Shown: positions 1 through 63,301 of the stretch, one piece after another | Layout of the letters: the number at the start of each line of letters is the position of its first letter | Numbering within the stretch: position 1 is the first letter of the stretch | Origin: a virus | Taxonomy: Duplodnaviria; Caudoviricetes | IMG/VR virus record: IMGVR_UViG_3300030372_003811 | Span: 1-63,301 of that record | Length of the DNA stretch: 63,301 bases | Direction: 5' to 3' (one strand) | The notes under the pieces: generated by a model | Databases searched by the model: none | The model's input: the letters and a program-made list of their open reading frames with translations, nothing else | Told to the model about the DNA's origin: nothing | Position numbers and translations under genes: made by a program

Positions 1-237
1 GGAAACTATGCAGGTATAGGTTATACTTGGGACGAAGATAATAATATCTTTTGGCCTAAAAAACCTTTTCCATCTTGGGTAAAAAATATGACAAATGCGG
101 GTTGGGACTCACCTATCGGTGATGCTCCAGCATTAACTGCAGAACAACAAGCTCAAAATGATGCGAATACTCATATGTGGGGGTATGCTTGGAATGAAGC
201 TGGCCAATCCTGGGACTTGACAGACACAAAAGCATAA
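1..237 (+). CDS. 3' part of a tail-associated hypothetical protein; allele or paralog of 62716..63165
   Basis: Frame 1 reads GNYAGIGYTWDEDNNIFWPKKPFPSW...WDLTDTKA*, colinear with the C-terminus of ORF 62716. Confidence 0.85.
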   Translation, partial: GNYAGIGYTWDEDNNIFWPKKPFPSWVKNMTNAGWDSPIGDAPALTAEQQAQNDANTHMWGYAWNEAGQSWDLTDTKA

Positions 238-373
238 ATTAAAAAGGTATGTGGTATGCACAAGAAAGTATTATCTGAAATAGATTTACATTATGGCACT
301 ATAGATATGCCTAAAGGTTTTGCAATAGACCGAGACAAACTTCAAAAAGATATTTTATCATCACAAATTAAAG
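1..373 (+). repeat. Imperfect terminal direct repeat with 62929..63301
   Basis: Gap-free 373-nt alignment; 190-373 has 5 mismatches while 1-189 is clearly diverged. Confidence 0.9.
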
Positions 374-759
374 ATTTAAAATTTCCATTCTCAAGAACTT
401 GGGATATGTTGAATACATATCTCCGAGAGCATATAAATTTGGAGTATCATTTTACTTTAATTAATAAAGAAACGTGGGGAAATATGTATAAACCTAAAGA
501 AGTTTCTATTCCTTTATTAAATATTGATCCAGTAGATTTAAGACATTCACCCGACTACACTATGCTTTATGGAGTCAGTGTTAAAGATTGTAGTGTAAGA
601 ATACATTATGATTCTAATAGAAGAGCCGGCAGAAGTTGGGATATACCATTAACTGATAATAATTTTATTATGTTTCCCTCTACACAAATGTATTACGTTA
701 CCAACAATCAAAAAGATAATTTAAATTTTGTTTTAACTACTACTTATGAATACATTTAA
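256..759 (+). CDS. 2OG-Fe(II) oxygenase-like (DSBH) protein, possibly catalytically degenerate
   Basis: YTMLYGV and FIMFPS strands typical of phage TIGR02466-like proteins; no clear HxD/H...H triad. Confidence 0.6.
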   Translation: MHKKVLSEIDLHYGTIDMPKGFAIDRDKLQKDILSSQIKDLKFPFSRTWDMLNTYLREHINLEYHFTLINKETWGNMYKPKEVSIPLLNIDPVDLRHSPDYTMLYGVSVKDCSVRIHYDSNRRAGRSWDIPLTDNNFIMFPSTQMYYVTNNQKDNLNFVLTTTYEYI

Positions 760-1348
760 ATTAGAAACACCTTGTGTAATAGATAAATTAAAAGTTCATT
801 TAAAAATAAAAAATAAATTAATTAATTTAATAAATAATGCCAACGCTGATTATTTAAATCAACAACAAGGTTATTATAGTGATTTAATTCATAGATTAGA
901 TTGGAATAGCTCTCGTGATTTTAATAGAGAGTGGGTAAAATTTTTAAAACCTTACCTATCAAAACAATTAAAAAAATTTGCTAATTTATTAGGATATCAA
1001 GATATAAGGTTTACCAGCCTATGGTTTCAACAATATAATCAACATGGTAAACACGGCTGGCACATACATAGTGAAAACTATACAGGAGTTTATTATGTAA
1101 AGTTTTCTGCTAATGCTGCAAAAACAGAATTAATAAATCCTTTTTCTCAAAACGAAAAAATTGTAATAGATGCAAAAGAAGGAGATGTTGTTATTTTTCC
1201 TAGTTATGTAATACATAGAGCGCCGACACAGAAACAATCTTTTAAAAAAATAATTGTTTCTTTTAATCTTAATCTTCAGCTTATTAATGAAAATTTATTT
1301 CCAAAAATTAATAATTTAAAAGGTATTAGCACAAATGAACTTAACTAA
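746..1348 (+). CDS. 2OG-Fe(II) oxygenase (TIGR02466-like)
   Basis: WFQQY..HGWHIH, TGVYYV, EGDVVIFPSYVIH, IVSFN motifs. Confidence 0.85.
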   Translation: MNTFKLETPCVIDKLKVHLKIKNKLINLINNANADYLNQQQGYYSDLIHRLDWNSSRDFNREWVKFLKPYLSKQLKKFANLLGYQDIRFTSLWFQQYNQHGKHGWHIHSENYTGVYYVKFSANAAKTELINPFSQNEKIVIDAKEGDVVIFPSYVIHRAPTQKQSFKKIIVSFNLNLQLINENLFPKINNLKGISTNELN

Positions 1349-1973
1349 TTATTTTTGGTATTTTAAATCTGCCTTAACACCACGCTTTTGTGATGAAGTT
1401 ATTAAATATGCTTTATCAAAAGAGGAAGTAATGGCAATGACAGGTGGTTATGGAGATAGAAAATTAAAAAAAGAAGAAGTAAAAAATATGCAAAGAAAAA
1501 GAAAATCTGATTTAGTTTGGTTAAGTGATACTTGGATATACAAAGAATTACATCCTTATGTGCATGAGGCAAATAAAAATGCTGGATGGAACTTTGAATG
1601 GGATTACTCGGAACCATGCCAGTTTACCAAATATAAATTACACCAATATTATGATTGGCATAATGATCCTTGGCATAAACCTTATGATAGAAAAGATAAG
1701 AATGCCCCTGATCATGGAAAAATGAGAAAATTATCTATGACTTGTCAATTAACAGATGGCTCCGAATATACAGGCGGAGAACTAGAATTTGATTTTAGAA
1801 ATTATGATCCTAATATGAGAGATGAAAGTAAACATATAAGAAGCGTACCTGAAATATTACCTAAAGGCTCTATCGTAATATTTCCTTCACACCTATGGCA
1901 TAGAGTCAAACCAGTAACCAGAGGAACTAGATATTCACTTGTCGTATGGCATTTAGGATATCCATTTAAATAA
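1335..1973 (+). CDS. 2OG-Fe(II) oxygenase, prolyl-4-hydroxylase/PKHD-like
   Basis: QFTKY..YDWHND, RKLSMT, YTGGEL, IFPSHLWHRVKPVTRGTRYSLVVW. Confidence 0.92.
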   Translation: MNLTNYFWYFKSALTPRFCDEVIKYALSKEEVMAMTGGYGDRKLKKEEVKNMQRKRKSDLVWLSDTWIYKELHPYVHEANKNAGWNFEWDYSEPCQFTKYKLHQYYDWHNDPWHKPYDRKDKNAPDHGKMRKLSMTCQLTDGSEYTGGELEFDFRNYDPNMRDESKHIRSVPEILPKGSIVIFPSHLWHRVKPVTRGTRYSLVVWHLGYPFK

Positions 1974-1974
1974 T

Positions 1975-2610
1975 ATGTATATAAATAATTATTTTGTAAC
2001 TCCCATATGGAGTGAAAAAAAACCAGACTTTGTTAAATCTTTAAACAAAGCTTCAGATCCATATATTAAAGAAGCAAGAAAAACTAAAGAAGCTAAAGCT
2101 CATCTTAAAGCTCACGGCGATTTTGGTCGTTCGTGGCATTCAACTCAATTAGTGACTGATAGTAATTTTATGGATTTCAGAAATTATGTTGGTCAAAAAT
2201 GTTGGGAGTTTTTAGATCACTCAGGATTTGATATGAGTAAGTATACTACTTTTTTTGAACAAATGTGGGTACAAGAGTTTGCAAAAAAAGGTGGAGGACA
2301 TCATAATGCTCACGTGCATTGGAACACTCACGTCAATGGTTTTTATTTTTTAAAAGGTAATGAAAAAACTTCTTATCCAATTTTTCATGAACCACGAACA
2401 GGTGCAAGAACAACTAAATTACATATGAAACAACAAAATGCTATATGGCCTGGAACAGAATTAATTAATTTTAAAGCCGAACCTGGGTTGTTAATATTTT
2501 TTCCTGGATATTTAGAACACGAATTTTCTGTGGATTATGGTAAAGCTCCATTTAGATTTATTCATTTTAATATATCAGCGGTATTAAAAGAACATGCTAA
2601 AGATGTTTAA
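1975..2610 (+). CDS. 2OG-Fe(II) oxygenase (TIGR02466-like)
   Basis: HNAHVH, NGFYFL, IFHEPR, GLLIFFPGYLEH, FIHFN. Confidence 0.88.
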   Translation: MYINNYFVTPIWSEKKPDFVKSLNKASDPYIKEARKTKEAKAHLKAHGDFGRSWHSTQLVTDSNFMDFRNYVGQKCWEFLDHSGFDMSKYTTFFEQMWVQEFAKKGGGHHNAHVHWNTHVNGFYFLKGNEKTSYPIFHEPRTGARTTKLHMKQQNAIWPGTELINFKAEPGLLIFFPGYLEHEFSVDYGKAPFRFIHFNISAVLKEHAKDV

Positions 2611-3259
2611 AAAGAAAAAATATACAGTTATTCGTCAAGCAATCTCAAAAGACCTAGCTTCTTTTATTGCAAACTATTTTTCTATGAAAAAACAAGTACT
2701 GGATACCTGTCGAACATCAAGATTTATTTCACCTTTTGAAACTTTGTTAGGTGAATATGAAGGAGAAAATGCACAGATTCCTAATACTTATTCACACTAC
2801 AGTGACATTGCTATGGAAACTTTAATGTTAAAATGCCAACCTAAAATGGAAGAAGTAACAGGATTAAAATTATATCCTGCTTATACTTATGCAAGAATTT
2901 ATAAAAAAGGAGACGAATTAAAAAGACACAAAGATAGATTTAGTTGTGAGATATCTACTACTATGAATCTAGGTGGTGATGATTGGCCTATCTATTTAAG
3001 CCCTAATGAAAATGTAGGTATACCCGATGGTAAAAACATCACTACTACTAGCCAAGCAAAAGGGATTAAAGTAGATTTAAAACCAGGAGATATGCTGGTT
3101 TATTCTGGCTGTGAGTTAGAACATTGGAGAGAAAAATTCAAAGGCAAGGAATGTGTACAGGTTTTTCTGCATTATAACAATCGTAAAACGCCAGGAGCGA
3201 AAGATAATATGTTCGATAAGCGCCCTCATTTAGGTCTTCCATCTTGGTTTAAACGATGA
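2594..3259 (+). CDS. 2OG-Fe(II) oxygenase
   Basis: YARIYKKGDELKRHKDR..CEISTT, PGDMLVYSGCELEHWR, QVFLHY. Confidence 0.88.
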   Translation: MLKMFKKKKYTVIRQAISKDLASFIANYFSMKKQVLDTCRTSRFISPFETLLGEYEGENAQIPNTYSHYSDIAMETLMLKCQPKMEEVTGLKLYPAYTYARIYKKGDELKRHKDRFSCEISTTMNLGGDDWPIYLSPNENVGIPDGKNITTTSQAKGIKVDLKPGDMLVYSGCELEHWREKFKGKECVQVFLHYNNRKTPGAKDNMFDKRPHLGLPSWFKR

Positions 3260-3265
3260 TATAAT
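3257..3265 (+). promoter_or_regulatory. Extended -10 promoter (TGnTATAAT) for the tail transcript
   Basis: TGATATAAT lies 8 nt upstream of a leader hairpin. Confidence 0.6.
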
Positions 3266-3273
3266 TCTTTGAT

Positions 3274-3307
3274 GGAGGCAGGGCACCACCACATACCCCC
3301 TGTCTCC
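3274..3307 (+). ncRNA. Leader hairpin with a 14-nt C-rich loop
   Basis: GGAGGCAGGG/CCCTGTCTCC 10-bp stem with a G-U pair on the + strand; loop CACCACCACATACC. Confidence 0.65.
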
Positions 3308-3322
3308 TTCTAAGGATTATAT

Positions 3323-3781
3323 ATGTTATTTGGAGCAGACGCATTTTCGGAATTACCTATCTCTACTACTCAGGGAACTAGAGCAGAAATAGTTATGACA
3401 GCCACGCCAATGACTTTGGCGATTGGTAATGTAAGTATTGTTGCAAATAATGTTATTGAAGATGCTGGAAAAAACGAACTTACTTTATCTAGTACTTTAG
3501 CGAGCGTTATAACCAATGTAACGATATCAGCAACAGCTACTCCACTTGTAATGACTTCAACATTAGCAACCGCTAGTGGTTCAGCAGTCATTAACATTGG
3601 TAATAATCCTTTGACTTTAAGCACAACTGATGCTACAGCTACTGGAGGAGCAATTGCAAATGTAGGGGCAAATGCATTAAGTTTAACTACGACGGAAGCC
3701 GGAGTTATTGTGTGGAATCCAATTATTCCTGGCCCTAATAATGTGTGGAAAGAGATAAAACCTTACGGAGGAACACCATAA
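3323..3781 (+). CDS. Virion structural (tail) protein
   Basis: Thr/Ala-rich beta-type repeats; MLFG..AFSELP N-terminus; tail-gene context. Confidence 0.6.
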   Translation: MLFGADAFSELPISTTQGTRAEIVMTATPMTLAIGNVSIVANNVIEDAGKNELTLSSTLASVITNVTISATATPLVMTSTLATASGSAVINIGNNPLTLSTTDATATGGAIANVGANALSLTTTEAGVIVWNPIIPGPNNVWKEIKPYGGTP

Positions 3782-3782
3782 T

Positions 3783-4559
3783 ATGGCATCAACTTATTCA
3801 GGAGATTTACAATTAGAACTTATAACAACTGGTGAAAAAGCTGGTTTATGGGGAACAATTACAAACGACAATTTAAAGATTTTAGAATTATCATCAACAG
3901 GATATTATACCGTTAGTATAGCCGCAGGAGATTTAACATTAAATTTAGATAATGGTTCTTCTTTAGGCGATAGTACAGCTACTGGTAAAAATTTAATGAT
4001 AGAAGTTACTGGAACGTTGGCCGCGAATAGAAGTATTACAATGCCAACTGGAGCTGAAAGAGTTTTTATAGTTAAAGATAGTACTACACGATCATCAAGT
4101 AATTATACTATTGGAGTTAAAAATGTAGGAGGAACTACAGGAACTGTTTATATGCCGGTGGGTTCTACATGTATGTTTTATACTAATGGAACAACTGCTG
4201 ATTCGATGACACTTGCAGGGATTTTAAACAAAGGATCTGTCACAGTTCAGACAGGAACTAACACTCCTTACACAGCAGTCAATGGTGATATAATTTTTGG
4301 AGAAACAGCGAATGCAGGTGGAGGAACTATTGCAGTTAATTTACCCGTAGGTGTAGCTGGTGAAAGTGTAACTATTATGGATGCATCAACTTCTGGAGGT
4401 TTTGCTTCTTTTAATTGTACTATTACTCCTAATGGAACAGAAAAAATTCAAGGTGGGGGTGGAGGATCCGCAATTACATTAGATCAAAATAATCAATCAG
4501 TTACATTGATGTATACAAATGCTGATAAAGGTTGGCAAAAAGTATCACACAATCAATAG
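3783..4559 (+). CDS. Tail fibre/baseplate-type protein
   Basis: MASTYS..LELITTGE..G.WG.ITN N-terminus; C-terminal domain shared with the fibres at 58304-62667. Confidence 0.7.
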   Translation: MASTYSGDLQLELITTGEKAGLWGTITNDNLKILELSSTGYYTVSIAAGDLTLNLDNGSSLGDSTATGKNLMIEVTGTLAANRSITMPTGAERVFIVKDSTTRSSSNYTIGVKNVGGTTGTVYMPVGSTCMFYTNGTTADSMTLAGILNKGSVTVQTGTNTPYTAVNGDIIFGETANAGGGTIAVNLPVGVAGESVTIMDASTSGGFASFNCTITPNGTEKIQGGGGGSAITLDQNNQSVTLMYTNADKGWQKVSHNQ

Positions 4560-4568
4560 GAGGTTTAA

Positions 4569-6860
4569 TTGCTTACAGAAATTAAGTTTGCTCCTGGAAT
4601 AGATAAACAAGACACAAGTGTGGGTGCCGTAGGACGTTGGGTTGATTCAGACCTAGCGAGATTTAGATATGGTCTTCCTGAAAAAATAGGTGGTTGGTCT
4701 TCTTTAATTACAAACACTATTGTAGGAGTAGCAAGAGGTCAATATGCTTTTGTTGATAAAGAAGGAAATAGATATGTAGCAATTGGAACTGATAAATTTT
4801 TACTTATTTATTTTGAAGGACAACTTTATGACATTACTCCTTGGGTAGATAATAATGCTGGAGCTCCAGTTACTTTTACAGGTGCTACTTTAGCTACAGA
4901 CAGTACTACTGTTAAAACTTGTACGATCACAACATCAGGTGCGCATAGTTTAAAAGCTGGGGATATTATAATGTTAGATTCCGTTACTCTTCCAGGAGGA
5001 ACAGGATTAGTAGCTAGTGATTTTGAAGATAAACTTTTTCAAGTTTTGACTATTCCTTCGAGTACAACATTTACAATTGATTCTTTAAATCAAGCTAGTT
5101 CAGTCGTGGGAAGTGGAGGAACTATGACGGTACAACCTTATGTTCATATTGGTCCTTCAGAACAATCTTATGGATATGGTTTTGGTGTAGGTAACTATGG
5201 AGGAACAGTTGCAGGAGCTCAACAATCTACGTTAGATGGTGCGTTGGCCGCGGATGCAAATGGTAACAATGGATCACCAAGTCAAATTCGTTTAGCTTCT
5301 ACAACAGGTTTTCCAACAGGTGGTGGAACGGTTGCAATTGAAGATGAATTAATAACTTACACAGGTGTGGTAGGAAATGAATTAGATGGAATTACCAGAG
5401 CAACAAATGGTACTCTAACTGCCATTCACAGTGATGGAACAACAGTTACTGATGCAACTGACTATGCCGGATGGGGATCAGCAGTCGAAGCTTCTAGTGT
5501 TCAATTAGAACCAGGACTATGGTCTTTAAGTAATTGGGGAGATGTTTTAGTTGCCACAATTGCTAATGGCAAAACTTATACATGGGACGCATCTGCTTCA
5601 GCAAGATTAAGTGTAAGAGCGTCACGACAAACTTTATCCGCAGGATCAAGTACTTTACAAAATTCAAGTTATTGGACAGGAACAGGAACCTATACCGCAG
5701 GAAATACTTTAGGAGCGCAAGCTAATGAAGCTGCGGGAAATCCTACAGCTTCAAGATTAACTTTAGTATCCCCTACTACTAGACACTTACTTCATTTAGG
5801 AACAGAAACAACTATTGGTGATACAACTACGCAAGATGATATGTTTATTAGATTTTCTAATGCCGAACAAATAAACCAATACACTCCTTTAGCTACTAAC
5901 TCTGCCGGTACTCAAAGACTTCAAGATGGGACAAAGATTATGGGAGCGTTAATTGCAAAAGAAAATATTTTGATATGGACAGATAATGCTTTGTACACAA
6001 TGAAATTTGTTGGAGCACCTTTTACATTTGGATTTGAACAAGTGGGAACCAACTGTGGATTGATTGGAAAAAATGCAGCCATTGAAATTGATGGTGTTGC
6101 GTACTGGATGTCTAATAATGGTTTTTTTGCATTTGATGGTACTGTTAATTCATTACCATGCAGTGTTGAAGATTATGTTTTTGATGATGTTGATACAACA
6201 AAAGGTCAACAAGTATGTGCGGGATTAAATAATTTATTTACAGAAGTGATTTGGTGGTATCCAAATTCAGGAGGAAGTTATAATAATAGATCAGTGGCTT
6301 ATAATTATGGAGAAGCAAAACAACCACCGCTTGGAACTTGGTATACAAATACTAATACTAATTTTAATAGAACAACTTGGATGGATACTTTAATTTATCC
6401 TCAGCCTTATGCGACAGCTTACGACAGCACTGGAACAGGAACTTTTCCTAGTATAATTGGTGAATCGGGATTAGGAAAAACTACATATTACGCTCATGAA
6501 ACGGGTACAGATCAAATCAATCCTGATGGATCTACAACAACTTTAGAGTCTTTTATTCAATCATTTAGTTTTTCTTTACAAGCTGAACAGAGTGAAGTAT
6601 TTTTAGCTATGAGAAGATTCTTACCTAACTTTAAAGTACTTACTGGAAATAATGAAGTAACAGTTGCGGTTACAGATTATCCGGCAACTAATGAAGTAGC
6701 TTCTACCTACAGTCCTTTTACAATAACTCCTACTACTCAAAAAGTAGACACACGAGCAAGAGGAAGATATGCAAATTTAAAATTATCTAATACTGCCGCT
6801 GGAGAAAGTTGGAGATTTGGAACTTTTCAAGTAGATATACAACCAGATGGAAGGAGATAA
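4569..6860 (+). CDS. Tail nozzle / DNA stabilization protein (P22 gp10 / tubular protein B-like)
   Basis: 763 aa; RFRYGLPEKIGGW, FIRFS, ends DIQPDGRR; podovirus context. Confidence 0.75.
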   Translation: MLTEIKFAPGIDKQDTSVGAVGRWVDSDLARFRYGLPEKIGGWSSLITNTIVGVARGQYAFVDKEGNRYVAIGTDKFLLIYFEGQLYDITPWVDNNAGAPVTFTGATLATDSTTVKTCTITTSGAHSLKAGDIIMLDSVTLPGGTGLVASDFEDKLFQVLTIPSSTTFTIDSLNQASSVVGSGGTMTVQPYVHIGPSEQSYGYGFGVGNYGGTVAGAQQSTLDGALAADANGNNGSPSQIRLASTTGFPTGGGTVAIEDELITYTGVVGNELDGITRATNGTLTAIHSDGTTVTDATDYAGWGSAVEASSVQLEPGLWSLSNWGDVLVATIANGKTYTWDASASARLSVRASRQTLSAGSSTLQNSSYWTGTGTYTAGNTLGAQANEAAGNPTASRLTLVSPTTRHLLHLGTETTIGDTTTQDDMFIRFSNAEQINQYTPLATNSAGTQRLQDGTKIMGALIAKENILIWTDNALYTMKFVGAPFTFGFEQVGTNCGLIGKNAAIEIDGVAYWMSNNGFFAFDGTVNSLPCSVEDYVFDDVDTTKGQQVCAGLNNLFTEVIWWYPNSGGSYNNRSVAYNYGEAKQPPLGTWYTNTNTNFNRTTWMDTLIYPQPYATAYDSTGTGTFPSIIGESGLGKTTYYAHETGTDQINPDGSTTTLESFIQSFSFSLQAEQSEVFLAMRRFLPNFKVLTGNNEVTVAVTDYPATNEVASTYSPFTITPTTQKVDTRARGRYANLKLSNTAAGESWRFGTFQVDIQPDGRR

Positions 6861-6862
6861 AT

Positions 6863-7015
6863 ATGAAAAAAACACATAAAACAAAAGATGGACGTACAGC
6901 AAAAAAAGGTTTGTGGTATAACATTCATCAAAAAAGAAAACGTGGTGAGAAAATGAGAAAGAAAGGCGCTAAAGGTGCTCCCACTGATCGAGCTATTAGA
7001 CGTAGCCAGAGCTAA
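6863..7015 (+). CDS. Small basic hypothetical protein
   Basis: ATG at 6863 after GGAG; KGLWYNIHQKRKR..KGAPT. Confidence 0.7.
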   Translation: MKKTHKTKDGRTAKKGLWYNIHQKRKRGEKMRKKGAKGAPTDRAIRRSQS

Positions 7016-7344
7016 TGAGAGGGATTGCTTTACGAGGATATGGCAGAGCCTATATGGCTTCTGGAGGAAGAACACCTGCATGGCAAAGAAAAGAAGGAAA
7101 AAATCCAGCAGGAGGTTTAAATCAAAAAGGAGTCGCATCTTATAGAGCAGCTAATCCAGGATCAAAACTTAAAACAGCGGTAACAACTAAACCGTCTAAA
7201 TTAAAAAAAGGATCTAAAGCCGCAAACAGACGTAAGTCTTTTTGTGCTAGAATGACAGGAATGAAAAAAAGAAGAACTTCTGCAAAGACAGCAAGAGATC
7301 CAAATAGTAGAATAAATAAATCTTTAAGAAAGTGGAATTGTTAA
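7015..7344 (+). CDS. Conserved basic phage protein (DUF6321-like)
   Basis: AWQRKEGKNPAGGLN, RRKSFCARM, ends LRKWNC. Confidence 0.75.
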   Translation: MRGIALRGYGRAYMASGGRTPAWQRKEGKNPAGGLNQKGVASYRAANPGSKLKTAVTTKPSKLKKGSKAANRRKSFCARMTGMKKRRTSAKTARDPNSRINKSLRKWNC

Positions 7345-7509
7345 ATGACAAAGATAGTAGTAAGATTACCAGAACCTAAAAAAGAATATACTGAAGATAA
7401 TCAAAGACAGATTAATAGATCTATTAGTTTAATAGTTGAACAATTAAACTCAACATTTTTAACTCAATTAAAAGAAGATCAAGAAAGGTTTACGTGGTTT
7501 AATGGCTAA
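7345..7509 (+). CDS. Hypothetical protein, 54 aa (not in ORF track)
   Basis: MTKIVVRLPEPKKEY...ERFTWFNG*; fills the gap and overlaps the next start. Confidence 0.75.
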   Translation: MTKIVVRLPEPKKEYTEDNQRQINRSISLIVEQLNSTFLTQLKEDQERFTWFNG

Positions 7510-7837
7510 CGTTTATAGAAAAGTAAATACAGATTTAATAGCAACTGCGGTCAATACAGCTTATACTGTTCCTGATAACTCCAGAGCTTTAGTTAAATCA
7601 ATTCATGTATATAATAATGGAGCTGGCGCTGCTGATATAACTGTTACTATTGGAGATTATGCAAGTGGAACAGATTTTATTTATGATAAAAGTGCATCTT
7701 TAGCTGCCAACGCCAAAGAAGAATTTGTAACTAATATTTTAGTGCTGGAAGAACAAGACACACTTAAATTATTATCAGATATAACAGGACCTGATGTAGC
7801 AATCAGTTTATTAGAAATTAACCGAGAGGATAAATAA
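7502..7837 (+). CDS. Small virion structural protein
   Basis: Beta-rich; YTVP..ALVKSIHV.N; similar style to 57793. Confidence 0.6.
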   Translation: MANVYRKVNTDLIATAVNTAYTVPDNSRALVKSIHVYNNGAGAADITVTIGDYASGTDFIYDKSASLAANAKEEFVTNILVLEEQDTLKLLSDITGPDVAISLLEINREDK

Positions 7838-8082
7838 TGCCGTTTGTAGAACAAGAAGCTGGACAGACTACTGAAACAACAATTGATGGTAGAAAAGTAC
7901 CAGTTATAAAACCTAAGGTAATAGTGACCTTAACACATAAAGAAACAGGGCGTGAATATCTGTCTAATGAAGAAGCGGACGCAGATATAAAGGACCCTAA
8001 TACAAGCACTACAAAAGACCACATAAGACGCGATGTACAAATAGAAGTGGCTCATATACCAATGGGTGCTGATAGTAAATAG
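7837..8082 (+). CDS. Hypothetical protein
   Basis: ORF coupled by TAATG overlap. Confidence 0.7.
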   Translation: MPFVEQEAGQTTETTIDGRKVPVIKPKVIVTLTHKETGREYLSNEEADADIKDPNTSTTKDHIRRDVQIEVAHIPMGADSK

Positions 8083-8084
8083 CG

Positions 8085-8113
8085 TTGACTGGACGTAAAA
8101 AGTCTAGTAAATT
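8085..8113 (+). promoter_or_regulatory. Sigma70-type promoter for the internal protein genes
   Basis: TTGACT-17-TAAATT. Confidence 0.6.
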
Positions 8114-8179
8114 GTACTACTCTCGCATAATTCAAGAGTTGCGAACTTGCCTATCAATTGTATATACTAAAGAGAAACT

Positions 8180-9427
8180 ATGGGATTAAAAAAATTTATC
8201 AAAAAAATAACTCGACCGATTTCAAAGGTATTGGATAAAATAGTACCTAATGAAATTAAACCCATTTTACCATATGCTGCCGCATTTGCGCCTTATTTAT
8301 TACCGGCTGGAGGAACAGGTATTTTAGGTTCTATGGCAGGAAGAGCGATGGTAACCGGAGGTTTAAATATTGGATCTCAACTAGCACAAGAAGGAAGTGA
8401 AGGAGATTTTTCAGGATTATCTGCAATACTAGCTGCTTTACAAGGAGCTGCAACTGCACAAGGTGCTGGAAGTACATTAAGAGGAATGAAGAATCCTGGT
8501 GAAGCCGTTGGAATTGCGGGAGGAAATATGCCAGGTCAAGGCATAGGTGGTTTTAAATATGATGCTTCAGGATTAGGTGCATTAGATAAAGCTAAAAATT
8601 TTGGTTTAGAAATAGCTGCTAAAGGAGCAGACACTTTAGGAGGATTTGCAAATACTTTACAAAATAATCCTTTCAGTATGGCAAGTTTAAAAGCCGCGTC
8701 TGTACCAGCCTCACTTGCAACAGGAGACTTAGCAATGGCACAAGCAAGAGCCGCTATGAAAGATTGGGAAGAAGGTGAAGCATTAAGAATGGCAGCGGAA
8801 GGGGCAGACAATGAAGCTTATGATGCTGCAAGAAGATCAGCAGTAATTGCTTCTTTACAAGCTTATGGTTATGTAGAAGATCAAATTAATGACACATTAA
8901 GTCAATTAGGAATGCAACTTTTAGCTAAAGGTGGTAGAGTAGGATTTGCACATGGTGGATCCGGATTTGATGGTATTATAAATGCAATAGTAAAGACTGA
9001 TGAAAACGATATGAAAATGGCAAATTTAATTCCAGAAGAATTAAAAATAGGATTAGCCGAAGAATTTGAAATTATATTTAAAAGACCCCCAGCAAATGAT
9101 GAAGAATTATTTAGATATTATTATGATAAAGAAGAATGGAAAGGTCCCGGGGATAATGTTCAAATGATTGAAGGTGAAAGTGAAGAAGTTATGGCAGCTG
9201 ATGGTGGTATGATGAGTGTATTACCTCCAGGTATGGAAATGGATTACAGAGGTGGAGGAATGATTCCAATGGGAACAAGAGAAAGAGCTGATGATGTACC
9301 AGCAAGAGTAAGTAAGAACGAATTTGTAATGACTGCTGATGCAGTTAGAGCAGCAGGTGGCGGAAGTGTAAATAAAGGAGCAGAAAGAATGTATAATTTA
9401 ATGCACAATTTGGAGGCTAGAGCATAA
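8180..9427 (+). CDS. Putative internal virion (ejection) protein
   Basis: Gly/Ala-rich; C-terminal G..RADDVPARVSKNEFVMTADAVRAAGGG domain. Confidence 0.6.
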   Translation: MGLKKFIKKITRPISKVLDKIVPNEIKPILPYAAAFAPYLLPAGGTGILGSMAGRAMVTGGLNIGSQLAQEGSEGDFSGLSAILAALQGAATAQGAGSTLRGMKNPGEAVGIAGGNMPGQGIGGFKYDASGLGALDKAKNFGLEIAAKGADTLGGFANTLQNNPFSMASLKAASVPASLATGDLAMAQARAAMKDWEEGEALRMAAEGADNEAYDAARRSAVIASLQAYGYVEDQINDTLSQLGMQLLAKGGRVGFAHGGSGFDGIINAIVKTDENDMKMANLIPEELKIGLAEEFEIIFKRPPANDEELFRYYYDKEEWKGPGDNVQMIEGESEEVMAADGGMMSVLPPGMEMDYRGGGMIPMGTRERADDVPARVSKNEFVMTADAVRAAGGGSVNKGAERMYNLMHNLEARA

Positions 9428-10287
9428 TGGCATCAGTAACAGAAACAAGGCAACTTTATGATCCGCAGTTAGAAGGATCGCGAACAGCTTATCTTAAAAG
9501 TTTAGATACCTTGGGAGCTGGTTTAGCTTCTCAACTAACTGGATATAAAGGTTTAGATACATCTAAATTTGCACCACAAATTGCAGCACAAGATATTTTA
9601 CAAACTCAAGCAGTTGATACAGCTGCTGGCTTAGGGGCTTTACGTCCTCAAGGCGCTCAAGAAAGTGCAGCAGATTTTGCAGCTAGACAAGCTACATATG
9701 ATGCCCAAGTTGATAGAGGTTTAGCAGGATTAGTTGGAGCTGATGCATACAAAGCATTTATGTCTCCGTATCAACAAGAAGTTATTGATACAACATTACA
9801 AGAATTTGATAGACAAGAAGCCATTAAAGCTCAAGGTTTAAGAGATCAAGCTATCTCTAGAGGTGCTTATGGGGGTGGAAGAGAAGGAGTTATGGCAGCT
9901 GAACAAGCTAGAACCGGAGCTTCTAACCGAGCCCAATTACAAGCACAATTATTAGCACAAGGATTTCAACAAGCCCAACAATCAGCAGCAGATCAATTAG
10001 CTGCTCAACAAGGTTTAGGTGCTTATCAACAAGGAATGGGTCAAGCTCAACAAGGATTTGAACAAGCTCAATTAGATGCAGCACAAGTAGCAGCAAGAGA
10101 AGCACAGTATCAACCATGGACTCAAATGGGTCTAATCGGACAAGGACTTGCTCAAATGACTCCAGGCACTATGCCAATTCAAACAGAAACTGTGTCATCA
10201 GCTCCTCAAGCTCCCATTAGTCCATTACAAAGCTTTATTGGTGGAGCAGGAGCCGTTGGTGGAATACTTGGAAAGATATTAGGTTAA
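9427..10287 (+). CDS. Putative ejection/DNA transfer protein
   Basis: Gln/Ala-rich; FMSPYQQEVID and GAYGGGR motifs; hydrophobic Gly-rich C-terminus. Confidence 0.65.
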   Translation: MASVTETRQLYDPQLEGSRTAYLKSLDTLGAGLASQLTGYKGLDTSKFAPQIAAQDILQTQAVDTAAGLGALRPQGAQESAADFAARQATYDAQVDRGLAGLVGADAYKAFMSPYQQEVIDTTLQEFDRQEAIKAQGLRDQAISRGAYGGGREGVMAAEQARTGASNRAQLQAQLLAQGFQQAQQSAADQLAAQQGLGAYQQGMGQAQQGFEQAQLDAAQVAAREAQYQPWTQMGLIGQGLAQMTPGTMPIQTETVSSAPQAPISPLQSFIGGAGAVGGILGKILG

Positions 10288-10290
10288 TCT

Positions 10291-11691
10291 ATGAGCAGAA
10301 TTTTAAGACGTCCAATGTTTAGAGGCGGAGGAAAAATATCTAGTTACAATAAAGGTATTGCTTCGGGCTTAGGATATATGGGCGGAGGACCTATAAGTGG
10401 AGCAAGAGGTGGACAAATTGGTGGTGGTAGAATTGCTGGTTCATATTTTCCTGATGGAAGATATGGATTTGCTAACCCTGCTTTCGTTGATATGGGAGGA
10501 GGATCCAAAGTCCCTACTAAATCCGTAATTAATCAAGGTGGTAATATTCTTAAAAGAAATATAAATAGAATAAAAAATTTAGGAACTGGAAATTTAGAAT
10601 CTAGAATAGGTCAAGGTATTAAAGGTTTGTATAATTTGTTACCAGAAGAAGGATTACTGGCTAAAGGATCTAGATTTGTAACTTCACAACTTCCTAAAAC
10701 AGTTAAAGGCACTGGAATTTTAGCAGCAATAAGTGGTCCAGGAATGATTGCAGAAGCTAACAGACCTAAAACATATGCTGCATTACAATACATGAAAGAC
10801 ATGAATCAAAGTGGTGCGTTTGATGAGACTGCTATGCCAACTATGGATGGAGAATTAGGAGAATACGATCAATTTATGGTAGAGTTTAACAAATTAAATG
10901 ATCCGAGTAAATATTCAGCGATACCAGATGACAGAGGATTCTTTAACAAATACATTAATCCAATGGGTGCGCTTGTAGGAATATCAGGTGATAAAAGTTC
11001 TGCTGAAATTGAAGAGTTAGTAGATAAAGAAATTAAAAAAAATAAAGAACCTACAACAGAAGCAGAAGAAAATCCTGGCAAAGAAATTACTGTAAATACA
11101 GATGGAAGACCTAGTGAAACTGTTCTTTCTAGAAAAGAAAGATTAAAGAAAAAAGCTGATGAGTACCAAGAAATTTTAGGGGAGGGAATTAAAAAAGATT
11201 CTATCTTTGATGCAATGGTTGAAGGTGGTTCCAGATTATTAGAAGGTGAAGGATGGGGAGCAGCCGCAAGAGCCGCTAACAAATCTTTAGATCCAATACA
11301 AAATATTAAAACAGCTTCTAGAAAACTTGCACTAGAAGAAGATATAGCTTTAAAAAAAGCTATAGCCACAGCAGCATCTAAAAATACAGATATTAGTAGA
11401 AAAATTGACGCGATGAAAGCTGGGGGATATTCACCACAACAAATTGCCAATGCAATTGCGGGCATGAAACCAGAAACTTTAGGAGATAAGGTTGCTAAAC
11501 TTGGTAAAGTAGATGGCTATGCTGAATATGTTAAAGAAAATTTTGACATTCAAAGTGTGGTAAATTCTAAAACTGATTTATCAGGCTTACCTGAAGGCAA
11601 ATATTACATCGCAGATAAATTTACTATTGTAGAAATAGATGAGAATGGAAAATTAGTACCAGGAAGTAAACAAGTACTAAAACAATCGTAG
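10291..11691 (+). CDS. Putative internal virion protein
   Basis: MSRILRRPMFRGGG N-terminus; context. Confidence 0.55.
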   Translation: MSRILRRPMFRGGGKISSYNKGIASGLGYMGGGPISGARGGQIGGGRIAGSYFPDGRYGFANPAFVDMGGGSKVPTKSVINQGGNILKRNINRIKNLGTGNLESRIGQGIKGLYNLLPEEGLLAKGSRFVTSQLPKTVKGTGILAAISGPGMIAEANRPKTYAALQYMKDMNQSGAFDETAMPTMDGELGEYDQFMVEFNKLNDPSKYSAIPDDRGFFNKYINPMGALVGISGDKSSAEIEELVDKEIKKNKEPTTEAEENPGKEITVNTDGRPSETVLSRKERLKKKADEYQEILGEGIKKDSIFDAMVEGGSRLLEGEGWGAAARAANKSLDPIQNIKTASRKLALEEDIALKKAIATAASKNTDISRKIDAMKAGGYSPQQIANAIAGMKPETLGDKVAKLGKVDGYAEYVKENFDIQSVVNSKTDLSGLPEGKYYIADKFTIVEIDENGKLVPGSKQVLKQS

Positions 11692-11699
11692 GAGGTTAA

Positions 11700-14600
11700 G
11701 TGGCATCATTTGACGATCTTCTAAAAAATACAGATCAAGATCAGGAAAGCGTTACCTTCGGAGAAATTACTGAAGATAGTCCAAGTGGCATCGGTACGTT
11801 CATGGCGGGTATCGGTTCAGGTTTTTTTAAAATACCTGAAGGTATAGTATCTTTGGGTGCAACATTAATTGATCTTGGAGCGGGGACAGACACAGCGACA
11901 GACGTAGAAGAATTTTTTGCAACTATCAATCCCTTTGATGAATATGCACAGCAAACAACAGCCGGAAGAATTTCAGAATTATTAGTTAACCTTGCAGTAC
12001 CTGCAGGGTTTGCAGCTAAAGCAGCCGGTAAAATGGCAGATGCAGCTTTAGCGGCCAAGAAAGGTGGAAAGTATTTAAAATTTGGCGCACAAGCTGGAGC
12101 AGCAGGTGCAGCGGAAGCAGCTTTTATAGCTGATGTAGATGAAGCTGGAACTATTGGAGATTTAGTAGGTGGCTTTACAAAAATAGATAGAGAATCAGAC
12201 AATCCTCAAACAGAATTATTAAACAGATTAAAGTTTGGAGCTGAAGGAGCTTTAATAACTGGAGGTCTTAGTGGTTTATTTAGTGCTGGAAAAAAATTAG
12301 CAACCGAAGGAAACAAACTAAGATTTAGTAATAATAAATTTAATAGAGCTTTAGATAAATTTGGTTCTAAATTTAGAGCACGATCAGGTAAGACTCAAGA
12401 ATTTTTTGACATAGAAACAGGAGCCTTAGGTGAAAGAGCTGCTGATGTAAACATTGCCGAGAACGTCGGGTTTACTATTCAAAAACAAATGGATAATATT
12501 TTTCCAAAAATTAAAAGAGCAGGTGATAAAATGCCTGAACTTACCAGAGAGAAATTAACTGAAGAAATGGGAGACGCTTTATTATCTGGTAAGCCTATTG
12601 TTAATGATGCCGGTCAAGTTATTTTTGGAAAGATGGATGATGCCGCATGGCTTCCAGTTAAAAATAAACTTCTCGCTAAAGGAATGACAGAAGAAGGAGC
12701 TCAAGAAATTTTTGATGAGCTTACACGAATGAGAGCTACCTGGGGGACATTATTTTCAGGACTGGGAGAAAGATTAACTCCAACTGATTTAGCAAAATTT
12801 AAAAATGTAATGGGAGATAAGTGGAAAACTTATTTAGGTGCTAATTATAGAATATTTAAAAATGATTCTTTAATTCCGGCTTTAAATTATAAACCAGCTA
12901 CCGAAGCAGTAGATAAATTAAAAAATTTATTTATTAAAACAGCGGCGGATGAAGGAAAAGTAATTGGTCCGGTTGAAGCAGAAAATTTAGTAGCAGATAT
13001 TTATAAAAATGCAAAACTTCCAGCAGGATTTAATTTAGATAAATCTTCAGACGTTATTTTTAAACTACCGAGCTGGGTAGCTAGAACTGCGTTAGATGAC
13101 GCCGCTGACTTTAAAGGTATTGCAAACATGTCTGAATTAAAACCAGAGTTCAAACCTTTGTTTGAAGAATTATTTGGTAAAGATAAAAGCGCTTTGCAAG
13201 CTATTTTAAATGGTACTAATAAACTTTCTTTAATAACAAGACGTAATCAAATGATGGATAACATTGTTAAAACATCAGCTGAACAAGCTAAAGCTATCAG
13301 AGAAAATCCAAGTCTACTTGAAACAGGTCTTAGACCTATGCTCGCTGAGACTAATGAAGATGCTGTTAAATTTTTTGGTGATGAATTTAGAAGAATTAAT
13401 ATGGACCCAGCGCAAAAGTTAGCCGCAGGTAGTGTTGATATGTCTAAACTTACGGGAGAAACATTAACCGAAGCAACAGGAGCTATCGCCCAAGGAATTA
13501 CTAATCCTTTAAATGGTAAGTTTGCCATCAATGGAATAGCAGATGCATTAGAAACTACAAATAAACTTATGAATTCAAAATCTATGGTAGGAAAAATGTA
13601 TGAGAATTTTATTCTTTATCCTAAAGCTACATCACAAATAGCTAAAACAATTTTATCACCTATCACTCACGTTAGAAACTTTTTATCTGCTAGTGCTTTT
13701 GCAACAGCAAATGGAATTATACCTAACCCTCAAGCTATCAAAGACGCTTATGGAGCATTACAAACAGGACTTAAAGGAACAAGACAACAAAATGAATTAT
13801 ACCAAAAGCTTTTAAGACTAGGAGTTGTAAACTCTCAAGTTCAAGTAGGAGATTTAGTTAAACTTTTAGAAGATGTTAAGTTTGGAGAAACTTTAAATTC
13901 TTATAATGGTTTACAAAGATTACTAAAACCATTTAGAAAGTTTGGAAAAGGTGCACAAGATTTATATACAGCTGAGGATGACTTCTGGAAAATTGCATCT
14001 TGGGCTATGGAAAAATCAAGAATGGAAAAAGCTTTTGCTAGAAATGGTTTAGTTAAAGGTCAATGGTTTACTGATGCAGCTGGTAAATCTATTAGATTAA
14101 CTGATGATTATTTTGAAAGACAAGCAGCTAACATTGTTAAAAATAATATACCTAACTACTCTTATGTTTCAGATTTTGTTAAAGGATTAAGAAAATTACC
14201 TGTTGGTAATTTCGTTTCGTTCCCTGCAGAAATTATGAGAACAAGTACTAACATAGTTAAAAAAGGTTTAGATGAAATTGCATTTACAGCAAAGCTAGCT
14301 GATGGAACTGTAGTTAAACCGTTAGAGAATATTGGTTACACTAGACTAGCTGGAATGGCGGCAACAACTTTAGCTGTTCCTTACGCAGCAGTAGAAGGAG
14401 CTAAAGCTTTATATAATGTAACTGAAGATGAGATGGATGCAATGAGAAGATACGTTGCCGACTGGTCTAAAAATTCTACATTAATTCCTTTAAGAGATAA
14501 AGAAACAGGCAAATTAAAATACATAGATTTTTCTCACATGAATGCTTACGATACTATTACAAGACCTATTCAAACTGTTTTAAATAAAGTAGGTCAGGGA

Positions 14601-15707
14601 GAAACTGACAACGATGGTATGATGGATGACTTTATGAGGGGTATGATTGAGTCAACAAAAGAATTAGGAATGCCATTTATTTCTGAATCTATTTGGACAG
14701 AAGCGTTGACAGATATTGTTGCAAGAAGAGGAAGAACTCCTGAAGGGTATCAAGTTTGGAACCCTGAAGACACACCAGGCGCAAAAGTGTCGAAGATGGT
14801 TGGACATTTAGTAGAAGCTCAAGCTCCTTTCAATTGGAAACAATTAAATAGAATGAAACTATCTTTATATCCTGCAGATTCAGAAGGAAGATTTGATGAA
14901 AGAGGAAATGAATATCAATTTGGAAATGAATTATCAGGTATTGCAGGCCTAAGAGCTGTTGAAATAGATCCGGCTAAAGGATTAACATATAAAATTTCAG
15001 AGTTACAAAAAAGAGAAAGACTTGCAAAAGATTTATTTAAAAGACCGTCTTTAAAAGGTGGAGTTGTAACTCCTAAAGAAATTGTAGATGCATATATTAA
15101 TGCTAATAGAGCATTGTTTAATGCAAGAAGTAACTTTATGAAAGATTATGATGCAGCAGAAATTTTAGGTATTAGTTCGGATGCACTGGATGAAAACATG
15201 AAACGTATTTCTAAACGAGATAGATTTGCTATTGAAGATGGAGAATTTAAACCTTATCAACCCTCAAGAGATATCATTGATAAGTTTGAAGAAAATGCAT
15301 TAAGATTAGGAGTATCTAATCCTTGGATACAGGCCGAACCAGTTATTGATGCTATTAAATCTTTAATAGAAGTTGCACCTTTATCACTAGAAAATTTACC
15401 TGACATTGAAAATCCTTTTGATGTTCCAGAAACTGAAGTAAGTGGAGATGCCATAGCTGCATTAAATACTATGGGAGCACAAGTAACAGGTGGAGATATT
15501 GTTGCTAACTTAAATCAAAACTATGTTGGTGGTGGAGGTGGAGGTGGAGGTGCTGGACCTGTAGTTAATCAATTAAATACTGGCTATGGAAATATAGATC
15601 CAGTTACTAGACTAACGGCCGCGGAGAGTATATACTTGGATCCTATGGAACAACTATATACAAAAAATAAAAGAAAACCAACTAACCAACAAACAAAATT
15701 AGGGTAA
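11700..15707 (+). CDS. Large internal virion (ejection) protein
   Basis: 1335 aa, helical; last of the core cluster, in a position analogous to T7 gp16. Confidence 0.65.
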   Translation: MASFDDLLKNTDQDQESVTFGEITEDSPSGIGTFMAGIGSGFFKIPEGIVSLGATLIDLGAGTDTATDVEEFFATINPFDEYAQQTTAGRISELLVNLAVPAGFAAKAAGKMADAALAAKKGGKYLKFGAQAGAAGAAEAAFIADVDEAGTIGDLVGGFTKIDRESDNPQTELLNRLKFGAEGALITGGLSGLFSAGKKLATEGNKLRFSNNKFNRALDKFGSKFRARSGKTQEFFDIETGALGERAADVNIAENVGFTIQKQMDNIFPKIKRAGDKMPELTREKLTEEMGDALLSGKPIVNDAGQVIFGKMDDAAWLPVKNKLLAKGMTEEGAQEIFDELTRMRATWGTLFSGLGERLTPTDLAKFKNVMGDKWKTYLGANYRIFKNDSLIPALNYKPATEAVDKLKNLFIKTAADEGKVIGPVEAENLVADIYKNAKLPAGFNLDKSSDVIFKLPSWVARTALDDAADFKGIANMSELKPEFKPLFEELFGKDKSALQAILNGTNKLSLITRRNQMMDNIVKTSAEQAKAIRENPSLLETGLRPMLAETNEDAVKFFGDEFRRINMDPAQKLAAGSVDMSKLTGETLTEATGAIAQGITNPLNGKFAINGIADALETTNKLMNSKSMVGKMYENFILYPKATSQIAKTILSPITHVRNFLSASAFATANGIIPNPQAIKDAYGALQTGLKGTRQQNELYQKLLRLGVVNSQVQVGDLVKLLEDVKFGETLNSYNGLQRLLKPFRKFGKGAQDLYTAEDDFWKIASWAMEKSRMEKAFARNGLVKGQWFTDAAGKSIRLTDDYFERQAANIVKNNIPNYSYVSDFVKGLRKLPVGNFVSFPAEIMRTSTNIVKKGLDEIAFTAKLADGTVVKPLENIGYTRLAGMAATTLAVPYAAVEGAKALYNVTEDEMDAMRRYVADWSKNSTLIPLRDKETGKLKYIDFSHMNAYDTITRPIQTVLNKVGQGETDNDGMMDDFMRGMIESTKELGMPFISESIWTEALTDIVARRGRTPEGYQVWNPEDTPGAKVSKMVGHLVEAQAPFNWKQLNRMKLSLYPADSEGRFDERGNEYQFGNELSGIAGLRAVEIDPAKGLTYKISELQKRERLAKDLFKRPSLKGGVVTPKEIVDAYINANRALFNARSNFMKDYDAAEILGISSDALDENMKRISKRDRFAIEDGEFKPYQPSRDIIDKFEENALRLGVSNPWIQAEPVIDAIKSLIEVAPLSLENLPDIENPFDVPETEVSGDAIAALNTMGAQVTGGDIVANLNQNYVGGGGGGGGAGPVVNQLNTGYGNIDPVTRLTAAESIYLDPMEQLYTKNKRKPTNQQTKLG

Positions 15708-15919
15708 TGGAAATCAAACCTAAAAGTACTAGAGAACATCTTATATCCTTGTATGGACATATTACAGGGCTAAAACGATCACAATATCATATGCACAAAG
15801 GCATTCACGAATTGGGCGGCAAGATAGATAAAATCTATTGGGTATTATTGGGCACGGTGGGGGCTGTGTCACTAGTTCTTTTAGAAAGAATACTAGACAT
15901 AAAAGGATTTATATTTTAA
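15707..15919 (+). CDS. Small membrane protein (holin/hemolysin-like candidate)
   Basis: Coiled segment plus one TM helix directly upstream of the endolysin. Confidence 0.5.
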   Translation: MEIKPKSTREHLISLYGHITGLKRSQYHMHKGIHELGGKIDKIYWVLLGTVGAVSLVLLERILDIKGFIF

Positions 15920-15928
15920 GGAGGGACT

Positions 15929-16414
15929 ATGCAATTAAGTAAACATTTTAGTTTAAAAGAAATGACCAAGTCGATGACTGCTCAACGGAAAGGTATTGAT
16001 AATACCCCAGGATCAGGTGAGATTAAAGCTTTAGGGGATTTATGTTATAAAGTTCTTGAACCCCTACGGGCACATTTTGACAAGCCCGTTACGATTACCT
16101 CGGGCTACAGATCAGAAGCGCTGTGTGAAGCGATCGGCAGCAAAAAAACTTCGCAGCACGCGCTGGGCCAAGCCGTTGACCTAGAAATTTTTGGGGTGCC
16201 AAATATTAAGACGGCTTACTGGCTACAAAACAACGTAGATTTTGATCAATTGATCATGGAGTACTATGATCCGGATGATCCAACAGGTGGGTGGGTTCAT
16301 GTAAGCTATCATGAATCAGACTCAAACAGAAAACAAGTTTTAACTTACGATGGTAAAAGATACACCGAAGGCTTACCAGATATGGAATGGAAAGACGGCA
16401 AAGTCGTAGGATAG
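15929..16414 (+). CDS. Endolysin, peptidase M15 family
   Basis: ITSGYRS, SQHALGQAVD, WVHVSY zinc motifs. Confidence 0.9.
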   Translation: MQLSKHFSLKEMTKSMTAQRKGIDNTPGSGEIKALGDLCYKVLEPLRAHFDKPVTITSGYRSEALCEAIGSKKTSQHALGQAVDLEIFGVPNIKTAYWLQNNVDFDQLIMEYYDPDDPTGGWVHVSYHESDSNRKQVLTYDGKRYTEGLPDMEWKDGKVVG

Positions 16415-16418
16415 TTTT

Positions 16419-16796
16419 ATGCAAAACAGTTTGTTGGTGCATAAGCATCTTATTATCCGTGCCGAAGCTGTAAGACCTCCAACAGACGAAGAACAATTAA
16501 CCGAATGGATGAAAGAGTTTATTGACTCTATCAATATGAAAGTAATGATGGGTCCTTACGTTAAGTATTGCTCAATGGAAGGTAACCGAGGCATTACTGG
16601 TATTGCTGTTATAGAAACTTCTCACTTAGTAATGCACGTTTGGGATGAACCTCATCCAGCCCTAATGCAGTTTGATATTTATTCTTGTGGAGAATTTAAA
16701 CATACAGAGATCTGTAAAAAAATTATGGATGATTTTGATATTCACAAAATTGAATATAAATATTTAAACCGAGAAACTGGTTTACAAGATATATAA
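16419..16796 (+). CDS. speD: Pyruvoyl-dependent S-adenosylmethionine decarboxylase-family proenzyme
   Basis: HLII, GITGIAVIETSHLVMHVW, FDIYSCG. Confidence 0.85.
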   Translation: MQNSLLVHKHLIIRAEAVRPPTDEEQLTEWMKEFIDSINMKVMMGPYVKYCSMEGNRGITGIAVIETSHLVMHVWDEPHPALMQFDIYSCGEFKHTEICKKIMDDFDIHKIEYKYLNRETGLQDI

Positions 16797-16845
16797 AGTC
16801 ATTCTAAATTTTCGACAAAAATACTTTCATCTTAGAAAATCCCAC

Positions 16846-17052
16846 CTATCTACACATACAACCAATAAAATTACCACTACCATCATTCATTATATGTAAA
16901 TTTAAAGTATCTACATAGCCTGTTAATTTTAATCGAAGAATATCACACAAATCAAAACAATTTATTTCGGCAGTTATAACTATACCTTCCATTATTTCTT
17001 TAGTAACTGGTATTAGTTGATAAAGGCCATCATTTAAAATTATTAAATCCAT
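16846..17052 (-). CDS. Hypothetical protein
   Basis: Overlaps the helicase stop in the same direction. Confidence 0.6.
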   Translation of the reverse strand: MDLIILNDGLYQLIPVTKEIMEGIVITAEINCFDLCDILRLKLTGYVDTLNLHIMNDGSGNFIGCMCR

Positions 17053-18476
17053 TCTCTAAAATCCTCATCCATTATTTCATTCGCAATATTCATCTTCTTA
17101 CGTAAAGCTTTTACAATCTTTTCATCTACCGTTTTTGGTGCTATAAGATCTATATATGTTACCGAATTCTTTTGTCCTATTCTGTGTGCTCTGTCTTCTG
17201 ACTGTAGCCTTTTTTCTAAATCATATCCATTAGAATAATAAATTACTGTATTGGCAGCAGTTAAAGTAATTCCATAACCACCGGTTTGTGGATTTCCAAT
17301 AAAAAATCTAGCATTAGAGTTAGGATCTTGAAATTTTTCTATATTTTTTTGTCTTTGTTCGGCTGAGATATTACCATAATATTCCACAATAGAGTCAGCT
17401 CCATATTCTTCACTAATAGCTTTAACAATATTTTTAATATCATAAATATAATTAGCCCAAATAATAACTTTACCTTCCACCTCTTCTAACAAATACAATA
17501 ATTCTTTAAGTCTATTATTCTTAATTTCTGTAATAGTTTCATCATCATTTTTTAAATGACCACAAGTTATTTGGTGAAGACGCATCAATTGAGTTAAAAC
17601 GTGAGGCGCGGTAGCCATCTTACCTTTTAATAGAGCGAGGGCAGCGGATTTCATAGTAGAATAAGCTTGTTCTTGTTCATCAGTTAATTCTACCTCTCTC
17701 CTTGTATATACTTTTTCTGGTAAATCTAAGCATTCATCTTTTAATACTCTATAGGAAAAAGCTTTAATAGAATTAGCTAATTCATCTAAATTTTTATAAC
17801 TTCCAATTAATTGTACTCTTCTTCCTCCAAAATTTTTATCAATCATATTGGCATATCTATTTCTAAATGCGTAATAAGAACTAAAACCTAATAAAAATTC
17901 ATTTAAAAAATTACATTGCGTATATAAATCTAAAGGGGATTTAGTCACCGGAGAACCTGTTAAAATTCTTCTATATTTAGCACGCTTACTTAAAAGTAAA
18001 ATGGATTTAGTTCTTTTAGCTTTAGGATTTTTAATAGTTGTAGATTCATCAATAGCAAGTAAAGTTTCATGACAATTTAAAAACTTTGCAACAAATTCTA
18101 AACCTCTTTTAGTACTTAACGCTTCAACATTTACAATAAGGATGTGAAGGTCATCATCAGTTTCAAATAATTGTCGGTACTCTTTATCCTTTGCTTTGGA
18201 TGTCGAAGCAGTCCATAGTACCGTTTTATGTTGAACATGACTAGGTAAATGATTAGGTATTTCTTGAGATAACCAGTTTCTATATACACCTTTTGGTGCT
18301 ATAATAACGGCCCCATTTATTCTACCTTTGTCATAAAGCATAGCCATATTATCAACTAATACTTTTGATTTACCTGTTCCCATTTCCATAAAATAGCCAT
18401 ATTCATTTTTATCCCACGACTTTTCTAATGCAGTCATTTGATGCGCGTACGGCTTGGTCTTAAAATTATATATCAT
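17043..18476 (-). CDS. SNF2-family (SF2) helicase
   Basis: MEMGTGKS, IDES, LTGSP, GGYGITLT, QSEDRAHRIGQ. Confidence 0.95.
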   Translation of the reverse strand: MIYNFKTKPYAHQMTALEKSWDKNEYGYFMEMGTGKSKVLVDNMAMLYDKGRINGAVIIAPKGVYRNWLSQEIPNHLPSHVQHKTVLWTASTSKAKDKEYRQLFETDDDLHILIVNVEALSTKRGLEFVAKFLNCHETLLAIDESTTIKNPKAKRTKSILLLSKRAKYRRILTGSPVTKSPLDLYTQCNFLNEFLLGFSSYYAFRNRYANMIDKNFGGRRVQLIGSYKNLDELANSIKAFSYRVLKDECLDLPEKVYTRREVELTDEQEQAYSTMKSAALALLKGKMATAPHVLTQLMRLHQITCGHLKNDDETITEIKNNRLKELLYLLEEVEGKVIIWANYIYDIKNIVKAISEEYGADSIVEYYGNISAEQRQKNIEKFQDPNSNARFFIGNPQTGGYGITLTAANTVIYYSNGYDLEKRLQSEDRAHRIGQKNSVTYIDLIAPKTVDEKIVKALRKKMNIANEIMDEDFREWI

Positions 18477-18496
18477 AAAATTATTCTAAATTCTTA

Positions 18497-18534
18497 TTGA
18501 CATTATATATAATAGGGAATATATAAGATGTCAA
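18497..18534. promoter_or_regulatory. Overlapping divergent sigma70 promoters
   Basis: TTGACA-17-TATATA on both strands (-35 boxes at 18497 + and 18534 -). Confidence 0.7.
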
Positions 18535-18551
18535 GAATAAAGAATTAAGAA

Positions 18552-18974
18552 ATGAAAAATAAAATATTTGAATTATATAAACCTGAATCTTTAAGAGAGT
18601 TTTTAGACTTTTATAAAAACAATCCTGAAGAAAAATTTGTGTATGTAGCACAACAACCACCAGCGCACATTAATATATTAAGTGCATCTGATTTTGGTTA
18701 TTTAGTTTTATGCTTGCCTAACTATGGACCAGATTCACAGGTAATATATTCTATGGCTCCTTTCAACCGCAAGATGAAAAAGAATTTACAAAATTTTAGA
18801 GAACAAGATTATATATTGGCTATTGGTGATCCTATTATGATTGGGATTTCCTTTGAGGCAATACATGATGTAACCAACGGAAAGTTCAACGTCTTAAAAT
18901 GGAATAATAAAGAAAAAAGATATTTTCCTTTAGACCAGAACTTCTACAATAAAGGAGAAAACAATGGTGGATAA
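18552..18974 (+). CDS. Hypothetical protein
   Basis: First ORF of the replication operon. Confidence 0.75.
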   Translation: MKNKIFELYKPESLREFLDFYKNNPEEKFVYVAQQPPAHINILSASDFGYLVLCLPNYGPDSQVIYSMAPFNRKMKKNLQNFREQDYILAIGDPIMIGISFEAIHDVTNGKFNVLKWNNKEKRYFPLDQNFYNKGENNGG

Positions 18975-19560
18975 AGTAAAAGTTTTTACAGGTAGTGGTT
19001 CCTTTAATATTCAAGATGAAATGTTAAAAGACTCAACAGATCTTTTAGATAATGTTGAAATTACTACAATTGCTGCAGAATGTGTAAAACTTAAACAAAA
19101 AGAAGATGAGATTGCAGCATTAGAAGACCAATTAAAAAGTAAAAAAGCAGAAGCAGACGATATTGGTTCAAGAGTTATTCCTGAACTATTGGCTGAACAA
19201 GGTTTAACTGAAATTAAACTAGCAGATGGGTCTAAAGTTTCTGTGAAAAAAGAATTTAGGGCTACTCTTCCTAAAGATGACATAAGAAGAGAAGCTGCCT
19301 ATAAATGGCTTCGTGACCAAGGGTTAGGAGATATTATTAAAAACAATGTCTTTGTAACATTTGGAAAGGGAGAAGATGACAAGGCGAAGCAATTGCTGGA
19401 CCTTGCGGCTGAGAATGGGTTTGAGCCACAACAGAAATCTGATGTAGCTTGGAACACTTTAACAGCCCTTTATCAGGAGCGTATCCAGGCCGGTCTGGAT
19501 ATGCCTTCTGATTGCTTTAGTCTTTGGATTAAAGATAAAACTAAAATAAACCGGAAATAA
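18964..19560 (+). CDS. Conserved replication-module protein
   Basis: Coiled coil, IPELL, AYKWLRDQGLGDIIKN. Confidence 0.7.
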   Translation: MVDKVKVFTGSGSFNIQDEMLKDSTDLLDNVEITTIAAECVKLKQKEDEIAALEDQLKSKKAEADDIGSRVIPELLAEQGLTEIKLADGSKVSVKKEFRATLPKDDIRREAAYKWLRDQGLGDIIKNNVFVTFGKGEDDKAKQLLDLAAENGFEPQQKSDVAWNTLTALYQERIQAGLDMPSDCFSLWIKDKTKINRK

Positions 19561-19577
19561 CTAATGGAGAATGTGTA

Positions 19578-20348
19578 ATGGCTAATGAAATAAAAGCTAA
19601 ACAAACAGGATCAGTTGCCTTATTTGGTGATGATCTTTCCAAAGGTTTTGAAAACATGACGCAAGAAGATATGGCGTTACCGTTTGTCAGAATCTTAGGA
19701 CAACTATCGCCGCAGGTAACTGATGGCGATGCAAAGTATGTAGAAGGTGCTAAACCAGGCATGATCTATAATACTGTTACCAGCGAATGTTTCGATGGTA
19801 AAAAAGGTATCAAGGTTATTCCTTGTTACTACAAAAAGGATTATCCGGAATGGTCGGATAGAGGGGACGGACCAGGTGCTCCAGTCGCAGTTCACTTACC
19901 GAACAGCCCAATAATCCAAACTGGTAAGAGAGATGGATCTAAAATAAGATTACCTAATGGTAATTATTTAGAAGAAACAGCCTCTTATTATGTTATGGTT
20001 GAAACAAAAGCAGGTGGAATGACACCAGCGTTGATTACTATGAAATCTACGCAACTTAATGTCAGTAAAAAATGGAATTCTATGATGAAAACCATACAAA
20101 TAGCTGATGGAAAGGGTGGTTTTGCAATTCCTCCAATGCATGGGGTGGTTTATACACTATCTTCAACACTACAGAAGAACGACAAAGGTTCTTGGTATGG
20201 TTGGGTTGTGGCTATGGATCGAATATTAGGACAGGAAGATAAGTCTTTATACCTAACGGCTAAAGATTTTAGAGGGAATGTCTCGAATGGAAGCGTGCAA
20301 ACAAAAGCTGATGTTGAAGAGAAAAGTAAAGATAGTACACCGTACTAA
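19578..20348 (+). CDS. Putative ssDNA-binding/annealing protein
   Basis: Between replication genes; KNDKGSWY; short acidic-aromatic tail (DSTPY). Confidence 0.55.
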   Translation: MANEIKAKQTGSVALFGDDLSKGFENMTQEDMALPFVRILGQLSPQVTDGDAKYVEGAKPGMIYNTVTSECFDGKKGIKVIPCYYKKDYPEWSDRGDGPGAPVAVHLPNSPIIQTGKRDGSKIRLPNGNYLEETASYYVMVETKAGGMTPALITMKSTQLNVSKKWNSMMKTIQIADGKGGFAIPPMHGVVYTLSSTLQKNDKGSWYGWVVAMDRILGQEDKSLYLTAKDFRGNVSNGSVQTKADVEEKSKDSTPY

Positions 20349-20358
20349 ATTTATTTTG

Positions 20359-20381
20359 AAGGGGATCGCAAGATCCCCTTT
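20359..20381 (+). terminator. GNRA-loop hairpin, likely terminator
   Basis: AAGGGGATC-GCAA-GATCCCCTT. Confidence 0.65.
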
Positions 20382-20389
20382 ACAAAGAA

Positions 20390-21928
20390 TTGAGAATGAA
20401 ATATATGGATAAATTCAAACAAATTTTTAGCGGATTACAATTAGCTTATGGACAATACCAACCCAGTGGCAGAGGTGAAAACGGAAAACAAAAAGGAAAA
20501 GCCTTTATTGTTCGTAAAACCGTTACAGACGATTTATGGATCAATCACCTCAAAGGCGAAGGAGCTGCTCTGGGGATCATCCCTATTACAGAAGACAATA
20601 GTTGTAGGTGGGGGTGCATTGATATTGACGAATATAATTTTGACCATCTTGGCCTCATTAAAAGTATTAGGAGTCTTAATCTCCCATTAATAGTCTGCCG
20701 ATCCAAATCTGGTGGAGCTCACGTTTTTTTATTTACTAAAGAAAATATCCCTGCATCTTTGATGCAATCTAAATTAAAAAAAATATCTAAAACTCTGGGC
20801 TATGAAGGTTCAGAAATTTTTCCAAAACAAACAGAAATTTTAGTGGAACGTGGGGACACTGGAAATTTTTTAAATTTACCCTACTACAATGAAATGAAAG
20901 GACTACGTTATGCTATTAACGATAATGGCGCCGGTTGTACACTTGAGGAATTTTATAAGCTCTATGATGTTCACTCGTGCGAACGCGAAGAAATTGAAAA
21001 AATTAAAACGGAAGAAAAGAAAATAGAGGAAGCTTTTCCTGGGGGTCCTCCTTGTTTAAACAAATTAGCCATAATTGGTTTTGGGGAGGGCTCAAGAAAT
21101 AATGCATTATTTAATATTGCTGTCTATTATAAACAAGCTAAACCAGATTCTTGGGAAGATGAATTAGTCAAAGCAAATCAAAAATATATGGAACCACCAT
21201 TAAGTAATAATGAGGTTCAACAATTAATTAAATCAGTAAGTCGTAAAGGTTATGATAAATATAGATGTAAAGACGCACCAATTAATGCAGTCTGTCAAGC
21301 TTCTTTATGTAGAACTAAACCTTTTGGGGTAGGTTTTGGAGAAGAACAAATGCCTCTTCTCGGAAACTTAACTAAATATACTTCTAATCCACCACAATGG
21401 TTTTTAGATGTGGGTGAATCGCGAATCGAATTAAAAACAGAACAACTGTATAGTTCTGCTTTGTTTGCGTTAGCATGTTTAGATCAAGCTAACTTAGTGG
21501 TACCAGTTCCAAAACCAAAAGATTGGAAAGAATTATTTTTAAAACCAATGATGACAAACTTACAACAAATCGAACCATTACAATCTTTAGATCCAATGAA
21601 TCAAATCATGGGCTTACTTCAAGACTGGACAACCAATAGACAATCAGCAAGAACAATGGATGATATATTTAATAAACTTCCATACACAGATGAGAAAAGA
21701 GAATTTACATATTTTAGAATGGAAGACTTCTATGCATTTTGCAAAAAGAATAATTGGGAAATGGATAAAACTAAAACAGGAAATTTAATTAAAAGATTAG
21801 AAGATACATTTGTTAAAGAAGATAGAATGAGAATTAAAGATCAGCAACCAAGAGTTATTAAAATTAAAACAATGAAAAAAATAGAAGCATCAATTTCTCA
21901 AGAACCATATCAACAGGAGGATTTCTAA
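20390..21928 (+). CDS. Primase-polymerase (AEP) with PriCT-like domain
   Basis: CIDID, RSKSGGAHVF, LNLPY, GSRNNALF. Confidence 0.85.
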   Translation: MRMKYMDKFKQIFSGLQLAYGQYQPSGRGENGKQKGKAFIVRKTVTDDLWINHLKGEGAALGIIPITEDNSCRWGCIDIDEYNFDHLGLIKSIRSLNLPLIVCRSKSGGAHVFLFTKENIPASLMQSKLKKISKTLGYEGSEIFPKQTEILVERGDTGNFLNLPYYNEMKGLRYAINDNGAGCTLEEFYKLYDVHSCEREEIEKIKTEEKKIEEAFPGGPPCLNKLAIIGFGEGSRNNALFNIAVYYKQAKPDSWEDELVKANQKYMEPPLSNNEVQQLIKSVSRKGYDKYRCKDAPINAVCQASLCRTKPFGVGFGEEQMPLLGNLTKYTSNPPQWFLDVGESRIELKTEQLYSSALFALACLDQANLVVPVPKPKDWKELFLKPMMTNLQQIEPLQSLDPMNQIMGLLQDWTTNRQSARTMDDIFNKLPYTDEKREFTYFRMEDFYAFCKKNNWEMDKTKTGNLIKRLEDTFVKEDRMRIKDQQPRVIKIKTMKKIEASISQEPYQQEDF

Positions 21929-22101
21929 TGAAAAATCCTTGGTCTGAAGAAGCTAGAAAGAGAGCAAGAAAAAAATGGAGACAAAGTCCAAAAGGTAAAG
22001 CATGGGACAAAGCATATAATCAAAGACCAGAAGTTAAAGCTAGACGAAAAGAACTTTATATTCAAAGATTAATTAAGGAGTGTGCTAATGAAATATTCTA
22101 A
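21928..22101 (+). CDS. Small basic protein, 57 aa (not in ORF track)
   Basis: MKNPWSEEARKRARKKWRQSPKGKA...; AGGAGG RBS. Confidence 0.65.
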   Translation: MKNPWSEEARKRARKKWRQSPKGKAWDKAYNQRPEVKARRKELYIQRLIKECANEIF

Positions 22102-22303
22102 AGATGTTGGTGTCAATTGGCATTTAAGATTTAGACAACACATAAAAGATTTAACAGACGAATTACAAGTAACTCAAATTCAGCTAGAGATAGCGGAAAG
22201 GAAATTAAAAAAATATGAAAACAATCATATTAGGTCCACCAGGAACAGGAAAAACAACAACGTTGTTAAACTTAGTGGACGAATTTATCAAAACAGGAAT
22301 TAG
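22088..22303 (+). CDS. Hypothetical coiled-coil protein
   Basis: ATG after AAGGAG. Confidence 0.6.
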   Translation: MKYSKDVGVNWHLRFRQHIKDLTDELQVTQIQLEIAERKLKKYENNHIRSTRNRKNNNVVKLSGRIYQNRN

Positions 22304-23723
22304 ACCCAAACAAATTGGTTATTTTTCTTTTACAAAGAAAGCTGCCACTGAAGCAGCCTCTAGAGCTGCAGATAAATTTGGTTTGGATATAGAAAATGAT
22401 CTAGCTTTTTTTAGAACTTTACATTCTTACGCTTTTAATCAATTAGGGATGACTAAAGAAAAGATGATGGGTTCTGATGATTATAAAGAGTTTGGAAAAA
22501 AATGTGGCATACCAATTAAGACTGCCAAATATTCAACAGAAGATGGTACATTTAATTCTGATAATGAATATCTTACAATTATTAATACTGCAGCAGTAAA
22601 GAGAATGGATCTCCTGGAGTATTATGATTCACGACAAAACATTTTAGACATAGAAAGAAATACTTTATTCTTATTAGCTGATGAACTTAAAAGATTTAAA
22701 AAAGAAAAAGGATTAAAAGACTTTAATGATTTAATTGAAGACTTTTTATTAAAAGAAACTTTAAATAAGTTTGAAGTTTTATTTATAGATGAGGCTCAAG
22801 ACTTATCATTACTTCAGTGGGATATGGTAAGAAAGATCTGGAGTAGAGCAGAAAAAACTTACATAGCTGGTGATGATGACCAGGCTATCTTTAAATGGGC
22901 CGGTGCAGATGTGGATCACTTTATTGCTTTAAAAGAAGAAGTAGACGATATTCAAACCTTAGATCAATCCTATCGTATACCTGGTGGACCTATCCATGAA
23001 CTATCGCAAAAGATTATTAATAAAGTACAGAACAGATTTCCTAAAAACTATAAACCGAGAGCTGAAGAAGGTATATTAAAAAGGTACTCAGACATTACGC
23101 AGGTTAATATGTCTGAGGGAAATTGGTTAGTATTATCTTCTGCACATCATTTTTTAGATGATGCTAAAGATTTATGTGAACTTCAGGGATGGTATTATCA
23201 ACATAGAGGAATTAATTCTATTCCTTTAAAATTATTATTAGCTATTAATAACTGGGAAGCATGGCGTAAAGGCGGAATGCTTAATCATTTAGAAATTAAA
23301 AATGTATATGAATATCTTGGAACAAATGTTTTAGAAGGGTTCAGGAAGGGCAAAACTTTGCATTCGGACGCGAAGTATACACTAAAAGACTGTGAAGATC
23401 AACATGGATTAATAATTTCTGATGTTTGGTTTAAATCTTTTGAAGGTTTAGATCCAATCACTGAAAACTACATTCGAAATATGAGGGCGAATGGAGAGCA
23501 GATAAATAAAAATCCTCGTATAATAATGTCAACAATACATGCCGCGAAAGGAGGTGAAGCAGATAAAGTTTTATTATTACAGGACTTAACTAATGCAGCG
23601 TTAGAAACTTTTAGTCATGATCCAGATGAATTACATAGGTTATTTTATACTGGTGCGACGAGAGCGAAGCGTGAATTGCACGTGTTAGATCCTAAAAATT
23701 TTGATCGAGCTTATATACTATGA
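22215..23723 (+). CDS. UvrD/Rep-family (SF1) helicase
   Basis: GPPGTGKT, IDEAQD, GDDDQAIF, STIHAAKGGE, YTGATRAK. Confidence 0.95.
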   Translation: MKTIILGPPGTGKTTTLLNLVDEFIKTGIRPKQIGYFSFTKKAATEAASRAADKFGLDIENDLAFFRTLHSYAFNQLGMTKEKMMGSDDYKEFGKKCGIPIKTAKYSTEDGTFNSDNEYLTIINTAAVKRMDLLEYYDSRQNILDIERNTLFLLADELKRFKKEKGLKDFNDLIEDFLLKETLNKFEVLFIDEAQDLSLLQWDMVRKIWSRAEKTYIAGDDDQAIFKWAGADVDHFIALKEEVDDIQTLDQSYRIPGGPIHELSQKIINKVQNRFPKNYKPRAEEGILKRYSDITQVNMSEGNWLVLSSAHHFLDDAKDLCELQGWYYQHRGINSIPLKLLLAINNWEAWRKGGMLNHLEIKNVYEYLGTNVLEGFRKGKTLHSDAKYTLKDCEDQHGLIISDVWFKSFEGLDPITENYIRNMRANGEQINKNPRIIMSTIHAAKGGEADKVLLLQDLTNAALETFSHDPDELHRLFYTGATRAKRELHVLDPKNFDRAYIL

Positions 23724-23959
23724 CAAATAAAGAAATGTTTAAAGGAATGACCTACGAATCACTAGACAAGCAGGTCGGAGGGAAACACTACCGGAATATG
23801 AAAATTCAACCGGCGGAGTTTATTAATGAAAATAAGTTGCTTTTTGCCGAGGGCAACGCTATAAAGTACATCTGTCGCCATGCGATAAAAGGAAAAGAGG
23901 AAGATGTGAAGAAGGCAATACACTATTTAGAAATGATTTTGGAAAGGGATTACTCGTGA
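23720..23959 (+). CDS. DUF3310 family protein (T7 gp1.7-like nucleotide kinase domain)
   Basis: QVGGKHY, GNAIKYICR, K..EDVKKAIHYL. Confidence 0.85.
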   Translation: MTNKEMFKGMTYESLDKQVGGKHYRNMKIQPAEFINENKLLFAEGNAIKYICRHAIKGKEEDVKKAIHYLEMILERDYS

Positions 23960-25818
23960 GAAGTACTCAGATTCCTTTGTTCACTCCGGATACTGAATGG
24001 GTAATGCCGGAAGAATTAAAAAATCTGAAAGGTGTAAAACAAATAGCCGTAGATTTAGAAACTAATGATCCTGATTTAAAAGAATTAGGATCAGGTAATG
24101 TCATAAAGAATGGACATATTGCTGGAGTAGCGATAGCTACTGAGGGATGGTCAGGTTATTATCCTATTCATCATGAATCTGGTGGTAACATGGATAAACA
24201 CTTAGTCTATGGGTGGCTTCAAGAAATTTTTAATCAAGTAGATACTACATTTATTTTTCATAATGCAATGTATGATGTCTGTTGGTTAAGATCCGAAGGA
24301 TTAATTATTAAAGGTAAGATAGTTGATACCATGATTGCGGCATCTTTAATTGATGAAAATAGATTAACCTATCAATTAAATCCTTTAGCAAGACATTATG
24401 TGGGTATTGGTAAGGATGAAAAGATATTAAATGATGCAGCTAAAGAATATGGATTAGATCCTAAAAAAGATATCTGGAGATTACCTGCAATGTTTGTAGG
24501 TCAGTATGCAGAACGTGATGCTGAAGCAACATTAAAACTTTGGCAAAGATTAGAACATGAAATGTATACCCAGGAACTGTGGGATATTTTTAATCTTGAA
24601 ATAAAATTATTTCCTTGTCTAGTTGATATGAGATTTAAAGGAGTAAGAGTAGATTTAGAGAAAGCAGCTCAAATAAAACAAAATTTAATTAAAAGAGAAA
24701 AGAAAATTCTGAGTGATATTAAAGCGTTAGTAGGTTTTCCTGTAGAAATTAGTGCGGCAAGATCAATTGCAAAAGCATTTGAAAAATTAAAACTTCCCTA
24801 TGATAGAACAGAAAAAAGTAATGAACCTAGTTTTACAAAAAACTTTTTACAGAATCATCCACATGAATTACCAAAAGCAATTGCGGAAGCAAGAGAATTA
24901 AATAAAGCTCATGGAACTTTTATAGATTCAATAACTAAACATGCACACAATGGTAGAATACACGCAGACATAAATCAAATTAGATCTGATCAAGGAGGAA
25001 CTGTAACAGGTAGATTCTCCATGAGTAATCCAAACCTACAGCAGATTCCCGCAAGACATCCTGAACTTGGTCCATTGATTAGATCTATCTTTATTCCAGA
25101 AGATAAATGCAAATGGGGATCATTTGACTACTCACAACAAGAGCCTAGAATTTTAGTACATTATGCAAAACTCCAGAATTTGGATGGAGTTGATGGAATT
25201 GTAGACGCATACAACGACGGAGACGCAGATTTCCACCAGGTCGTGGCCGACATGGCAGGCATAGAACGAAAGCAAGCTAAGACTATTAATTTAGGTCTGA
25301 TGTATGGAATGGGTAAAAATAAATTAATGTCTGAACTAGGATTAATGAAAGATTCAGCAGAGAAATTAATTAAACAATATCATGTGAAAGCTCCTTTTGT
25401 AAAACAATTGATGGACAATGTATCGCGTAAAGCAAATGACCGAGGTAAGATTAGAACCTTACTTGGACGTGCATGTCACTTTGATTTATGGCAGCCAGTT
25501 CAATTTGGAGTCTTTAAACCATTACCTTTAGAACAAGCTAGAAAAGAATATGATGAGCCTTTAAAGCGTGCATTTACGTACAAAGCCTTAAACAAACTAA
25601 TTCAAGGATCGGCTGCTGACATGACCAAAAAAAGTATGGTATCTTTATATGAAAATGGTATAATACCACATATACAAATTCATGATGAAGTCGACATATC
25701 TGTCGAATCCCATGCAAAGGCTGAGGAGATTATAGAGATTATGGAATCAGCAGTAGAGCTAAAGGTTCCTAATAAAGTTGATTATGAACATGGTGATAAC
25801 TGGGGAGAGATTAAGTAA
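23956..25818 (+). CDS. polA: DNA polymerase family A with 3'-5' exonuclease
   Basis: DLET, HNAMYD, DYSQQEPR, AKTINLGLMYG, QIHDE. Confidence 0.96.
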   Translation: MRSTQIPLFTPDTEWVMPEELKNLKGVKQIAVDLETNDPDLKELGSGNVIKNGHIAGVAIATEGWSGYYPIHHESGGNMDKHLVYGWLQEIFNQVDTTFIFHNAMYDVCWLRSEGLIIKGKIVDTMIAASLIDENRLTYQLNPLARHYVGIGKDEKILNDAAKEYGLDPKKDIWRLPAMFVGQYAERDAEATLKLWQRLEHEMYTQELWDIFNLEIKLFPCLVDMRFKGVRVDLEKAAQIKQNLIKREKKILSDIKALVGFPVEISAARSIAKAFEKLKLPYDRTEKSNEPSFTKNFLQNHPHELPKAIAEARELNKAHGTFIDSITKHAHNGRIHADINQIRSDQGGTVTGRFSMSNPNLQQIPARHPELGPLIRSIFIPEDKCKWGSFDYSQQEPRILVHYAKLQNLDGVDGIVDAYNDGDADFHQVVADMAGIERKQAKTINLGLMYGMGKNKLMSELGLMKDSAEKLIKQYHVKAPFVKQLMDNVSRKANDRGKIRTLLGRACHFDLWQPVQFGVFKPLPLEQARKEYDEPLKRAFTYKALNKLIQGSAADMTKKSMVSLYENGIIPHIQIHDEVDISVESHAKAEEIIEIMESAVELKVPNKVDYEHGDNWGEIK

Positions 25819-25833
25819 TGAAGAAGGACAAAT

Positions 25834-26007
25834 ATGAATTATTTAAAATCCTGGTACGAAAAGGCCTGCTCTTTTAAAGAATGTCTTGCTCAACGATTTT
25901 CTAAAAATCGTATGACTGAGCCTAAATGCTCCATCTGTAGACTAACTAAATTTAATTGTGGAATAGCTTTAGTAGCTATTATTATTATTATAACATTAAC
26001 ATTTTAA
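25834..26007 (+). CDS. Small Cys-rich membrane protein, 57 aa (not in ORF track)
   Basis: AAGGA RBS; C-terminal IALVAIIIIITLTF. Confidence 0.55.
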   Translation: MNYLKSWYEKACSFKECLAQRFSKNRMTEPKCSICRLTKFNCGIALVAIIIIITLTF

Positions 26008-26029
26008 GGAACAACTATGAGGATATTTA

Positions 26030-26167
26030 ATGAATACGAATCAGAAGTTGAGGATCCTATTGGAGAAGAAACAGCTCCGGAAATTGCACAAACGAAAAAA
26101 ATATTTTGTTGCATTATTATGGATGGGGTTGATTCTTCTGGCCTTATATGGGAGTCCAGTTAGATGA
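26030..26167 (+). CDS. Small membrane protein, 45 aa (not in ORF track)
   Basis: GAGGA RBS; basic stretch then FVALLWMGLILLALYG; ATGA overlap with the next gene. Confidence 0.55.
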   Translation: MNTNQKLRILLEKKQLRKLHKRKKYFVALLWMGLILLALYGSPVR

Positions 26168-26421
26168 TCGAAAAATTAATGACATTATTGGTTGGAATCT
26201 TATTAGCTCTGGCTGGTTGGAGTCTGACTCGTACGTTCGAGCTGTCTACTCAGCAAGCAGTAGTCTTAGATAAAGTAGATAAACTTGAAAGACATGTAGA
26301 AAAACTACAAGATAAGATGGAAATTATGTTGGATAAAGATGAAGAGATTATGCAACAGCATAAAGATTTATTTAAAGCTTTAGAATCAAATCAACCATCA
26401 ACAGGATATAATTATAACTAA
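26164..26421 (+). CDS. Membrane-anchored coiled-coil protein
   Basis: N-terminal TM helix followed by heptads. Confidence 0.65.
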   Translation: MIEKLMTLLVGILLALAGWSLTRTFELSTQQAVVLDKVDKLERHVEKLQDKMEIMLDKDEEIMQQHKDLFKALESNQPSTGYNYN

Positions 26422-26828
26422 TGACACTTAAAATTTCAGACGAAGCAAAAGTTCAAATGCCTATGAAGACGGTAGCCAGCCTGATCGCGCTGGTTGCGAT
26501 TGGTACCTGGGCTTACTTCGGTATCATTGAGACTCAAAATAGACACTCAACAAAACTAGAACTAATGGAAAAGGATCTTGTAGAGAACACAGCCTTTAGA
26601 ATAGGGTGGCCTCGGGGACTTTTAGGAAGTCTTCCCGCTGATTCTGAGCAGTTCATGTTAATCGAACATATGAGTGGGCAAGTAGAAAAAATTGAAACTG
26701 AAATGCAAAACATGATGTCAAATACGGTTAACATAGAACGTTTACAAAAAGATGTAGAAAAGATATTATCTGATATTGAAAAATTAAAAGACAAGCAAAG
26801 AACTTTTGCTAATGGAGGCCATCAATGA
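26421..26828 (+). CDS. Membrane-anchored coiled-coil protein
   Basis: TM helix, WPRG.LGSLPADSEQ, heptads. Confidence 0.7.
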   Translation: MTLKISDEAKVQMPMKTVASLIALVAIGTWAYFGIIETQNRHSTKLELMEKDLVENTAFRIGWPRGLLGSLPADSEQFMLIEHMSGQVEKIETEMQNMMSNTVNIERLQKDVEKILSDIEKLKDKQRTFANGGHQ

Positions 26829-27043
26829 TTATAGAAACTGTTTTTGCGCTGCTTCTTATTGCTGATAATAAAATTATAGAACATCGTTACCACGAGTCGT
26901 TATCAAAATGCCTTAAAGGAAAGCGTTATGCTATGAGGGACAAATCATCTACCGATAGAGTTGTCTATCAATGCGTTAAATCGAAGGCAAACATTGAGAT
27001 ATATATGGGAGAGAAGAAAATTCTTTCATTAATCCTTGAATAA
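26825..27043 (+). CDS. Hypothetical protein
   Basis: Coupled ORF. Confidence 0.65.
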   Translation: MIIETVFALLLIADNKIIEHRYHESLSKCLKGKRYAMRDKSSTDRVVYQCVKSKANIEIYMGEKKILSLILE

Positions 27044-27191
27044 AAAATCATACGCATTTTTTCTTAAGAAGAACAGGCCCAGACGAAGACAGAATCCTGT
27101 CGCACAAGCACTAAACTTCTTTACACCTCAGGTAATTCCAGATAAAAAGAAATACAAACGTAAAGATAAACATGTCAAAAGATATACATAA
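27036..27191 (+). CDS. Small basic protein with ArfA-like motif, 51 aa (not in ORF track)
   Basis: TTG start; NPVAQALNFFTPQVIPDKKKYKRKDKH. Confidence 0.5.
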   Translation: MNKKSYAFFLKKNRPRRRQNPVAQALNFFTPQVIPDKKKYKRKDKHVKRYT

Positions 27192-27387
27192 AATTTTTCA
27201 AACAGAAGTAGTATCAGGTAGATGTGATGCATGTCACATGCATACATTGTTGGTGGGAATTAATAATACATTTTTTAGGTGTACAAATTGTGGAGAAGAT
27301 CTTGAACAAAAAGTTAATGGCGTAATAAAATATGTCGTTTCTAAAGATTTAGATAGTAGACCTCCGCATGTCAAAGAAAAAGAATAG
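27172..27387 (+). CDS. Zinc-ribbon protein
   Basis: CDAC...CTNC. Confidence 0.7.
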   Translation: MSKDIHKIFQTEVVSGRCDACHMHTLLVGINNTFFRCTNCGEDLEQKVNGVIKYVVSKDLDSRPPHVKEKE

Positions 27388-27523
27388 TCTTTACGGAAAA
27401 GTAGAACACGAAACCCGTGCGAAGTTTAAAAAGACGTCGCAATCGAAGCGTCGACCGAAAAAATCTTCAATGAACAAAAATAAAAAACGTCATTTTAAGG
27501 CGTACAACAGACAAGGAAAATGA
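27368..27523 (+). CDS. Small basic protein, 51 aa (not in ORF track)
   Basis: SSMNKNKKRHFKAYNRQGK*; ATGA overlap with the next gene. Confidence 0.6.
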   Translation: MSKKKNSLYGKVEHETRAKFKKTSQSKRRPKKSSMNKNKKRHFKAYNRQGK

Positions 27524-27789
27524 AAGTAGTAAGTTTAATATTATATATGTGTTCAACCGTAGCCAATACGTGTATGCCTCCGTATGTTTGGCCCACACAA
27601 TTTGGAAATTCATATGATTGTATGATGGCGGGATACGAAGAAGCCTTAAGAAAAACTCACGAAATTGGAGCAGAAGAAATAAATAAACATAAAATTTTTA
27701 TTAAATTTGATTGTATAGAATCTACGATAGTTATTCCTAAGAAAAAACCTCCAGAACAACCAAAACTTCAAACTTCATACCAAATATAG
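27520..27789 (+). CDS. Hypothetical Cys-containing protein
   Basis: Hydrophobic N-terminus and four Cys. Confidence 0.65.
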   Translation: MKVVSLILYMCSTVANTCMPPYVWPTQFGNSYDCMMAGYEEALRKTHEIGAEEINKHKIFIKFDCIESTIVIPKKKPPEQPKLQTSYQI

Positions 27790-27805
27790 GGGTGTTGCAA
27801 TAATA

Positions 27806-27868
27806 TCACACATAACTTGCCTGCCGTGAGTATGATACCCACGGCAAACAAAAGGTGTGAGAAGAGGT
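27806..27868 (-). ncRNA. Putative hairpin small RNA
   Basis: On the minus strand a 16-bp upper stem with three G-U pairs plus a 6-bp lower stem; own promoter immediately upstream. Confidence 0.65.
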
Positions 27869-27872
27869 CTAA

Positions 27873-27924
27873 ATAATATATTAAAAAAATAACCCTTGCA
27901 AGTATTGTTTTAATAGTATAGTTT
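27873..27924. promoter_or_regulatory. Divergent promoters sharing one palindromic -35 (TTGCAA, 27896-27901)
   Basis: Minus strand TTGCAA-17-TATTAT; plus strand TTGCAA-17-TAGTTT followed by CCCATA. Confidence 0.65.
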
Positions 27925-27967
27925 CCCATATATTAAGAATAAAAATAACAATGAAAGGTGTAAAAAC

Positions 27968-28147
27968 ATGGCTGATCCAGCAAAATTTAAGTCTGTCAGT
28001 GTGTCCATTACCACGTATAAAATATTAAATTTTTTACGGCAAGGTAAGATAACAGACGCAGATTTAACAATAAGTAAAGCAATTGAAAGTATAGCAAAAA
28101 AAGAGGCTAAAAAACATGGCTACAAAAACGGAAAAGCAGATAGCTAA
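27968..28147 (+). CDS. Putative ribbon-helix-helix transcription regulator, 59 aa (not in ORF track)
   Basis: AAAGGTG RBS; FKSVSVSITTYKILNFL...LTISKAIESIA has a strand-helix-helix pattern. Confidence 0.6.
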   Translation: MADPAKFKSVSVSITTYKILNFLRQGKITDADLTISKAIESIAKKEAKKHGYKNGKADS

Positions 28148-28298
28148 AATTATCTGTGATCAATGTAATGGTAACGGATTTACCAGAATCCCTTATTATT
28201 TAGCTAAAGAAGAAATCTGGGCGAATTGTGATAAGTGTGATTCACAAGGCGAAATAAAAATCAAAACTCCAGAAGATCTGAGAGAGAAGGGAATGTAA
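28116..28298 (+). CDS. DnaJ-type zinc-finger protein
   Basis: CDQCNGNG and CDKCDSQG. Confidence 0.75.
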   Translation: MATKTEKQIAKIICDQCNGNGFTRIPYYLAKEEIWANCDKCDSQGEIKIKTPEDLREKGM

Positions 28299-28660
28299 TG
28301 GCAATAGAAGTAGATAAACAATCACATAATCACCTTGAAAAAGGAGATTATAAACCTTTACCGGAAGAACTTTTTATTGAAGAAAGTTTAATAGATGGTC
28401 AAGGCTTATTCGCGGCTAAAGAAATAGCTGCTGAAACTGATTTAGGTATCACTCACTATGAAGTAGAGAAGGATGCAATGAGTCCAAAAATTTTAATTAG
28501 GACTCCATTGGGTGGCTTTATTAATCATAGCGATACACCAAATTGTGTGAGAGTAAAATCAAAACCTGATGGAAATATTTTTTCATGGACTTTAAAGACC
28601 ACTGATAAAATAGAAGCAGGTCAAGAATTGACTCTAAAATATAGCATGTACAGGCCGTAA
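28298..28660 (+). CDS. SET-domain protein (putative lysine methyltransferase)
   Basis: GQGLFA, FINHSDTPN, ELTLKY. Confidence 0.88.
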   Translation: MAIEVDKQSHNHLEKGDYKPLPEELFIEESLIDGQGLFAAKEIAAETDLGITHYEVEKDAMSPKILIRTPLGGFINHSDTPNCVRVKSKPDGNIFSWTLKTTDKIEAGQELTLKYSMYRP

Positions 28661-28665
28661 GTGTT

Positions 28666-29151
28666 GTGGGTGCAAATAAAAATAGCAAGAGGCAAGCATT
28701 TAAAGATTGGACCTATAGAAATACTAAGCGAGGTTTTATTGTGATGAAGATTAGTTCTGTTTTTAAACCGAGTAATCTTAAACTCAGGGAAGGAAGAAAT
28801 ACAAGGTGGGCTCCGAATTGTACTAAAGAAGATATCTATCAAAAATTAATGAATCATATTATCATTATGAAAGAAAGATATCCTGACACTGATGGCTACA
28901 TATGTCATTACTGTAAATCTCCTTGGACTTTTAAAACAAACTTTACTGAAAGAAAAACAAATAAAATAAGTAAAAGATCTAAGATGGATCCTAGTAAAGA
29001 TAAAAACTTTTCAATTGATAGATGGGATCCCACCATCACTTATGATATTGAGAACATAAGATTCTGTTGTCTTGGATGTAATAATAGAAAGTCAAGTTCT
29101 ACTCCTTTGGATTGGAAAAATTTTCAGGAAGCAAAAGATGACCTTGGATAA
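28666..29151 (+). CDS. HNH-like endonuclease
   Basis: CHYC, SIDRWD, NIRFCCLGCNNRK. Confidence 0.7.
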   Translation: MGANKNSKRQAFKDWTYRNTKRGFIVMKISSVFKPSNLKLREGRNTRWAPNCTKEDIYQKLMNHIIIMKERYPDTDGYICHYCKSPWTFKTNFTERKTNKISKRSKMDPSKDKNFSIDRWDPTITYDIENIRFCCLGCNNRKSSSTPLDWKNFQEAKDDLG

Positions 29152-29401
29152 GAATACAGATTATACTACCTTATTAGAAATGTGGCGTGAAGAAAAAAAG
29201 AAACGACAAGAAGCCGAAGGCGAGCTAAGTATTATTAAAGGAATAGGTAATAACTCTCCGGAAATAAAAGCATTAAAAGAAGAAATAGAAAAATTAAAAG
29301 CGGACCTCACACGATCAGAAGAGGACCGACAATATGATAACTTGGTTCATAAAAGAGAACTGGCAGATCTATTTAGGGGCAAGTATGACAAAGGAAAATA
29401 A
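29138..29401 (+). CDS. Coiled-coil hypothetical protein
   Basis: Start moved to the ATG at 29138. Confidence 0.6.
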   Translation: MTLDKNTDYTTLLEMWREEKKKRQEAEGELSIIKGIGNNSPEIKALKEEIEKLKADLTRSEEDRQYDNLVHKRELADLFRGKYDKGK

Positions 29402-29588
29402 ATCCCCAGGTACAAAATATGATGGAAAATCAAGGGTTTCCAACGATTTGTATAGAAAAAATTGGGATGAAATTTTTAAAAAAAAAGTAATGGAAGGTGA
29501 GGATCCCTTTATGAAAGAACAAAACGAATTAAAAGAATCTTATGAACAATCGTTAAGAAATAAAAAGGAAAGAGATGAAACTAATTAA
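29385..29588 (+). CDS. Hypothetical protein
   Basis: DGKSRVSNDLYRKNWDEIF; start moved to 29385. Confidence 0.6.
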   Translation: MTKENKSPGTKYDGKSRVSNDLYRKNWDEIFKKKVMEGEDPFMKEQNELKESYEQSLRNKKERDETN

Positions 29589-30027
29589 ACATCCTAACAC
29601 TCTTTTACGAGGACCTAATGAAAAAATAGAATTTCCTTTAAGTGAAGAAAATAAAATTATAATACAAAACATGATTACTCTTATGTATTTAGAAAATGGT
29701 ATAGGTCTTGCTGCTAACCAGACCGGTTACAACCGACAAATTTTTGTAATGGATGTATCTAATGAAAGAAACCACGCTCAAGTATTTATTAATCCAATTG
29801 TATTATCTAAAAATAATAAAAAAGTAAAACATACGGAAGGCTGTTTATCTTGTCCTGGTGAATTAGTTACAGTACAAAGATCTATAACAGTTGATTTAGA
29901 ATGGACGTGCCGTCATGGAAAACTACAACATAAAACATTTAGTTATCTACCTAGTAAGGTAGTTCAACATGAAATGGATCACTTAAATGGAAAGTTAATT
30001 ATTGATGAAAAAAAATCTAAAATATAG
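29575..30027 (+). CDS. def: Peptide deformylase
   Basis: GIGLAANQ, EGCLS, QHEMDHLNG. Confidence 0.95.
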   Translation: MKLIKHPNTLLRGPNEKIEFPLSEENKIIIQNMITLMYLENGIGLAANQTGYNRQIFVMDVSNERNHAQVFINPIVLSKNNKKVKHTEGCLSCPGELVTVQRSITVDLEWTCRHGKLQHKTFSYLPSKVVQHEMDHLNGKLIIDEKKSKI

Positions 30028-30739
30028 ATATCCCAAATCTGTTCGTGAAGAGGTGGAAGGAAAACGCCATTATGTTTATGGTAAAGATAAATTACCGAGT
30101 GTTACAACGATTCTAAGTGCTACCTCACCCAAGGAAAAGGAAGATAGTCTCGCGAGTTGGCGAGCGCGGATCGGTGAAGAAGCGGCAGCGAAGATTACTA
30201 AAGAGAGCGCCGAGCGCGGAACGGCGATGCACAAGATTCTAGAAAAATATATTCTTGAAGAAGGTTATTTAGATTTAACTAATGTAGGTAAACAAGCTCA
30301 CAACATGGCGATCAGAGTAATTGAACAAGGCTTATGTAATGTTCCAGAATTTTATGGAATTGAATGTACTCTTTTTTATCCTGGTCTATACGCAGGCCAA
30401 ACAGATTTAGTGGCTCTTCATAAAGATGAACCAGCAATAATAGATTTTAAACAAACGAATAAACCAAAACGAAGGGAATGGATTGAAGACTACTGTCTAC
30501 AATTAGCTGCATATGGAATGGCCCATGACTATATGCACAAAACAACAATTAACAAAGGTGTGATAATGATGTGTTCTAAAGACAATTTTTATCAAGAATT
30601 TGTTATTCAAGGGGAACAATATAAACAATACAAATACAAATGGTTAGGAAGGATAAGTCAATACTATGCAAAGAGAACCAATGATGAACGCAAGAATGGA
30701 CAAGTTGAACAAACTAGCGAATCAAGCGAACAAAACTGA
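30002..30739 (+). CDS. PD-(D/E)xK exonuclease
   Basis: LPSVTTIL, RGTAMH, AGQTD, IIDFKQ, QLAAY. Confidence 0.88.
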   Translation: MMKKNLKYRYPKSVREEVEGKRHYVYGKDKLPSVTTILSATSPKEKEDSLASWRARIGEEAAAKITKESAERGTAMHKILEKYILEEGYLDLTNVGKQAHNMAIRVIEQGLCNVPEFYGIECTLFYPGLYAGQTDLVALHKDEPAIIDFKQTNKPKRREWIEDYCLQLAAYGMAHDYMHKTTINKGVIMMCSKDNFYQEFVIQGEQYKQYKYKWLGRISQYYAKRTNDERKNGQVEQTSESSEQN

Positions 30740-30839
30740 TGACGAAGATTTGAAAAGAATCTGGACTAATCAGTGGTATAAATTATGTCGAGAATATGGC
30801 AATGAAATAAGGGAGAGAAATGAAAAAGAAAAAAAATAA
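30681..30839 (+). CDS. Hypothetical protein, 52 aa (not in ORF track)
   Basis: MMNARMDKLNKLAN...KRIWTNQWYKL; bridges its neighbours. Confidence 0.55.
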   Translation: MMNARMDKLNKLANQANKTDDEDLKRIWTNQWYKLCREYGNEIRERNEKEKK

Positions 30840-31143
30840 AGCAGAACCTAAAGCAGAAAAATGGGCAGCAATGAATCCTTGGTTTGGTAAACATAAAGGG
30901 CTCACATATCTTGCTTTTGATATTCATGAAGAATTAGTGAACTTAGGAATTAGTCCGCGTTCTAAATTATATTATAATTTAATTGATATGGTTATGTTTC
31001 TTTTTATGTCCAAGAATGCCAAACTTAAAAGAAATTATGGCAAAAAAAAGACAGTACGTTTAACTCCAGCACAAGTAGATATAGCAGAAAAATTAGGTGT
31101 TCCTTTAAAAGCATACGCCACAGAATTAAGGAGGTGGTGGTGA
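30820..31143 (+). CDS. Stand-alone paralog of the scaffold C-terminal domain
   Basis: PKAE.WA..NPWFG...AF.IH..LV...KKTVRL.P.QV.IA...GVPL..YA matches 48953..49945. Confidence 0.8.
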   Translation: MKKKKNKAEPKAEKWAAMNPWFGKHKGLTYLAFDIHEELVNLGISPRSKLYYNLIDMVMFLFMSKNAKLKRNYGKKKTVRLTPAQVDIAEKLGVPLKAYATELRRWW

Positions 31144-31376
31144 GAGTAAGAGATTTACAAGAAGTACTAGCTAAGTTTACCAATGGACAAAAGGGTACAA
31201 TGATATCTGATTGTCATATCTATATAGAATCCATGGATGGATTCTTAGAGGACCTAAGACGTATAGAACTACAAGAAAGTAAAATTGTAGGCTCTATGGA
31301 GCCAGCAAGAGTAGTTTTTAAGGCTGATAAAGATCGGATGTTTAAAAATAGATCTGGAACTTGGAGAAGAACTTAA
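31134..31376 (+). CDS. Hypothetical protein
   Basis: Coupled ORF with AGGAGG. Confidence 0.65.
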   Translation: MVVRVRDLQEVLAKFTNGQKGTMISDCHIYIESMDGFLEDLRRIELQESKIVGSMEPARVVFKADKDRMFKNRSGTWRRT

Positions 31377-31436
31377 AGAATTCCTAAGGGAATATGGTCA
31401 GACCCGGGGCTATTGAAGCTAGCGTGGAGATAGCCC

Positions 31437-31465
31437 TTGACATTACTCCCATAATATCTTATATT
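31437..31465 (+). promoter_or_regulatory. Sigma70 promoter with a TCCCATA box in the spacer
   Basis: TTGACA-17-TATATT. Confidence 0.75.
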
Positions 31466-31496
31466 ATACTATAAACAAACAAAAGGAAAAATAAAT

Positions 31497-32060
31497 ATGA
31501 GCACAAGAAGTAATATAGCAATAGAAGACCCAAAGACAAAAAAGGTAAAAGTTATCTATGTCCATAGTGATGGTTATCCTTATGGTGTAGGTGATACTTT
31601 GGTTAAACATTACAACACTTATAATAAAGCCAAGCAGCTTTTTAAATATGGAGACGCGTCTTATTTAGCAGATACCATGGAAGAGTGTAGTTTTTATAAT
31701 CGTGATTGGGGTAGAAAAGAAGGACCCGCAAGATCTTATAGGGATGAGTGGATGTATATGCATAATATGACAGGCGATTTTATGATTGAATATATTTATA
31801 TATTCAAAGATAATAGATGGCATGTATCAACTTCAAAATATGTTTCTGATAAGATTATAAAAAATTCTTATAATAGTATTAGTTACTGGACGAAGTTTGA
31901 GCCAGTCAGCTTGAACAAGGAATATATCAAATACAAAGACAAACATGAAAAACACGCTGAGGTTAAGATGATCGGTCAAATTGGAAAACTCTTGAGTGGT
32001 GCTGGCTTTAAAGATGATGATGTTATAATTCAAGGTGGGAAAGTAAATAAAATAAACTAA
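31497..32060 (+). CDS. Conserved phage protein (YxHxDGYP motif)
   Basis: MSTRSNI...IYVHSDGYP...EYIYIF; own promoter. Confidence 0.75.
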   Translation: MSTRSNIAIEDPKTKKVKVIYVHSDGYPYGVGDTLVKHYNTYNKAKQLFKYGDASYLADTMEECSFYNRDWGRKEGPARSYRDEWMYMHNMTGDFMIEYIYIFKDNRWHVSTSKYVSDKIIKNSYNSISYWTKFEPVSLNKEYIKYKDKHEKHAEVKMIGQIGKLLSGAGFKDDDVIIQGGKVNKIN

Positions 32061-32061
32061 T

Positions 32062-32247
32062 ATGAAATATACATTTACAATTTTAGAAGATGGACAAGCC
32101 GAAGAGAAAAAAGAAGGCATGTCTTATAAAAGAATGTTAAAATCTTTAGTGACAGCTAACCCAAAATGGACTGGCTGGATAAAATATATTAACAAAAAGA
32201 ATAAAGAAATATTACATAGTATTTCAAACGGAAAAAGAATTTCCTAA
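32062..32247 (+). CDS. Hypothetical protein
   Basis: ORF following 31497. Confidence 0.65.
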   Translation: MKYTFTILEDGQAEEKKEGMSYKRMLKSLVTANPKWTGWIKYINKKNKEILHSISNGKRIS

Positions 32248-32249
32248 GT

Positions 32250-32390
32250 TATACGTTAATGACCAATTAGTAGGCGTCCATGTTATGCTTCGCGCTTTCC
32301 TCTGTACGTTAGCAATGACCTGAAAGGGTAGCAACCAACGTTGGCCGGTTACCACTGCGTTCTTTGATCAAGATGGTGGTGCCGCGTATA
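32250..32390. ncRNA. Putative multi-stem structured RNA
   Basis: TATACG/CGTATA closing helix, ACCT-GAAA-GGGT, ACGTT/AACGT, ACCAC/GTGGT. Confidence 0.45.
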
Positions 32391-32395
32391 TGATA

Positions 32396-32710
32396 TGTGA
32401 CATTTATGTCACACTCTTTGTTCCACTATAAGAGAAATTTTGACCCCTTTAATTTTTTTTCAGAGTAAAAAAAAATACCGTGGCACAGTGGCACAAAGCC
32501 CTTTTTTGACCTATTAGTGTTGGTATAAGCGAATAGTAGCTGTTCCGCGACGTCCAAATATGGTGGCACAGCTTGGCACAAATGGCGTCTTTATTGAATA
32601 GTAGACGATTCTGCCGTGGCACAGTCAAATAAGCATTGGTTTTACTAGCTTTTTCAATTTATGTACTCGGCGTGCGCGACCCTTTTTTGTTTTTATAAAA
32701 ACTTTTTTGC
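32396..32710. other. Candidate replication origin (iterons, palindrome, A/T tracts)
   Basis: TGGCACA x5, TGTGACAT-TT-ATGTCACA palindrome, T/A runs; non-coding. Confidence 0.55.
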
Positions 32711-32740
32711 CTAAAATCTCTCCTTATAGTATAAAACCAT

Positions 32741-33031
32741 ATGCCAAAATCTAGGAAGAAGTCTAAGTTTAGACATATTATAATTAAAAAAAAGAAATAT
32801 TATTTTTATAAAATCACGTGGTCTGATATCACGGGTGATGCCGGCCATGCTACAGTAGAAGAATTTGAAAAGTTTAAACCAAGTACAATGATTACTCAGG
32901 CATATGTATTTAAAAAAGATAGAAAAAACTTATGGACTTTTGCTAGTTATGAAGAAGGGGATGAGTTATTTTCTGATAGAAATGTCTATCCTCTTGGGTG
33001 TATAATGAAGATGGAGAAAATAAATTTATGA
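32741..33031 (+). CDS. Conserved hypothetical phage protein
   Basis: ITWSDITGD...YP.GCI.KM. Confidence 0.7.
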   Translation: MPKSRKKSKFRHIIIKKKKYYFYKITWSDITGDAGHATVEEFEKFKPSTMITQAYVFKKDRKNLWTFASYEEGDELFSDRNVYPLGCIMKMEKINL

Positions 33032-33132
33032 TAAAAGATTTAAAAACTAAAGCTGAACACATTTGGTTGATGCATAGAGAGTATATCATCGGCGGTGTTG
33101 TTGGTTTTATATTAGGTGCTCTTATATTTTAA
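33028..33132 (+). CDS. 34-aa membrane peptide (not in ORF track)
   Basis: YIIGGVVGFILGALIF; coupled to genes on both sides. Confidence 0.6.
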   Translation: MIKDLKTKAEHIWLMHREYIIGGVVGFILGALIF

Positions 33133-33380
33133 TGAAATCATTGGTGGCTAGTACAACGCTAGTTGCACTAAAAGATTTAGTGTCTGCTAGGTTAAAAGAT
33201 TCTTACGTTGAACATCCTGACGATTTAAAATATCATGAAGTTGAACAAGCTATTACCAAAGATGGTTTATTAAACCCAATAAGAGTAGAAAAGAAAACTA
33301 TGAAAGTTATACAAGGCAATCAACGTTGTTGGTATGCTAAAAAGAATGGCTATACTCATATTTCAGTAACATATATATGA
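33132..33380 (+). CDS. Minimal ParB/Srx-like domain protein
   Basis: ITKDGLLNPIRV...VIQGNQRCWYAK. Confidence 0.7.
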   Translation: MKSLVASTTLVALKDLVSARLKDSYVEHPDDLKYHEVEQAITKDGLLNPIRVEKKTMKVIQGNQRCWYAKKNGYTHISVTYI

Positions 33381-33643
33381 AGTTCTTAACGGCTAATACA
33401 GCTGGACCCGGTGTATCTGTCATTAAACTTGATGACATACCCAAGACTCGTAAGACTAAATTACCTGGTTGCAATGAAACTGAAATTTATATAGCATTAG
33501 AAAAAGATTTATTAAAAAATGGAATGCAATATCCAATTGAAATTAAAAAAAGTGATGGCACTGTTATCAGAGGTGATCAGCGTTGTCTCTTCGCAAGGAA
33601 AAATAAATATACACACATCTCTTACGTTCTAGTAGATGAATAA
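33377..33643 (+). CDS. Minimal ParB/Srx-like domain protein (paralog)
   Basis: LLKNGMQYPIEI...VIRGDQRCLFAR. Confidence 0.7.
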   Translation: MKFLTANTAGPGVSVIKLDDIPKTRKTKLPGCNETEIYIALEKDLLKNGMQYPIEIKKSDGTVIRGDQRCLFARKNKYTHISYVLVDE

Positions 33644-33800
33644 AAAAAATCCAACACTAACGAGGAATATGCCCAATGTTAAATGGAAACAAATCCCACC
33701 ACTTAAAGGCCCAGACTCCCAAGGAATCAAAGCCCCAGTTAGTCAACCCAAACCATTACGATTTGGAAAAATACTTACTATTTCCAGGAAGAAAACTTAA
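33636..33800 (+). CDS. Small basic protein, 54 aa (not in ORF track)
   Basis: MNKKNPTLTRNMPNVKWKQIPPLKGPDSQG; preferred over the TTG/GTG-type 33676 frame. Confidence 0.5.
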   Translation: MNKKNPTLTRNMPNVKWKQIPPLKGPDSQGIKAPVSQPKPLRFGKILTISRKKT

Positions 33801-34303
33801 TTTAGTTTTTTTAAAGTTTGTGGTTTTTCATCTTTCAGTGATGATGCTTCTACTGCTGTACCTTCTATAAGGTCTTTGTGATCTTCTAATATTTTTTTCA
33901 TCTTATCTTTTATTTCTTGTTCAGATAAGTTATCTACATTGGCAGACAAGATTAACTTTTGATCCACATACAATCCGCCGGCCTTACCTCTCGCTACCTC
34001 TGCATTGGTTGCTGCACTCCATGCACCTTTAGCTCTGGCGTCGTCTCTAATTTTTGCAAGCTCAGTAATATGTCTTTCAAATGATATACCGTATTTCTCT
34101 TGGACTTCAGCTCTCAACTCTCCTATATACTTAACTACTAATGGAGATATTTTTGGACTTCTTAACTCTGATGCAGCTTGTCTGGGACGTGTTTTATACC
34201 CTGCTTGATATGCTGCTTCAGATGCTGACATTCTGCCTTCGTTATATACTAATAACTCTGCAAACTTTATTTGTCTTTCTGTTAATTTGGCTGGTACTCC
34301 CAT
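33797..34303 (-). CDS. terS: Terminase small subunit
   Basis: LTERQIKFA...SEAAYQAGY...ASEL HTH; ARGKAGGLYVD; ATG start at 34303. Confidence 0.8.
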   Translation of the reverse strand: MGVPAKLTERQIKFAELLVYNEGRMSASEAAYQAGYKTRPRQAASELRSPKISPLVVKYIGELRAEVQEKYGISFERHITELAKIRDDARAKGAWSAATNAEVARGKAGGLYVDQKLILSANVDNLSEQEIKDKMKKILEDHKDLIEGTAVEASSLKDEKPQTLKKLN

Positions 34304-34306
34304 AGA

Positions 34307-34339
34307 TTGACTTATAACGTAATCTGACGTACAAGTCAA
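34307..34339. promoter_or_regulatory. Palindromic overlapping divergent promoters, predicted leaderless mRNAs
   Basis: TTGACT-17-TACAAG (+) and TTGACT-17-TATAAG (-); start codons lie 6-7 nt after each -10. Confidence 0.6.
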
Positions 34340-34341
34340 TT

Positions 34342-34500
34342 GTGAGAGTAATCATAATATTAATACTATTATCTGGCTGTGCAAAGGACTACGATCTTAA
34401 TCCTTTTACTACAGTTATGAGACAAATTTATAAGGCACAGTACGATGAAACCAGAGACAAAACTTTGGCAACTATTAAAGAAAAACACACCCAAAATTAG
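34342..34500 (+). CDS. Small lipoprotein, 52 aa (not in ORF track)
   Basis: MRVIIILILLSGC lipobox. Confidence 0.6.
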   Translation: MRVIIILILLSGCAKDYDLNPFTTVMRQIYKAQYDETRDKTLATIKEKHTQN

Positions 34501-34828
34501 GTGGACTAGACTGGAGTCTTGGAGTTCATTTGGTACTCCAGATCTGTTGGGTTATGCTGATTCTTGTGGTTTTTTTATGGTTGAGCTAAAGATTACAGAC
34601 AACAAAAAAGTAAGGTTTAGTCCTCACCAAATCCTCTTCCATTCCACTATGACAAACCGTAATTTTATTTTGGTCCAACAAAGCCCGAAGGGCTCTCCTC
34701 GGTCCATAAAACTTTATGGAAGCTCATCGATCCTCGGTCTGCTTGAAGACTGCCGAGAAGTCCCAGCTCTGGCTGTGGATGATTGGGACAACATTCAACG
34801 CTTGTTGCTTGCGGATCGTTTAGACTGA
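34445..34828 (+). CDS. PD-(D/E)xK nuclease (VRR-NUC / Holliday junction resolvase-like)
   Basis: MKPETKLW, GTPDLLG, VELK, SPHQ. Confidence 0.8.
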   Translation: MKPETKLWQLLKKNTPKIRWTRLESWSSFGTPDLLGYADSCGFFMVELKITDNKKVRFSPHQILFHSTMTNRNFILVQQSPKGSPRSIKLYGSSSILGLLEDCREVPALAVDDWDNIQRLLLADRLD

Positions 34829-34941
34829 TCGCTTGATCGCTTGCGCTCGCGCGCTTGCCCGCTTGGGCGCTTGATCGCTTGTTCCTTCGCGATTCGCTTG
34901 AGCTCTTTGTAGTATTTGGGATGCTTCCACACGTGAGTCAC
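34795..34941 (-). CDS. Basic 48-aa peptide reading through the GCTTG repeat tract
   Basis: GTG start 4 nt after the GP88 stop; VWKHPKYYKELKRIAK... Confidence 0.45.
   Translation of the reverse strand: MTHVWKHPKYYKELKRIAKEQAIKRPSGQARERKRSSDQSKRSASNKR
34800..34900 (+). repeat. GCTTG repeat tract, mostly 8-nt period
   Basis: GCTTG at 34800, 34807, 34831, 34839, 34853, 34861, 34869, 34877, 34896. Confidence 0.85.
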
Positions 34942-34945
34942 TTCA

Positions 34946-35554
34946 TTAATGCTTGCCGTAACTTACATTGTCAATTGATCGATCCCAACACTGGCGACAG
35001 CTGCCACATTGGCCGCCCTGGTTAGGAGCCGGACAGGACGCCTGGCCCTGCCCGCTTGTCACGGTAGAAGTCCACGGCCAGAATTTCACTGGCCCTTGGT
35101 CTACCATGTGAGAAGACATTCTAATGATTAAATTTTCTGGAACCTCTTCAGGCTTCACCTGCTGTAAGATCGACGCCTCTCGCGTTGGCATCCAGTGCTG
35201 CGTCTCTGGTGTTAATTCGCAAACTTTAAAAATTTTCTTTAAATGATCTAGATCCTGTATGTCTCCGGCGTCATGCCATCTAAAAAATTTCTGTCTTATA
35301 ATCTGCGCAACCATAGCCGCGACCCAGCGTTGATCCTTCAGGCTGTCGAGTCTTACATATTGCGCAGCTTTAATAGCTTTGTATCTTGTGTAGTTACCCT
35401 TCAGGGCGTAACAGCTGGCACAGACAGAGCCTGGAACCTTCCGCAGCTTCGAGCCTGTTTTGCATTCCCAGGCCGGCAGGCTGTAACTCAGGCCTGGCAT
35501 CTTACTTGTCCGGGTTAATGATCCTGTAATTTGTTTTGCTTCTTTTATTTTCAT
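34946..35554 (-). CDS. GP88-family protein (Fe-S / radical SAM-like)
   Basis: SKMPG.SYSLPA..CKTG...SVCASCYA, FRWHDAGD, WMPTRE, C-terminal CPA...CGSCRQCW. Confidence 0.8.
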   Translation of the reverse strand: MKIKEAKQITGSLTRTSKMPGLSYSLPAWECKTGSKLRKVPGSVCASCYALKGNYTRYKAIKAAQYVRLDSLKDQRWVAAMVAQIIRQKFFRWHDAGDIQDLDHLKKIFKVCELTPETQHWMPTREASILQQVKPEEVPENLIIRMSSHMVDQGPVKFWPWTSTVTSGQGQASCPAPNQGGQCGSCRQCWDRSIDNVSYGKH

Positions 35555-35640
35555 AACTTCTCACTCCTTTTAATACTCTTATATAATCCCATACATTTAA
35601 ATGTCAAGAATTTAATTTGCTTGACAGCTTGGGCCCCTCA

Positions 35641-35663
35641 TGTTACCGGGCGGGCCCACCCAG
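35641..35663 (+). repeat. GC-rich dispersed repeat, copy 1
   Basis: TGTTACCGGGCGGGCCCACCCAG. Confidence 0.85.
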
Positions 35664-35723
35664 CTCGAGCGCTTGATCGCTTGCTCTCTTTTAATTTTTT
35701 TTACTTTAGAATCATTCTAAACT

Positions 35724-36007
35724 GGATCAGGTGACAGTATACGCATAAAGCGGCCAGTCATCTGATCCCAGATCCTATATGCATTTTACTTTATCGATCG
35801 ACACATAGGATCAGGGATCAGCAGTCAGTGCCCTATCGCCGTTCGAGATATCTCAACGCGATGAAATACCAGCGATTCACTTCCTGCTACTGATCCCAGA
35901 TCCATTGCAGAGTTTTCTCTCTGGTTTATCAATGGATCAGGGATCAGTTCTGGTGGTGGACGTCTAAGACTTATTATAAGTGAGCCTACCACAACCAGAA
36001 GTTGTCC
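35724..36007. ncRNA. Array of five contiguous hairpins with alternating inverted 14-nt repeats
   Basis: CTGATCCCAGATCC at 35762 and 35890; GGATCAGGGATCAG at 35808 and 35934; unique self-complementary inserts. Confidence 0.75.
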
Positions 36008-36014
36008 CCATTTA

Positions 36015-36200
36015 TTAACTATTTCTAGTTATAAATTCTTCAGTGAGTTTTTCTGCTTCCTCCTCAATCTCACTTTCCATTTTAGAATAATATGGAGAGC
36101 CCTTATCAGGCCCCCAACTTATTATTCCTTGAAAATATTTATTATATAAGTCATCTAAAATATTTTCATATGTTGTTTCTTTAATATATTTTAAATCCAT
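36015..36200 (-). CDS. Early hypothetical acidic protein
   Basis: GGAGG RBS; coupled to 36200..36406. Confidence 0.65.
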   Translation of the reverse strand: MDLKYIKETTYENILDDLYNKYFQGIISWGPDKGSPYYSKMESEIEEEAEKLTEEFITRNS

Positions 36201-36406
36201 TACGCCACCTCCTCTGTTAAGATTAAAGCTGGATTTTCTTGTGCTGGAACAATAAAGAACATTATATTGTCATTGTCCTCTAATAGACTTAAAGCAGACA
36301 GATACTGATTTGCCTCTTTAACTGTATTAGCATATTTCTCAACTCTATACTCGGGTTTCATATTTGAATTTTTAATATGAAATTTTCTTATTATTAAGTA
36401 TATCAT
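36200..36406 (-). CDS. Early hypothetical protein
   Basis: AAAGGAGTGA RBS; own promoter. Confidence 0.7.
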   Translation of the reverse strand: MIYLIIRKFHIKNSNMKPEYRVEKYANTVKEANQYLSALSLLEDNDNIMFFIVPAQENPALILTEEVA

Positions 36407-36431
36407 TTTTCACTCCTTTGTTTATATAGTT

Positions 36432-36460
36432 ACATTAACAGATATTCCCATAGTAGTAAA
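36432..36460 (-). promoter_or_regulatory. Leftward early promoter with a TATGGGA box
   Basis: TTTACT-17-TAATGT with extended TG. Confidence 0.6.
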
Positions 36461-36480
36461 GAGCCAAAATGTCGCAGGCA

Positions 36481-36512
36481 ATATTCCTGTTTACGGGCGG
36501 GCCCACCCCAGA
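36481..36512 (+). repeat. GC-rich dispersed repeat, copy 2
   Basis: ATATTCCTGTTTACGGGCGGGCCCACCCCAGA. Confidence 0.9.
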
Positions 36513-36535
36513 AGAAAAAAAAAATAAAAAAAGAT

Positions 36536-36570
36536 TTGACTTATATTTTTATTTAATATATATTCCCATA
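36536..36570 (+). promoter_or_regulatory. Early promoter plus TCCCATA box
   Basis: TTGACT-17-TATATT-CCCATA. Confidence 0.75.
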
Positions 36571-36597
36571 TATGTTAAAACAAACAAAAGGAGTGAA

Positions 36598-37611
36598 ATG
36601 AGTAAAATAAGAATGAATACCGAATTTAGAAATAAGATTTTAAATCGGTATGTTGAAAGTGCAGAAGATGAAAACACGCAAGAACGAGAGGCATTTTTTC
36701 AAGCAAGAGAAGATGTGGACAAGGCATACTTGGTTGCGTTTCCGCTTGCACAACAAGTTGTTTCAAGGTCTTACCCACAAGAAGATGTTGACCTATGTAA
36801 ATCTCTTAAAAGAAAATATGGGGAACCTTTAGACGTTGTTGCAAAAGATAAATGTTTTTATTTCTCTTATGCTAAAGAAAACCTAGAAGAAGATGAAGAT
36901 GAAAGGGACAGAAATGTATCTGAACATTTTGACTTTGGTCTTTATGGAGATATATCTGATAACAATTATGGTAATAATAATGAGGCAAAGAAATTTGCTT
37001 ATGCTTATTGTCGTGAGGGATTAAAAGCTAATGACTTAAATCCAGATATTCTTGCACAACAAAATGGCAAAGATGATAACCCACACAAAACTAAACACAT
37101 TGACTTAAATGATAAGTTTTTAGGTTATAGTGGTTATTCTTCTTATAATTCTGATGATGATAATAATACTAAAGCAGTTAAAGATTTTGATAGTAAATAT
37201 TATTTAGATATTATTGGAACTAGCCATTGTCGTTCAAGAACTATTGCTTGTACTAAAGACGAGTTTCAAGTTTTTAAAATGTTGAAACAAGCAAAAGCAA
37301 ACGTCATTACTTGCCACCAAAAATGGATTGATAGCATTGAAAAACAAAAACAAGCTATGAAAACTGGCTTAAAGGCATACAGATATTTAAGCGAGGGTGT
37401 TGAGTTGATGAAAGAGTTGGGAGTTGAACTTGATGAGGCAGAACTTGTCAGATGTAATTCAACAGGCTTAACAATCTACAATCCTCAAAATCTTGCTAGT
37501 ATGATTAAAGGTATGAAAAATACTACTATGACAAGAGAGCAAAAGATTGCGATTAGAAAGGAATACGAGGCAAAACAACAAGAAGAATATGCCTATAAAG
37601 ATATAAATTAA
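36598..37611 (+). CDS. Early hypothetical protein (337 aa)
   Basis: Start moved to the ATG at 36598 after the promoter and AAAAGGAGTGA. Confidence 0.8.
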   Translation: MSKIRMNTEFRNKILNRYVESAEDENTQEREAFFQAREDVDKAYLVAFPLAQQVVSRSYPQEDVDLCKSLKRKYGEPLDVVAKDKCFYFSYAKENLEEDEDERDRNVSEHFDFGLYGDISDNNYGNNNEAKKFAYAYCREGLKANDLNPDILAQQNGKDDNPHKTKHIDLNDKFLGYSGYSSYNSDDDNNTKAVKDFDSKYYLDIIGTSHCRSRTIACTKDEFQVFKMLKQAKANVITCHQKWIDSIEKQKQAMKTGLKAYRYLSEGVELMKELGVELDEAELVRCNSTGLTIYNPQNLASMIKGMKNTTMTREQKIAIRKEYEAKQQEEYAYKDIN

Positions 37612-37614
37612 CTA

Positions 37615-37652
37615 TTGACTTATGGGATAATCTATATTAGATTATCCCATAA
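37615..37652 (+). promoter_or_regulatory. Early promoter overlapped by a palindromic operator
   Basis: TTGACT-17-TAGATT; TTATGGGATAATCTA-TAT-TAGATTATCCCATAA. Confidence 0.8.
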
Positions 37653-37669
37653 TAAACAAAGGAGTGAGA

Positions 37670-37933
37670 ATGAAACTAGATGATACGTTAAATGTTGGTA
37701 CAAAGTTTATAATTACTTATAGACCTTTTACTCATAATGGCGAAGAACGAAAAAAGCTAAAAGACGGAAAGCGAACTAGACAGATAACTAGAAAGGCACA
37801 ATGGACCGATAAGTGCAGAATAGTAAGGGACAAGGTATCTGATAAAATTAGATATATGACTTACTATGACTTAAATCAAAATGGTTATCGTTGCGCGACT
37901 GGGCAAATCTGGATAACTGCCGGAGTACAATAA
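37670..37933 (+). CDS. Early hypothetical protein
   Basis: ATG at 37670 after AAAGGAGTGAGA. Confidence 0.7.
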   Translation: MKLDDTLNVGTKFIITYRPFTHNGEERKKLKDGKRTRQITRKAQWTDKCRIVRDKVSDKIRYMTYYDLNQNGYRCATGQIWITAGVQ

Positions 37934-38301
37934 TGAAATATTGTCAAGGTCCTTTGTGTCATACTTACGACACAAAGGATAGGAAACGTGGACCAAAAGG
38001 AAACAAAGTAAATCAAACTAGAAGAAGAAGTAGTTTTTATTATTTAAGTGGGAACGCGTGTAATACTCAATGCGAGCGCGACTGGTTTGAAAAATTTGGG
38101 GAACGCGCTTTGGATTACTTTGGCAGAATAAATAAACCAATAGTATTGACCGAGAATAATGCTTGGTCCAAACGACATAGGTGGAGTTGGAACAGGGGCG
38201 ATAATCAAGCAGAACACTTTATTTATAATATGGTTACAGGCGAAGAAAGGGATATAACTGAACAACAATATAATGATAATAATTATACATTAAACACTTG
38301 A
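37933..38301 (+). CDS. Early Zn-binding hypothetical protein
   Basis: CQGPLCH...CNTQC; TAATG coupling. Confidence 0.7.
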   Translation: MKYCQGPLCHTYDTKDRKRGPKGNKVNQTRRRSSFYYLSGNACNTQCERDWFEKFGERALDYFGRINKPIVLTENNAWSKRHRWSWNRGDNQAEHFIYNMVTGEERDITEQQYNDNNYTLNT

Positions 38302-38334
38302 CATAGTTTAAATGATTTGTTAGATTATCCCATA
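38298..38334 (+). promoter_or_regulatory. Early promoter plus TCCCATA box
   Basis: TTGACA-17-TAGATT-ATCCCATA. Confidence 0.75.
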
Positions 38335-38347
38335 ACAAAGGAGTGAT

Positions 38348-38653
38348 ATGAACGAAGTATATACAGACCACAAAAACAGAAAGTTTATTCAGTATAAAGA
38401 TAAGATATACCGAATACCAAAACCATTTGATCAATGTTTCTTTGGCGCAGAACCGACAAAGGTTATGACGATTGGCAATAGGTTTAATGATGAGAGCGGA
38501 GCGGGACAATATGCAAAGCTACCCGCATTTGCAGTAGCTATCTATGATACTATCATAGGCGCAGAACAAACCGAGGATTATAAACTAATGCAGAAAGGAT
38601 TGGATTGGTTTAGTCGCAACTTCACTAAAGAATATATGATCTTATTAGATTAA
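38348..38653 (+). CDS. Early hypothetical protein
   Basis: NRF...AVAIYDTIIGAE...GLDWF...YMILLD. Confidence 0.75.
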   Translation: MNEVYTDHKNRKFIQYKDKIYRIPKPFDQCFFGAEPTKVMTIGNRFNDESGAGQYAKLPAFAVAIYDTIIGAEQTEDYKLMQKGLDWFSRNFTKEYMILLD

Positions 38654-38666
38654 ATCCACACAACAT

Positions 38667-38695
38667 ATAGGGTATGGGATAATCCCATACCCTAT
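38667..38695. repeat. Perfect 14-bp inverted repeat containing two TCCCATA boxes
   Basis: ATAGGGTATGGGAT-A-ATCCCATACCCTAT. Confidence 0.85.
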
Positions 38696-38716
38696 GCAAA
38701 AACTGCATAGCGCAGT

Positions 38717-38748
38717 ATATTCCTGTTAACGGGCGGGCCCACCCCAGA
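38717..38748 (+). repeat. GC-rich dispersed repeat, copy 3
   Basis: ATATTCCTGTTAACGGGCGGGCCCACCCCAGA; 31/32 identical to copy 2. Confidence 0.9.
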
Positions 38749-38871
38749 GGGGTCCCTAGCGATTTCAACTTAGCCTTGTGAACCGAGGGCCCACCCTCCC
38801 TTTTTGAATAGGGGTCCCAAAACTTTTACCTTTAGGGTTGGATTTAGACATAGACATGCTATAAAATCAAA

Positions 38872-39243
38872 ATGAGAACAAGAAAGGTGTCTAAAAATAT
38901 TACAAAAAATTTTATGCAAAAAGAAATTGAAAAATTTAATAAAGATTCAAATTTCTTAAAACAAGAATTAGAAATTATAGGGAAGTTACATGATGCGGTA
39001 GCAAGAGCTGCTGACGATTGGTATGATTTAGAACAAAAAAGAGACGGTTCATATGATCCATATTCCTTTTATGCAGTAATGCTTGATATAGTATATACTC
39101 AAGCTATGAAGGAAAATCTCGACGAAACTGAAAAAAATGTTACTCCAGATTTTTATAATAGAATGGATTATCTGTTTAAAAGTATATCTTTTGGTAAAAA
39201 TCCCTATTGGAAAAGTAAAAATCTAAAAGAATGTGATGGATGA
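38872..39243 (+). CDS. Hypothetical protein
   Basis: ORF overlapping the TerL start; true start may be downstream. Confidence 0.6.
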   Translation: MRTRKVSKNITKNFMQKEIEKFNKDSNFLKQELEIIGKLHDAVARAADDWYDLEQKRDGSYDPYSFYAVMLDIVYTQAMKENLDETEKNVTPDFYNRMDYLFKSISFGKNPYWKSKNLKECDG

Positions 39244-40699
39244 AGAACAGATAAGTAGGCTCCCGCCTGATGTGAGAAAAGAATTCCTTAAATTAGGAAT
39301 GAAGCTTGATGAAAAAACCAAGCAGCACAAGGTGCATAATGATTTTCTTTCTTTTGTAAAACACGTATGGCCCGAATTTATTGAGGGGCCCCATCATAAA
39401 AAAATTTCTGACAAATTTAATAAGCTTGCAAATGGTAAAATTAAAAGATTAATTATTAATATGCCGCCAAGGCATACTAAATCAGAATTTGCGTCTTATC
39501 TTTTACCCTCTTGGATGGTAGGACGTAAACCTGATCTTAAAATTATACAAACAACTCACACAACTGAACTCGCGATCCGCTTCGGACGTAAAGCTAAGAA
39601 CTTAATTGATACCCCGGAGTACCAACAAGTTTTTAAAACAAGATTAAAAGAAGATTCGCAAGCCGCGGGCAAATGGGAGACAGAACAAGGTGGTGAATAT
39701 TATGCAGCGGGTGTTGGTTCAGCAATTACGGGTCGTGGAGCGGATTTGTTGATCATTGATGACCCACATTCTGAGCAAGACGCATTAAATATGCCAGCAA
39801 TGGAACGAGCTTATGAGTGGTATACATCAGGACCACGACAAAGGCTTCAACCAGGTGGATCCATTGTTTTAGTTATGACTCGGTGGAACATGAAAGATTT
39901 AACTGGAGCATTATTAAGATCTCAAAAAGAATTAAAATCAGATCAGTGGGAAATAATAGAATTCCCCGCGATTCTCCCTTCAGGAAAACCTGTTTGGCCA
40001 GAGTATTGGAAGTTAGAAGAGCTAGAATCAGTTAAGGCATCACTTTCTATCGGAAAGTGGAACGCGCAATGGATGCAAAATCCAACAGCGGAAGAAGGAT
40101 CGTTGATTAAGAGGGAATGGTGGCGAAAATGGGACCGTGATTACATTCCAACTCTAAAACATGTTATTCAAAGCTATGATACAGCTTATTTAAAAAAAGA
40201 ATCAGCCGATTACTCGGCTATTACGACTTGGGGCGTATTTTATGAATCCGATGACGCCGCTCCGAACTTAATTCTTCTTGATGCCATGAAAGAACGCTTA
40301 GAATTTCCAGAACTTAGAAAAGTTGCTAAAGAACAGTATGATTATTGGAAACCCGAAACGGTTATTATTGAATCTAAAGCTTCAGGACTTCCTTTAACAT
40401 ATGAGTTGCGGAAAATGGGGATTCCTGTTATAAATTACACACCTAGCAAAGGTAATGATAAACATGCTAGAGTAAACGCTGTTTCGCCGCTGTTTGAAAG
40501 TGGCCAAATTTGGGCGCCGGATGAAAAATTCGCAGAAGAGGTTATAGAAGAGTGTGCATCATTTCCTTATGGAGATCATGATGACTTGGTGGACAGTATG
40601 ACACAAGCGGTAATGAGATTCCGTCAGGGTGGGTTTATACAACACCCAGAAGATGAAAAAGACGAAGTTTTAATACCACATAACAGGACTTATTATTAA
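39233..40699 (+). CDS. terL: Terminase large subunit
   Basis: MPPRHTKS, IIDDP, VMTRW, SYDTA, HDDLVD. Confidence 0.95.
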   Translation: MMDEEQISRLPPDVRKEFLKLGMKLDEKTKQHKVHNDFLSFVKHVWPEFIEGPHHKKISDKFNKLANGKIKRLIINMPPRHTKSEFASYLLPSWMVGRKPDLKIIQTTHTTELAIRFGRKAKNLIDTPEYQQVFKTRLKEDSQAAGKWETEQGGEYYAAGVGSAITGRGADLLIIDDPHSEQDALNMPAMERAYEWYTSGPRQRLQPGGSIVLVMTRWNMKDLTGALLRSQKELKSDQWEIIEFPAILPSGKPVWPEYWKLEELESVKASLSIGKWNAQWMQNPTAEEGSLIKREWWRKWDRDYIPTLKHVIQSYDTAYLKKESADYSAITTWGVFYESDDAAPNLILLDAMKERLEFPELRKVAKEQYDYWKPETVIIESKASGLPLTYELRKMGIPVINYTPSKGNDKHARVNAVSPLFESGQIWAPDEKFAEEVIEECASFPYGDHDDLVDSMTQAVMRFRQGGFIQHPEDEKDEVLIPHNRTYY

Positions 40700-42324
40700 T
40701 GGCCAAAGATTACGACTGGACAAAAGCGAATTGGTGGGATTACCCAGAAGACGACGATGTCGAAGTTAAAGAAATAGAAGTGGACGTATCCGATTTAATG
40801 TTACCAAAAGAATATGCTTACGGTGGAGGTGTTGGAACTTTATTTGAACCAACTCCAACTTACCATCAGTATCATGACCTAACAGCACCTATTACTTACG
40901 GAACTTTGATGGATCAAAGACGTGGATTTAAATTAGGTGGAGGTGAAATAGAAGAAGAAACTTTTGGTTTACAAAATATAATTGGAGCAAATATACCCAC
41001 AGGCAATACTTTAGTTGCTGATGCTATGACTACTCCTACAGAAGGAAATATGGGTTTAAATCTTATAGATTATGATACACTTAAACAAGGTGGTTATAAT
41101 GACAGTCAAATTCAAGAAGCTATCGATGGGGGATATGCTCCTGAAATAATAAATTTAATGAAACCCACTGCAAAAAAATCTTTGGATAAAGCTCCTTGGA
41201 ATCAAGGTAGTGGAACAATGACAAGTGGTGTTGTAGAAGGTATCACTAATTCAGATATGATTCTTCCACAAAGAAAACCTAGAGGTTCTATGTATGATGA
41301 CGCCACAGTATTTGAAGATTTAGTAAGTGGTACAGATATTCCTCAAAATATGTACAATCAAGCAGCAGTGGAAGGTTATGAAGATTTAATTATGAATCCT
41401 GAAAATAATCCTAATGCTCTTAATTGGCAAAGAATACAAAACGATATTATGAACCAAGAAGAAAATTTTATTCCAGGTTATAATTTTATAGATGCACCTA
41501 ATAAAACATCTAATTTAAAAGAATTATATCAAAACAGAAAATATTTAAATAATCCTTATACAGGATTTATAGACAATACAATTTTATCAAAAGGTAACCC
41601 CGATGCAAGTTTAGTTAATAGAACTAAAAGCAAATTAGGTGATTTCTTTACTGGTGCTAAAGAAGGTATTACAAGTTTAGGTGGTAAGGTTAAAAAAGGA
41701 GGTCAACTGGTATTGGGTCCATTATCATACATAGCTAGTATGAGAAACCCATTAAATCCTAAAGCTTCAAATTATAACCCGGCACTTCAAGGTCAAGTAG
41801 ACTTTTTAAAAGATCAAGGTATTTATGGAGTAATGGATCAAACGGGATTAAATAAAATTACAGGTGGAAGACTTAAAGGTAAAGCTTTAGTTTCATTGGC
41901 TGGAACTAATGATATCTTTGGTATGTATGAAAAAGATTTAGAAAAATTAGAAAAAACTTTAGGTAAACTTCCTAAGCAATGGTCTAAATTGAAAAAAAGC
42001 AATCCCGCAAAATATAAAGAAAAATATGATGCTCTTGTAGATAAGATTAATCAAAATAAAAAAGAACAAGAATGGCTTAAAACTAATAATATTAAAACAG
42101 GAACTTTCCCTAATAAAACAACTAAAGATGGTGATGGTGGAAAAGGTTCTTGGGGTGGTCATGGTTCAGTAGAAGCTTATGATAAATCTCAGAAAGCTAC
42201 TTATGACAGAGCTGTAGATCGTCATCGAGGAACTAGTAAATCTTCCAACACTAGTAGTAGTAGCAGTAGTGGTGGTTGGGGACCTTGGGCTAAAGACGGC
42301 GGAATAATTAACATCATTCGCTAG
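40699..42324 (+). CDS. Hypothetical low-complexity protein, possibly virion-internal
   Basis: YAYGG, FKLGG and AKDGG motifs. Confidence 0.6.
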   Translation: MAKDYDWTKANWWDYPEDDDVEVKEIEVDVSDLMLPKEYAYGGGVGTLFEPTPTYHQYHDLTAPITYGTLMDQRRGFKLGGGEIEEETFGLQNIIGANIPTGNTLVADAMTTPTEGNMGLNLIDYDTLKQGGYNDSQIQEAIDGGYAPEIINLMKPTAKKSLDKAPWNQGSGTMTSGVVEGITNSDMILPQRKPRGSMYDDATVFEDLVSGTDIPQNMYNQAAVEGYEDLIMNPENNPNALNWQRIQNDIMNQEENFIPGYNFIDAPNKTSNLKELYQNRKYLNNPYTGFIDNTILSKGNPDASLVNRTKSKLGDFFTGAKEGITSLGGKVKKGGQLVLGPLSYIASMRNPLNPKASNYNPALQGQVDFLKDQGIYGVMDQTGLNKITGGRLKGKALVSLAGTNDIFGMYEKDLEKLEKTLGKLPKQWSKLKKSNPAKYKEKYDALVDKINQNKKEQEWLKTNNIKTGTFPNKTTKDGDGGKGSWGGHGSVEAYDKSQKATYDRAVDRHRGTSKSSNTSSSSSSGGWGPWAKDGGIINIIR

Positions 42325-42333
42325 GAGGGGATA

Positions 42334-44043
42334 ATGGCGATTTCACCAACTTTAGATAAAAAAATTTTATCTTATTTAAAATCATTACCTAAAAATTCTA
42401 TTATAAGTAAAAAAGCATTAGCAAAAAACTTTAATATTAGCCAAGATGCTTTAAATACTAGAATCAATCAAGTTAATAAAAACTTTGGTTTAAATATACA
42501 AGGGTCCGGAATAGGTGGTAGTTTAGTGGACGCTTCTACTCTTTCAAAAAAAGAACAAAATATTTTTAAAAACAATTATAAAGCTAAAACCATATCTCAA
42601 ATGGCAACCGAAATAACAGGGTTACCTTATGATAATAAAATTACAAAAGCTAAATCAGCTCAACTTTACAGATATTATTTAACTCAAAGTAAACTAGGAA
42701 ATATTTTAAAAGGGGATATGAAAATGGGAACCCGACCTAAAGGTTCTACTCCCACTGATCTTAAAGGATTTGGAGGATACAGAAAAGCACAGGAAGACTT
42801 AATAAAACTTGATCCTAAAACTTATGGAAACTTAACTCCTGCTCAAGTAGATTCTAGATTAAAAAAAGCTCTTAATTTTTCGACGGTAAGGGGAGCATTT
42901 AATGTTCCTAAATCTTTAACTCCAAGTTTTGAACATTTTCAAGGAATTGTTCCTGGAACAATTTCTCAAGATCCTAATGCTTTAAGAAAAGTTGGTATAA
43001 CAACTCAAGATTTTAATTTTAATGTTTTAGGGGCTAAAGCTCAAAATAATATTTATAAAACAATTAAAAATAATTTAAGAACTGCTAAAGAATTTTTAAA
43101 AGCAGGTAATAAAAAAGAAGCCAAAAAATCTTTAGATGTAGTAAATGAAATTTATGGGGATATTGCTAAAAAAGTAAAATACATAGATAGAAAAAAATTA
43201 CCTTTTTATAATTTAAAAGGAAATAACTTAAAAGAAGTTAATTTAAAAGCTCTTAAGCTTAATGATGTAAGTAAGTTAGATGATGTTGTTAGCGATTATG
43301 TAAGATTTGTAGCTACTGGACCTAGTGAAGATATTAAAAAAATAGATCAACCTAATTTAAAAAAAGCAGTTAAGTTAGTTCAAAAAGGAGACGAAAGTAA
43401 TTTTAAAAAATTAGTTTCTTCTCGAATTCCTTCTATTTTAAAAGGAGGAAAATTTGCTATACCAGGGGCAATAATTGGTGGTGCTATGGCAAGTGGTATG
43501 GGTGGTGAAGCAGAAGCAGCTATAACTTATAATCCAACTATTGGTGCTTTAGTTAAAACAGGAAGTGATGACATTGCAACTCAATCAAATGTTTTAGAAT
43601 GGGCAGCAAAAAATCCTGAAGCTTCAATGGCTGGAACTGCAACAGCAGCACTAGGAATGACAAAACCAGGTTCAGCAGTATTAAAAGGATTATTAAAAAC
43701 TTTAGCCGCACCGGCGATTGGTGGTGCTTATGCAGCGTTAGATGTAAAAGAAAATTTAGATGAAGGTGAAAGTTTACCAGAAGCATTAGCCGATAAATCT
43801 GCAGGTTTAAGTTTGATGGGATCTAGAGCTTTAATGGGTGGTCAAGGCCTAGGTGCATTATTAGGGGGAGCAAAAATTGCAAGATCACTTACTCCAATCG
43901 GAGCAGCTATGACAGGAGCCGGTGTCGCAAAAGATTATTATGACTGGGCTTCAGAAGAAATCGAGAGATTAGAAGGAATGACTGATTATGAAAGACAAGT
44001 TTATAATGATAGTTTAATGGATGAGACGAACATTGACTTTTAA
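42334..44043 (+). CDS. Hypothetical basic protein with N-terminal HTH-like segment
   Basis: SKKALAKNFNISQDAL; Gly/Ala-rich hydrophobic C-terminus. Confidence 0.6.
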   Translation: MAISPTLDKKILSYLKSLPKNSIISKKALAKNFNISQDALNTRINQVNKNFGLNIQGSGIGGSLVDASTLSKKEQNIFKNNYKAKTISQMATEITGLPYDNKITKAKSAQLYRYYLTQSKLGNILKGDMKMGTRPKGSTPTDLKGFGGYRKAQEDLIKLDPKTYGNLTPAQVDSRLKKALNFSTVRGAFNVPKSLTPSFEHFQGIVPGTISQDPNALRKVGITTQDFNFNVLGAKAQNNIYKTIKNNLRTAKEFLKAGNKKEAKKSLDVVNEIYGDIAKKVKYIDRKKLPFYNLKGNNLKEVNLKALKLNDVSKLDDVVSDYVRFVATGPSEDIKKIDQPNLKKAVKLVQKGDESNFKKLVSSRIPSILKGGKFAIPGAIIGGAMASGMGGEAEAAITYNPTIGALVKTGSDDIATQSNVLEWAAKNPEASMAGTATAALGMTKPGSAVLKGLLKTLAAPAIGGAYAALDVKENLDEGESLPEALADKSAGLSLMGSRALMGGQGLGALLGGAKIARSLTPIGAAMTGAGVAKDYYDWASEEIERLEGMTDYERQVYNDSLMDETNIDF

Positions 44044-44107
44044 AAAGACAACTGATAAACCAGTTTCAGGTGTTGAAACAAGCGCAAATAGAGGATAGAA
44101 TAATCAA

Positions 44108-46618
44108 ATGGCCAAAATAGATAAAGCATTACCAAATACAAAGACAGAAATTGAGATTCCTGGAGAAGAAGAGATCGTACAGGCTCAAGAAGATATTATT
44201 GAAGAAAGTAAAGGTGGCGAAACTGAAATTGAGATTGAGGAAGATGGGGGCGCTACAGTTAACTTTAATCCTCAAGATGTTAATCCAGAAGGTGGAGAAG
44301 ATCACTTTGAAAATTTAGCAGAATTTTTAGACGATAAAGTCTTAGATCCATTAGCTTCAGACTTAATGGATAAGTACAAAGACTACAAACAATCTAGACA
44401 AGAATGGGTTGAAAGTTACAGAGAAGGTTTAAACCTTTTAGGATTTAAATACGTTTCAAGAACAGAACCATTTAGAGGCGCAGCAAGTGTGACTCACCCG
44501 GTTTTAGCTGAAGCTGTAACTCAGTTTCAAGCTCAAGCTTACAAAGAATTATTACCTGCAGAAGGTCCGGTTAGAACTCAAATTTTAGGAGATGTTAATG
44601 TTCCTAAAGAAGAACAATCTAAACGTGTTAAAGATTTTATGAATTGGCAAATTATGGATCAGATGAAAGAATATGAACCAGAATTTGATCAAATGCTTTT
44701 CTATCTACCCCTTAGCGGCTCAACTTTTAAGAAAGTTTATTATGACGATCTTTTAGGAAGAGCCGTTTCCAAATTTATACCGGCTGAAGATTTAGTCGTT
44801 CCGTACTCTGCTACCTCATTAGAAGATGCGGAAGCTGTAATCCACGTTCTACGTATTTCTCAAAACGATTTACGTAAACAACAAATCAATGGCTTTTATA
44901 GAGACATTGATTTGGGAGAACCGCCAGTACAACAAGATCAATTAAAAGAAAAAGAATTAGAATTAGAAGGTATTAGACAAACTGGTACTGAAGATATGTA
45001 CACAGTTTTAGAAATGCATGTCAATGTAGATTTAGAAGGTCATGAAGAAGTTGATCCAGAAGATGGAGAACCAACTGGAGTTAAATTACCTTACATAATT
45101 ACAATTGATGAAGCTAATAATAAAATTTTATCTATTAGAAGAAATTATGCTCAACAAGATCCTCTTAAAAAGAAAAAAGATTATTTTGTTCACTTTAAAT
45201 TTTTACCAGGTCTTGGTTTTTATGGTTTAGGTTTAATTCACATGATTGGTGGATTAAGTAGAACTGCAACTGTTGCTTTAAGACAATTATTAGATGCAGG
45301 AACTTTAGCAAACTTACCAGCTGGTTTTAAAACTAGAGGTGTAAGAATGCGTGATGATGCACAGCCATTACAGCCTGGAGAATTTAGAGATGTGGATGTT
45401 CCTGGTGGAAATATTAGAGATCAGTTTATGCAACTTCCATTTAAAGGACCTGATGCAACCTTATTACAATTAATGGGTATTGTTGTTCAAGGTGCTCAAA
45501 GATTTGCATCTATTGCTGATGCACAAGTTGGAGATATGAATCAACAAGCTGCAGTTGGAACAACTGTAGCATTACTTGAGAGAGGTTCAAGAGTAATGTC
45601 AGCGATCCACAAAAGACTTTACGTTGGTCTAAAGTGTGAATTTAAATTATTAGCTGAAGTTTTTAAAACTTATTTACCTCCGGTTTATCCATATGATGTA
45701 CCTGGAGCAAGCAGAGAAGTTAAAGTACAAGATTTTGATGACAGAATAGATATTTTACCAGTAGCAGATCCAAATATTTATTCTCAAACACAAAGAATTT
45801 CGATGGCGCAAGCACAATTACAATTAGCGCAATCAAATCCAAGAATGCATAATTTATATCAAGCATATAGATCTATGTATGACGCAATTGGAGTTAAAAA
45901 TGTAAATGCAATTTTACCTCCACCACAACCACCCCAACCAATGGATCCAAGTTTAGAAAATTTGTTATCAATTAGTGGAAAACCATTTCAAGCTTTCCCT
46001 GGTCAAGATCATAAAGCACATATTGACGCCCATTTAGCGTTTATGTCTATCTCAATGGTACAAAATAATCCGGCAGCAATGATGGCTTTACAAAAAAACA
46101 TACTTGAACACATTTCTTTAATGGCTCAAGAACAAATTCAATTAGAATTTGTAAACGAATTAAAAGAAATACAGATGATTCAACAACAAATTGGACCAAT
46201 GATGCAAAATCCACAGATGATGCAACAAAATCCTGCTGCTATGCAAGCAGGTCAACGTATACAACAGATTACAAATGCAATAGAATCTAGAAAAGCTAAG
46301 TTAATTGCGGAAATGATGTTGGATTATGCGAAAGAAGAAGACAAAATTAGTAGTGAAGTAGGTGGTGATCCATTATTAAAACTAAAATCAAGAGAATTAG
46401 ACCTTAAAGCTAGAGCTGATCAAGACAAAAACGCTAATAATGAAGCAAGACTTGATTTAGACACTATGAGAGCTATGATGAATGACCAACAACACGATGA
46501 AAAGCTAGAACAGAACGAAGAATTGGCAGCTTTACGTGCAGGAGTATCTATTGCCAAGCAAGAAATGGCAGATCAAAGTAAGAGACACGATTTCGGTAGA
46601 AATTTTAAAAAAAATTAG
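44108..46618 (+). CDS. Portal protein
   Basis: HPVLAEAVTQFQAQAYKELLP, GSTFKKVYYD; long Gln-rich barrel-type C-terminus. Confidence 0.9.
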   Translation: MAKIDKALPNTKTEIEIPGEEEIVQAQEDIIEESKGGETEIEIEEDGGATVNFNPQDVNPEGGEDHFENLAEFLDDKVLDPLASDLMDKYKDYKQSRQEWVESYREGLNLLGFKYVSRTEPFRGAASVTHPVLAEAVTQFQAQAYKELLPAEGPVRTQILGDVNVPKEEQSKRVKDFMNWQIMDQMKEYEPEFDQMLFYLPLSGSTFKKVYYDDLLGRAVSKFIPAEDLVVPYSATSLEDAEAVIHVLRISQNDLRKQQINGFYRDIDLGEPPVQQDQLKEKELELEGIRQTGTEDMYTVLEMHVNVDLEGHEEVDPEDGEPTGVKLPYIITIDEANNKILSIRRNYAQQDPLKKKKDYFVHFKFLPGLGFYGLGLIHMIGGLSRTATVALRQLLDAGTLANLPAGFKTRGVRMRDDAQPLQPGEFRDVDVPGGNIRDQFMQLPFKGPDATLLQLMGIVVQGAQRFASIADAQVGDMNQQAAVGTTVALLERGSRVMSAIHKRLYVGLKCEFKLLAEVFKTYLPPVYPYDVPGASREVKVQDFDDRIDILPVADPNIYSQTQRISMAQAQLQLAQSNPRMHNLYQAYRSMYDAIGVKNVNAILPPPQPPQPMDPSLENLLSISGKPFQAFPGQDHKAHIDAHLAFMSISMVQNNPAAMMALQKNILEHISLMAQEQIQLEFVNELKEIQMIQQQIGPMMQNPQMMQQNPAAMQAGQRIQQITNAIESRKAKLIAEMMLDYAKEEDKISSEVGGDPLLKLKSRELDLKARADQDKNANNEARLDLDTMRAMMNDQQHDEKLEQNEELAALRAGVSIAKQEMADQSKRHDFGRNFKKN

Positions 46619-46644
46619 ATATAATTAACAATAAGGAGAAAACT

Positions 46645-46848
46645 ATGAGCAAAGATTGGCAAAGAGGTTCAACTTTCATGAACAAAGACCCAAAAATTAC
46701 AAAAGAATTGGGTGTTGGTTCAGATGGTTATCAAACAGGTAAAAAATCTGTTGCGATGACTGACCCTAACGAAACTCAAACAGTAACTGTTAGAGGGACG
46801 AAGGCAATGAGAGCTGACAAAAAACCAGTTAAAGCTAAATGGTACTAA
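46645..46848 (+). CDS. Small conserved protein
   Basis: TVTVRGTKAM motif; AAGGAG RBS. Confidence 0.7.
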   Translation: MSKDWQRGSTFMNKDPKITKELGVGSDGYQTGKKSVAMTDPNETQTVTVRGTKAMRADKKPVKAKWY

Positions 46849-46852
46849 AACC

Positions 46853-47236
46853 ATGTGGTTAAGTGCAATTAAGCTAGCGGTATCTGCAGGAAGTAAAATT
46901 TATGCCAATCGTCAAAAGACGAAGATGGCAATGTCGGATGCACAATTGATGCATGCCGAGCGACAAGCGCGTGGTGAGGAAGCTTACCAAGGCAAACTTT
47001 TAGAAGCCCGTCAAAACGACTACAAAGACGAGGTGGTCCTCGCGATTCTCACGTTGCCCATTTTGGTGCTCGCATATGGGGTCTGGTCGGACGATCCGGC
47101 AGCTATGGAAAAGATAAAAATGTTTTTTGACCACTTCCAGGCACTGCCGACATGGTTTACAAATTTATGGATCCTTGTATGTGCGTCAATTTTTGGTATA
47201 AAGGGTACACAGATTTTCAGAAATGGAAAAAAATAA
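46853..47236 (+). CDS. Putative 3TM holin-like membrane protein
   Basis: YKDEVVLAILTLPILV, LPTWF, ASIFGIKG. Confidence 0.65.
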   Translation: MWLSAIKLAVSAGSKIYANRQKTKMAMSDAQLMHAERQARGEEAYQGKLLEARQNDYKDEVVLAILTLPILVLAYGVWSDDPAAMEKIKMFFDHFQALPTWFTNLWILVCASIFGIKGTQIFRNGKK

Positions 47237-47248
47237 ACGGAGAAAAAT

Positions 47249-47473
47249 ATGAGAAAAAATGGAGTAAGAAACGGGTACAGATTTCCATACGGAAGTGATG
47301 GAATGAAGAAAGGAGGAAGTGTGAAGAAACAAGGCTATAAAGATAGAAAAGATGAATCTATTGCTATGAGAATCAGAAAGAAAAGAACTAAGAAACAACT
47401 TAGAGCTTCTGCTGATGAGTCTTATGGAAAATGGGGTTCTAAAATGAAGAAAAAAGGAAAGATAAATAGGTAA
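47249..47473 (+). CDS. Small basic protein
   Basis: MKKGGSVKKQGYKDRKDES. Confidence 0.7.
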   Translation: MRKNGVRNGYRFPYGSDGMKKGGSVKKQGYKDRKDESIAMRIRKKRTKKQLRASADESYGKWGSKMKKKGKINR

Positions 47474-47478
47474 TAAAT

Positions 47479-47661
47479 ATGAACAGAGGTAGAAAAAACT
47501 TACTAGAAGAACTAGGTAGAGTTGAAGCGGAATCTTCTAACAGAAATAGAAGAGACGAGATTGGTAGAATCCATGGTGAACTTAACAAAGGCTACAAAAA
47601 AGGTGGTCATGTTAAATCTATGGGTAAAGCTAAAAGAGGTGGCGGAATCGCAATTAGATAA
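47479..47661 (+). CDS. Small basic protein
   Basis: NLLEELGRVEAE; YKKGG. Confidence 0.7.
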   Translation: MNRGRKNLLEELGRVEAESSNRNRRDEIGRIHGELNKGYKKGGHVKSMGKAKRGGGIAIR

Positions 47662-47963
47662 TGCCACAATTTTTTAATTCTACATCACCTACACCTTGGA
47701 AAACTGCTAGACGTGAATACAGAGGCGGTGGAGTTGTCAAAGATGGCAAAGGTATGGGTGTTGCTTTAAAAGCTGGTGGGTCAACAGATAAAAAATGGAT
47801 CCAAAAAGCAAATATTAAAAAAGGTGCTTTAAGATCTCAAATGGGAATTAAAAAAGGTAAAAAAATTCCTGTGTCTAAATTAAAGGCTGCTGCTAAAAAA
47901 GGTGGCAAATTAGGTCGAAGAGCAAACCTAGCTTTAACTTTTAGAAAAATGAGAAAAAAATAA
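47661..47963 (+). CDS. Small basic protein
   Basis: WIQKA.IKKGAL...G.RANLALTF. Confidence 0.75.
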   Translation: MPQFFNSTSPTPWKTARREYRGGGVVKDGKGMGVALKAGGSTDKKWIQKANIKKGALRSQMGIKKGKKIPVSKLKAAAKKGGKLGRRANLALTFRKMRKK

Positions 47964-48118
47964 TGAACAAACTAAAGGCCCTATACTATAAACTTGTTGA
48001 TAAAATCTTTGGTAAAAGATGTGGATGTGGTGATGTCAAACAAGTTAAAATTCACGAAGGACAAAAAACTCGTGTAGGGACTGTTTGTATTACATGCGGA
48101 AAAGAAGTTTTAGCATAA
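47963..48118 (+). CDS. Small Cys-motif protein, 51 aa (not in ORF track)
   Basis: CGC...CITCG; TAATG coupling. Confidence 0.55.
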   Translation: MNKLKALYYKLVDKIFGKRCGCGDVKQVKIHEGQKTRVGTVCITCGKEVLA

Positions 48119-48136
48119 ATTTAGGTAGAGGAGAGA

Positions 48137-48262
48137 ATGCCGTTTAAATCCGAGAAACAAAGACGTTATCTTTGGAAAAATAATCCTAAACTTGCAAGAG
48201 AATGGGAAGAAAGATATGGCAGTAAAACAAAAAAGAAAAAAAGGAAGAAGAGGAAAAAATAA
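48137..48262 (+). CDS. Small basic protein, 41 aa (not in ORF track)
   Basis: MPFKSEKQRRYLW; GAGGAG RBS. Confidence 0.7.
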   Translation: MPFKSEKQRRYLWKNNPKLAREWEERYGSKTKKKKRKKRKK

Positions 48263-48522
48263 TGGATGATCCATTAATCATAATAAGTAAAACACAAAAA
48301 AGTCTACAAGGAAGATTACAACAAATTGGAGACGCTATCTTAACCGGTGGGGTTGACAATATGGAGAAATATAAGTATCTAGTAGGACAGGCACATGCCA
48401 TACAATTAACATTACAGGATATCTCTAACCTGCTAAACGATAAGGAGCAAAAAGATGAGTCAGGAACAGTCGTCGACATTGGACGAAAAACCAAAAACGG
48501 ACAAGGAAAGTCCAAAAATTAA
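48262..48522 (+). CDS. Conserved head-module protein
   Basis: GGVDNMEKYKYLVGQ. Confidence 0.7.
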   Translation: MDDPLIIISKTQKSLQGRLQQIGDAILTGGVDNMEKYKYLVGQAHAIQLTLQDISNLLNDKEQKDESGTVVDIGRKTKNGQGKSKN

Positions 48523-48937
48523 ACTAGCCTTAGAAGAAAAATATCAAGAAGAAAAAGAAAACGAAGCGGAACCTTTAAGCCCAGATAATTTAGGTTCTAA
48601 TTCTATTGAAGAATTACCCGAACCAGCCGGTTACAGAATTTTAGTTCTACCTTTTACACCAAAAAATAAAAGTAAAGGTGGAATATTATTTTCCCAAGAA
48701 ACTTTAGACAAAGCCAGAATATCTACCACTTGTGGATATGTTTTAAAGTTGGGAGATTTAGCATACAAGGACACTGAAAAATTTGTTGAGCCTTGGTGTA
48801 AACAAGGAGATTGGATTATCTTTGCTCGTTATGCGGGTTCAAGATTACCGATAGAAGGCGGTGAGGTGAGAATACTAAACGATGATGAAGTTTTAGGAAC
48901 TGTAAAAGATCCTGAATCACTTCTTCATTTAATATAA
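48455..48937 (+). CDS. groES: Co-chaperonin GroES-like protein
   Basis: PAGYRILV, SKGGIL, GDWIIFARYAG, RILNDDEVLG. Confidence 0.88.
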   Translation: MSQEQSSTLDEKPKTDKESPKIKLALEEKYQEEKENEAEPLSPDNLGSNSIEELPEPAGYRILVLPFTPKNKSKGGILFSQETLDKARISTTCGYVLKLGDLAYKDTEKFVEPWCKQGDWIIFARYAGSRLPIEGGEVRILNDDEVLGTVKDPESLLHLI

Positions 48938-48952
48938 ACATAGGAAGGAACT

Positions 48953-49945
48953 ATGCCAGAAGATAAAAAAAACGAAGACTTAATTGACGTTGGTGAAACA
49001 ACAGGAGCCGAAGTTAATTTTGATGATAAAGGTGAACCGGTAAAACAAGAGGAAGTCAAGGAAGAGATCGAAGTTGAAAAAGTTGAAGCCCCTGCGGATA
49101 AGACTTATGAAAACGAAAGAGAAACTAAACTTGAAAAAAAAGTTGAACCTAAAAAAGAAGAAGAGAAAGACGAGTTAAAAGAATATAGTGAAGGAGTTCA
49201 AAAAAGAATTGCTAAACTAACTCGTAAAATGAGAGAAGCAGAAAGACAGCGAGAAGAAGCTGTTACTTATGCTCAATCTATAAAACAACAAAAAGATCAA
49301 GCAGAAAATAGATTATCTAGATTAGATAAAAACTATGTTAGTGAATTTGATAACAGAGTTAAGACAAGTATGGCAGCAGCTAAACTTGCTCTTAAAAATG
49401 CAATTGAATCACAAGACGTTGAAGCACAAATAGCAGCACAAGAACAGTTAGCGAATTTAACTGTAGAAGCAGCTAGAGTTAATGCTTTAAAAGCTGTTGG
49501 AGAACAAGAAACTTCTAAAGAAAAAGAAGTTAATATTACTCCTCAACAGCATATGCAACGTCCTACACCACAAACGGACCCTAAAGCTGAAGGATGGGCT
49601 ATAAAGAATCCGTGGTTTGGTAATGACACTGCAATGACCTATACAGCTTTTGAAATACATAAAAAGCTTGTAGAAGAAGAAGGTTATGATCCTAAATCAG
49701 ACGAATATTATGATGAAGTTGACTCAAGAATAAGGGTTGAATTCCCCCATAAATTTGATAAGATAGAAGGTCAAACTACAGAAAGAACAAAACCTGTTCA
49801 AAATGTAGCCTCAGCTAAACGTTCTAGCTCAACAGGACGCAAAAAAACTGTGAGACTCTCGCCATCACAGGTAGCAATTGCTAAAAGAATTGGCGTGCCA
49901 CTCGAAGAGTATGCGAAACAACTAAATATCACGGAAGGAGCATAA
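48953..49945 (+). CDS. Capsid scaffolding protein
   Basis: Acidic N-terminus, long coiled coil, upstream of the capsid genes. Confidence 0.7.
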   Translation: MPEDKKNEDLIDVGETTGAEVNFDDKGEPVKQEEVKEEIEVEKVEAPADKTYENERETKLEKKVEPKKEEEKDELKEYSEGVQKRIAKLTRKMREAERQREEAVTYAQSIKQQKDQAENRLSRLDKNYVSEFDNRVKTSMAAAKLALKNAIESQDVEAQIAAQEQLANLTVEAARVNALKAVGEQETSKEKEVNITPQQHMQRPTPQTDPKAEGWAIKNPWFGNDTAMTYTAFEIHKKLVEEEGYDPKSDEYYDEVDSRIRVEFPHKFDKIEGQTTERTKPVQNVASAKRSSSTGRKKTVRLSPSQVAIAKRIGVPLEEYAKQLNITEGA

Positions 49946-49949
49946 GCAT

Positions 49950-50411
49950 ATGGAAAATGAAAAAATGAAAACTTCTCGTGCGAGTCAAACTAGAGCTAAA
50001 GCAGCTAAAAAAGTAGTATGGACTCCACCCTCATCACTTGATGCACCACCTGCGCCAGCCGGTTATAGGCATAGATGGATAAGAGTTGAAGTTCTCGGAT
50101 TTGATGACACTAAAAACGTTTCAGGAAAATTACGAGAAGGATGGGAATTAGTCAGAGGTGACGAATACCCAGGTCAAGATTATCCAGTTATGAAAGAAGG
50201 CAAATACGCAGGCGTCATTGGAGTAGGAGGCCTTGTGCTGGCAAGGATAGCCGAAGAAATCGCGCAAGCTCGGGAAGCTTATTTTGCGAAAGCAACTAAA
50301 GACCGAGACGAAGCCATTAACAACGATCTTCTTAAGGAACAGCACCCAAGTATGCCGATCAATAGTGAAAGGCAAACTCGTGTAACTTTTGGTGGTACAA
50401 AGAAAAACTAA
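49950..50411 (+). CDS. Conserved head-module protein
   Basis: WTPPSSLDAPPAPAGYRHRWIR. Confidence 0.75.
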   Translation: MENEKMKTSRASQTRAKAAKKVVWTPPSSLDAPPAPAGYRHRWIRVEVLGFDDTKNVSGKLREGWELVRGDEYPGQDYPVMKEGKYAGVIGVGGLVLARIAEEIAQAREAYFAKATKDRDEAINNDLLKEQHPSMPINSERQTRVTFGGTKKN

Positions 50412-50497
50412 ATTTATTTAGTAATTCCTACCCAACAAAATAACTTAACCGTACTGGAGGCCCTTTGCGGGGCAGGTACATATAGGAGAAAACAACT

Positions 50498-51187
50498 ATG
50501 GCAAACACAAGCACAACTGGTTATGGTTTTAGATCTGTAATGGCAATTGGAAGTACTCCAGCCACTCAAGGTCAAGCTGAGTACCAGTTATATGATGCTG
50601 GCGGCGGAGCGTTTAACAAATTTTGGAAAAACGATCCGGTTTCATTAAATGATGGAACTTCAGTTGCAGCGGAGCAAGGCTTTTTACAAAGTGCAGCTTA
50701 TGCAACAACTGATGACAGCAGAGCAGGTGGAAATTCTTACAATTCAGCAGGAACTTCACCTAAATTAGTGGGTGTATTCAATGGAGCTTTTTATGTAGAT
50801 GCGTCTACATCTAAGCCTACATGGGTAAACGCACTTAACTCAGGAACCGATTTCGGTACTGATTACAACACAGGATCAAGCAACGGTATAGCTTTTGTTA
50901 TTGATAATCCTAACCAGGAATATCAATGCAGAACAGGAGCAGTAGCAACTACAACTACACTTACTCAAGCTGATTTTGGTAATAGATACAACTGTAGTAA
51001 CCAAGGAAGTACTGGTACAGGCGGTCAATCTGACGTTAGATTAGATGTAGATACAGCAGATGCTGCTGGAAATATGTTTAGTCTTGTTAGATCAGCTAAT
51101 GAGCCTAATCAAACTGACATGACTGACGTCAATGGTGGCGTCGACGTGATAGTTGCGATTAATCCAGCTTCTAACTTGTACAAGTAA
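50498..51187 (+). CDS. Capsid decoration/minor capsid protein
   Basis: MAN....GFR, VGVFNG, V.DNPN; directly before the MCP. Confidence 0.65.
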   Translation: MANTSTTGYGFRSVMAIGSTPATQGQAEYQLYDAGGGAFNKFWKNDPVSLNDGTSVAAEQGFLQSAAYATTDDSRAGGNSYNSAGTSPKLVGVFNGAFYVDASTSKPTWVNALNSGTDFGTDYNTGSSNGIAFVIDNPNQEYQCRTGAVATTTTLTQADFGNRYNCSNQGSTGTGGQSDVRLDVDTADAAGNMFSLVRSANEPNQTDMTDVNGGVDVIVAINPASNLYK

Positions 51188-51209
51188 TAGAATAAGGAGA
51201 TAAACAACT

Positions 51210-52115
51210 ATGGCAATATCACGAGCACAGCTAGTCAAAGAACTAGAACCAGGTTTGAATGCTTTATTCGGACTTGAATACAAAAACTACGCAGACGAAG
51301 CAGCGGAAATTTTCGATACAGAATCATCAGACAGAGCTTTTGAAGAAGAAGTAATGTTATCTGGATTTGGAAATGCAGCTGTTAAACCTGAAGGTCAAGG
51401 CGTATCATTTGATGATGCACAAGAGACTTTCACTGCTAGATACACTAACGAAACGATTGCATTAGCATTCGCGATTACAGAAGAAGCTATCGAAGATAAC
51501 TTGTATGACAGACTTGCGTCTAGATATACAAAAGCGTTAGCAAGATCTATGGCGAACACTAAGCAGATCAAAGGCGCAGCAGTATTGAACAATGGTTTCA
51601 ATGCAACATATGCAGGCGGAGACGGAGTAGCATTATTTTCTACTGCGCACCCTACATTAGCTGGAACTTTTTCAAATACGTTAGCGACTGCAGCAGATCT
51701 TAACGAGACTTCATTAGAACAATCGTTAATTGACATTGCAGCGTTCACTGATGAAAGAGGACTAAAAATTGCAGCTAGAGGAACAAAATTAGTAATTCCT
51801 TCTAACTTACAATTTACTGCTGACAGACTGTTAAATACTCAAGGTAGAGTAGGCACAGCTGACAATGATATCAACGCGATCAAAAATATGGGAATGATTC
51901 CACAAGGTTATACTGTGAACCATTACCTAACTGACACTGATGCGTTTTTCATTAAAACAGATGTACCAAATGGTCTTAAGCATTTCATGAGAACACCTAT
52001 CAAGACGACTATGGAAGGTGACTTTGATACTGGCAACGTTAGATACAAAGCTAGAGAGAGATACGTTTTCGGATTCTCTGATCCTAGAGGTGTATTTGGC
52101 TCACCAGGAGCGTAA
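51210..52115 (+). CDS. Major capsid protein
   Basis: MAISRAQLVKELEPGLNALFG...DFDTGNVRYKARERY.FG.SDPRG. Confidence 0.92.
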   Translation: MAISRAQLVKELEPGLNALFGLEYKNYADEAAEIFDTESSDRAFEEEVMLSGFGNAAVKPEGQGVSFDDAQETFTARYTNETIALAFAITEEAIEDNLYDRLASRYTKALARSMANTKQIKGAAVLNNGFNATYAGGDGVALFSTAHPTLAGTFSNTLATAADLNETSLEQSLIDIAAFTDERGLKIAARGTKLVIPSNLQFTADRLLNTQGRVGTADNDINAIKNMGMIPQGYTVNHYLTDTDAFFIKTDVPNGLKHFMRTPIKTTMEGDFDTGNVRYKARERYVFGFSDPRGVFGSPGA

Positions 52116-52128
52116 TAAATAATTAATT

Positions 52129-52158
52129 AGGGGCCGAACACAATTCGGCCCCTTTTTT
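52129..52158 (+). terminator. Rho-independent terminator after the MCP
   Basis: AGGGGCCGAA-CACAA-TTCGGCCCCT followed by a T-run. Confidence 0.85.
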
Positions 52159-52174
52159 ATGAAAAGGTAAGAGA

Positions 52175-52426
52175 ATGAGAAAATTCCTAGTACAAATCAA
52201 TGCATATCAATATCATGCCAAATTTGAAGTTATGGCAGATGATAACGTTGAATCTATTGAAAATTCAATAGTTGACAAACTGGGAGAAAAAGGTGTAAAA
52301 TGGGAATATCTTGGAGAAATGATGGATCCCAAGATAAAACGAATAACCTATGAGGAGGTTGTTGATGGTACACGACCTGTACAAACAAAAACGGTCCTTG
52401 GAGTTGAAGTGGCAGTTGGAGTATGA
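52175..52426 (+). CDS. Hypothetical protein
   Basis: ORF after the terminator. Confidence 0.6.
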   Translation: MRKFLVQINAYQYHAKFEVMADDNVESIENSIVDKLGEKGVKWEYLGEMMDPKIKRITYEEVVDGTRPVQTKTVLGVEVAVGV

Positions 52427-52574
52427 GCAAGAAGGCAAATATACTCTAGACATGGTCAGAATTGATAACGCTATTAGAGATGTTATTACTGAGATTAAAC
52501 TCGAAGAATCGAAAATTGCAGATAGACAAAATGCAATTGATAGTGCGGCAGCACAAGTTTCTGTAGCTACTTAA
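52365..52574 (+). CDS. Hypothetical coiled-coil protein
   Basis: ATG at 52365 after GAGGAGG. Confidence 0.65.
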   Translation: MVHDLYKQKRSLELKWQLEYEQEGKYTLDMVRIDNAIRDVITEIKLEESKIADRQNAIDSAAAQVSVAT

Positions 52575-52615
52575 AAGTTACAGCGCTAAAATCGTACTTT
52601 TATCCTAAGGATCTC

Positions 52616-52644
52616 TTGCACTCTACTAAAATCTCATATATAAT
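52616..52644 (+). promoter_or_regulatory. Sigma70 promoter
   Basis: TTGCAC-17-TATAAT. Confidence 0.75.
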
Positions 52645-52739
52645 TTAATCACTATACAATTTTTAATTGTTGAATGTAGACGCGTATAGTCGACGGCCTA
52701 GAGACTACGTTCACACTAACTAGGAAAAGGAGAAAAATT

Positions 52740-53732
52740 ATGGCAAAAACAAACTTTTCTGGTCCGATAACTTCGGGTAATATCAGAAATACAACAGGAA
52801 CAACAGTAAGTACTAATGTAAGAAACGTTGGCTTTACAGAAGTAAGTCAGACGTTTCCAGTTGATTACTCTATGTTTACTTTTGATGACGATTCATTAGT
52901 AACAACAGCTGGTGGTGGAGCAGCAGGAACTACAGCAGGAACACTTACTCAAGTTCAAAACTATGTAATGCCGAATTCATACGGCGGAGTTTATGGTGCA
53001 GCACTTGTATCAATCAACTCTTCAGCTAATGATTCAGGTATTACGTTTACAATCACAGGAACTGACGTCAATGGTGCTACTCAAACTGAGGGAGCTATCA
53101 CAGGACCAAATACAACTACTGTACAAAGTACTTTATGTTACCAAACAGTAACTTCAATTGTTACAAGTGGTACTTTAACAGGTAATGTTAAAATTGGTTA
53201 TGATGGAGCAGTAGTAACTACAAAAGCATATTGGCCTTTAAGATCTAACTTCAACGTTGATCCTCAAGGACAAACAGCTACATCTGTTAACAGCGGTGAA
53301 TTGGTTGATGCAGCTAACTTAGCTAATAATATTGTAATTCCAAAAAATTCAAGAGTTACATATATCAGAGGTATCATACCAGCTAACTTAGTCTTTGACT
53401 TTGCAGGAGCTACAACTTTTGGTTTTGGAACTACTTCATTCAATAACGCTGGAACTACTGAAATTGATGAAGATTACTTCTCACTATCTGCAACAGCAAA
53501 TGCTAAATCAGCTGCTTTTTATGACACGTTAACTGACTTTGGAAACGTTTCTGCAGCTATGTATACAAATCACTTAAATGTGAGTAATGCAGACTCAGGA
53601 AGTGGAACATCGTCTGGCGAGATTGATAAAGAAGTTATGTTAGTAATGAACATTGCAAACGGCGCAACTGCTACGGCAGGTGAAATGCTTGTGGTTGTAA
53701 ATTACTTACAACAAGTAAACACAACTAACTAA
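52740..53732 (+). CDS. Virion structural protein
   Basis: MAKTNFSGPI N-terminus; Thr/Gly-rich beta domains. Confidence 0.7.
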   Translation: MAKTNFSGPITSGNIRNTTGTTVSTNVRNVGFTEVSQTFPVDYSMFTFDDDSLVTTAGGGAAGTTAGTLTQVQNYVMPNSYGGVYGAALVSINSSANDSGITFTITGTDVNGATQTEGAITGPNTTTVQSTLCYQTVTSIVTSGTLTGNVKIGYDGAVVTTKAYWPLRSNFNVDPQGQTATSVNSGELVDAANLANNIVIPKNSRVTYIRGIIPANLVFDFAGATTFGFGTTSFNNAGTTEIDEDYFSLSATANAKSAAFYDTLTDFGNVSAAMYTNHLNVSNADSGSGTSSGEIDKEVMLVMNIANGATATAGEMLVVVNYLQQVNTTN

Positions 53733-53739
53733 TAAATTC

Positions 53740-53765
53740 TTCTTAGGCCCTTCGGGGCCTAAGAA
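53740..53765. terminator. UUCG-loop hairpin (terminator or stabiliser)
   Basis: TTCTTAGGCCC-TTCG-GGGCCTAAGAA. Confidence 0.7.
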
Positions 53766-53791
53766 ATAATATTAAATAGGAGAAAATAAAT

Positions 53792-54448
53792 ATGCCAAAT
53801 CAATCTTATGTAGCAGCCAAGATGTTTAAAGCTGTAACTGCAGATGTCGATGCGATTTGTAAAGCGCAAACTACTTCAGGAGCGGCTGATTTAACTTTAG
53901 ATGGTGATAGAGTTGGTGCTGGTTTTGAAGCTAGTGGAGCAGCAAATGATGGCTCTAACATGTCTACAACGGTTACAATCAAATCGGGTGGTTCAGATGA
54001 ATCTGGAGATACTTTTACTATTACAGGAACTGATTCTTCAGGAAATGCAGATAGTGAAAATATTGCAGGTCCAGGAGCTGGTTTAACAGTTACTACAACT
54101 AAAGATTTTTTAACTGTAACTGGTGTTTCAGTAGATGGTGCTTTAACAGGAAATGTTGAAGTAGGTTTTACAGCAACTAGCACGACAAAAGGTATTGTCT
54201 TTGCAGGTCCAACAAGAATTAGAGGAATGCATGGAGTTAGTCTGGCTGCAACAGCAGCAGCTGCAATTTTCAGAAATACATCTCAAACAGGAACAAAAAT
54301 TGTAGAGATGGATTCACCAGCAGTCGCTGGAATGATGGATCCATATATTCCTGATAATGGATGTTATTTTGACGCTGGAGCGTTTGTAGATATCAGTGCA
54401 GGTTTTGACAGTTTAACAGTATTTTACGACGGTCCAAACCCAAGTTAG
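53792..54448 (+). CDS. Virion structural protein
   Basis: Shares the TFTITGTD domain with 52740. Confidence 0.7.
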   Translation: MPNQSYVAAKMFKAVTADVDAICKAQTTSGAADLTLDGDRVGAGFEASGAANDGSNMSTTVTIKSGGSDESGDTFTITGTDSSGNADSENIAGPGAGLTVTTTKDFLTVTGVSVDGALTGNVEVGFTATSTTKGIVFAGPTRIRGMHGVSLAATAAAAIFRNTSQTGTKIVEMDSPAVAGMMDPYIPDNGCYFDAGAFVDISAGFDSLTVFYDGPNPS

Positions 54449-54457
54449 GAAAATTAA

Positions 54458-55561
54458 ATGGCGACTATAACTTATACAGTCACTGTCGCAACTGGTACCA
54501 ACTGGTTTAGTGCAGGGGCTAGCAAATATTTTATTAATGGAACTGTTAGTCCTGTATTAGAATTACAAGAAGGTAATACCTATGTATTTGATCAATCAGA
54601 TACTACTAATGGTCCACATCCTTTACGTTTTTCAATTGAACAAGACGGAACTCATAATGCTTCAGGTACAGGAGTTGCTTATACTGCAGGAGTAACAGTT
54701 ACAGGTTCACCTGGAACTGATGGAAAAACAACTATTGTAATTCCAGCAAATGTAGCTACTCCTACTTTATTTTATTATTGTACAGCTCACGCAGGAATGG
54801 GTAATGAAGCTAATACTATTTCTTCTACATCTCAAGCTACAGATTTATTTAATCCTCCAATTGATGACATTATTGAAGAAGCTTACGAAAGAACAAATAT
54901 AAGAGGAACTAGAACAGGTTATCAATTAAGATCAGCAAGACGTTCTTTAAATATAATGTTTCAAGAATGGGAAAATAGAGGGGTCCATTTATGGAAAGTA
55001 AAACTGGCTAAAGTTCCATTAGTGGAAGGACAGGCAGAATATAGTTATTCTACAGATTCATCAAATTTTCCAAGTGATTTAAGTTCGGTATTAGAAGCCT
55101 ATTATAGAAATAATTCTACTACAACAGATCCACAAGATATTGCATTAACTCAAATTAGTAGATCAACTTATAATGCAACCCCTAATAAATTAACAAAGGG
55201 AACTCCCTCTCAATTTTATGTAGAAAGAAAAATTAATCCAAGCATATATTTATATGCTACTCCAAGTGCTAGTGTATCAAGCACAACTACACCAAGTAGT
55301 TATCAATTTTGTTTTTATTATTTAGCAAAAATAGAAAATCCAGGGGCTTATACAAATACATCTGATATAGTAAATAGATTTTATCCATGTATGATGTCAG
55401 GTCTTGCTTATTATTTAAGTATGAAATTTTCTCCAGAAAGAACTCCAGAATTAGAAAGAATTTATGAAAGTGAAATGGTAAGAGCATTAGATGCTGATAA
55501 TCAAGGTACATCTACATATATTTCTCCAAAAACTTTCTATGGAGATGGAGTATTATCGTAA
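54458..55561 (+). CDS. Head-tail adaptor-like protein with N-terminal cupredoxin-like domain
   Basis: HPLRFS...YYCTAHAGMG; IEEAYER...SARRSLN...GLAYYLS. Confidence 0.65.
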   Translation: MATITYTVTVATGTNWFSAGASKYFINGTVSPVLELQEGNTYVFDQSDTTNGPHPLRFSIEQDGTHNASGTGVAYTAGVTVTGSPGTDGKTTIVIPANVATPTLFYYCTAHAGMGNEANTISSTSQATDLFNPPIDDIIEEAYERTNIRGTRTGYQLRSARRSLNIMFQEWENRGVHLWKVKLAKVPLVEGQAEYSYSTDSSNFPSDLSSVLEAYYRNNSTTTDPQDIALTQISRSTYNATPNKLTKGTPSQFYVERKINPSIYLYATPSASVSSTTTPSSYQFCFYYLAKIENPGAYTNTSDIVNRFYPCMMSGLAYYLSMKFSPERTPELERIYESEMVRALDADNQGTSTYISPKTFYGDGVLS

Positions 55562-56181
55562 TGGGAGTTTTTGCAAAAGGAAAACAAGCGCTAGCTATTT
55601 CAGATAGAAGTGGTTTAAGATTTCCATATACTGAAATGGTTAGAGAATGGAATGGAGCATTAGTTCATTATTCTGAATATGAACCTAAACAACCTCAATT
55701 GGAACCAAAACCAGTTGGTAATGATCCTCAGGCTTTACAAAATCCTAGAGTTCAAGCAGGAGATACTCCTCAATTAATTTTATTACAACCTGATCCGTTT
55801 GAAGTGGTTATTTCTGGACCCAACACTTATGTAAATGTTTATTCAATTGATCATCAAAGAAAAGCAAATGCAACTGTTAGATTAAGAGGTGCTCCTTTAG
55901 TTACTGGCCCAGGTACTGGCGGCGGTGATGCTTTAAATTTACAATCGTTTGCATCTATTCCACCAATTAATGGAGTAACAGATATTGATGCTGCAGCAGG
56001 TCATACTATTAGTTTAGGAAAAATAGACTCGACAGGTGCTGTAAGTAATAGTACAACAACAGATAGTTTAACAAGTCCAATAAATTATTTTTATTTCCAA
56101 AGTGGAGATACAGCCAGTGCTCCAGGCACAGGTGGCGGAAATAATTCTTCAGCTGGACCTGTAACATTAGGAGCATTATAA
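55561..56181 (+). CDS. Virion structural protein
   Basis: AISDRSGLRFPY, EYEPKQPQL. Confidence 0.65.
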   Translation: MGVFAKGKQALAISDRSGLRFPYTEMVREWNGALVHYSEYEPKQPQLEPKPVGNDPQALQNPRVQAGDTPQLILLQPDPFEVVISGPNTYVNVYSIDHQRKANATVRLRGAPLVTGPGTGGGDALNLQSFASIPPINGVTDIDAAAGHTISLGKIDSTGAVSNSTTTDSLTSPINYFYFQSGDTASAPGTGGGNNSSAGPVTLGAL

Positions 56182-56182
56182 G

Positions 56183-56869
56183 ATGGCATATACTTTAGCA
56201 AATTTAAGAACGGATATTAGAGGATACACAGAAGTTTCAAGCACGGTTTTAAGTGATTCTGTTTTAGATACAATTACTAAAAATACAGAAAATCAAATTT
56301 TAAGAGCAGTTCCTACAGATCAGAATGCTCATTATGCTACTTCTAATTTAGTGGTTAATAATAGATATGTGACAATTCCATCAGATTTAAGATCTATTAA
56401 TTATGTTCAATTAACAGATGCTAATGGAAAACAAACTTTTCTAGAACAAAGAGATCCAAGTTTTATGGCTGAGTATTATTCTACTCCAGATGCAGCTGCC
56501 GTGAGTATTCCAAAATACTATGGAAATTGGGATGAATTGTATTGGGTTGTTGCACCTAGCCCCGATACTTCTTATAAAATTACTTTGGCTTACAATAAAG
56601 AACCTACTAGTCTGGTGACAGATACAGCTGGAACTTATCTATCTAATAAATACCAAGATCTCCTTTTATATGGGGCTCTTGCAAATACATATGGGTACTT
56701 GAAAGGTCCGCAGGATATGTTACAATACTACCAGCAGCAATTTCAAAATGCGCTAACAACGTACGCAACTGAGCAAATCGGTTACAGACGCAGAGACGAA
56801 TACGAAGATGGCATGATTCGTCAACAATTAAAATCTAAGTCGCCATCAAGTTACGGAGTTAATAATTAA
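56183..56869 (+). CDS. Head-tail adaptor / tail tubular protein A-like
   Basis: PKYYG, VAPSPD, DLLLYGAL. Confidence 0.65.
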   Translation: MAYTLANLRTDIRGYTEVSSTVLSDSVLDTITKNTENQILRAVPTDQNAHYATSNLVVNNRYVTIPSDLRSINYVQLTDANGKQTFLEQRDPSFMAEYYSTPDAAAVSIPKYYGNWDELYWVVAPSPDTSYKITLAYNKEPTSLVTDTAGTYLSNKYQDLLLYGALANTYGYLKGPQDMLQYYQQQFQNALTTYATEQIGYRRRDEYEDGMIRQQLKSKSPSSYGVNN

Positions 56870-56881
56870 GGAGAAAATAAT

Positions 56882-57379
56882 ATGGCAAACTATGTACCAG
56901 ATCTAATGAAACCAAACCTTTTTAAAGGTAGTTTTGATTTTTCTACTGATACTATTTATTTAGCGTTGTTAACAAGTATTGCAGATGCAGGTTTTGCTCA
57001 AGCAACAGCAAATGCTTATTCAAGTGCAACAGCAGGACAAGTTGTAGCCGGAGGTGGTTATACTACTGATGGTCTTTCTTGTGGAGCTGGCACAGTTGCA
57101 AACGCAGGAACACAACCTCAATCAACTTATGTAAGTTTTGCAGGAACAAATTCTGACGGAAGTGCAGCAACTGCAAATACTATTAACTGGGTTGGATCAA
57201 CTATTACTGCAGCTTATGGCTGTATGTATAAATATGTTGCACCCGGCGGAGCAACAGCTAATCAGTACATTGTCGCTATTTTGGACTTTAGTGGATCAAA
57301 ATCATCTTCAAGTGGAGATTTTAAAGTGGTATTCCCTACAGTTACAACTGGCGCAGATGCAATTTTAAGTGTTACGTAA
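56882..57379 (+). CDS. Tail structural protein
   Basis: DFSTDTIYLAL, GGYTT.G, ILDFSG.KSSS.GDF. Confidence 0.65.
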   Translation: MANYVPDLMKPNLFKGSFDFSTDTIYLALLTSIADAGFAQATANAYSSATAGQVVAGGGYTTDGLSCGAGTVANAGTQPQSTYVSFAGTNSDGSAATANTINWVGSTITAAYGCMYKYVAPGGATANQYIVAILDFSGSKSSSSGDFKVVFPTVTTGADAILSVT

Positions 57380-57389
57380 GGAAAATTAA

Positions 57390-57779
57390 ATGGCTTTGGT
57401 TTTAAATGATAGAGTAAAACAGACGAGTACTACAGCAGGAACAGGAACTTTAGATTTAGATGCTAGCGTTCCAACTGGTTTTGTAAGTTTTGTAGCTGGT
57501 ATTGGAGATACCAATACTACTTACTATGCAATTTATGAAACTGGAACTGATAGGTGGGAAGTAGGATTAGGAACAGTTACCGATTCCACACCTGATACTT
57601 TATCAAGAGATACTGTTATAGATAATTCTTCTGGTAATACTTCAAAAATTACTTTTGCGGGAACGTTAGATGTATTTTGTACATTACCTGCAGATAAAGC
57701 AGTTTATTTAGATTCAACAGGTACACCAGTGGGAGCAGCAAGCGCAGGTTTTGCATTAGCAATGGCGGTCGCATTATAG
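57390..57779 (+). CDS. Tail protein
   Basis: MALVLNDRVK, WEVGLGT, C-terminal GFALAMAVAL. Confidence 0.7.
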   Translation: MALVLNDRVKQTSTTAGTGTLDLDASVPTGFVSFVAGIGDTNTTYYAIYETGTDRWEVGLGTVTDSTPDTLSRDTVIDNSSGNTSKITFAGTLDVFCTLPADKAVYLDSTGTPVGAASAGFALAMAVAL

Positions 57780-57792
57780 AAAAGGAAAAAAT

Positions 57793-58119
57793 ATGGCACA
57801 AGATTTTAGAAATGTATTAAAAAGCGCAACAGGAACTGTAGCAGTACCTGTTTTAGCAGCCGGAGATTATGATGCAGTAATTGGAATTAGACTTTGTAAT
57901 ATAGTTACATCTACTATTTTAGTTGATGTTTATATTACTAATACAGCAACAAATTATTATCTTGCAAAAAATGTAAGTATTCCCCCTAATTCAGCAATTG
58001 AGCTTATTCAGGGAGGAGCAAAAATTGTAATGGCTAATGGTGATACTTTATCAGTTAAAAGCGATACAGCATCCTCAGTTGATACTGTTCTTTCGTATAT
58101 TGACACAATTAGTTCGTAG
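57793..58119 (+). CDS. Tail protein
   Basis: MAQDFRN, GGAKIV...GD.L.V.SDTASS.D. Confidence 0.7.
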   Translation: MAQDFRNVLKSATGTVAVPVLAAGDYDAVIGIRLCNIVTSTILVDVYITNTATNYYLAKNVSIPPNSAIELIQGGAKIVMANGDTLSVKSDTASSVDTVLSYIDTISS

Positions 58120-58127
58120 GAGGAATT

Positions 58128-58304
58128 ATGACGGCAATAGTAAATGGAATCCAATATATAGGAGGTGCAACAGCCCCGAATGAATTTATACCTAATCAAG
58201 CGGCAACAATTGATGGGACTCAAACTGTAGAAAATGCAGTTTTAGCAGGCCCTCTTACTTTACCAGGTACAATTACTATACTAGGAACGGTGGTAATAGT
58301 TTAA
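58128..58304 (+). CDS. Small tail protein, 58 aa (not in ORF track)
   Basis: AGGAGG RBS; NAVLAGPLT...TVVIV*; TAATG coupling to fibre 1. Confidence 0.75.
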   Translation: MTAIVNGIQYIGGATAPNEFIPNQAATIDGTQTVENAVLAGPLTLPGTITILGTVVIV

Positions 58305-59761
58305 TGAGTAAAATAGAAGTAAATGAAGTAACGCAACAATGTGGAACAACTTTAACAGTTGGTGGTGGAGCTTGTAAAACTGCAGTAGTAGATGCAACGA
58401 CAGTAACTTTAGGTCGTTGTGGTGGTACAGTTTCACTAGCTTCAGGAGCAACTCAATCAGGATTTGGTAGAACAGGAACTGTTGATTGGATCACAACTCC
58501 ATATGCTACAGGAGATTCTCCTGTTACAGGAGTTTCCGGAAAAGGATATTTTTTAAATACAACAGCAGGCGTAATGACATTTAATTTACCAGCAGGTTCT
58601 GCTGGAGATATAATTTCTATAGCGGATTACGCAGCTACTTGGGATTCATTGTCTGTTACGGTTACTCCAAATGGTACCGATAAAATTGGTTCTCGAAATG
58701 AAAATGCAACACTGGCTACTAAAGGTCAATCAGTAACTTTTGTATATGTAGATACAACACAAGGATGGATTAATACTATGGACTCAACATCTAATGTTAG
58801 AGGAGCCCCTCCTTTTGTTGCTGCTACTGTTAGTGGCGCGTGTAATACTTTAGTTACAGCCCCTTGTTGTGCTAATGCTAAAATTGCAACTTTTGTAAGT
58901 CCAGGAACTTTTTGTGTTACAGGACTTTCACCGTGCGCAGCACAAAATGAAGTTTCTTATATGGTAGTAGCTGGTGGTGGAGCTGGTGGGTCAGCATATT
59001 ATGCGGGGGGAGCCGGAGCTGGTGGTTTTAGAGAAGCTAAAAGTCCACAAGCAACAGGTTATACAACCAGTCCTTTGTGTGGCTATCCAACTCCCGGAAA
59101 TAGAATTACAGTTTCAGTTCAAGGATATCCAATTCAAGCAGGTGGTGGAGGAGCTGCATCGCCTTGTGATGCTAATCCAGGAGGAAATGGAACTCCTTCA
59201 ATTTTTGATACTATAGTAGCTACTGGAGGTGGTGGTGGCGGATCAAGAGATTGTTCTGGTCCAGGAAGTCCATCAGGTCCAGTAGGAGGAAGAGCAGGCC
59301 AACCAGGCGGTTCAGGTGGTGGTGGAACAAATTCTGCTCCCTCAAGACCAGATTTAGGTGGTACAGGAAATACTCCCCCAACATCTCCTTCTCAAGGAAA
59401 TCCAGGTGGTACAGCTGGATACGGAGGTGCAGGTGGTGGCGCAGGCGCTGCCGGAGGAGCTGCACCCGACTCTGCTACAATAGGAATAGTAGGAGGAGCT
59501 GGAGTTACAACAGAAATTTCAGCATCACCAACGGCTTACGCTGGAGGTGGAGGAGGCGGAAGTTCTGGTACAACCAATACTCCAGGTGGAACAGGTGGTG
59601 GTGGAGCAGGAACAGGAAATTGTGGACCTGGACCAGCAGGAGCCGGAACAGCTAACACAGGTGGTGGAGGCGGAGGTGGTTCTTCAGGTCCAAGTGGAAC
59701 ATATATGCTAGGTGGTGCCGGTGGATCAGGTATAGTAATAATAAGGTATAAATTTCAATAA
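58304..59761 (+). CDS. Glycine-rich tail fibre/adhesin 1
   Basis: YMVVAGGG, poly-Gly repeats, ends GGSGIVIIRYKFQ. Confidence 0.8.
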   Translation: MSKIEVNEVTQQCGTTLTVGGGACKTAVVDATTVTLGRCGGTVSLASGATQSGFGRTGTVDWITTPYATGDSPVTGVSGKGYFLNTTAGVMTFNLPAGSAGDIISIADYAATWDSLSVTVTPNGTDKIGSRNENATLATKGQSVTFVYVDTTQGWINTMDSTSNVRGAPPFVAATVSGACNTLVTAPCCANAKIATFVSPGTFCVTGLSPCAAQNEVSYMVVAGGGAGGSAYYAGGAGAGGFREAKSPQATGYTTSPLCGYPTPGNRITVSVQGYPIQAGGGGAASPCDANPGGNGTPSIFDTIVATGGGGGGSRDCSGPGSPSGPVGGRAGQPGGSGGGGTNSAPSRPDLGGTGNTPPTSPSQGNPGGTAGYGGAGGGAGAAGGAAPDSATIGIVGGAGVTTEISASPTAYAGGGGGGSSGTTNTPGGTGGGGAGTGNCGPGPAGAGTANTGGGGGGGSSGPSGTYMLGGAGGSGIVIIRYKFQ

Positions 59762-59763
59762 TT

Positions 59764-61284
59764 ATGACAAGTACAATTAAAGTAGATACAATAAAAGATC
59801 AAGCAAGCACTAATATAGTTAATAAGTGTGGAACAACTATTAATATAGGAGCTCCAGGAGATACAACTAAAGTAGCGGCTAATACAATTAGATCTAATGC
59901 ATTACAAAATGCATGTGGAGGAAATACAATTAGTAAATGTGGAACGGCAGTTACAGTTGGTCAAAGTGGTGATACAGTTTCACTTGCCGCAGGTGCAAGT
60001 CAATCAGGTTTTGGAAGATCAGGTTCTGTTGATTGGGATACAGGTTCCATCAAAACAGGAACATTTACAGCATCTAATGGAAATGGTTATTTTATTGATA
60101 CCTCATCGAATATAGTAACGTGTAATTTAGCAGCTGCAACCGTAGGAGATATTGTTTCTTTAGCAGATTATGCAAGTACGTGGGCTACTTATAATGTAAC
60201 TCTTGTTCCAAATGGAACCGATAAAATTGGGGGTACAAGTGCTAATGCAACATTAGAAACTTCTGGTCAATCGGTTACTTTAGTTTATGTAGATACAACA
60301 CGAGGATGGGTTACAGTATTAGATTCTACGGCAGCTTTAGAAGGGGGTGCATTTATATGTGCAAGTGTCAGTGGGGCGTGTAATACTTTAGTTACAGTCC
60401 AAACAAATTATAAAGTCGCAACATTTTTAAATCCAGGAACCTTTTGTGTTTCTTCAGGTGGTGGTGGCAAAGCAAATGTAGATTATATGGTCATCGCCGG
60501 CGGTGGTGGTGGCGGTGGAGGAATTGGTGGTGGAGGAGCTGCAGGAGGTTATAGAGAATCTCATACTGTTCCTGTTTCAGGTCCTTATACTGCAAGTCCA
60601 TTGGCTGCAGCTTGTGGAGCTATACCCTTATCACCTGGTCCTTACGCAGTAGTAGTAGGAAGTGGTGGAGCTGGTACAGGAAGTCCTGGTGTTTCATTTC
60701 AACCAGATATTCCCGGTGTACCTGTTTCAACACAAGGAGGATTATCAAGTTTTTCAACAATAACTTCAGCAGGTGGAGGCTATGGCCGACACTATGGAAG
60801 TCAACCGAGTCCAACTTTAGGAGGTCCTGGTGGATCTGGTGGAGGAGGATCAGGTAATGTTGGCGGAAATGGTGGACCAGGAAATCAACCTCCTGTAAGT
60901 CCCCCTCAAGGTAATGATGGTGGAAATGGAAATCCTGCCAATCCGTGGGGTTCTGGTGGTGGTGGAGGAGCCGCAAGCGCAGGTAGTAATTGGGGCCCAG
61001 GTGGTTCAGGAAATGGTGGAGGTGCAACACCAACAGAAATTACTAATGCCGCAGTTGGAAGAGCCGGTGGTGGCGGTGGTGGTGGAAGTGGTTATGGATA
61101 TCCATCCGGTGGTAGTGGTGGAACTGGTGGTGGAACTGGTGGTCCAGGATCAAATTCAACAGGCGCAACTACAGGAACCGCAAATACTGGCGGGGGCGGT
61201 GGTGGTGGCCAACAATGTAGTGTTCAAAGAGGTGGTGCTAATGGAGGATCTGGCATAGTTGTAATAAGATATAAATTTCAATAG
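59764..61284 (+). CDS. Glycine-rich tail fibre/adhesin 2
   Basis: Paralog; ends GGSGIVVIRYKFQ. Confidence 0.8.
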   Translation: MTSTIKVDTIKDQASTNIVNKCGTTINIGAPGDTTKVAANTIRSNALQNACGGNTISKCGTAVTVGQSGDTVSLAAGASQSGFGRSGSVDWDTGSIKTGTFTASNGNGYFIDTSSNIVTCNLAAATVGDIVSLADYASTWATYNVTLVPNGTDKIGGTSANATLETSGQSVTLVYVDTTRGWVTVLDSTAALEGGAFICASVSGACNTLVTVQTNYKVATFLNPGTFCVSSGGGGKANVDYMVIAGGGGGGGGIGGGGAAGGYRESHTVPVSGPYTASPLAAACGAIPLSPGPYAVVVGSGGAGTGSPGVSFQPDIPGVPVSTQGGLSSFSTITSAGGGYGRHYGSQPSPTLGGPGGSGGGGSGNVGGNGGPGNQPPVSPPQGNDGGNGNPANPWGSGGGGGAASAGSNWGPGGSGNGGGATPTEITNAAVGRAGGGGGGGSGYGYPSGGSGGTGGGTGGPGSNSTGATTGTANTGGGGGGGQQCSVQRGGANGGSGIVVIRYKFQ

Positions 61285-61293
61285 GTAAAAATT

Positions 61294-62667
61294 ATGAGTG
61301 AAATAAAAGTAAATAAAATTAGTCCAAGAAACCCATGTGGTACAACTACATTAGGAGATAGTGGAGATACATTCACAATTCCTTCAGGTGTAACAATTTC
61401 TAATTTAGGAACTGCAGCAGGATTTGGTGGAACAGGAGAAATTTCGTGGGACACAACAGTTAAAACCACAGGAACCTTTACGGCAACATCTGGTGTAGGT
61501 TATTTTTTAAATACAACAGGTGGAACTATAACAGTTAACTTACCCGCAGGAACTGCTGGAGCTTCAGTAGCGATGGTAGATTATGCAGGAACTTGGCAAA
61601 CAAGTAATGTAACTGTTAGTCCTAATGGAACAGAAAAAATGGGTGGTGTAAATGCAGATGTAACTTTAAATACAGAAGGTCAATCCGTTCAATTTGTTTA
61701 TATAGATGGCGTTCAAGGTTGGATTAATGTTATAGACTCAACCTCTAATGTGAGAGGAAATAATTTTTTAGAAGCAACAGGTGGATGTATAACTACTTGT
61801 GGCAATTGTAAAATGCATACTTTTTTAAGCCCAGGAACTTTTGCAGTTTCTTCTGCTGGAGCTTGTGCTTCCAACAATGTAGTTTCTTATATGGTAGTGG
61901 CAGGTGGTGGCGGTGCCGGAGCAGGATATGGTGGTGGAGGAGGAGGTGGTGGATTTAGAGAATATAAAAGTCCCGTCACTCCTTATACAGCAAGTCCATT
62001 AGATGGTAATCCGGGAGGAACTTCTATTACAGTTTCAGCAACACCTTATCCAATTCAAGTTGGTGGTGGGGGAACCGGTAGTACCGGTCCAGGCCCCGCA
62101 GATGGAACTAGAGGTGATTCTTCAATTTTTTCAACAATTACATCCACTGGTGGTGGCGCAGGAGGAGATGTAGGTCCTTTACCAGCACCGGTAAGACCAG
62201 GAGGTTCAGGTGGAGGAGGTTCAGTCGCTAATCCTTCTTATCCCGGTTGTGGAGGAACAGGAAATACTCCTCCTACAACTCCAGCTCAAGGAACAAATGG
62301 TGGAAGTGGTTATTGTGGAAATAATTATAGATCAGGCGGAGGTGGTGGAGCAACAGTTGCTGGATCGCCCTCACCTAATGGATCATCAGGAGGATGTGGT
62401 GGAACAGGAGCAACAACAAGTATTTCAGCAAGTCCTACATCTTATTCTGGAGGTGGAGGTGGTGGGCAGTATAATGGTCTTCCAGCTGGTGGTGCAGCTA
62501 GTCCTTGTGGAACTGGTAAAGCTGCTAGTTTTACTCAAGGACCAGGACCTTCCGCAGCTGCAAACACTGGTGGTGGCGGTGGAGGTGGTGCAGGTAATAC
62601 CGATCCAGGACAAAATGGAGGAAATGGTGGCTCAGGAATTGTAATAATTAGATACAGATATCAATAA
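61294..62667 (+). CDS. Glycine-rich tail fibre/adhesin 3
   Basis: Paralog; ends GGSGIVIIRYRYQ. Confidence 0.8.
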   Translation: MSEIKVNKISPRNPCGTTTLGDSGDTFTIPSGVTISNLGTAAGFGGTGEISWDTTVKTTGTFTATSGVGYFLNTTGGTITVNLPAGTAGASVAMVDYAGTWQTSNVTVSPNGTEKMGGVNADVTLNTEGQSVQFVYIDGVQGWINVIDSTSNVRGNNFLEATGGCITTCGNCKMHTFLSPGTFAVSSAGACASNNVVSYMVVAGGGGAGAGYGGGGGGGGFREYKSPVTPYTASPLDGNPGGTSITVSATPYPIQVGGGGTGSTGPGPADGTRGDSSIFSTITSTGGGAGGDVGPLPAPVRPGGSGGGGSVANPSYPGCGGTGNTPPTTPAQGTNGGSGYCGNNYRSGGGGGATVAGSPSPNGSSGGCGGTGATTSISASPTSYSGGGGGGQYNGLPAGGAASPCGTGKAASFTQGPGPSAAANTGGGGGGGAGNTDPGQNGGNGGSGIVIIRYRYQ

Positions 62668-62715
62668 GATTTATGTATTTACACAAATTTAAAAACAATA
62701 TATAAGGAGAAATAT

Positions 62716-63165
62716 ATGGCACACTTTGCAAAAATAGGAATGAACGGAAAAGTTATTGGCGTATTAACGCTGGGTAACGGAGATATGCTGAACGCTGATG
62801 GCGTTGAAGATGAATCAGTAGGACAACAATATTTAGAGAGACATAATAATTGGCCTGCACAAATGTGGATTCAAACGTCTTACAACACTAAAGGTAATCA
62901 ACATACATTAGGTGGTACACCTTTCAGAGGCAATTATGCTGGTATAGGTTATGAATGGGACGACGAGAATCAAATATTTTGGTCTAAAAAACCTCATGCC
63001 TCTTGGGTTAAAAATACTAGCACAGCTAAATGGCACTCACCAATTGGAGATGCTCCGGATCTAACTGCCGAGCAAACATCACAAAATGAAGCTGGTACTC
63101 ATAATTGGATGTATAACTGGAATGAAGCTGGCCAATCTTGGGACTTGACAGACAGCAAAGCATAA
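62716..63165 (+). CDS. Fibre-associated conserved protein
   Basis: MAHFAKI, WIQTSYN, FRGNYAGIGY. Confidence 0.8.
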   Translation: MAHFAKIGMNGKVIGVLTLGNGDMLNADGVEDESVGQQYLERHNNWPAQMWIQTSYNTKGNQHTLGGTPFRGNYAGIGYEWDDENQIFWSKKPHASWVKNTSTAKWHSPIGDAPDLTAEQTSQNEAGTHNWMYNWNEAGQSWDLTDSKA

Positions 63166-63183
63166 ATTAAAAAGGTATGTGGT

Positions 63184-63301
63184 ATGCACAAGAAAGTATT
63201 ATCTGAAATAGATTTACATTATGGCACTATTGATATGCCTAAAGGTTTTGAAATAGACCGAGACAAACTTCAAAAAGATATTTTATCATCACAAATTAAA
63301 G
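63184..63301 (+). CDS. 5' fragment of the ORF 256 protein (window wraps)
   Basis: MHKKVLSEIDLHYGTIDMPKGFEIDRD... Confidence 0.85.
   Translation, partial: MHKKVLSEIDLHYGTIDMPKGFEIDRDKLQKDILSSQIK

Follow-up and report, generated by a model that had tools for sequence, protein, structure and literature searches.

The OOP RNA of phage lambda and the Sar RNA of phage P22 are short transcripts, each with a promoter of its own and a terminator hairpin at its end, that base-pair with phage messages, and the c4 RNA of P1 and P7 and the CI RNA of P4 act in trans on short complementary boxes upstream of the gene that is regulated. In enterobacteria, control of yigL by SgrS works through pairing within pldB. 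CU-rich, anti-Shine-Dalgarno-like RNAs include the UCCC-motif RNAs of Staphylococcus and the CCUCCUCCC-loop RNAs of alpha-proteobacteria. To our knowledge, hardly any small regulatory RNA is known from lytic marine phages. A literature search found no paper joining 'pelagiphage' and 'sRNA', and the main texts of PMC12753301 and PMC9599517, as distinct from their supplements, do not mention small or non-coding RNA.

In a stretch of phage DNA of 63,301 nucleotides, hereafter the window, we describe a locus that probably is a minus-strand gene for a non-coding RNA, near-identical in more than 100 related ocean phages, which would pair with phage mRNA and hence control it. The portal protein of the window shares 78% identity with its counterpart in phage 023Pt_psg01 and 62% with the one in Pelagibacter phage HTVC027P; judged by these identities, the phage belongs to, or lies close to, the HTVC023P-type group. 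The main text of PMC12753301 attributes about 7.6% of viromic reads to this group.

Architecture and conservation of the probable RNA gene

The minus strand of 27806–27901 carries a promoter-like site (TTGCAA-17-TATTAT), a CU-rich block of 22 nt and a hairpin, and an earlier note on this DNA had placed all three correctly. The features of the locus and its divergent neighbour are as follows.

27896–27901: palindromic −35 hexamer TTGCAA, common to the minus-strand RNA promoter and a plus-strand promoter
27878–27873, minus strand: TATTAT, the −10 of the RNA promoter, separated from the −35 by a 17-nt spacer
27866–27845, minus strand: 22-nt 5' block CTCTTCTCACACCTTTTGTTTG (RNA form CUCUUCUCACACCUUUUGUUUG), invariant in 101/101 unique versions
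27816–27852, minus strand: hairpin of 17 bp, the structured body of the RNA and probably its terminator (fold, covariation, covariance model)
27806–27815, minus strand: 3' tail UUAUGUGUGA of the RNA
27919–27930, plus strand: divergent promoter, −10 TAGTTT and CCCATA (discriminator and start)
27968–28147, plus strand: first gene of the divergent operon, 59 aa, MADP...

Relatives were collected from IMG/VR with a 17-nt pattern taken from the block; at least 120 contigs matched and, among the matches listed, 116 instances with enough flank gave 101 unique versions. Five of the 22 invariant positions lie outside the search pattern, and the block is also intact in six loci that were gathered via proteins rather than via the block. 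In these 101 versions the TTG of the −35 (−35 to −33) is 96–100% conserved, the TA of the −10 (−12/−11) 99% and 97%, and the spacing is 17 nt. The −35 reads TTGCAA in 76/101, TTGTCA in 11/101 and TTGCAT in 8/101, and in the −10 position 1 is T in 100/101 and position 2 is A in 98/101, with T at position 6 in 60/101 only. A consensus scan of 27500–28100 in the window alone found 3 promoter-like sites against 3.4 expected, which is not above chance; the promoter is credible because it is conserved in relatives, not because of its match in the window. Its geometry predicts that +1 is the first base of the invariant block.

The minus strand of 27790–27870 folds at −31.9 kcal/mol (z −5.78; 0/200 shuffles as good), against −23.1 (z −2.13) for the plus strand of the same interval. 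Across the relatives the hairpin, which is found in all 101 versions, is more stable on the minus strand in 98 (mean difference −7.95 kcal/mol). The G-U pairs that the earlier note had assigned to that strand only are indeed confined to it (mean per hairpin 2.31, against 0.01 on the plus strand), whereas its count of three becomes four in the minimum-energy fold. In the consensus scan of 27500–28100 the minus-strand hairpin at 27852–27816 is the 1 terminator-like structure found, against 0.3 expected; the stem is followed by U at the first base in 81/101 versions and at the second in 92/101, and a run of at least three U follows in 36/101 only. RNA nt 1–15 are mostly unpaired in the folds and nt 16–22 form the 5' side of a weak lower stem. 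In the predicted fold for the window phage, GUGUGA of the 3' tail can also pair with nt 7–12 (UCACAC) as an extra outer helix. A covariance model matches 27812–27866 at 54.7 bits and finds one copy of the RNA per genome.

The upper stem of the hairpin covaries. In an ungapped subset of 40 sequences both partners have changed in 8/15 pairs and pairing holds in 93.8% of cells, as compared with 80.3% after shuffling and 41–49% when the alignment is slid; among 100 model-aligned matches (80 distinct rows) 12/15 pairs changed on both sides and 91.4% are paired against 73.0%, none of 500 shuffles reaching the observed value on any measure. In the lower stem, three pairs are unpaired in 41, 16 and 22 of the 80 rows, yet their 5' side is invariant; as the partner is so often unpaired, formation of the hairpin is no explanation for this invariance. 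With an invariant block, a covarying stem and a promoter that places +1 at the block, the claim of a promoter-driven minus-strand hairpin RNA with a functional 5' region is supported.

The locus is intergenic, in the gap 27790–27967 between ORFs ending at 27789 and starting at 27968, and the ORFs of the window include no minus-strand gene upstream of the hairpin. A cis-antisense RNA of the OOP/Sar type was rejected because the locus overlaps no gene on the opposite strand, and a plain intrinsic terminator because no minus-strand gene lies upstream and the invariant block and conserved promoter precede the hairpin. A protein-coding micro-gene was rejected as well: stops interrupt every one of the six frames in 77/101 versions or more, and none is open in more than 24/101. 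Rfam release 15 has no family at its gathering score at the locus and, at E up to 10, just snoRNA-type chance matches of 11–18 bits. On the divergent side, the arrangement TTGCAA-17-TAnnTT-CCCATA is seen again in the relatives shown and at other promoters of the window; tblastn with the 59-aa neighbour protein gave no matches.

A blastn search of 27800–27935 against 50,697 phage records found the block in 023Pt_psg01 only. That the non-coding stretch beside the RNA in this phage might be a Flavobacterium-1 RNA was considered and rejected, with no Rfam match at the loci of seven relatives. A megablast search with 27400–28400 and a search with an exact 30-nt hairpin pattern gave no matches. The covariance model finds no RNA in bases 1–30000 of HTVC027P (best 7.6 bits) or in bases 1–50000 of HTVC023P (best 9.4 bits), so that the published HTVC027P transcriptome is no test of it. 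Assembled contigs from two of three RNA libraries touch 26870–27083, 27377–27432 and 28631–28785 and none lies at 27800–27900, a result that is uninformative for an RNA of 55 nt.

The candidate partner site T1

An invariant seed calls for a conserved partner, and the best-supported candidate, ahead of the early-gene leaders, appears from sequence comparison to be a site that we call T1. It lies 7.5 kb from the RNA, within the last 50 nt of a gp34-like gene and upstream of the primase gene.

20298–20321, plus strand: candidate site T1, CAAACAAAAG-CTGATGTT-GAAGAG with an 8-nt middle, complementary to RNA nt 13–22 and nt 1–6
19578–20348, plus strand: Pam3_gp34-like gene (PF23977, E 9.9e-70), with T1 in codons 241–248
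20361–20378, plus strand: covarying GC-rich hairpin, then TTTAC, between the gp34-like gene and the primase gene

All 80 gp34-like loci that were fetched have a T1-like site, as do six more divergent contigs; the homologous gene of HTVC027P and HTVC023P is without it. T1 comes first among the non-self duplexes of three of the five genomes, third in another genome and sixth in the window, and it is the sole window match at −20 or better in all four other genomes, in which the surrounding DNA is 73–80% identical. No T1-grade site arose in 100 shuffles of the window, and shuffled 22-mers gave one in 1 of 2000 cases and gave one in all five genomes in 0 of 2000. In 68 unique sequences of the gp34-like gene, 49 of 257 third codon positions are invariant. 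Within the paired parts of T1 none of the five third positions varies, in contrast to both of those in the unpaired middle; no invariant run of the gene is longer than CAAACAAAAGC, which shares first place. The sole change in the paired parts puts G in place of A opposite a U and keeps the pairing, and the seed itself never varies among versions.

The consensus fold of the region around T1 leaves the site unpaired, and conserved mRNA structure was rejected as the cause of T1 since that fold contains the downstream hairpin only. This hairpin (nine pairs, six with double changes in eight sequences) fails our terminator rule. As T1 lies within coding sequence, its conservation may come from another constraint there. 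The co-occurrence of the RNA and T1 follows phylogeny, and three T1 loci end 7.4–8.0 kb downstream, before any copy of the RNA. When the RNA of the window and T1 are folded together as two strands, the dimer scores −38.3, against −27.6 plus −6.1 for the separate strands; the hairpin stays closed in it and only CUCUUC pairs, which means that the 10-bp helix requires opening of the lower stem. The invariance of RNA nt 7–12 (UCACAC) is accounted for by T1 only in part. A second site in the 5' coding region of the primase gene was rejected: it scores −18.4 and −20.0 in two genomes, and −10.6 to −12.3 in the window and two others (G001 and G004). PHROGs and Pfam give no function for the gp32-34-like proteins or for the protein of the gene at 36598.

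On balance we lean towards an RNA of some 50–60 nt, transcribed from the minus strand by the host polymerase, that acts in trans by base pairing, with T1 as its best-supported partner. It would start near 27866, where host RNA polymerase would initiate at the sigma-70-like promoter, and end at about 27806–27814, with a CU-rich 5' end left unpaired, then a hairpin whose lower stem is weak and rich in G-U pairs, and finally a short tail of U. Because the divergent plus-strand promoter uses the same palindromic −35, competition between the two for polymerase is probable. Nucleotides 1–6 would pair with GAAGAG and nt 13–22 with CAAACAAAAG, and the consequence might be decay or processing of the message of the gp32-34-like operon, or altered read-through into the primase, helicase and polymerase genes.

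We speculate, more tentatively, that this is a new sRNA family with an invariant 22-nt seed in many HTVC023P-type phages. The back-to-back promoters on one palindromic −35 would then work as an either-or switch between the RNA and the neighbouring operon, pairing at the 3' end of the leftmost, gp32-34-like operon would set the moment at which expression passes to the primase, helicase and polymerase genes, and individual lineages could widen the regulon by evolving complementary leaders. If true, an RNA regulator with a defined seed and a candidate site offers a testable handle on the timing of phage gene expression; that it would alter what becomes of infected ocean bacteria is speculative.

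Gene leaders and other explanations

The earlier note had proposed that the RNA silences the whole early regulon through a common leader. All the leader matches that it listed are present with the identities it gave, and three of them stand out.

36581–36602, plus strand: lineage-specific leader, 19/22 to the seed complement, covering the Shine-Dalgarno sequence and ATG of the gene at 36598
35557–35571, minus strand: lineage-specific leader of a GP88-like gene, 14/15 match, duplex −19.1
37654–37670, plus strand: lineage-specific leader, gapped match, duplex −17.7

That the main job of the RNA is to block ribosome binding on the common leader of many early genes, over the Shine-Dalgarno sequence and start codon, nevertheless seems unlikely to us. 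The match at 36581 is beyond chance, as dinucleotide shuffling of the window produced two matches with no more than three mismatches in 0/100 cases, and the three leaders score −17.7 to −19.1 where a generic anti-Shine-Dalgarno probe reaches only about −11. These three are, however, the only ones that stand out (seed duplex −17.7 or better) among about 101 crudely called gene starts of the window, and the leaders of the small-gene block at 26–39 kb score no differently from those of the structural genes (Mann-Whitney p = 0.43), a result that goes against a silenced early regulon. They belong to paralogous promoter-leader cassettes in an island at 35.5–38.4 kb, for which four related genomes that carry the RNA have no alignable counterpart. 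The complementary leader is kept in 1/73 homologues of the 36598 gene, and one relative with the RNA (L236) has a non-complementary leader (−7.0) at that homologue. As the leaders are not conserved, they are not the partner that an invariant seed needs, and the comparison across relatives shifted the likely target away from the favourite of a single genome.

The Shine-Dalgarno sequence AAAGGTGT of the 59-aa gene that opens the neighbouring operon matches 8 nt of the seed; in 82 unique relatives the 5' UTR of this operon scores a mean of −10.1 against the seed, compared with −7.3 for shuffled UTRs. GAGAAG occurs in 28% of neighbour UTRs against 2.7% of 1888 control leaders, although these counts are phylogenetically non-independent and the motif is at the neighbour's 5' end in 6/22 hairpin types only. 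When 34 adjacent leaders are set against the 1888 controls, the excess over generic Shine-Dalgarno strength falls short of significance (p = 0.12). The leaders at 36581, 35557 (minus) and 37654 may be extra targets in this lineage, and the 5' UTR of the neighbouring operon may be a further target in some clades.

The block and T1 could instead be two sites in DNA (CAAACAAAAG ... GAAGAG) that are bound by a protein of phage or host origin and act as an operator, or as an element of a replication origin, at the divergent promoters, with the hairpin merely ending a short divergent transcript. Each of five genomes does have two same-strand copies of the bipartite motif, exact in four of them and one exact plus a variant in the fifth (G2). 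The block sits beside A/T tracts and two promoters, T1 beside replication genes, and in some clades a direct repeat of TGAGAAGA lies on both sides of the promoters. We regard this reading as improbable: the half-sites are spaced 6 bp apart in one copy and 8 bp in the other, a difference to which RNA pairing should be less sensitive than a protein site, the invariant block starts exactly at the predicted +1 and continues into a hairpin with G-U pairs on one strand only, and the sole T1 variant is wobble-compatible.

We give equally little credence to a role in cis, in which the RNA pairs with plus-strand read-through or its promoter just competes, the block being kept for binding of a protein such as an RNA chaperone, or of the ribosome. 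No terminator was called on the plus strand of 27789–27896, so read-through RNA would be complementary, and the −35 hexamer is common to both promoters. The block resembles an anti-Shine-Dalgarno sequence, and 50/101 versions have a UUUCUU loop. The window's own copy lacks this loop, however, perfect pairing in cis constrains no sequence and so leaves 22 invariant nucleotides unexplained, and the synonymous-site conservation of T1 7.5 kb away would likewise have no cause. Lastly, a host message or stable RNA as target, with T1 coincidental or secondary, would suit a block that is invariant across phages whose proteins differ by 10–40%, as a highly conserved host partner would impose, but is about as improbable; a search of prokaryote genomes with the whole 22-mer gave a single match, a 6.1-kb MAG contig that is most likely a phage piece.

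Comparison with known regulatory RNAs

The trans-acting RNA that we favour would be, like OOP and Sar, a short phage RNA running from its own promoter to a probable terminator hairpin, with base pairing that is here predicted. Those RNAs overlap their target gene on the opposite strand and belong to classical temperate phages, whereas this one is intergenic, with its best candidate target 7.5 kb off, and its phage is a relative of lytic-type podoviruses. With c4 and CI it would share pairing through two separate short segments in a phage transcript. These are, however, cut from longer transcripts and serve prophage immunity, while the present RNA looks like a primary transcript from its own promoter, in surroundings where no lysogeny module was recognized.

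The geometry of T1, hairpin and primase gene is that of SgrS, in which pairing in the 3' part of an upstream cistron alters the message of the downstream gene; SgrS is a host, Hfq-dependent system, whereas the present RNA is phage-encoded. The CU-rich RNAs offer a likeness in their unpaired C/U motif resembling the 3' end of 16S rRNA, which three leaders of the window and the Shine-Dalgarno sequence of the neighbour fit. They carry this motif in loops and target ribosome-binding sites; here it stands at the 5' end, with the UUUCUU loop in only half of the versions, and the conserved candidate partner is no ribosome-binding site. What the locus shares with trans-encoded base-pairing sRNAs in general is a promoter of its own, a conserved and mostly unpaired seed, and a conserved, distant complementary site.

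Conservation and structure of the probable minus-strand RNA locus

The source record, an IMG/VR virus genome of 63,301 bases, is rated complete. Its plus strand carries nearly all of its long ORFs, and Pfam matches include a family A DNA polymerase, a UvrD-type helicase, a primase, a large terminase and an SU10-type portal. In portal protein sequence the phage shares 78% identity with phage 023Pt_psg01 (MW574966.1) and 62% with Pelagibacter phage HTVC027P. The RNA locus lies within a 178-bp gap between plus-strand ORFs that end at 27789 and start at 27968. All the elements that the earlier note listed here (TTGCAA, a 17-nt spacer, TATTAT, a CU-rich block and a hairpin) are present, with the promoter-like hexamers placed as follows.

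27896-27901: -35 hexamer TTGCAA, followed by a 17-nt spacer and the -10 hexamer
27878-27873, minus strand: -10 hexamer TATTAT

A consensus scan found 3 promoter-like sites near the locus against 3.4 expected in shuffled sequence, so the window alone is no proof of a promoter; comparison with relatives, however, shows that the element is real. A 17-nt pattern from the block matches at least 120 IMG/VR contigs, with an identical layout among the matches listed; 116 instances with enough flank gave 101 unique 150-nt versions. When aligned, these versions do not vary at any of the 22 nt CTCTTCTCACACCTTTTGTTTG, five of which the search pattern did not cover, and the block is also intact in six loci that were gathered by way of their proteins and not by the block itself (L080, L141, L158, L173, L194 and L236). 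The nearest deposited relative, 023Pt_psg01, has the exact block, a hairpin stem that is wholly different in sequence yet still pairs, and a T run directly past the hairpin on the minus strand.

Taking the invariant block's first base as the reference point, TTG occupies -35 to -33 in 96-100% of the 101 versions, followed by CAA in 84-91%; T is found at -12 in 99% and A at -11 in 97%, while the rest of the -10 hexamer is rich in A and T, 60 versions having T at -7. This conserved geometry predicts that the RNA starts at the first invariant base. Of the -35 hexamers, 76 are TTGCAA, 11 TTGTCA and 8 TTGCAT. TTGCAA reads identically on either strand and doubles as the -35 hexamer of the plus-strand promoter driving the next gene (TTGCAA-17-TAnnTT-CCCATA), and the spacer T tract of each promoter is the upstream A tract of the other; we infer that the two divergent promoters may exclude one another.

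The hairpin proposed in the earlier note was confirmed, as was its greater strength on the minus strand (-31.9 kcal/mol, z -5.78, vs -23.1 kcal/mol, z -2.13, on the plus strand), with four G-U pairs in the fold rather than the three claimed. It forms in all 101 versions, beginning at about nt 16 of the block. In 98 of them the minus strand gives the more stable fold, in 1 the two strands are equal and in 2 the minus strand is the weaker (mean difference -7.95 kcal/mol); G-U pairs average 2.31 per minus-strand hairpin vs 0.01 on the plus strand. In an ungapped subset of 40 sequences, both-sided changes occur in 8 of 15 stem pairs and 93.8% of cells are paired, vs 80.3% in shuffled alignments and 41-49% with the partner slid. 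A covariance model built on this subset, which finds one RNA copy per genome, aligned 100 matches as 80 distinct rows; here both partners have changed in 12 of 15 pairs (175 double-change cells), 91.4% of cells are paired vs 73.0%, and none of 500 shuffles reached the observed value on any measure. Covariation thus supports the stem. In the lower stem of the same alignment the 5' side never changes, while the 3' side is variable and often unpaired, so that hairpin formation alone does not explain the invariance. The minus-strand hairpin is terminator-like by consensus scan; past it, U occupies the first two positions in 81 and 92 of the 101 versions, and a run of at least three U is present in only 36. 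The predicted length is about 50-60 nt. Taken at the level of sequence, the locus is very probably a conserved, strand-specific, non-coding RNA gene.

Several observations concern the setting of the locus. In HTVC027P a minus-strand protein gene (gp20, 11295-11576) occupies the corresponding place, divergent from a plus-strand promoter similar to that of the window. In 023Pt_psg01, some 400 nt without an annotated gene (~1210-1617) adjoin the RNA copy, and a minus-strand promoter-like site, TTGACA-17-TATATT-TCCCATA, lies directly past its hairpin. A prokaryote-assembly scan with the 22-mer gave a sole match, at 4560-4581 of a 6110-base MAG contig labelled Winogradskyella, a flavobacterium, which is probably a binned phage piece. 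In run X2, of unrecorded type, summed contig depth, which is no expression measure, peaks over the block at 27805-27871 (14,021 vs tens to hundreds in many neighbouring bins), which fits a block common to many related phages. Elsewhere in the window, 32263-32385 (+) is a full-length match to Rfam RF02976 (Flavobacterium-1 RNA; 68.6 bits vs a gathering score of 58.9), which was not found in the loci of seven relatives.

Candidate targets within genes and leaders

We lean towards the view that the RNA would act in trans by pairing. Comparing the window with 023Pt_psg01 and three further RNA-carrying records, G001 (95% complete), G002 and G004, one window match, 20287-20322, forms a strong duplex in all five genomes (-20.1, -22.1, -21.6, -21.3 and -21.6), against an identity of only 73-80% over the 196 nt around it. 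It is the top non-self match in three genomes; in G001 it ranks third, and in the window sixth. It contains the candidate site T1, CAAACAAAAG-N8-GAAGAG, one arm of which is complementary to RNA nt 13-22 and the other to nt 1-6.

20298-20321, plus strand: T1, codons 241-248 of the Pam3_gp34-like gene (PF23977), 25 nt ahead of the stop codon
20361-20378, plus strand: covarying GC-rich hairpin between the Pam3_gp34-like gene and the primase gene

Of the 257 third codon positions in this gene, 49 never vary across 68 unique sequences; in the T1 arms all five are fixed, while both in the middle vary, and CAAACAAAAGC ties for the longest invariant run in the gene. A T1-like site is found in all 80 fetched relatives and in six more divergent contigs, one with an A to G change opposite an RNA U. 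A second bipartite match appeared in none of 100 window shuffles; 1 of 2000 shuffled 22-mers found a bipartite site in the window and none did so in all five genomes. T1 is absent from the homologous gene of HTVC027P and HTVC023P, and the searched parts of both yielded no RNA copy; co-occurrence is confounded by relatedness, and three T1-bearing loci stop before any RNA copy would be reached. When the window RNA is folded together with T1, its hairpin stays intact and CUCUUC alone pairs with the site; the longer helix would require opening of the weak lower stem, which is favoured by the fixed 5' side of that stem though its 3' side varies. RNA nt 7-12 are accounted for by T1 only partly. The hairpin downstream changes on both sides in 6 of 9 pairs (8 relatives) and fails the terminator rule, with only TTTAC at its 3' side. 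On these comparisons, the chances that T1 is a true target would be about even.

The 5' UTR of the neighbouring operon is a possible clade-specific target. It scores -10.1 against the block, compared with -7.3 for shuffled versions (82 unique relatives), and GAGAAG, usually at a distance of 2-7 nt from the predicted start, occurs in 28% of these UTRs vs 2.7% among 1888 control leaders. The pattern is restricted to 6 of 22 hairpin types, and in a set of 34 adjacent leaders pairing did not significantly exceed what generic SD strength would give (p = 0.12). Alternatively, the pattern may reflect a pair of protein sites.

The earlier note had instead proposed that the RNA silences early genes through a shared leader, and what it named so is a set of GATTAT-CCCATA cassettes.

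37610-37656, 38293-38339, 35558-35593 and 36407-36425, both orientations: promoter-leader cassettes, GATTAT-CCCATA then AAACAAAGGAGTGA
35634-35665, 36481-36512 and 38717-38748: three copies of a 32-nt GC-rich direct repeat with core GGCGGGCCCACC
~37620-37651: perfect 12-bp inverted repeat, TATGGGATAATC ... GATTATCCCATA, overlapping a promoter -10

The GC-rich repeats sit in an otherwise AT-rich 34-39 kb island, and the inverted repeat looks like an operator. All the leader matches that had been listed exist, and that at 36581 is beyond chance. Three leaders (-19.1, -19.0 and -17.7) rise above the other ~101 roughly called gene starts, of which the next best scores -16.4. The three are repeated cassettes in the 35.5-38.4 kb island, the DNA of which has no alignable counterpart in 023Pt_psg01 or the three other RNA-carrying records; glycine-rich coding stretches equal them in raw duplex energy, which alone is therefore weak evidence. 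Early leaders, for which we took the 26-39 kb small-gene block as a stand-in, do not differ from structural-gene leaders (p = 0.43). Where upstream sequence is available, 1 of 73 homologues of the gene at 36598, which follows the best-matching leader, has a complementary leader (L272, -21.5), the others scoring -5.5 to -15.2, including -7.0 in the RNA carrier L236. Most RNA carriers lack these leaders, which therefore cannot keep the block invariant. Window ranking, cassette nature, absence in carriers and homologue leaders thus argue against leaders as the main target; an early-regulon shut-off seems unlikely, and then only as a lineage-specific addition.

Class of RNA and known systems

Other assignments were rejected: a cis-antisense RNA, by the position of the locus in a gap between ORFs; a plain terminator, by the invariant block and conserved promoter that precede the hairpin; a protein-coding gene and a known Rfam family, by the lack of a conserved reading frame and of any Rfam match at the locus. 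Within the collection of papers searched, none pairs "pelagiphage" with "sRNA", and small RNAs go unmentioned in the main text of both papers closest to the subject. The RNA presumably resembles, in its build and its likely mode of action, phage regulatory RNAs and small RNAs with a 5' seed.

Follow-up and report, generated by a model that had tools for sequence, protein, structure and literature searches.

Genomic context of the array

The window, by which we mean the whole stretch of DNA analysed, is an entire virus record of 63,301 bp that is rated 100% complete. Its large terminase shares 75% identity with that of Pelagibacter phage HTVC027P and 62% with that of HTVC023P. Almost all genes are oriented rightward, including those for three 2OG-Fe(II) oxygenases, a peptidase M15, a SAM decarboxylase, an AEP primase, a UvrD helicase, a family A DNA polymerase and a peptide deformylase, followed by TerL and the structural genes. 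This order is broken at 33.8–36.4 kb by a short leftward module, which comprises two small ORFs of 68 and 61 aa (orf68 and orf61, 36406–36015, minus strand), a hairpin region, the GP88 gene (35554–34946, minus strand) and a small-terminase-like gene (TerS, 34339–33797). HTVC027P and phage 023Pt_psg01 are annotated with this same gene order, and orf61 homologues precede the hairpins in the related loci L127, L138, L163 and L206. The G+C content is 42–46% in the module (window positions 34000–36000) versus ~33% elsewhere (about 30–39% across most of the genome). In HTVC027P, the same leftward module contains gp30 (locus L205, 4906–5082), which the HTVC027P paper annotates as an ArfA ribosome-rescue factor; no ArfA match was found among the small ORFs of the window.

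Between the orf61 stop codon (36017–36015) and the GP88 promoter lies the array, ~170 nt before the start of GP88 and 1.4 kb from TerS; its minus strand is the sense strand of GP88. The neighbouring ORFs are GP88, the TerS-like gene, a nuclease-like ORF and the two small ORFs. A preliminary description of this DNA correctly placed the array upstream of GP88 but put it beyond the end of a leftward early operon, whereas it sits inside that operon; the gap between the stop codon and the first G of the array (36007–36010) is 7 nt rather than the 8 nt given there.

GP88 and its promoter region

GP88 (PF17338; Pfam E = 3.5e-29) is the conserved neighbour downstream of the array, and its family comprises 2,624 representative clusters at E ≤ 0.001. 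The AlphaFold model (pLDDT 96.2) predicts a partial barrel, whose best structural neighbours are radical SAM enzymes, namely spore photoproduct lyase (Z 6.2), three QueE structures (Z 5.6–5.9) and viperin (Z 5.3), all with Z < 8. Six cysteines never vary (C45, C48, C174, C183, C186 and C189, the last four C-terminal), and with the nearly invariant C31 the first two give a C31-x13-C45-x2-C48 arrangement. A Foldseek search of the fold against the PDB returned nothing at E ≤ 0.001, and a profile search against PDB sequences returned nothing relevant. Although suggestive only, these features raise the prospect that GP88 may represent an unrecognised Fe–S/SAM enzyme family. We found no literature on PF17338, and a link between GP88 and the hairpins is putative, drawn from adjacency alone.

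A sigma-70-like GP88 promoter can be read from the sequence at 35580–35607 on the minus strand (TTGACA at 35607–35602, a 16-nt spacer and TATATA at 35585–35580). It is conserved in loci L125–L138 and absent from the output of an automatic promoter scan; the promoter region is common to 14–18 of 113 other regions. Upstream of the promoter, a conserved GGGTGGGCCCGCCC box with CAAGCG repeats (35646–35690, minus strand) is kept in 16–18 of 113 relatives, as judged by blastn coverage. Between the last hairpin and the promoter region lies a perfect 8+1+8 palindrome, TTTAGAAT-N-ATTCTAAA (TTTAGAATNATTCTAAA; 35705–35721, inverted repeat I24), which is shared with L138, precedes an A-rich tract on the sense strand and is a possible operator.

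Other short repeats occur around these elements. The near-palindromic box GGGTGGGCCC(GCCC) has seven matches in the window versus 0.64 expected, with copies of GGGTGGGCCC in minus orientation at 35652–35661, 36499–36508, 38735–38744 and 38787–38796. An element of ~35 nt around this box is repeated at 36480–36514 and 38719–38751, adjoining promoters, and is conserved in relatives; the box is likely a regulator binding site. Just downstream of GP88, a tandem array of the 8-mer CAAGCGNN occupies 34826–34881 with ~7 copies, and one more pair is found at 35670–35683, upstream of the promoter. A 48-aa ORF at 34795–34941 is probably spurious. In relatives, (GCGA)n or CAAGCTT repeats abut the −35 element TTGACA.

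Architecture of the hairpin array

Allowing up to two mismatches, the 14-mer GGATCAGGGATCAG matches the window four times (35762 and 35890 on the minus strand, 35808 and 35934 on the plus strand) versus 0.23 expected, a number reached in none of 100 shuffles; the repeats are thus where the preliminary description had placed them. The four 14-mers form the two arms of two hairpins belonging to one family. These arms are 90–95% complementary and contain the double-stranded DNA palindromes GATC and CCTGG. As had also been proposed, the stems continue into the inserts (inverted repeats I1, I2, I4, I5 and I9), and the inserts are unrelated to each other; none of them had a blastn match in 113 other upstream regions.

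The 301-nt segment at 35715–36015 folds with a z-score of −7.35 on the minus strand and −7.17 on the plus strand, and none of 100 shuffles folded as well. Its minimum free energy (MFE) fold on the minus strand consists of five consecutive stem-loops with no linkers, the number of hairpins originally described; only two of them are members of the family. Family hairpin 1 (35889–35948, minus strand), identified in a structure-only search of the whole window, forms its full stem in the MFE fold, and its arms correspond to inverted repeat I2. Its sense strand reads A-CUGAUCC-CUG-AUCCAUUG ... CAAUGGAU-CUG-GGAUCAG-U, with a U.U mismatch at the opposed CUG triplets. Family hairpin 2 (35761–35822, minus strand), found in the same search and as inverted repeat I1, has the outer frame and U.U mismatch of hairpin 1 and an unrelated insert.

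The other three stem-loops lie outside the family. In the MFE fold, the outer 7 bp of hairpin 2 are displaced by an alternative stem, GGAUCAGAUGAC...GUCACCUGAUCC (35724–35768, minus strand; inverted repeat I9), which is built with an extra half-repeat at 35724–35730, overlaps the 3' arm of hairpin 2 and competes with its base. A unique stem-loop (35823–35888, minus strand) is placed by the MFE fold between the two family hairpins and showed no blastn similarity in the 113 other upstream regions. The fold also contains a pre-hairpin, UUCUGGUUGUGG...CCACCACCAGAA (35949–35999, minus strand), which abuts hairpin 1 and is preceded by a conserved GGGGACAAC at 36001–36010; its counterparts covary in loci L125, L126 and L127, where they follow the same AATGGGACAAC lead. 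The proposal that 7-nt half-repeats pair independently is not supported by the comparative data, in which the conserved unit uses the whole arm. The related idea that the fold could alternate between five short stems and two long ones is feasible in the window, only because two units of the same frame adjoin there, but such a switch is not conserved and many relatives have a single unit.

Distribution and turnover in related phages

At least 595 relatives of GP88 are present in IMG/VR. Many of the best 80 GP88 loci carry CTGATCC ... GGATCAG pairs upstream of GP88 and in its sense, with one to three units per locus. Scanning IMG/VR with the 14-mer alone yielded 120 stretches, 60 of them with full units; GP88 was present in 51 of these 60, at 47–87% identity to the window protein, and the other nine were cut by contig ends. 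In all 51 GP88-bearing loci the units were located on the upstream side of the gene. The frame and its U.U mismatch are kept down to ~47–52% GP88 identity. Copy number ranges from zero to six, with six units within 1 kb in contig L059 and one unit each in phages 023Pt_psg01 and HTVC027P. Of 114 distinct upstream regions, 38, 43, 30 and 3 contain 0, 1, 2 and 3 copies of the CTGATC-frame pattern, respectively, a count in which the 50–60% identity bands are biased by 14-mer ascertainment. The last unit in these regions ends 60–1302 nt before GP88.

The element is confined to this locus. In five of five whole records, the CTGATCCCWG 10-mer was found here only, and reversed-pattern controls gave no matches; the structure search of the whole window returned the two minus-strand units and one stray match at 60663–60732 (plus strand). 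Within the locus, turnover is extensive: the 145 distinct units from all loci fall into 131 unrelated insert clusters, of which 121 are singletons, and 105 of the 145 use the CTGATCC frame. Four of the ten multi-member insert clusters appear in two or more frames, to which they are joined at the conserved CTG. Loci L125 and L127, whose GP88 proteins are 96% and 93% identical to that of the window, nevertheless carry other hairpins and other intervening modules between the same flanks, which indicates that inserts are replaced and not merely drifting. The preliminary description had suggested looking among relatives for constant repeats with inserts that vary in number and identity, and this is the pattern that we observed. 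A second hairpin frame, (A/G)TTATTTG-CTG-GAC...GTC-CTG-CTAATAAT with two T.T mismatches, was seen in L127, L136, L141, L201 and L205, and a second-frame insert is also present in the CTGATCC frame.

A search of 596 Gb of bacterial genomes with the pattern CTGATCCCTG-N35-65-CTGGGATCAG gave 38 loci, about the chance number by our own estimate. Of these, 33 have 0–2 extra stem pairs and are chance matches, while the remaining five are short marine contigs with real hairpins. GP88 is carried by three of the five, and we take these contigs to be phage fragments in MAGs or SAGs. No Pelagibacter record was among the titles of the 38 matches. Distant GP88 phages (HTVC033P, the end region of roseophage CRP-4, and Caulobacter phage Seuss) contained no unit, and GP88 alone thus does not imply hairpins. 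The whole IMG/VR contigs L008, L059, L063, L007, L072 and L005 end ~50–280 nt from their hairpins, which fits assembly breaks at a hypervariable repeat, with real DNA ends as the alternative.

Covariation and strand specificity of the unit

On the sense strand, each unit consists of an outer stem of 8–9 bp, a CUG opposite a CUG with its U.U mismatch, an inner stem of at least 4–5 bp and a variable top, which together give a continuous helix of 17–23 bp when G.U and U.U are counted. The outer stem is usually (A/G/C)CUGAUCC / GGAUCAG(U); the variants CUUGAGCC, AUUAUUUG, CUAGUUU, CUAAUUC and CUGAUCU each have a matching 3' strand. In an alignment of 26 units of 59–80 nt, 95.9% of cells form pairs versus 82.5% in shuffles, and 8 of 13 stem pairs change on both sides. 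The alignment contains 44 compensatory cells versus 10.8 in shuffles, a value that none of 500 shuffles reached, and sliding the partners by 1–3 columns left at most 12. Covariation, a line of evidence that the preliminary description had called for, therefore backs the structure. Invariant positions are C9-G74, U10, U73, G11-C72 and C14-G69. The tops showed no common loop motif, although some apical motifs recur in different frames, and neither a U-tract after the stems nor a promoter inside the unit was found. A further helix ends within 3 nt of the 5' base in 95 of 141 units versus 106 of 258 controls. Unit lengths have no period of three (49/40/56), and the region is accordingly non-coding; a 55-aa ORF at 35825–35992, which is not conserved, was rejected as coding.

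To examine strand preference, we used 63 distinct loci picked by GP88 similarity alone and a structure-only search that required no fewer than seven of the eight outer pairs, two opposed CTG triplets and five inner pairs. The sense strand upstream of GP88 contained 47 units in 33 of the 63 loci, versus none on the antisense strand and none in five rounds of shuffling, while GP88 with 1.2 kb downstream, used as a control, contained a single unit in the 63 loci. In 18 more units, from 15 loci, the U.U is replaced by a Watson-Crick pair. The remaining 15 loci of this unbiased sample lack units of either version or contain hairpins of other types, which indicates that the element is dispensable.

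Under a wobble-blind definition, we obtained 104 distinct units, of which 88 have T.T at the mismatch and none has A.A. The isolated mismatches of this set comprise 44 G.T versus five A.C (14 versus none in an earlier subset). Transitions from Watson-Crick pairs should yield G.T and A.C equally, so the G.T excess points to selection for pairing on one strand, namely the one in sense with the flanking genes. Strand specificity on the transcribed sense strand fits RNA. This part of the original structured-RNA reading thus gains weight, while the ssDNA cassette offered there as an alternative is weakened by the 44:5 ratio. We infer that the active form is RNA rather than ssDNA.

Observations on transcription come from relatives. 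The HTVC027P unit (L205, 2750–2801) lies ~65 nt downstream of a TTGACA-17-TATATA promoter. According to the HTVC027P infection transcriptome study, gp33 (the GP88 homologue) and gp34 form a separate cluster that is highly expressed at 6–9 hpi, and this phage group is described there as having no RNA polymerase of its own (PMC12753301); the genes neighbouring the hairpins are therefore transcribed in a cultured relative. In three metatranscriptome runs of one study, small shares were covered by contigs of relatives, for which DNA carry-over is possible. An RNA-library contig of 1,246 nt from a relative spans GP88 and part of the array and, being a contig, is uninformative on transcription, strand and ends; gaps in such coverage carry no meaning.

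Other structured modules and the candidate origin

Several further structured elements accompany the hairpins or lie nearby. The Flavobacterium-1 RNA (RF02976) occurs in the window at 32263–32385 (plus strand, 68.6 bits) and in HTVC027P at L205 2977–3097 (90.2 bits), in the latter case further down the leftward non-coding leader of the hairpin and in the same sense; this Rfam motif is thus carried by pelagiphages. We found no literature on it. A module of ~130 nt (starting TCATTAATGACTGTG...) follows the hairpin in L127 (about 1500–1700), L205 (2802–2930) and L198. Its copies differ in a compensatory manner (GTTAAC/GTTAAC versus GTTGAC/GTCAAC, for instance), and we regard it as a candidate structured RNA, one to which no Rfam family corresponds. 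Another module of ~100 nt (GGGAAATAGTGTAGG...CACAATCACCTA) is common to L128 and L129, where family hairpins flank it on both sides. Separately, a non-coding stretch of ~490 nt (window 32400–32740) contains four copies of GTGGCACA (32480, 32488, 32563 and 32616, all on the plus strand) and long A/T runs. The count of GTGGCACA is weak on its own, as 3 of 100 shuffles reach four, and all four copies are clustered; the stretch is a candidate origin or regulatory region.

Database searches and rejected identities

Rfam 15 identified only Flavobacterium-1 in the whole window. For the array at E ≤ 10, the best Rfam hit was a miRNA-precursor model with 24.6 bits versus a gathering score of 59.2, and among nine related loci the only match was Flavobacterium-1 in L205. 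A blastn search of 35500–36500 against 50,697 phage records gave no match, and no tRNA or tmRNA was detected in the window. The Pfam scan of ~40 ORFs revealed no phage RNase or RNA-binding protein, and neither the neighbouring ORFs nor ~30 further ones contained a recombinase, HUH or transposase domain. Compared with the rest of the phage genome, the inserts gave only chance-level matches of 10–17 nt (best 13/13 or 16/17, E = 0.23). Cutting at the stem base, and the guide, decoy or antitoxin-mimic roles suggested in the preliminary description, are speculative. The hairpins are undescribed in the pelagiphage literature that we searched; the main texts of PMC9599517 and bioRxiv 10.1101/2019.12.14.876532 are silent on hairpins, repeats, noncoding elements and promoters.

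We considered several known element types and rejected them. A CRISPR array is inconsistent with repeats that are complementary hairpin arms in alternating orientation and with the lack of a Cas domain in the scanned ORFs. The view that the array fits neither CRISPR nor TIGR architecture nor any known family is thus upheld by the arm arrangement and the Rfam result. No U-tract follows any stem, as an intrinsic terminator would require, and a MITE is contradicted by the single locus and the absence of a target-site duplication. For a type III toxin–antitoxin (ToxI-like) array, Tandem Repeats Finder found no tandem array at 35724–36007, and the neighbours contain no endoribonuclease toxin domain.

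Proposed role and alternative explanations

The hairpins exist and are conserved, covarying, strand-specific and confined to a single locus, with turnover of both copy number and inserts. They constitute a previously undescribed family of structured elements, in which a constant lower stem carries highly diverse tops at one non-coding spot. We regard the array as a local cluster of a lineage-specific family of putative RNA hairpins in HTVC023P/HTVC027P-type pelagiphages. We propose that the hairpins act in the leftward early/middle transcript as processing or stability punctuation and as joints for cassette exchange, a reading to which we give slightly less than even odds (a probability of roughly 0.45). 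In this model, host RNA polymerase would read the leftward operon through the small ORFs, the hairpin region, GP88 and the small terminase gene. The lower helix of about two turns would offer a double-strand-specific RNA enzyme a site for recognition and for cleavage or protection; the obvious candidate, by analogy with T7, is host RNase III. The helix would thereby punctuate and stabilise a long untranslated, fully structured stretch, which in relatives also carries other structured modules, such as Flavobacterium-1 RNA in HTVC027P. Furthermore, the shared frames could act as joints for swapping inserts and neighbouring modules between co-infecting phages, as PeSLs (promoter-early stem-loops) do in T4-type phages, with tops drawn from a very large pool while the frame stays constant. 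That the stems are cut or bound, and by which enzyme, we infer. Some observations sit less well with the punctuation and exchange model: G.T tolerance and T.T mismatches would also fit a hairpin formed by this strand as ssDNA, the Pfam-scanned ORFs include neither an RNase nor an RNA-binding protein of the phage, the 15 loci without a unit mark the element as dispensable, and a simple processing or stability role does not need such extreme insert diversity. In addition, the conserved U.U is not known to play a role in RNase III recognition.

An element acting at the DNA level is unlikely, though the least so of the alternatives. Here, ssDNA or cruciform hairpins would be sites for a recombinase or nuclease that takes up and shuffles short cassettes in an integron-like way, or would mark replication or packaging near the small terminase. 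The single locus, fixed orientation, strand-specific hairpins, conserved mismatch, variable copy number and huge insert pool would all suit such sites, as would frame and insert exchange exactly at the conserved CTG, and the arms hold GATC and CCTGG palindromes within the same operon as TerS, 1.4 kb away. Nevertheless, the domain scans found no recombinase, HUH or transposase, the G.T to A.C ratio exceeds the expectation for DNA hairpins, and a cruciform needs both strands. The units also run in the sense of transcription, downstream of promoters, and the iteron-like, AT-rich non-coding region at 32.4–32.7 kb is a better origin candidate. The contigs that end near hairpins could be counted in its favour, although breaks are expected at any hypervariable repeat. 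Alternatively, and with distinctly low likelihood, the tops themselves could carry specificity, as decoys or sponges for a host factor or as antisense or kissing-loop determinants in co-infection, with the frame as scaffold or processing handle. A conserved frame bearing extremely diverse inserts (131 clusters in 145 hairpins), the replacement rather than drift of inserts between close relatives and the recurrence of some apical motifs in different frames would be expected of such a system; the lack of a common loop motif, of significant complementarity elsewhere in the phage genome (best E = 0.23) and of hairpin copies in bacterial genomes other than phage fragments would not. Quite improbable, in our view, is a version in which the constant frame (outer stem plus CUG/CUG U.U) is the processing and exchange handle of a small-RNA cassette system and each top is released as a small RNA with its own target or partner; such tops could serve as decoys, regulate by antisense pairing or decide how co-infecting relatives compete.

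A cis-acting role in transcription, in which adjacent stem-loops of the nascent RNA would alter the host RNA polymerase by put-like antitermination or keep Rho from loading along a long untranslated stretch, is a long shot. It accords with units downstream of host-type promoters in a phage group that has no RNA polymerase of its own (PMC12753301), with the second helix abutting the 5' side of 95 of 141 units and with hairpins set back to back without linkers, but it is difficult to reconcile with copy numbers of 0–6, distances of 60–1302 nt to GP88, unconstrained tops and a GP88 gene that has its own promoter downstream of the array. Least of all do we favour the idea that the hairpins have no function of their own and are selfish or neutral palindromes in a dispensable intergenic hot spot, which is highly improbable. 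While units are missing from a quarter to a third of relatives and their content is highly variable, the frame and U.U are kept to ~47–52% GP88 identity, compensatory changes and strand asymmetry reveal selection on one strand, and the units have never dispersed to other loci.

These phages are relatives of the most abundant SAR11 phages of the ocean, and all early genes of HTVC027P are of unassigned function (PMC12753301). For the pelagiphage group, a conserved, covarying and strand-specific RNA element with a constant frame and highly diverse tops would be without precedent among described RNA features acting in cis or in trans, and the hairpins provide a handle for studying early gene expression in SAR11 infection. 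The array also marks a hot spot of recombination, which is a probable cause of breaks in metagenome assemblies. If the small-RNA cassette system were real, the most abundant pelagiphage lineage would gain a rapidly reshuffled RNA repertoire at one locus.

Comparison with known systems

The PeSLs of T4-type phages are described as short conserved stem-loop motifs in a hyperplastic region that act as exchange points between unrelated sequences (PMC4122927; see also PMC2839356). Our units resemble them as conserved stem-loops at which close relatives exchange sequence, a property reported for PeSLs in PMC4122927. In contrast to PeSLs, which are composite terminator/promoter elements flanking ORFs in several regions, the unit lacks both a promoter and a U-tract, carries no ORF as cargo and is found at one locus. 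On these grounds, with non-coding cargo in particular, we rejected the identity.

Integron attC sites are found at one locus in fixed orientation and form hairpins that are specific to one strand, have conserved ends and an unpaired position, and vary in the centre; their end consensus differs from CTGATCC/GGATCAG. The strand-specific hairpin, conserved ends, unpaired position, variable centre and single locus are present here as a resemblance only. Like attC arrays, the units lie beside a conserved gene in fixed orientation, with a dyad-symmetric variable centre, variable number and a huge pool. Unlike them, they have no IntI-type recombinase or integrase domain in the neighbouring ORFs and no gene cassettes between sites, belong to a lytic phage and yield evidence that points to RNA, and an attC array was rejected. 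REP/BIME elements, which are thought to stabilise upstream mRNA, occur in hundreds of dispersed copies with the whole sequence conserved and with a RAYT transposase. Our array shares with them clustered hairpin repeats of alternating orientation after stop codons; it differs in its one locus, variable interior and lack of a transposase. This identity was also rejected, as the motif was restricted to the GP88-upstream locus in all five whole records.

The RNase III hairpins of T7 and T3 are intercistronic elements of early and late polycistronic mRNAs, including an operon read by host RNA polymerase, and share a conserved stem, about two turns long and interrupted by a non-Watson-Crick position, beneath tops that differ. 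T7 sites lie between coding cistrons, with their number and positions fixed, whereas our units are stacked in a non-coding stretch in 0–6 copies with hypervariable tops, and the likeness is structural, with no sequence similarity to T7/T3 RNase III sites. It extends to the intercistronic position, the operon read by host polymerase, and multiple copies of a stem of about two turns with an interruption and differing tops. A phage RNase III site calls for an intercistronic hairpin of ~20 bp or more on the transcribed strand, and in keeping with this the units lie on the sense strand between orf61 and GP88, with a continuous helix of 17–23 bp when G.U and U.U are counted.
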